Virus record (IMG/VR): IMGVR_UViG_2737471846_000027
Span: 1 to 12,108 of that record
Source: a virus
Taxonomy: Duplodnaviria > Heunggongvirae > Uroviricota > Caudoviricetes
DNA: 12,108 nt
Strand: one strand, 5' to 3'
Below, piece by piece: positions 1 through 12,108 of the stretch. The number at the start of each line of letters is the position of its first letter. Positions within the stretch are counted from its first letter, which is position 1. Both the position numbers and the translations under genes were made by a program. The notes under the pieces are model-generated. The model did not search any database. It saw only the letters and a program-made list of their open reading frames with translations, and was not told where the DNA came from.

Positions 1-6616: not shown

Positions 6617-8371
6617 TTATAAAAACGCGTCGCAATCGTCTGTTGTAATTGCGTTGGTCTGCGTTACTCCCTTAACTTTTCGCGTAATATATTCATGCCC
6701 GTAAACTTTCGCCGCTGGCTTCATGGCCTTGCTGAACTCAGCCACGTTTAGCGGTTTGCTCCTGCCTGCGTATGCCATAAACGCCAGATAGACGCGGTAA
6801 AGGCTGTTCCTGGTCGTGTACTTCACTGAATCGCCACCGCCGCCCATCATCAGGCCGCGTGCTTCCTCCAGAAAATTCAGGAACTGGCAAAACTCAATAA
6901 CCGGATCCGTCTGTTGCTTTATTGCCAGAGCTTCATCACCGTCACGCTGTTCCAGTAGTAAAGCCCGTGCCTTCTCAGGGTCGGTAAAGTTCGCCAGCAA
7001 TCGGCGGATAATGACAGGGATTTCAGCCGCAATCTTTTCCGGTAGCTCCCTGTCTTTTTCGGCCTCACTGACGATATTGTCGAAACGGAAAATTACGCGA
7101 CGACGTGACACACCTCCGGCCCGTTCGGTGAATATCATCGGGTTATTGTTGGTAGCCAGCACCACCGCCCTGATTACCGCCGTAAAACGCTTCTCATATT
7201 TCGGGTTAATTTCCACGGGGTCGCCGCCCGTGATTTTCTTGATGCCCGTTCCTTCGCCTGTATATTTCGGCTGGTCAGCTAGGACGATAAGACGACTCCC
7301 GACAACCTGCGCACGTCCACCAGCATCATCAAGCGATGTCATTTCAGCGCTTACCGTGTTCTGTTTCCCTGCCAGAAGGCTGGCTATGTGTGTGAATGTA
7401 CTTTTACCGCTCCCGCCGTCTCCGGTGGCCTCAATAAACATCTGCCAGTCGTACCGGTTCGCCATAATCATGTACAGCGCGGCACATATACGCATCATCT
7501 TGCGCGGGTCTTTTCCGGCTGCGTGCTCAAGCCATTTATGAAAGTTTGGCGCGTTGTCGCGGATATTCTCCCCTGGTGCTGGTGGCGTGTACTCAATGCC
7601 GTTGTGCGTGGTGATCCAGTTCTCCGGCGTGTGCGGGGAAAATTCCCCCGTTTTCAGGTCAAGCGCACCATTGGCGAACGGCAGCAAATCGCCGGACGGC
7701 TCGCCCATTGGTTCGGCAATAACTTTTAACGCTTCCACGGCGTTATTGATTACGCGCTTGCTGAAAGTGGCCCTGTGCTCTGAATAGATCGCCACCATTT
7801 CGCGGCTAAGTTCCATTGTGCTGACCGGACACCATACCCCGCCGCGCCATACGTGAACAATTTCACTTTCAGGATGTACGCAAACGCCATCAAAGCGATC
7901 GGCAAGCAGCTGCGCGCGCTCACTGTCCGCCATCTGCGAAAGTTGCGCCTTTTGCTTTACCGGAAGCTCAATGACCAGACCATCAGAAAGATTCTGGCGT
8001 TCACGGGCCAGGTATTCGCGCCAGTTCTGCACCTCCTTGCCGTGCATACCCTCAGGATAAAAATTTGCATCCTGTACACCAGCCGCCGCCAGCTTTTGAC
8101 CAATCGCCTTTATCATTACTGGTGCAAGATATCCGGCCCTGAATATGCGCACGGATTTTCTGCCTTCCGGCACAATTTGCAGCTTATCCAGTTCTGATAA
8201 CTGCTGCTCCCCAAGCCACACAGGAGGCTCATTATCTCCGGCCATACGCGCGTCATGTTCCTGCCATTGTTTTGCGTGTGACCAGGCATCACTACCCGCA
8301 AAAATAATGACTTCTGTTTCTTTGTGTTTTATGCCGCGTGACTGCTGTTTTACGTTCGGTGCCAGTTTCAT
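6617..8371 (-). CDS. Replication initiation primase/helicase, phage/plasmid P4-family (D5-like NTPase domain)
   Basis: The 584-aa ORF has a Walker A motif GDGGSGKST in its C-terminal half and overall resemblance to the pri-rep proteins of P4-like and PICI elements. Iterons follow immediately downstream. Confidence 0.9.
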   Translation of the reverse strand: MKLAPNVKQQSRGIKHKETEVIIFAGSDAWSHAKQWQEHDARMAGDNEPPVWLGEQQLSELDKLQIVPEGRKSVRIFRAGYLAPVMIKAIGQKLAAAGVQDANFYPEGMHGKEVQNWREYLARERQNLSDGLVIELPVKQKAQLSQMADSERAQLLADRFDGVCVHPESEIVHVWRGGVWCPVSTMELSREMVAIYSEHRATFSKRVINNAVEALKVIAEPMGEPSGDLLPFANGALDLKTGEFSPHTPENWITTHNGIEYTPPAPGENIRDNAPNFHKWLEHAAGKDPRKMMRICAALYMIMANRYDWQMFIEATGDGGSGKSTFTHIASLLAGKQNTVSAEMTSLDDAGGRAQVVGSRLIVLADQPKYTGEGTGIKKITGGDPVEINPKYEKRFTAVIRAVVLATNNNPMIFTERAGGVSRRRVIFRFDNIVSEAEKDRELPEKIAAEIPVIIRRLLANFTDPEKARALLLEQRDGDEALAIKQQTDPVIEFCQFLNFLEEARGLMMGGGGDSVKYTTRNSLYRVYLAFMAYAGRSKPLNVAEFSKAMKPAAKVYGHEYITRKVKGVTQTNAITTDDCDAFL

Positions 8372-8667
8372 TTTTTACCCCTGAATACGTTAAGCATCTT
8401 TTTTATTTCCTGAATATTGGCGCGTGCTTTCTCCCTGCTGGTGGGCTTGCTGCGTTGCGCTGCCTGCACCAGAGAAAAATCACGGTCGAACTGATAAACG
8501 GGCATCACGCAATCATATTCGTAACCTTCACGGCGGTAAGTTACGCGCCGTTCCTCCACGCCCTTAATCATTACCGTGCCGCCGTACTGGTCGCGGTAAA
8601 TATCACCGCGCATGAATTTAGTGCGAGTTTTGCCACTGGCAGTTAAGCCAGAATATTTAAGTTTCAT
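8368..8667 (-). CDS. Hypothetical protein (99 aa), translationally coupled to the primase gene
   Basis: ATGA overlap with the primase start and a GGAGA Shine-Dalgarno. No family recognised. Confidence 0.5.
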   Translation of the reverse strand: MKLKYSGLTASGKTRTKFMRGDIYRDQYGGTVMIKGVEERRVTYRREGYEYDCVMPVYQFDRDFSLVQAAQRSKPTSREKARANIQEIKKMLNVFRGKK

Positions 8668-8672
8668 TATTT

Positions 8673-8900
8673 TTATTCTCCGGTGTGGGGCGCGTTATTA
8701 TTTTCGTGAATTGCCATTGCCTTATCCAGTTCATCAATAACAGGCGATAGTAATGTCTGAATGGCTGCAAACATTAAGGCACCTGATTCCTTACCACCTT
8801 CCGGCACTTCAATTAATTTAATTAACAACGCATTCATTTCGCGCGCTTTAATTAATGCGTTTTCAGAGTGGATTAATACTTCAAAAGGGATTTTATTCAT
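8673..8900 (-). CDS. Hypothetical protein (75 aa from ATG 8900; the ORF track extends to 8945)
   Basis: GAGGGT Shine-Dalgarno 6 nt before the internal ATG at 8900. It starts 2 nt after the upstream ORF stop. Confidence 0.45.
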   Translation of the reverse strand: MNKIPFEVLIHSENALIKAREMNALLIKLIEVPEGGKESGALMFAAIQTLLSPVIDELDKAMAIHENNNAPHTGE

Positions 8901-9129
8901 GGCGTACCCTCTGAATATCTGCGGTAAGAATTTTACCTGCCTCATTCAGTGCCATATCAGCACTAAGTTGCATAACCGCCAGCGAATGAGGGACGAAAGC
9001 CCCGGCATATTCTGTTTCGCTGGTGGCGTGCTTATGTGCCCTGTCCGCGATAACAGAAATATCAATCAGCGCGTGCATCAGCGTTTTGATGGCTTCGGCG
9101 GCTGCGTCCGGTGTGGTTTTATTGTGCAT
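8893..9129 (-). CDS. Hypothetical protein (78 aa)
   Basis: GGGGA Shine-Dalgarno. Its start overlaps the end of the upstream ORF (coupled). Confidence 0.45.
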   Translation of the reverse strand: MHNKTTPDAAAEAIKTLMHALIDISVIADRAHKHATSETEYAGAFVPHSLAVMQLSADMALNEAGKILTADIQRVRHE

Positions 9130-9331
9130 AAAGCATCCCCTGAATATTCGTGTTAATCATTCCGGCACGTTTTGTGATTTCCTGTAATGATTCCCTTGTG
9201 GCGACAATTGCTTCATCTGGTAAGTGGTAATTACACACCACGCGACCTTTATCCACATTGACCAGTAGCTGCCCTGTGAATTTCTCACGAAACTGAATGC
9301 GGTTAAGGTCAGTAAGTGACAGATTAATCAT
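9119..9331 (-). CDS. Hypothetical protein (70 aa from ATG 9331, MINLSL...)
   Basis: Its start overlaps the stop of the upstream 65-aa ORF (ATGATTAA). It is part of a tightly packed small-gene array. Confidence 0.45.
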   Translation of the reverse strand: MINLSLTDLNRIQFREKFTGQLLVNVDKGRVVCNYHLPDEAIVATRESLQEITKRAGMINTNIQGMLYAQ

Positions 9332-9521
9332 GGCGCACCTCCTGACGAATACGGGCGGCAAATACAGCAACACAACCGGACGGGCAACGGTTACGCGCTT
9401 CGCGTTCCGTCCAGGCGGTTACGTGGATGATTTGAGATTCTCCGGCACTCAGTGCCAGAAAACGCCACACAAAGGCCGTTTGTGTGTGTACAAGGTGTGG
9501 TATATGATTTACGGCAACCAT
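9324..9521 (-). CDS. Hypothetical protein (65 aa), first gene of the leftward operon
   Basis: AGGAG Shine-Dalgarno 5 nt before ATG 9521. This is the only plausible part of the 314-aa ORF 9324..10268, whose upstream portion runs through the operator region and a plus-strand gene. Confidence 0.4.
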   Translation of the reverse strand: MVAVNHIPHLVHTQTAFVWRFLALSAGESQIIHVTAWTEREARNRCPSGCVAVFAARIRQEVRHD

Positions 9522-9611
9522 AACGGCTCCTAGTTTACGTTGTTGGTTAGACGCCCCGTATGTGTTCCCAGCACTGCGGGGCGTTGATTTTTGTGTAATG
9601 GCAAGTACAAT

Positions 9612-9658
9612 GGTAATTACCATGTAGGTATAGTAATAAAGGGTAATTACCATGTCAA
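9612..9658 (-). promoter_or_regulatory. Leftward operon promoter (-35 TTGACA, 17-bp spacer, -10 TACTAT) with two identical palindromic operators GGTAATTACC (9612–9621 and 9642–9651)
   Basis: On the minus strand, TTGACA lies at 9658–9653 and TACTAT at 9635–9630. One perfect 10-bp palindrome sits in the spacer and the second just downstream of the -10. The second operator also abuts the ATG of the RHH gene. Confidence 0.55.
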
Positions 9659-9825
9659 CACCATTAGAAAAACGTTCGCCTCCATACCAAATGCGATTAC
9701 CGGAAGACTTCAGAGCGCAGCTAGAAGAAGCAGCTAAGGCCGATGGCGACACATCTTTAGCCACTTGGATTAAACGCGTTCTCCGCAAAGAATTACAGCA
9801 ACGCGGCATAGAACCCAAAGGATAA
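9652..9825 (+). CDS. Arc/MetJ-type ribbon-helix-helix transcriptional regulator (57 aa), candidate island repressor; not in the supplied ORF track
   Basis: The translation MSTPLEKRSPPYQMRLPEDFRAQLEEAAKADGDTSLATWIKRVLRKELQQRGIEPKG has the Arc signature: a beta-strand (YQMRLP), helix A, a G-x-T/S turn and helix B. The gene diverges from the leftward operon across the operator pair. Confidence 0.65.
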   Translation: MSTPLEKRSPPYQMRLPEDFRAQLEEAAKADGDTSLATWIKRVLRKELQQRGIEPKG

Positions 9826-9882
9826 AAACTATCAGCGCCGTGGTGTGAGGTATTACGGCGCATTGCTATGCAGGACAACACA

Positions 9883-10056
9883 ATGACCGATAAAGAATTG
9901 ACCAAAACATTATCACCGGCACGGAAAAGACGGCGCAGAAAGATAGAGCATGAATCAGAAAGATTCGCGCCATGTGCTTTTGCCCTTGAGCAATTCCTTA
10001 AAGAGTACAGGGAAACGCGCCCATTGCAGGTATGGCAACGAACTGAACCAGACTGA
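9883..10056 (+). CDS. Hypothetical small basic protein (57 aa from ATG 9883; the ORF track starts at 9868)
   Basis: It follows the RHH gene on the same strand, with an AGGA about 9 nt before ATG 9883, and precedes the plus-strand terminator. It carries an RKRRRRK basic patch. Weak call. Confidence 0.3.
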   Translation: MTDKELTKTLSPARKRRRRKIEHESERFAPCAFALEQFLKEYRETRPLQVWQRTEPD

Positions 10057-10150
10057 TAGCATTGCCCACCAGCCTGATAGCGGCTATCATCCCCGTGCTT
10101 ATGTTTGGGATCATATACACATAAGGCGCAGCGGGTTATCTGTTCAGAAA

Positions 10151-10179
10151 GGCGGCTCCATTTCGGGGCCGCTTTTTTT
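10151..10179 (+). terminator. Rho-independent terminator ending the RHH operon (possibly bidirectional, also serving alpA)
   Basis: An 8-bp GC-rich stem (GCGGCTCC/GGGGCCGC, one G-U pair), a 5-nt loop and a T7 run. Confidence 0.6.
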
Positions 10180-10325
10180 ATGCCTGAAAAACCCCAATTT
10201 TGTGGTTTTCCAGTCTCACCAGGGCGAACGAATCCCCGCCCACGTTCTGGCGTATATTCAATCTTCATGGTTATAGCTCTGTGTTCAGATGATTGATGTG
10301 TGGCGGCTGTGTGCCGCCAGCGTGA

Positions 10326-10514
10326 TTAATGAACTGCCTTGCAGCTATCCTTCCAGGCCAGAACCTCGGATAAAGACCAGCCAACGGAACGACCGCCAAG
10401 TTTACGACGTGATGGGAATTGTCCGGCCTTTTCCAGGCGGTAGCGACACGTACGGCTAAGGCCGGTTAGTTTTTCGCATTCTTTTTCACGTATAAACCGA
10501 TCAGTGCTTAACAC
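10326..10514 (-). CDS. alpA: AlpA-family phage transcriptional regulator / excisionase-like protein
   Basis: The 62-aa product shares the AlpA pattern with CP4-57 AlpA as I recall it (LTGLSRTCRYRL...FPSRRKLGGRSVGWSLSEVLAW versus TGMARATIYDWL...FPKKRMLGVKSVGWIEAEIDEW). It has a GTG start with a GGGGG Shine-Dalgarno. Confidence 0.85.
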   Translation of the reverse strand: MLSTDRFIREKECEKLTGLSRTCRYRLEKAGQFPSRRKLGGRSVGWSLSEVLAWKDSCKAVH

Positions 10515-10878
10515 TATTGCCCCCTTTCGTTTCTTAAAGAGTCATCAGGTGTCTTATTGTGTCGTATTGTTCCCGCTAGAGTGATGAATGGCAAATACTG
10601 AGGATGTATGATTTACAGAAAATGAAAAAGTAAGAATAAAATCTTTTAAATTCATGTTAATACAAAGGCATAAAATATTGTTCCATGCCTTTTTTCTCGC
10701 TCTTTAAAGAGTGATTCGCTAGTGTATAAAAAACCAGCAACACATTAAAAATCAGCTACTTATAAATCCGTACGCTTTTTCGCCTCTTGTTCGTAGTTGT
10801 TCCACATTGTTGCTCATTGTTGCACGTTGTATCTGTTCGCATATCCAGTATGCGCATACTGAAAAAACACGAAAAAAA

Positions 10879-12108
10879 TTATTTTCTTCTGGCTACTGGT
10901 AGCGTGGTTACGTTTTCATGTGTTCCCGCCAGTATCCCTAACCGCTCCGTCCACATATCCAGCGCATTGCGTTTCGCATCCAGATAACGGGAATGATTAT
11001 AAACTCGCTGCATTCCTGGCATCTGGTGGCCTGTAAGCTGCTCCACGACATGCGGATCAACGCCTAAATCGTTCAGCATGGTTGTAAAGGTGCGCCGGAT
11101 GTCATGCAGTGACCAGTGAGGGTGATTAAGCCTCCTGTGCGCTAATCTTCCATACTGCGATACGCTGGCCTCCTGTTTCACTTCCCCCAGCAATAAGCCC
11201 GTGTGCCTGTTCTGCTCCACCAGCTGCGTGATGAACGGCAGTATTGCTTCCGGTATAGGCCGGAATATGGCTACCTTCGTTTTGCTGTGCTCCTTCGGAA
11301 CGGTCCAGAGCATTTCGGTAAAATCCCACTCGCTGATCTCCGATAACCTCAGTTCTACCGTCCGGCATCCGAACACAATCAGGAGGCGGATTAACGCGAT
11401 GTAGTAGGGGGAGAATATTTTTTTGTCCAGTGCCTGCAATAATTCGCCCAGTTCTTTGGTGCTTAAGACACGCTCGCTTATATCCGGTTTTTTCCCAACG
11501 TCCGCCACACTCATATCATCAAGAACGTTGCTGATTGCATAGCGCCGCCTCCGGCAGAACTTAAGCGCCTGTTTGCACGTCTGTAGCAAGAATCCGGCAG
11601 TAACAGGCGTTCGCTTTGCCACCTGGTCAAAACAGGCCAGCCAGTGCCGTAGCTCGCATTTATCCAGCGGCATAGCACCAATGTGCTGTATTACGTGATT
11701 ATTAAGGCGCTTTTTCAGGGCGGCATAATCCACGCGGTTTTCCTTTGCGTACGACTCAAGCCAGTAGGTGAGCGCATCGCCAACCGTTACCGGCTTTAAC
11801 GCTTCCTGTACGGTGTAATTAAGCTCATGACGTGGATTTTTCCCCTCTGCCAGCCATGCGCGACACTGGGCGGCTTTTTCCCTGGCTGATTTCAGGCTCA
11901 GATCAGGATAATTTCCCAGCTTAATGCGTTCCGGTGGTGCCCCCCTTCCCGTTCCGGCCCTGTAAGTGAAATACCAGGTTAAAAGGCCACTGGTTGAATG
12001 CCTGACGCTCAGGTTTCCACCGTCATTAAGAAAGGCTGTTTTTTGGGCGGGTGTGCCGTTGATTTTCCTCAGCTGTGTATCGCTCAGTTTGTTAAGTGCT
12101 CTGCTCAT
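10879..12108 (-). CDS. int: Tyrosine site-specific integrase, P4-like family; start codon at the last base of the window
   Basis: The 409-aa product has an N-terminal arm-binding-type region and a C-terminal catalytic domain with R...HxxR...Y residues (HDIRRT, LTGH, YNHSRY). Confidence 0.95.
   Translation of the reverse strand: MSRALNKLSDTQLRKINGTPAQKTAFLNDGGNLSVRHSTSGLLTWYFTYRAGTGRGAPPERIKLGNYPDLSLKSAREKAAQCRAWLAEGKNPRHELNYTVQEALKPVTVGDALTYWLESYAKENRVDYAALKKRLNNHVIQHIGAMPLDKCELRHWLACFDQVAKRTPVTAGFLLQTCKQALKFCRRRRYAISNVLDDMSVADVGKKPDISERVLSTKELGELLQALDKKIFSPYYIALIRLLIVFGCRTVELRLSEISEWDFTEMLWTVPKEHSKTKVAIFRPIPEAILPFITQLVEQNRHTGLLLGEVKQEASVSQYGRLAHRRLNHPHWSLHDIRRTFTTMLNDLGVDPHVVEQLTGHQMPGMQRVYNHSRYLDAKRNALDMWTERLGILAGTHENVTTLPVARRK

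What the first reader, a model, noticed from the sequence alone, without database searches (positions are those of the whole stretch)
8368..9521. Translationally coupled array of five small ORFs (65–99 aa) between the regulatory switch and the primase, with no recognisable families
In satellites this position often holds helper-interaction, anti-defence or induction-sensing factors. The ORFs overlap or abut each other with good Shine-Dalgarno sequences, so they look like real genes, but I cannot assign functions from sequence alone.
Basis: inference. Interest (0 to 1): 0.4.

Follow-up and report, generated by a model that had tools for sequence, protein, structure and literature searches.

The report
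Small-gene early operon of a PICI
These are five real, tightly coupled small genes at the head of the replication operon of an E. coli phage satellite (an EcCICFT073-type PICI); the first is a relative of the phage P1 cell-division inhibitor Icd and the last is the published virulence and motility regulator RgdR, so the array is an ordinary, already annotated part of a known island family whose three middle genes remain uncharacterised.

Summary
Five minus-strand ORFs (65, 70, 78, 75 and 99 aa) fill 8368-9521. They overlap by 8, 11 and 8 nt, then leave a 5-nt gap. The last stop overlaps the primase start (ATGA). Each has a Shine-Dalgarno sequence.

The claim of "no recognisable families" is wrong for two ORFs. 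ORF1 is an Icd-like protein (NCBIfam NF033153, E=5e-18; 37% identical to P1 Icd). ORF5 is DUF4222 and 95% identical to RgdR (ECs1581) of E. coli O157 Sakai, with the RGD motif intact. RgdR is a published activator of LEE1 and repressor of motility. ORF2-4 fall in PHROG families of unknown function found only in Escherichia and Shigella.

The window is a PICI at the same phoQ-side site and with the same layout as EcCICFT073. Across 11 islands the array always starts with Icd-like. In 10 of 11 it ends with an ORF4-family gene, then RgdR, then the replicase. The middle genes are exchanged as cassettes. dN/dS of 0.15-0.48 supports coding.

ORF4 models as a generic two-helix hairpin. The ORF2 model failed. 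No defence, PDB or Rfam match was found.

Verdict: a real, ordinary early operon. It is a new member of a known kind and of modest interest.

The parts
9324..9521 (-). ORF1, 65 aa: Icd-like leader gene of the array
   Evidence: NCBIfam NF033153 phage_ICD_like E=5.2e-18, 64.8 bits against a cutoff of 25. phrog_29966 and phrog_1743. 37% identity over 52 aa to P1 Icd, E=2e-7. SD AGGAG lies 5 nt before the ATG. Annotated as Icd-like in RefSeq loci.
9119..9331 (-). ORF2, 70 aa: phrog_340 family, function unknown; a short form of a family that also has 121-aa members
   Evidence: phrog_340 E=1e-23. 29 clusters, all Escherichia. Alignment A1 shows the short and long forms. dN/dS 0.31 against L009. 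AF2 pLDDT 52, so the model is not usable.
8893..9129 (-). ORF3, 78 aa: phrog_5146 family, function unknown; fused to phrog_24341 as a 154-aa protein in other islands
   Evidence: phrog_5146 E=8e-36 and phrog_2512 residues 1-73 of 154. 229 clusters, E. coli and E. albertii. dN/dS 0.20-0.25.
8673..8900 (-). ORF4, 75 aa: phrog_2196 family, two-helix hairpin; conserved neighbour of RgdR
   Evidence: phrog_2196 E=1.5e-8. 39% identity to the CFT073 gene in the same position, and that gene is related to the Sakai one. AF2 pLDDT 81 with helices 6-30 and 36-68. No significant fold match. dN/dS 0.17.
8368..8667 (-). ORF5, 99 aa: RgdR orthologue (DUF4222); stop codon overlaps the primase ATG
   Evidence: Pfam DUF4222 E=5.4e-24. 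95% identity to RgdR/ECs1581 of Sakai. R20-G21-D22 and K35 are present in the sequence. dN/dS 0.15-0.46.
6617..8371 (-). Primase/helicase (pri-rep), the gene the array is coupled into
   Evidence: D5_N, DUF5906 and Pox_D5. TIGR01613 P4-family primase C-terminal domain, 109.1 bits against a cutoff of 108.7. 98% identical to the CFT073 primase.
9338..9351 (-). Junction motif TATTCGTCAGGAGG (SD of ORF2 inside the 3' end of ORF1)
   Evidence: Read from the sequence. The same motif follows Icd-like genes in the other islands.
9137..9146 (-). Junction motif TATTCAGGGG (ORF2/ORF3)
   Evidence: Pattern found 3 times in the window, only at junctions, against 0.04 expected.
8908..8917 (-). Junction motif TATTCAGAGG (ORF3/ORF4)
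8378..8387 (-). Junction motif TATTCAGGGG (ORF5/primase)
   Evidence: matched (as ATTCAGGGG) at this junction in 9 of the 10 other islands, all but L005.
9522..9658 (-). Leader and candidate promoter of the array: -35 TTGACA 9658-9653 and -10 TACTAT 9635-9630. It overlaps two ATGGTAATTACCAT palindromes (9610-9623, 9641-9654). A hairpin lies at 9551-9584.
   Evidence: Consensus scan, 10 of 12 matches. Repeats. Fold. Function not tested.
10326..10514 (-). alpA, the activator that drives downstream island genes in EcCICFT073
   Evidence: Pfam Phage_AlpA E=5e-17. 94% identical to CFT073 AlpA. Role described in PMC6092414.

Best explanation
The five ORFs are the promoter-proximal part of the early (replication) operon of an EcCICFT073-type Gram-negative PICI integrated next to phoQ.

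Proposed course of events:
1. Transcription comes from the alpA side and/or from the sigma-70-like promoter at 9658-9630. It runs through ORF1-5 into the primase.
2. Overlapping stop and start codons, with SD sequences embedded in the 3' end of each upstream gene, couple translation from the Icd-like leader down to the primase.
3. ORF1, by homology with P1 Icd, blocks host cell division when the island is switched on.
4. ORF5 is RgdR, a small basic protein that binds DNA weakly. It changes host transcription (LEE1 up, motility down) and is always made together with the replicase.
5. ORF4 is a two-helix hairpin protein that nearly always accompanies RgdR.
6. ORF2 and ORF3 are exchangeable accessory cassettes of unknown function.

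Shown here: gene structure, family membership, synteny, purifying selection and cassette mosaicism.

Shown in the literature for orthologues: the RgdR phenotypes, and AlpA-dependent expression of island genes in EcCICFT073.

Inferred: the single transcript, the functional translational coupling, cell-division inhibition by ORF1, and any role of ORF2-4.
For: Island identity:
- The window carries int, alpA, primase, SSB, a lambda E-like capsid gene, a D-like decoration gene and a Nu1-like TerS.
- The order and the phoQ-side position match EcCICFT073.
- The array is 99.6% identical to a RefSeq locus annotated Icd-like / 3 hypothetical / DUF4222 / primase.

Families:
- ORF1 matches NF033153 and aligns with P1 Icd.
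- In P1, icd overlaps ant1 by 4 nt and is noted as required for ant expression.
- ORF5 is DUF4222 and 95% identical to RgdR, with the RGD motif kept.
- RgdR deletion and complementation phenotypes are in PMC3378721.
- RgdR is reported in all analysed E. coli PICIs (PMC6092414).

Coupling:
- Overlaps of 8, 11, 8 and 4 nt, each with an SD.
- The RgdR stop overlaps the replicase ATG in 10 of 11 islands, whether the replicase is of the primase, RepA or DUF927 type.
- Terminator-like sites in the wider region do not exceed shuffles: 7 found against 5.1 expected.

Selection:
- dN/dS is 0.15-0.48.
- In the pairs tested, the named frame is the only stop-free frame and has the lowest or joint-lowest dN/dS.

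Expression:
- AlpA activates downstream EcCICFT073 genes (PMC6092414).
Against: - There are no expression data for this island. The promoter used is unresolved. An oppositely oriented RHH gene pair lies between alpA and the array, so read-through from alpA would be antisense to it.
- The Icd assignment rests on 37% identity over 52 residues. No C4-type antisense RNA, which controls icd in P1, was found.
- The role of RgdR in the PICI life cycle itself has never been tested. Its LEE phenotype cannot be its purpose in strains without LEE.
- ORF2-4 have no informative homologue. The ORF2 model was poor. The ORF4 fold is generic.
- Coupling is inferred from geometry only.
Confidence: 0.7

Rival explanations
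1. ORF2-4, and the alternative cassettes found at this position in other islands, would be helper-specific factors: induction sensors, anti-helper factors or anti-defence factors. The island would swap them to match the phages or defence systems it meets.
For: - The middle of the array is mosaic. At least seven small-gene families occur in varying number (1 to 5) between constant Icd-like and RgdR ends.
- Homology blocks between islands end at gene junctions.
- The families are confined to Escherichia and Shigella satellites and are absent from 50,697 phage records at the DNA level.
- From my own knowledge, P4 carries its helper-derepressing epsilon gene in the equivalent early operon upstream of its primase.
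Against: - There is no homology to any known anti-defence, defence or helper-binding protein.
- Cassette exchange alone is also typical of neutral modular recombination in mobile elements.
- dN/dS shows ordinary purifying selection, not diversifying selection.
- The one tested gene of the array acts on host genes.
Confidence: 0.2
2. The array contains a toxin-antidote pair. The Icd-like protein would be a growth-arresting toxin held in check by the overlapping ORF2 product, serving island maintenance or abortive infection.
For: - P1 Icd stops cell division (record note).
- ORF1 and ORF2 overlap by 8 nt, as many toxin-antitoxin pairs do.
Against: - ORF2 is not the constant partner of Icd-like. 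In other islands the gene after Icd-like belongs to other families (phrog_1478, phrog_5146, the Sakai 61-aa family).
- Pfam, NCBIfam and PADLOC gave no toxin-antitoxin match.
- The ORF2 model is unreliable.
Confidence: 0.05
3. ORF1 is not a 65-aa protein. It would be the C-terminal domain of the 314-aa ORF 9324-10268, which reads antisense through the RHH gene pair.
For: - The frame is open for 314 codons.
- Similar long in-frame ORFs exist in most islands.
- About two thirds of the listed Icd-like representatives (50%-identity clusters) are proteins of more than 150 aa with the domain at the extreme C-terminus.
Against: - Only residues 255-313 match any family.
- Only 14 of 95 long relatives carry a domain, Phage_ASH.
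- By recoding simulation the antisense frame stays open by chance with P of about 0.2.
- A good SD precedes the internal ATG.
- RefSeq calls the 65-aa gene and marks the upstream part as a pseudogene remnant.
- In Sakai a stop codon separates the two.
Confidence: 0.08

Closest known systems
EcCICFT073 (E. coli CFT073 PICI), genes between alpA and pri-rep, including C1493
   Same: - Same chromosomal side (phoQ).
- Same order: int, alpA, oppositely oriented YlcI-like pair, Icd-like gene, small ORFs, DUF4222, primase, SSB, capsid and decoration genes.
- Primase 98% identical, RgdR orthologue 84%, AlpA 94%.
   Different: - CFT073 has six array genes (Icd-like, phrog_1478, phrog_5146, phrog_24341, phrog_2196, DUF4222) against five here. 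Its Icd-like allele is only 46% identical.
- ORF2 (phrog_340) is absent from CFT073.
- The window has a Nu1-like TerS and no PerC gene.
CP-933C / O-island 51 / Sp7 of E. coli O157:H7, which carries rgdR (ECs1581)
   Same: - The Icd-like gene (95%) and RgdR (95%) bracket the array in the same way.
- RgdR overlaps the replicase start.
- Same integrase and alpA module.
   Different: - The three middle genes belong to other families or are distant. The Sakai 80-aa gene is only a remote ORF4 relative.
- The replicase is of DUF927 type.
- The packaging module is HK97-like.
Phage P1 immI operon (c4 RNA - icd - ant1/ant2)
   Same: - A small Icd protein gene leads the operon and overlaps the next gene by a few bases, so translation of the leader gates the downstream gene.
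- ORF1 is homologous to P1 Icd.
   Different: - No C4-type antisense RNA was detected.
- The downstream genes are small ORFs and a primase, not an antirepressor.
- The element is a satellite, not a phage.
Satellite phage P4 early (left) operon upstream of the alpha primase (from my own knowledge; not tested here)
   Same: - A run of small genes lies between the immunity/regulatory region and a P4-family primase. One of them (epsilon) acts on the helper.
- The primase matches TIGR01613.
   Different: - No sequence similarity of the five ORFs to P4 genes was seen.
- No P4-type cI RNA was found.
- Capsid genes are lambda E/D-like instead of sid, psu and delta.
- PMC6092414 argues that PICIs and P4 are separate lineages.

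Membership tests
Gram-negative PICI of the EcCICFT073 type | Integrase at one end, followed by alpA | tested here: met
   int 10879-12108 (Phage_integrase and Arm-DNA-bind_3). alpA 10326-10514 (Phage_AlpA E=5e-17).
Gram-negative PICI of the EcCICFT073 type | Primase/replication gene downstream of the regulatory region; no tail or lysis genes; size of about 10-15 kb | tested here: met
   Primase 6617-8371. The remaining ORFs are SSB, capsid E-like, D-like, Nu1-like and small unknowns. The island spans about 1462-12108, or 10.6 kb.
Gram-negative PICI of the EcCICFT073 type | Specific attachment site shared with characterised islands (between roxA and phoQ) | tested here: inconclusive
   The phoQ side is the same as in CFT073 and Sakai. 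The window ends at the int start codon, so the roxA side is not visible.
Gram-negative PICI of the EcCICFT073 type | Induction by a helper phage and high-frequency transfer | not testable with these tools
   Shown only for EcCICFT073 itself (PMC6092414).
Icd-like proteins (NCBIfam NF033153; prototype P1 Icd) | Match to the curated model above its cutoff | tested here: met
   64.8 bits against a cutoff of 25, E=5.2e-18.
Icd-like proteins (NCBIfam NF033153; prototype P1 Icd) | Direct similarity to P1 Icd | tested here: met
   37% identity over 52 aa, E=2e-7 in a pairwise comparison, including the F(I/V)WRF core.
Icd-like proteins (NCBIfam NF033153; prototype P1 Icd) | Leader position with stop/start overlap to the next gene | tested here: met
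   8-nt overlap with ORF2. P1 icd overlaps ant1 by 4 nt.
Icd-like proteins (NCBIfam NF033153; prototype P1 Icd) | Control by a C4-type antisense RNA | tested here: not met
   No C4, IsrK or other relevant Rfam match at E<=1 anywhere in the window.
Icd-like proteins (NCBIfam NF033153; prototype P1 Icd) | Inhibition of host cell division | not testable with these tools
   Needs induced expression and microscopy.
RgdR family (DUF4222, PF13973) | DUF4222 domain above the gathering score | tested here: met
   83.9 bits against a cutoff of 27, E=5.4e-24.
RgdR family (DUF4222, PF13973) | Full-length 99-aa form, closely similar to ECs1581 | tested here: met
   94 of 99 residues identical, no gaps.
RgdR family (DUF4222, PF13973) | RGD motif at residues 20-22 and K35, which are important for T3S activation (PMC3378721) | tested here: met
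   The sequence reads ...KFMRGDIY... and ...VMIKGV.... Requirement described.
RgdR family (DUF4222, PF13973) | Activates LEE1 and represses motility | not testable with these tools
   Shown for ECs1581 and C1493 only (PMC3378721).
Known anti-phage defence systems (PADLOC-DB) | Match of any array protein to a defence-system model | tested here: not met
   No family at E<=0.01 for the five ORFs or for five other small island proteins.
P4-like satellites | P4-family primase C-terminal domain | tested here: met
   TIGR01613, 109.1 bits against a cutoff of 108.7, which is borderline.
P4-like satellites | cI-type immunity RNA and the sid/psu/delta capsid-size and transactivation genes | tested here: not met
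   No Rfam match. The morphogenesis genes are lambda E-, D- and Nu1-like instead.

The most novel reading that the evidence does not exclude
The stretch between the constant Icd-like leader and the constant ORF4-RgdR-replicase core would be a dedicated cassette site. Small genes such as phrog_340, 5146, 24341 and 1478 would be swapped by recombination at a shared junction element of about 12 nt that contains the SD (TATTC(NN)CAGGGG). The cassettes would encode helper-specific or defence-specific effectors, so each island would carry a tailored early toolkit.
Probability: 0.15. Interest if true: 0.6.

Novelty: new member of a known kind. Interest (0 to 1): 0.3.

Why it matters
E. coli PICIs are widespread. 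Parts of this array occur in 1,320 of 5,426 complete genomes. These islands influence virulence through RgdR and PerC.

The genes made first after induction, upstream of the replicase, have never been tested for a role in the satellite life cycle. Only genes downstream of ori were screened in EcCICFT073 (PMC6739421).

Three results give concrete, cheap experiments:
- The array is bracketed by a P1 Icd homologue and RgdR.
- An ORF4-family hairpin protein travels with RgdR and the replicase in 10 of 11 islands.
- The middle genes are exchanged as cassettes.

The finding itself does not change what is known. It is a correctly spotted but ordinary operon.

Tried and rejected
1. A C4/IsrK-type antisense RNA upstream of the Icd-like gene, as in P1. 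Rfam found nothing relevant at E<=1.
2. A translation-sensitive terminator hairpin inside ORF1 (9466-9486). It is absent from diverged Icd-like alleles, so it is not a conserved element.
3. ORF3 and ORF4 as paralogous helical hairpins. hhalign probability was 0.75%.
4. The 314-aa in-frame extension of ORF1 as the real gene. Its N-terminal part matches no family. The antisense frame stays open by chance with P of about 0.2. Substitution patterns cannot discriminate, because the two frames share wobble positions. I judge it unlikely but not excluded.
5. Structure-based function. The ORF2 model had pLDDT 52 and was not searched. The ORF4 model is good (pLDDT 81), but Foldseek against PDB and BFVD gave no hit with E<1.
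6. PDB searches by sequence and by profile found nothing for any ORF.
7. Defence systems: no PADLOC hit.
8. Phage genomes. blastn of the array gave no match. tblastn of ORF1 and ORF5 each hit a single record. The ORF1 hit is a 16.5-kb record from an induced prophage. The proteins are satellite-borne rather than phage-borne.
9. Relatives outside Escherichia. A genome-contig scan with RgdR found only Shigella flexneri and E. albertii. This scan detects close relatives only.
10. Literature on the small ORFs. I found no functional test of any array gene except RgdR.
Full report
**Observation**

The region 8368-9521 holds five consecutive minus-strand ORFs:
- ORF1, 9324-9521, 65 aa.
- ORF2, 9119-9331, 70 aa from the ATG.
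- ORF3, 8893-9129, 78 aa.
- ORF4, 8673-8900, 75 aa from the ATG.
- ORF5, 8368-8667, 99 aa.

Neighbouring genes overlap by 8, 11 and 8 nt, and then leave a 5-nt gap. The ORF5 stop overlaps the ATG of the 584-aa primase (ATGA). Every start is preceded at 5-10 nt by a purine-rich SD: AGGAG, AGGAGG, AGGGGA, GAGGG, GGAG, and AGGGG for the primase. The shorter starts I use for ORF2 and ORF4 are those chosen by RefSeq in a 99.6% identical locus. They also fit the 70-aa and 75-aa lengths of the homologues.

**Context**

The window is a satellite of the EcCICFT073 type. Reading from the right on the minus strand it carries:
- an integrase (10879-12108);
- alpA (10326-10514);
- a plus-strand pair, an Arc/YlcI-like RHH gene at 9652-9825 and a 62-aa gene at 9868-10056;
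- the five ORFs;
- a D5_N/P4-type primase;
- a 104-aa gene and SSB;
- a 68-aa gene;
- a lambda E-like capsid gene and a D-like decoration gene;
- a Nu1-like small terminase;
- a 93-aa gene, and then chromosomal phoQ.

The CFT073 chromosome has the same order at the same phoQ-side position. That island is EcCICFT073, the experimentally characterised Gram-negative PICI (PMC6092414). O157 Sakai has a related island there as well, CP-933C/OI-51 (PMC3378721).

**Families**

The claim of "no recognisable families" does not hold.

ORF1 matches the curated NCBIfam model for Icd-like host cell division inhibitors (E=5e-18, well above cutoff). It aligns directly with P1 Icd (37% identity over 52 aa, E=2e-7). 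In P1, icd is the leader gene of the icd-ant operon. It overlaps ant1 by 4 nt, and the record notes it as required for ant expression.

ORF5 is a DUF4222 protein (E=5e-24) and 95% identical to RgdR/ECs1581. It keeps the RGD motif and K35, which were shown to matter for activity (PMC3378721). Published results on RgdR:
- RgdR activates the LEE1 promoter and so type III secretion, and it represses motility.
- It binds DNA weakly and non-specifically.
- Its deletion has a phenotype in uninduced EHEC.
- It is reported in all analysed E. coli PICIs (PMC6092414).

ORF2, ORF3 and ORF4 belong to PHROG families 340, 5146/2512 and 2196, all of unknown function. Their homologues (29, 229 and 95 clusters) come only from E. 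coli, Shigella and E. albertii. All are named hypothetical or prophage protein, and none has a Pfam domain.

**Are they genes?**

On pairs that are not saturated, dN/dS is:
- ORF1: 0.23-0.48
- ORF2: 0.31
- ORF3: 0.20-0.25
- ORF4: 0.17
- ORF5: 0.15-0.46

In a six-frame control on the same pairs, the named frame is the only stop-free one. It has the lowest or joint-lowest ratio for ORF2-5. The ORF1 pair has too few substitutions to be informative. The antisense frame that shares wobble positions scores similarly but contains stops. Together with the conserved lengths and the RgdR phenotypes, this makes all five real coding genes.

**Comparison of eleven islands**

I compared the window with L001-L010.
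- The array always begins with an Icd-like gene.
- In 10 of 11 islands it ends with an ORF4-family gene followed by RgdR. E. albertii lacks the ORF4-family gene.
- The RgdR stop overlaps the start of the replicase in 10 of 11 islands, whether that replicase is a primase, a RepA-type helicase or a DUF927 protein.
- The first ~125 residues of these different replicases are themselves 60-63% identical.
- Between the two ends, one to five small genes are drawn from at least seven families (phrog_340, 5146, 24341, 1478, a Sakai/E. albertii 61-aa family, a 154-aa protein with a second Icd-like domain, and others).
- Fusions and splits occur. phrog_5146 plus phrog_24341 form the 154-aa phrog_2512 protein, and a 121-aa long form of ORF2 exists.

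The exact five-gene combination of the window covers at least 80% of the query in only 32 of 5,426 complete E. coli genomes. Parts of it occur in 1,320 genomes.

Homology blocks between islands start and stop at the gene junctions. These junctions share a motif, TATTC(NN)CAGGGG, followed 5-8 nt later by the ATG. In the window, TATTCAGRGG occurs three times, only at junctions, against 0.04 expected. The other ten islands show junction-motif matches almost only on the sense strand and, with one loose exception, at gene junctions. The motif contains the SD of the downstream gene and encodes the C-terminal I/V-Q/R-G of the upstream protein. I read it as a conserved coupling signal that also offers short homology for cassette exchange. 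The second half of that reading is inference.

**Expression signals**

A 10-of-12 sigma-70-like promoter on the minus strand (-35 at 9658-9653, -10 at 9635-9630) overlaps two perfect ATGGTAATTACCAT palindromes. It faces a plus-strand promoter for the RHH gene. In EcCICFT073, AlpA activates its own promoter and is needed for expression of a downstream reporter (PMC6092414). Which promoter feeds the array here is unresolved. Terminator-like sites in the wider region scanned (6400-10900) are no more frequent than in shuffles. The one inside ORF1 is not conserved in diverged alleles.

**Attempts to assign function to ORF2-4**

All attempts failed in an informative way.
- PDB sequence and profile searches gave nothing.
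- PADLOC gave nothing.
- The AF2 model of ORF2 was unreliable (pLDDT 52).
- ORF4 is a confident two-helix hairpin (pLDDT 81), but the fold is generic, with no Foldseek hit at E<1 in PDB or BFVD.
- ORF3 and ORF4 are not detectably related.
- Phage genomes lack the array at the DNA level and almost entirely lack ORF1 and ORF5 at the protein level.
- I found no functional test of any array gene other than RgdR. The EcCICFT073 interference screen covered only genes downstream of ori (PMC6739421).

**Explanation**

The array is best explained as the promoter-proximal part of the PICI early operon. The Icd-like leader probably arrests host division on induction. Translation of the leader is chained through overlapping junctions down to the primase. 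The middle cassettes are exchangeable and of unknown function. At the distal end is a conserved ORF4-RgdR pair made together with the replicase.

Gene structure, family membership, synteny, selection and mosaicism are shown here. The RgdR and AlpA functions are shown in the literature for orthologues. The single transcript, effective coupling, the activity of ORF1 and any role of ORF2-4 are inferred.

A toxin-antidote reading and a 314-aa long form of ORF1 are less likely.

**Verdict**

The feature is real and was correctly delimited. It is an ordinary, already annotated module of a known island family. Two of its five genes belong to known families, and one of those has been studied experimentally. 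It is a new member of a known kind, and its interest is modest (0.3). Most of that interest lies in the untested early genes and in the cassette-like organisation with a shared junction motif.

Noticed in passing
window 9584-9658: Two perfect palindromes, ATGGTAATTACCAT (9610-9623 and 9641-9654), lie on face-to-face sigma-70-like promoters. These sit between the Arc/YlcI-like RHH gene (9652-9825, +) and the Icd-like leader gene. They look like an operator pair for the RHH protein, which could be a repressor of the PICI early operon. The literature says no such repressor is established for Gram-negative PICIs.
   Followed up: partly
window 9551-9594: The hairpin ACGCCCCG-N18-CGGGGCGT is followed on the plus strand by TGATTTTTGTG. 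It is terminator-like for transcripts antisense to the array. It belongs to a ~70-nt leader block conserved upstream of type-1 Icd-like genes in L001, L002 and L004. The fold z-score is only -1.7.
   Followed up: partly
window 9324-10268 (-): A 314-aa ORF is in frame with ORF1 and runs antisense through both plus-strand genes. Similar long in-frame ORFs (205-428 aa) exist in most related islands. About two thirds of the listed Icd-like representatives (50%-identity clusters) are longer proteins (>150 aa) with the domain at the extreme C-terminus, and only 14 of 95 have a Pfam domain (Phage_ASH). A recoding simulation gives P of about 0.2 for chance openness. This is probably a gene-calling artefact, but it is not settled.
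   Followed up: partly
window 6617-8371 (first ~125 codons, about 7997-8371): The N-terminal ~125 residues of the replicase are 60-63% identical across islands whose replicases are otherwise of different types (P4-type primase, RepA helicase, DUF927). RgdR plus this domain therefore form one conserved block.
   Followed up: partly
L001 10349-11530; L003 10243-10653; window 9652-10056: The YlcI/YnfO-like gene and its small partner gene are oriented opposite to alpA and the array. The pair is duplicated in tandem in strain STEC1587. In some RefSeq genomes the pair is not annotated, and a pseudogene on the other strand is called instead.
   Followed up: partly
L003 30192-30431: A second, shorter DUF4222 gene lies next to the excisionase remnants of a lambdoid prophage in CFT073. 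DUF4222 is therefore not restricted to PICIs.
   Followed up: no
window 2950-3504 vs L003 17084-18094: The window island encodes a Nu1-like small terminase (Phage_Nu1, E=2e-23). At the corresponding position the RefSeq annotation of EcCICFT073 shows two hypothetical proteins. The window also lacks the PerC gene present in CFT073 and Sakai.
   Followed up: no
window 2796-2901 (-): A long AT-rich hairpin lies between the 93-aa gene and the terminase gene. It gave only chance-level Rfam hits to miRNA and XIST models (E 0.3-0.5). It could be a terminator or a packaging-site structure.
   Followed up: no
L003 11050-11280 (CFT073): A Tn-seq study of CFT073 lists c1489, a hypothetical protein, among four genes whose disruption lowered ampicillin survival in both backgrounds tested (PMC5760743). 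By its number c1489 should be one of the array ORFs. I could not verify the mapping of the old locus tag.
   Followed up: no

Follow-up and report, generated by a model that had tools for sequence, protein, structure and literature searches.

A candidate silencing cassette in a Gram-negative PICI

What keeps the replication operon of a Gram-negative PICI silent while the island is integrated? PICIs are abundant elements that mobilise genes for virulence and defence and influence the dynamics between phages and their hosts. In their Gram-negative members the global repressor has been described as 'unclear', and control is exerted via the activator AlpA (PMC6092414). Helper-phage, AlpA-dependent induction and transfer have been established experimentally for EcCICFT073 and EcCIEDL933 (PMC6092414). 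AlpA is needed for the induction of EcCICFT073, its overexpression is by itself enough to make this island excise and replicate without a helper, and the helper raises alpA transcription (PMC6092414). For EcCIEDL933, too, AlpA overexpression alone is reported to induce without a helper (10.1101/2025.02.11.637232).

The locus considered here lies in a window of 12,108 nucleotides (the whole stretch of DNA that was analysed), which has the following landmarks:

10879-12108, minus strand: integrase gene (Pfam Phage_integrase, Arm-DNA-bind_3)
10326..10514, minus strand: alpA-like excisionase/regulator gene (PHROG 2790 at 2.5e-17)
9324..9521, minus strand: icd-like gene, 65 aa, first of the leftward operon (NCBIfam NF033153 5e-18; PHROG 29966/1743)
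8368-8667, minus strand: DUF4222 gene of the leftward operon, with small ORFs between it and the icd-like gene
6617-8371, minus strand: primase gene of the leftward operon (TIGR01613 / D5_N)

Genes of the leftward operon overlap or abut. The gene set is that of a PICI, running int - alpA - regulatory region - primase/replication - packaging-related over about 10-15 kb, with a specific attachment site and no lysis or tail genes. The island sits between phoQ and int/roxA, like EcCICFT073 in CFT073, and shares its gene order and attachment site. EcCICFT073 is 88-97% identical to the window and collinear with it, except for a swapped cassette at 8698-9833. On this sequence evidence, the island is a PICI of the EcCICFT073 type. 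Among complete E. coli genomes, 1780 of 5426 have DNA resembling the 679-bp regulatory region of this island.

A small cassette, flanked by alpA on one side and the replication operon on the other, would be transcribed against the rest of the island. We put at roughly 65% the probability that this cassette, comprising a ribbon-helix-helix (RHH) protein and an antisense RNA, silences the replication operon in this EcCICFT073-type PICI.

A small ribbon-helix-helix gene

The initial annotation had pointed to an Arc/MetJ ribbon-helix-helix signature in a 57-aa ORF, an identity that its homologues, the selection acting on it, PHROG, an AF2 model and a fold search all support.

9652..9825, plus strand: RHH gene, 57 aa (MSTPLEKRSPPYQMRLPEDFRAQLEEAAKADGDTSLATWIKRVLRKELQQRGIEPKG)

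Homologues of 56-58 aa number 93 and span dozens of gammaproteobacterial genera, with 79 genomic loci, and 24 of the 25 substitutions that separate the gene from the E. coli E2863 allele are synonymous, leaving one non-synonymous change (dN/dS 0.01). The protein matches PHROG 228 'Arc-like repressor' at 1.5e-6. The score against Pfam PF03869 Arc is 14.3 bits (E 0.038, residues 9-32 only), below the gathering threshold of 20.4, and that against NCBIfam NF041551 YlcI/YnfO is 18.7 bits (E 1.4e-3), below the curated cut-off of 30. As the RHH superfamily requires, a beta-alpha-alpha topology is contained within about 45-55 residues: the AF2 model has an extended N-terminus and helices at 18-31 and 36-50, and only about 7 residues follow helix 2. 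Every structural neighbour recovered by the fold search is an RHH protein, including Arc (1par, 1bdv), VapB12, MazE9 and CopA_SO. A sequence search of solved structures returned designed helical repeat proteins as top matches, which were discarded as spurious, and AmrZ only at E 1.1. The inter-helix turn G32-D33-T34 fits G-x-S/T/N, and neither D31 nor G32 varies among 25 sequences. The N-terminal strand P-Q/P-Y-Q-M-R-L alternates polar and hydrophobic residues and aligns with P-Q-F-N-L-R-W of Arc; hhalign places RSPPYQMRLP..DGDTS on KMPQFNLRWP..NGRSV of Arc with a probability of 21%, and both comparisons use what we take to be the Arc sequence. True phages hardly ever have the protein: a search of the phage database gave 4 matches, the best of them a capsid-forming PICI (cf-PICI) deposited as 'Pasteurella phage Pmp8'. 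The RHH module is also found in cf-PICIs, among them one of O157:H7 at the same attachment site, presumably of the EcCIEDL933 type, which bears an Arc-like allele. Taken together, comparison and modelling identify the 57-aa ORF as a genuine gene under purifying selection with a predicted RHH fold.

A second small gene is apparently co-transcribed with it, and the plus-strand unit ends at an intrinsic terminator:

9883..10056, plus strand: second small gene, 57 aa (ATG 9883) or 62 aa (ATG 9868) (PHROG 21027 3e-16)
10151..10179, plus strand: intrinsic terminator, GGCGGCTCC-ATTTC-GGGGCCGC then T7

The 38 homologues of the second gene (57-70 aa) all come from Escherichia or Shigella, and the annotations of CFT073 and of further RefSeq genomes include it as a CDS. 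Its dN/dS (0.44-0.62 vs 0.39-0.86) does not discriminate between the strands, and it is taken as real because of its PHROG match and conserved length. The terminator forms the last hairpin of a fold of -33.7 kcal/mol (z -5.1), with an equivalent predicted in EcCICFT073; a simple terminator scan skipped it because the extended stem takes part of the T run. The A tract upstream of it could provide weak bidirectional activity.

Such a pair of genes might be read as a toxin-antitoxin system, with the RHH protein as antitoxin or autoregulator of the downstream 57/62-aa ORF and both unrelated to island control. Many RHH proteins are antitoxins, VapB12, MazE9 and CopA_SO are among the structural neighbours, some sources label homologues 'HicB family antitoxin', and the allele at locus L087 matches Pfam HicB at 4.9e-4. 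The downstream ORF, however, is missing in 78/79 loci of taxa other than Escherichia and Shigella, in some of which an alpA-like gene follows the RHH gene within ~150-175 nt. The RHH protein has no C-terminal toxin-binding extension, and the candidate operators described below overlap the promoter of the opposing operon, not only that of the RHH gene. Given the lineage restriction of the downstream ORF this reading was rejected, and we consider it very improbable.

A shadow reading frame on the opposite strand

The cassette is also covered by a long reading frame of the other strand:

9324..10268, minus strand: 314-aa ORF, whose upstream 249 codons form a shadow ORF over the RHH cassette

Were this frame (314 aa; 247 aa in the O157 cf-PICI) the real gene, the RHH ORF and the palindromes around its start would be incidental. 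So many open codons are unlikely by chance, many E. coli genomes have yielded protein records for its product, PGAP annotates it as a CDS or a pseudogene, and the frame is open across the RHH gene in 27/52 loci. In the other 25/52 it is broken by stop codons inside the RHH gene, and in locus L085 by a 13-nt deletion. Family matches are limited to its last ~60 aa, the first 250 residues matching none, and what similarity it shows in other genera covers the RHH overlap only, ending at the borders of that gene, and is lower than in the plus frame. The same 25 substitutions that are 24:1 synonymous to non-synonymous in the RHH frame (1/25 non-synonymous) are 17:8 in the minus frame (8/25). The two frames share their third codon positions, a geometry that is classic for shadow ORFs. 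On selection, conservation and stop codons the minus-strand ORF was rejected as a true gene, and the idea is scarcely tenable.

In public annotation the cassette genes are masked by this opposite-strand shadow ORF, a masking that the initial annotation had missed. Its description of the RHH gene as unannotated holds for RefSeq records with identical DNA, which show no plus-strand gene here and instead a minus-strand pseudogene called 'Icd-like' by PGAP (9675-10268). It does not hold more widely: other assemblies have given rise to deposits of the same 57-aa protein under the name 'hypothetical protein', and further RefSeq genomes carry annotated close alleles.

Opposing promoters and twin palindromes

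The RHH gene begins within a compact array of promoter and palindrome sequences:

9630..9658, minus strand: P_left, replication-operon promoter, TTGACA (9658-9653) - 17 nt - TACTAT (9635-9630)
9642..9651, no strand: proximal operator O_P, GGTAATTACC, candidate RHH site
9612..9621, no strand: distal operator O_D, GGTAATTACC, perfect 10-bp palindrome, candidate RHH site
9584..9611, plus strand: P_right, candidate RHH-gene promoter, TTGATT (9584-9589) - 16 nt - TACAAT (9606-9611)

The twin identical 10-bp palindromes and the TTGACA-17-TACTAT promoter, with one palindrome in its spacer and the other just past the -10, are present as initially described. P_left matches 10/12 consensus positions, the best match within 9000-11000, and is predicted to start at ~9623 (minus strand). 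Across the homologous loci it is the best sigma-70 match on its strand at the same position in 49/52, with at least 10/12 consensus matches in 43/52, and in Xenorhabdus it runs straight into a primase gene. The start of the RHH gene, ATG-TCA-A, is the reverse complement of the P_left -35 hexamer, and in loci whose RHH start codon lies elsewhere (L032, L034-38) this hexamer still stays beside the operator. Because the start codon overlaps the -35, the RHH gene has to have its promoter within the region that is transcribed leftward. Hence the proposal that the RHH gene diverges from the leftward operon is right as to the opposite strands and wrong as to simple divergence, since the two promoters are face to face.

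The palindrome GGTAATTACC occurs exactly twice, at 9612-9621 and 9642-9651, 30 bp apart. With up to one mismatch the whole window holds 3 sites against 0.26 expected, a number reached in 0/200 shuffles; the one further candidate elsewhere in the island is a 1-mismatch site (9226-9235) that is probably due to chance. O_P lies wholly inside the 17-nt spacer of P_left and directly abuts the RHH ATG. O_D, embedded in a 14-bp palindrome ATGGTAATTACCAT (9610-9623), lies 9-18 nt downstream of the P_left -10, at ~+2..+11 of P_left and ~-6..+4 of P_right. It is kept 29-31 bp from the proximal site in 36/50 loci, often in degenerate form (GGTCATTACC, GGTCGTTACC). O_P, the better conserved of the two, is perfectly palindromic in nearly all loci of its own class, and it changes with the RHH beta-strand. 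Compared with the E. coli E2863 allele, 4/55 positions of the promoter/operator DNA differ, all outside the palindromes and hexamers.

Changes in the operator sequence go together with changes at strand residues 13 and 14 and in the N-terminal arm of the RHH protein. At least five protein/operator specificity classes can be told apart with consistent pairing, these classes being few and phylogenetically clustered: YQMRL with GGTAATTACC, FPMRL with GGTATATACC, YQ[IL]RL with TGTAATTACA, FQFRL with TGTGTATATACACA and FRMRI with GGTGACCACC. Because operator and beta-strand co-vary in this way across lineages, the palindromes are very probably operators of the RHH protein, and the comparative evidence argues strongly that this protein would repress P_left.

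P_right scores 9/12 in the window, and its predicted start at ~9618 falls within O_D. Its -10 (TACAAT, TAAAAT, TATAAT or TATACT) abuts O_D at the same offset in 23-26/52 loci and is not evident in those of the TGTAATTACA class among the 52. Since P_right is weak (8-9/12) and not evident in that class, the RHH gene might instead be expressed by read-through from an antisense promoter further upstream. P_left and P_right face each other with overlapping footprints and, judged from the DNA, the arrangement is the layout of a repressor-controlled switch.

The swapped cassette of EcCICFT073 offers a parallel. In this slot it has a small opposite-strand gene of the YlcI/YnfO type beside twin GGTGTGGCCCAC repeats, which overlap a TTGACG-18-TATAGT promoter. 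YlcI/YnfO genes (NF041551; PHROG 949, 6522) take this place in other alleles of these islands, EcCICFT073 included; there, too, repeats overlap the leftward promoter, and the RNA motif upstream is the same. True YlcI/YnfO alleles belong to other PHROG families and have different operator sequences. A literature search on YlcI/YnfO found no functional study.

A candidate antisense RNA

Upstream of P_right, the plus strand contains a second candidate element:

9480..9508, plus strand: P_as, candidate antisense-RNA promoter, TTGTGT (9480-9485) - 17 nt - TATGAT (9503-9508)
9516..9594, plus strand: candidate cis-antisense RNA, ~77 nt, with a terminator hairpin (9550-9585) and a T tract (9586-9594)

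By virtue of its position, this RNA is complementary to the translation-initiation region of the icd-like gene, covering its AUG (9521-9519), its Shine-Dalgarno sequence (9530-9527) and the 5' UTR of the leftward transcript. The terminator hairpin has a predicted energy of -24.9 kcal/mol (z -4.5), and compensatory changes are found at 9/13 of its pairs (29 distinct loci). The covariation is strand-specific: 94.9% of hairpin cells pair on the plus strand vs 83.5% on the minus, with 46 G.U vs 3 A.C cells. A covariance model finds the RNA, with E values from 1e-8 to 1e-16, in more than 30 loci outside the training set and every time on the same strand as the RHH gene, and its match in the window spans 9514-9607.

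P_as lies inside codons 5-14 of the icd-like gene. When 62 distinct homologous loci are lined up by the reverse complement of the start codon, the position matrix has T (0.94), A (0.95) and T (0.95) at -10 positions 1, 2 and 6, a G two bases upstream (0.85; extended -10) and an A at the predicted start (0.92). This signature is conserved although the N-terminal peptides that it overlaps differ. The copy in the window reaches 8/12 only and is without the upstream G. From the conserved extended -10 and the strand-specific hairpin covariation we infer that the RNA exists. This layer, at 9516-9592, had gone unnoticed in the initial annotation.

No Rfam family matches the candidate RNA. An immunity RNA of the P1 C4 or P4 CI type upstream of the icd-like gene was also considered and rejected, as an Rfam search of the whole window at E<=1 returned nothing there; its three matches all lie elsewhere and belong to implausible eukaryotic families.

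A proposed circuit and the place of AlpA

In the circuit that we favour, the RHH protein most likely binds as dimers, one per palindrome, on the same helix face 30 bp apart. Occupancy of O_P would fill the P_left spacer and block RNA polymerase, and occupancy of O_D, which spans the start sites of both promoters, would make the RHH gene autoregulated. As the promoters overlap face to face, the firing of P_left should in turn occlude P_right, giving the circuit a switch-like character. A second brake would be provided by the ~77-nt RNA, which is predicted to start opposite the icd-like start codon, stop at its conserved intrinsic terminator and pair with the ribosome-binding site of the first operon gene. 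Together, protein and RNA would keep the replication operon silent while the island is integrated, and would do so in an island-specific ('heteroimmune') manner.

How would such a block be lifted? The initial annotation had cast the RHH protein as a master repressor in the sense of Stl, which a helper-phage protein binds and inactivates to induce the island. The layout is that of a repressor guarding a replication operon, the many specificity classes are what an immunity-type repressor would show, and no helper-encoded inducer of Gram-negative PICIs has been identified (PMC6092414). Against this, AlpA is required, its overexpression alone induces EcCICFT073 and also drives EcCIEDL933, and it is alpA whose transcription the helper raises (PMC6092414). 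Moreover, the RHH protein has no homology to Stl and, as a minimal 57-aa RHH protein with ~7 residues past helix 2, would offer a dedicated antirepressor little surface. Inactivation by a helper protein is therefore unsupported, the published induction by AlpA alone arguing otherwise, and we hold this reading to be quite unlikely. Since AlpA is both necessary and sufficient in the published data, an RHH repressor cannot be the sole or top-level control, and helper input appears to enter at alpA rather than by titration of the RHH protein.

The RHH protein might alternatively act after induction, limiting overexpression of the replication operon and setting copy number once the island has excised. 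The closest architectural analogues, found in pMV158, R1 and P22 immI, are copy-number or late-acting controls; O_D over the RHH gene's own start site implies autoregulation, and a partner antisense RNA is a usual feature of copy control in replicons. A 10-11/12 promoter in front of a primase operon nevertheless needs silencing when the island is integrated, and family-profile searches made no other repressor candidate evident in the island. A purely post-induction role is accordingly judged unlikely. Post-induction and maintenance roles are not mutually exclusive.

Comparison with known systems

The immI region of P22 combines the RHH repressors Arc and Mnt with the sar antisense RNA. The circuit proposed here shares with it an RHH repressor of ~53-57 aa, an operator placed between and about the -10 and -35 elements of a strong promoter and also affecting an overlapping opposing promoter, and a small antisense RNA against the ribosome site of the repressed operon's first gene. 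At the protein level, the beta-strand PQFNLRWP of Arc aligns with PPYQMRLP and the G-x-S/T turn is common to both, but sequence similarity is marginal (Pfam Arc below threshold, hhalign 21%). The DNA differs as well, with two 10-bp palindromes 30 bp apart here against one 21-bp tetramer-bound operator in P22. The regulated operon serves satellite replication rather than an antirepressor, and the host element is a PICI rather than a phage.

Plasmid copy control offers a second comparison, its components including RNAII in pMV158 and CopB and CopA in R1. CopG of pMV158 (PMC2724298) is a very small RHH transcriptional repressor. CopG/RNAII and CopB/CopA resemble the proposed circuit in joining a tiny promoter-bound repressor to a short, terminator-ended antisense RNA that targets the translation-initiation region of a replication gene. 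However, copG is co-transcribed with repB from the repressed promoter, whereas the RHH gene lies face to face on the opposite strand, and unlike these plasmids the present element is integrated, phage-dependent and subject to AlpA as an extra positive input.

Stl (Rpr) is likewise encoded beside int and opposite to the excision-replication operon, with a presumed role in quiescence (PMC6092414). The two proteins are not homologous, Stl being described as a much larger helix-turn-helix protein released by binding specific helper proteins, whereas the Gram-negative islands are induced through the activator AlpA.

Face-to-face promoter switches are known from P2 (C/Cox) and 186 (CI/Apl). There, too, opposing promoters with overlapping transcription interfere with each other, and a repressor gene sits on one arm. 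Their repressors, however, are not RHH proteins, their starts lie tens of bp apart rather than nearly coincident, and no counter-repressor like Cox or Apl has been identified here.

Implications for Gram-negative islands

A wider reading, to which we give somewhat less than even odds, extends the circuit to Gram-negative PICIs and cf-PICIs at large, EcCICFT073 and EcCIEDL933 included. They would carry a hypervariable family of small RHH repressors, of the Arc-like or the YlcI/YnfO type, whose matching operators lie on the replication-operon promoter, together with a conserved antisense RNA, as an island-specific immunity/copy-control switch that AlpA has to override. On this reading, the repression system would have escaped notice because its genes run counter to the rest of the island and are masked by a long shadow ORF. 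A search of the literature for any connection of PICIs or satellites to an RHH or Arc-like protein or to an antisense RNA returned nothing relevant.

The natural protein/operator variants could be used to study DNA recognition by RHH proteins or as orthogonal repressors. If true, an AlpA-overridden RHH/antisense switch would explain why AlpA has looked like the only regulator, and the cassette is a concrete candidate for the missing negative control of Gram-negative PICIs.

A mosaic regulatory cassette of phage-inducible islands

The window is an E. coli chromosomal island bounded by phoQ and a tyrosine integrase gene, and nearly all of its genes are oriented leftward.

Landmarks of the island (positions; direction; feature)
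1-1461; + strand; phoQ, island boundary
left of the primase; leftward; major capsid, head decoration and small terminase genes
6617-8371; leftward; P4-type primase
8368-8667; leftward; DUF4222
within the leftward gene series; leftward; several small ORFs
9324-9521; leftward; icd-like gene
10326-10514; leftward; alpA-like regulator
10879-12108; - strand; tyrosine integrase gene, other island boundary

The island is collinear, at 88-97% identity, with EcCICFT073, the prototype Gram-negative phage-inducible chromosomal island (PICI), whose location in strain CFT073 is the same roxA/phoQ site; the exception is block 8698-9833, a swapped segment holding a cassette built around a ribbon-helix-helix (RHH) gene. 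Across homologous loci (the window block against L089, the EcCICFT073 locus; L081-L085 and L087), the early small genes, icd-like gene, RNA motif, operators and regulator gene form a mosaic module exchanged among otherwise collinear islands, a pattern reminiscent of heteroimmunity regions in lambdoid phages. E. coli has at least five operator/regulator types, Arc-like and YlcI/YnfO-type both among them. In some E. coli islands the interval from the icd-like gene to alpA contains two full cassettes, one after the other (L084, 600-2050; L085, 720-2050), the YlcI/YnfO-type adjoining the icd-like gene and the Arc-like one next, each with its own copy of the RNA motif, which implies a double lock or a recombination intermediate. 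An RHH cassette is also present in L086 (OR544139.1, 'Pasteurella phage Pmp8'), whose 15.3-kb record was submitted as that of a phage. Its int remnant, alpA-like, primase, terminase subunit, HNH, portal and protease genes are the content of a capsid-forming PICI (cf-PICI), and with no tail or lysis genes in the examined part it is probably a satellite, not a phage. Elsewhere in the window, an AT-rich long inverted repeat (2796-2901, - strand) between the small terminase gene and the phoQ-proximal island end was the sole source of Rfam matches (microRNA/XIST, spurious) and may be a terminator or a site connected with packaging or attachment.

A small RHH gene opposite a long open frame

The RHH signature that the initial annotation had seen in a 57-aa ORF (9652-9825, + strand) is borne out by a match to PHROG 228 'Arc-like repressor' (1.5e-6) and by an AlphaFold model with an extended N-terminus and helices at 18-31 and 36-50 (pLDDT 78). 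In a profile-to-sequence alignment with P22 Arc, RSPPYQMRLPEDF...DGDTS pairs with KMPQFNLRWPREV...NGRSV. Residues Q/P11, Q13 and R15 are thereby placed opposite Arc Q9, N11 and R13, which contact DNA, and G32-D33-T34 falls on the G-x-S/T turn of RHH proteins; neither D31 nor G32 varies among 25 sequences. Scores fall under the thresholds of both Pfam Arc and NCBIfam YlcI/YnfO, and the protein is filed in the RHH superfamily outside these two families. Its 93 homologues (56-58 aa, 61-98% identity) are spread over Escherichia, Salmonella, Yersinia, Xenorhabdus, Photorhabdus, Pectobacterium, Pantoea, Serratia, Gilliamella, Pasteurellaceae, Aeromonas, Oceanimonas and others.

In RefSeq records whose DNA is identical, this locus carries no annotated + strand gene and instead a minus-strand 'Icd-like' pseudogene (9675-10268). 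This is a portion of a mechanical 314-aa ORF (9324-10268, - strand) in frame with the icd-like gene, and protein records of this ORF exist from several genomes; the equivalent 247-aa ORF of the O157:H7 cf-PICI is an annotated CDS. Sequence comparison favours the small + strand gene as the real one, rather than the long minus-strand ORF. Between the window and the E. coli comparison allele E2863, the 25 nucleotide differences in the RHH gene are 24 synonymous and 1 non-synonymous in the + frame (dN/dS 0.01), and 17 and 8 when read in the minus frame. Similarity of the minus-frame translation in other genera is confined to the part overlapping the RHH gene, with identity below that of the + frame, and family matches to the 314-aa ORF cover its last ~60 residues (the icd-like part) only. 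Stops interrupt the minus frame within the RHH gene in 25 of 52 loci, leaving it open across the gene in 27. The 17:8 substitutions, the stops and the confined similarity speak strongly against the 314-aa ORF as the true gene. Third codon positions coincide between the two frames, the usual geometry of a shadow ORF. Like the window, the homologous locus L087 has an open frame (11026-11769, - strand) that runs antisense to the entire cassette and shares the frame of the icd-like gene. Public records label this frame CDS, 'prophage protein' or 'Icd-like' pseudogene; in several genera it continues into the first leftward gene, reaching 473 aa in locus L030, perhaps more often than by chance.

Predicted face-to-face promoters and probable twin operators

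The proposed TTGACA-17-TACTAT promoter of the replication operon, with palindromes in its spacer and past the -10, was recovered as P_left (minus strand; TTGACA 9658-9653, TACTAT 9635-9630; 10/12), the best sigma-70 match within 9000-11000. The two identical palindromes were likewise located as exact copies of GGTAATTACC: the proximal one (9642-9651) fills the P_left spacer, and the distal one (9612-9621) lies at about +2 to +11. With at most one mismatch, three sites occur in the window against 0.26 expected, and 0 of 200 shuffles reached three. The third, GGTAATTACA (one mismatch; 9226-9235, + strand), falls inside a minus-strand ORF (9119-9373) and may be due to chance.

The RHH gene and the leftward operon are indeed on opposite strands, as first described, but they do not simply diverge. 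The RHH start at 9652 places its ATG-TCA-A as the complement of the P_left -35 hexamer, and the gene's own promoter must therefore lie leftward, inside the leftward transcript. A candidate, P_right (TTGATT at 9584, 16 nt, TACAAT at 9611; 9/12), has its predicted start site within the distal palindrome, so that the two promoters stand face to face. The position of P_left is conserved: the best minus-strand sigma-70 match has its -35 beside the proximal operator in 49 of 52 loci, and scores at least 10/12 in 43. This -35 stays beside the operator where the RHH start codon has shifted (L032, L034-38), and its conservation is thus not a coding by-product. Genes downstream of P_left differ among loci, yet the replication module is reached in all; in Xenorhabdus, P_left directly precedes an 812-aa primase gene.

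Across the 52 loci with an identifiable start codon, and the E. coli alleles, operator sequence tracks the predicted DNA-reading beta-strand, in counts that are raw with respect to kinship, the specificity classes being few and phylogenetically clustered.

Predicted DNA-reading strand and operator (strand; operator; loci)
KRSP[QP][YF]QMRL; GGTAATTACC, distal copy often GGTCATTACC or GGTCGTTACC; about 27 loci
KRSPQFPMRL; GGTATATACC / GGTGTATACA; Photorhabdus, Citrobacter
K[TS]xDQYQ[IL]RL and Pasteurellaceae NKSxQYQ[IL]RL; TGTAATTACA; about 19 loci
NPPFQFRL; TGTGTCATTACACA / TGTGTATATACACA; E. coli, Leminorella
SPQFRMRI; GGTGACCAC(C), two copies; O157:H7 cf-PICI

In 36 of 50 loci the two sites lie 29-31 bp apart. 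The 55-bp promoter/operator stretch has four differences between the window and E2863, none in palindromes or hexamers, against a background of saturated synonymous sites (dS about 1.2). This is strong comparative evidence that palindromes and RHH protein are a cognate pair, from which binding itself would follow. At the proximal site the palindrome is nearly always perfect and at the distal one often degenerate, which suggests a hierarchy wherein P_left would be shut first and the RHH gene's own promoter at higher protein levels only.

A candidate antisense RNA

A hairpin (9550-9585; -24.9 kcal/mol, z -4.5) followed by a T tract lies between the icd-like start codon and the RHH promoter. In a set of 29 distinct loci, compensatory changes affect 9 of its 13 pairs; pairing holds in 94.9% of cells on the + strand versus 83.5% on the - strand (46 G.U versus 3 A.C cells), which argues that it was selected as RNA on the RHH strand. 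At least five T follow within 9 nt of the stem in 26 of 29 loci, and the hairpin is a predicted + strand intrinsic terminator. The 29 sequences were used to build a covariance model, which detects the motif in over 30 loci beyond them (E 1e-8 to 1e-16; window match 9514-9607), for more than 60 overall. All matches lie upstream of a small regulator gene on the same strand, and they include EcCICFT073, two cf-PICIs and two copies at tandem cassettes.

Candidate antisense RNA (positions; strand; feature)
9480-9508; +; candidate promoter, TTGTGT - 17 nt - TATGAT, inside the first codons of the icd-like gene (window copy only 8/12)
about 9516 to about 9592 (T tract to 9594); +; candidate cis-antisense RNA of ~77 nt, from comparative evidence only

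In an alignment of 62 distinct sequences, anchored at the reverse complement of the first leftward gene's start codon, an extended -10 signature emerges (G 0.85, then T 0.94, A 0.95, n, n, n, T 0.95), along with an A conserved at 0.92 opposite the start codon. The signature is kept although the overlapping N-terminal peptides differ (MADTQH, MANANS, MVAVNH, MAKPDY, others). From this we infer an antisense RNA of ~77 nt, a second control layer absent from the initial annotation; its predicted sequence is complementary to the icd-like Shine-Dalgarno and AUG, as well as to the P_left transcript's 5' UTR. No match to this region turned up in Rfam. Also conserved across genera, at the level of nucleotides, is the block TAACGGTT.TGGTYAGA, which lies between the complement of the Shine-Dalgarno and the hairpin. 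The 15-nt string TATGATTTACGGCAA (9503-9517; antisense -10 and start site) recurs upstream of alpA as TATGATTTACAGAAA (10607-10621, 87% identity). This recurrence may be due to chance or may mark another antisense promoter or a divergent one.

The remainder of the + strand unit

Downstream features (positions; strand; feature)
9883-10056; +; second small ORF, 57 aa, PHROG 21027 at 3e-16
10151-10179; +; strong terminator ending the unit

The second small ORF is limited to Escherichia and Shigella and is annotated in CFT073; in other genera the RHH gene stands alone, followed within about 175 nt by an alpA-like gene in Xenorhabdus and within about 150 nt by an integrase gene in Pectobacterium. 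This solitary occurrence argues against a toxin-antitoxin pair, a reading of the two ORFs that was rejected. The second product is a small basic protein (RKRRRRK ... EHESERFAPCAF), conserved beside any regulator allele. Among E. coli alleles, the non-coding stretch that follows (10062-10182, + strand) is more conserved than that ORF. With a promoter-like TTGCCC-17-TATCAT (10062-10090) and a three-hairpin fold ending in the terminator (-33.7 kcal/mol, z -5.1), it possibly encodes an sRNA of ~85 nt, which would overlap 14-nt direct repeats ACCAGNCTGATAGC (10047-10060 and 10068-10081, 21 bp apart) that could be a protein-binding site.

A likely repressor switch and its possible release

In the proposed circuit, RHH dimers on both sites would block P_left and autoregulate, and the antisense RNA would stop translation of leaked transcripts. 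Given the face-to-face promoters, P_left once firing would occlude the RHH promoter, making the circuit switch-like. The closest analogues of such a circuit are the immI region of P22 (Arc/Mnt with sar) and the copy control of plasmids (CopG with RNAII in pMV158, CopB with CopA in R1).

A repressor switch, as initially proposed, is thus likely; the accompanying idea of a master repressor titrated by a helper antirepressor, as with Stl of SaPIs, is unsupported and disfavoured. In EcCICFT073, alpA is required for induction, helpers raise its transcription, and AlpA overexpression alone leads to excision and runaway replication (PMC6092414). EcCIEDL933 is also driven by AlpA overexpression (10.1101/2025.02.11.637232), and its alpA mutant shows no induction. 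AlpA might override the brake through leftward transcription running antisense through the cassette, or by direct action near P_left. No minus-strand terminator is predicted between alpA and the RHH gene; the hairpin at 10151-10179, with its upstream A tract, might act weakly both ways.

A global repressor of Gram-negative PICIs was described in 2018 as 'unclear' (PMC6092414), and the freely accessible literature searched yielded no paper connecting PICI control with an RHH protein or with an antisense RNA. The molecular parts are of already known kinds. What appears new is that phage satellites combine them, that the promoters face each other with a start codon lying inside the opposing -35, and that specificity falls into a set of heteroimmune classes.
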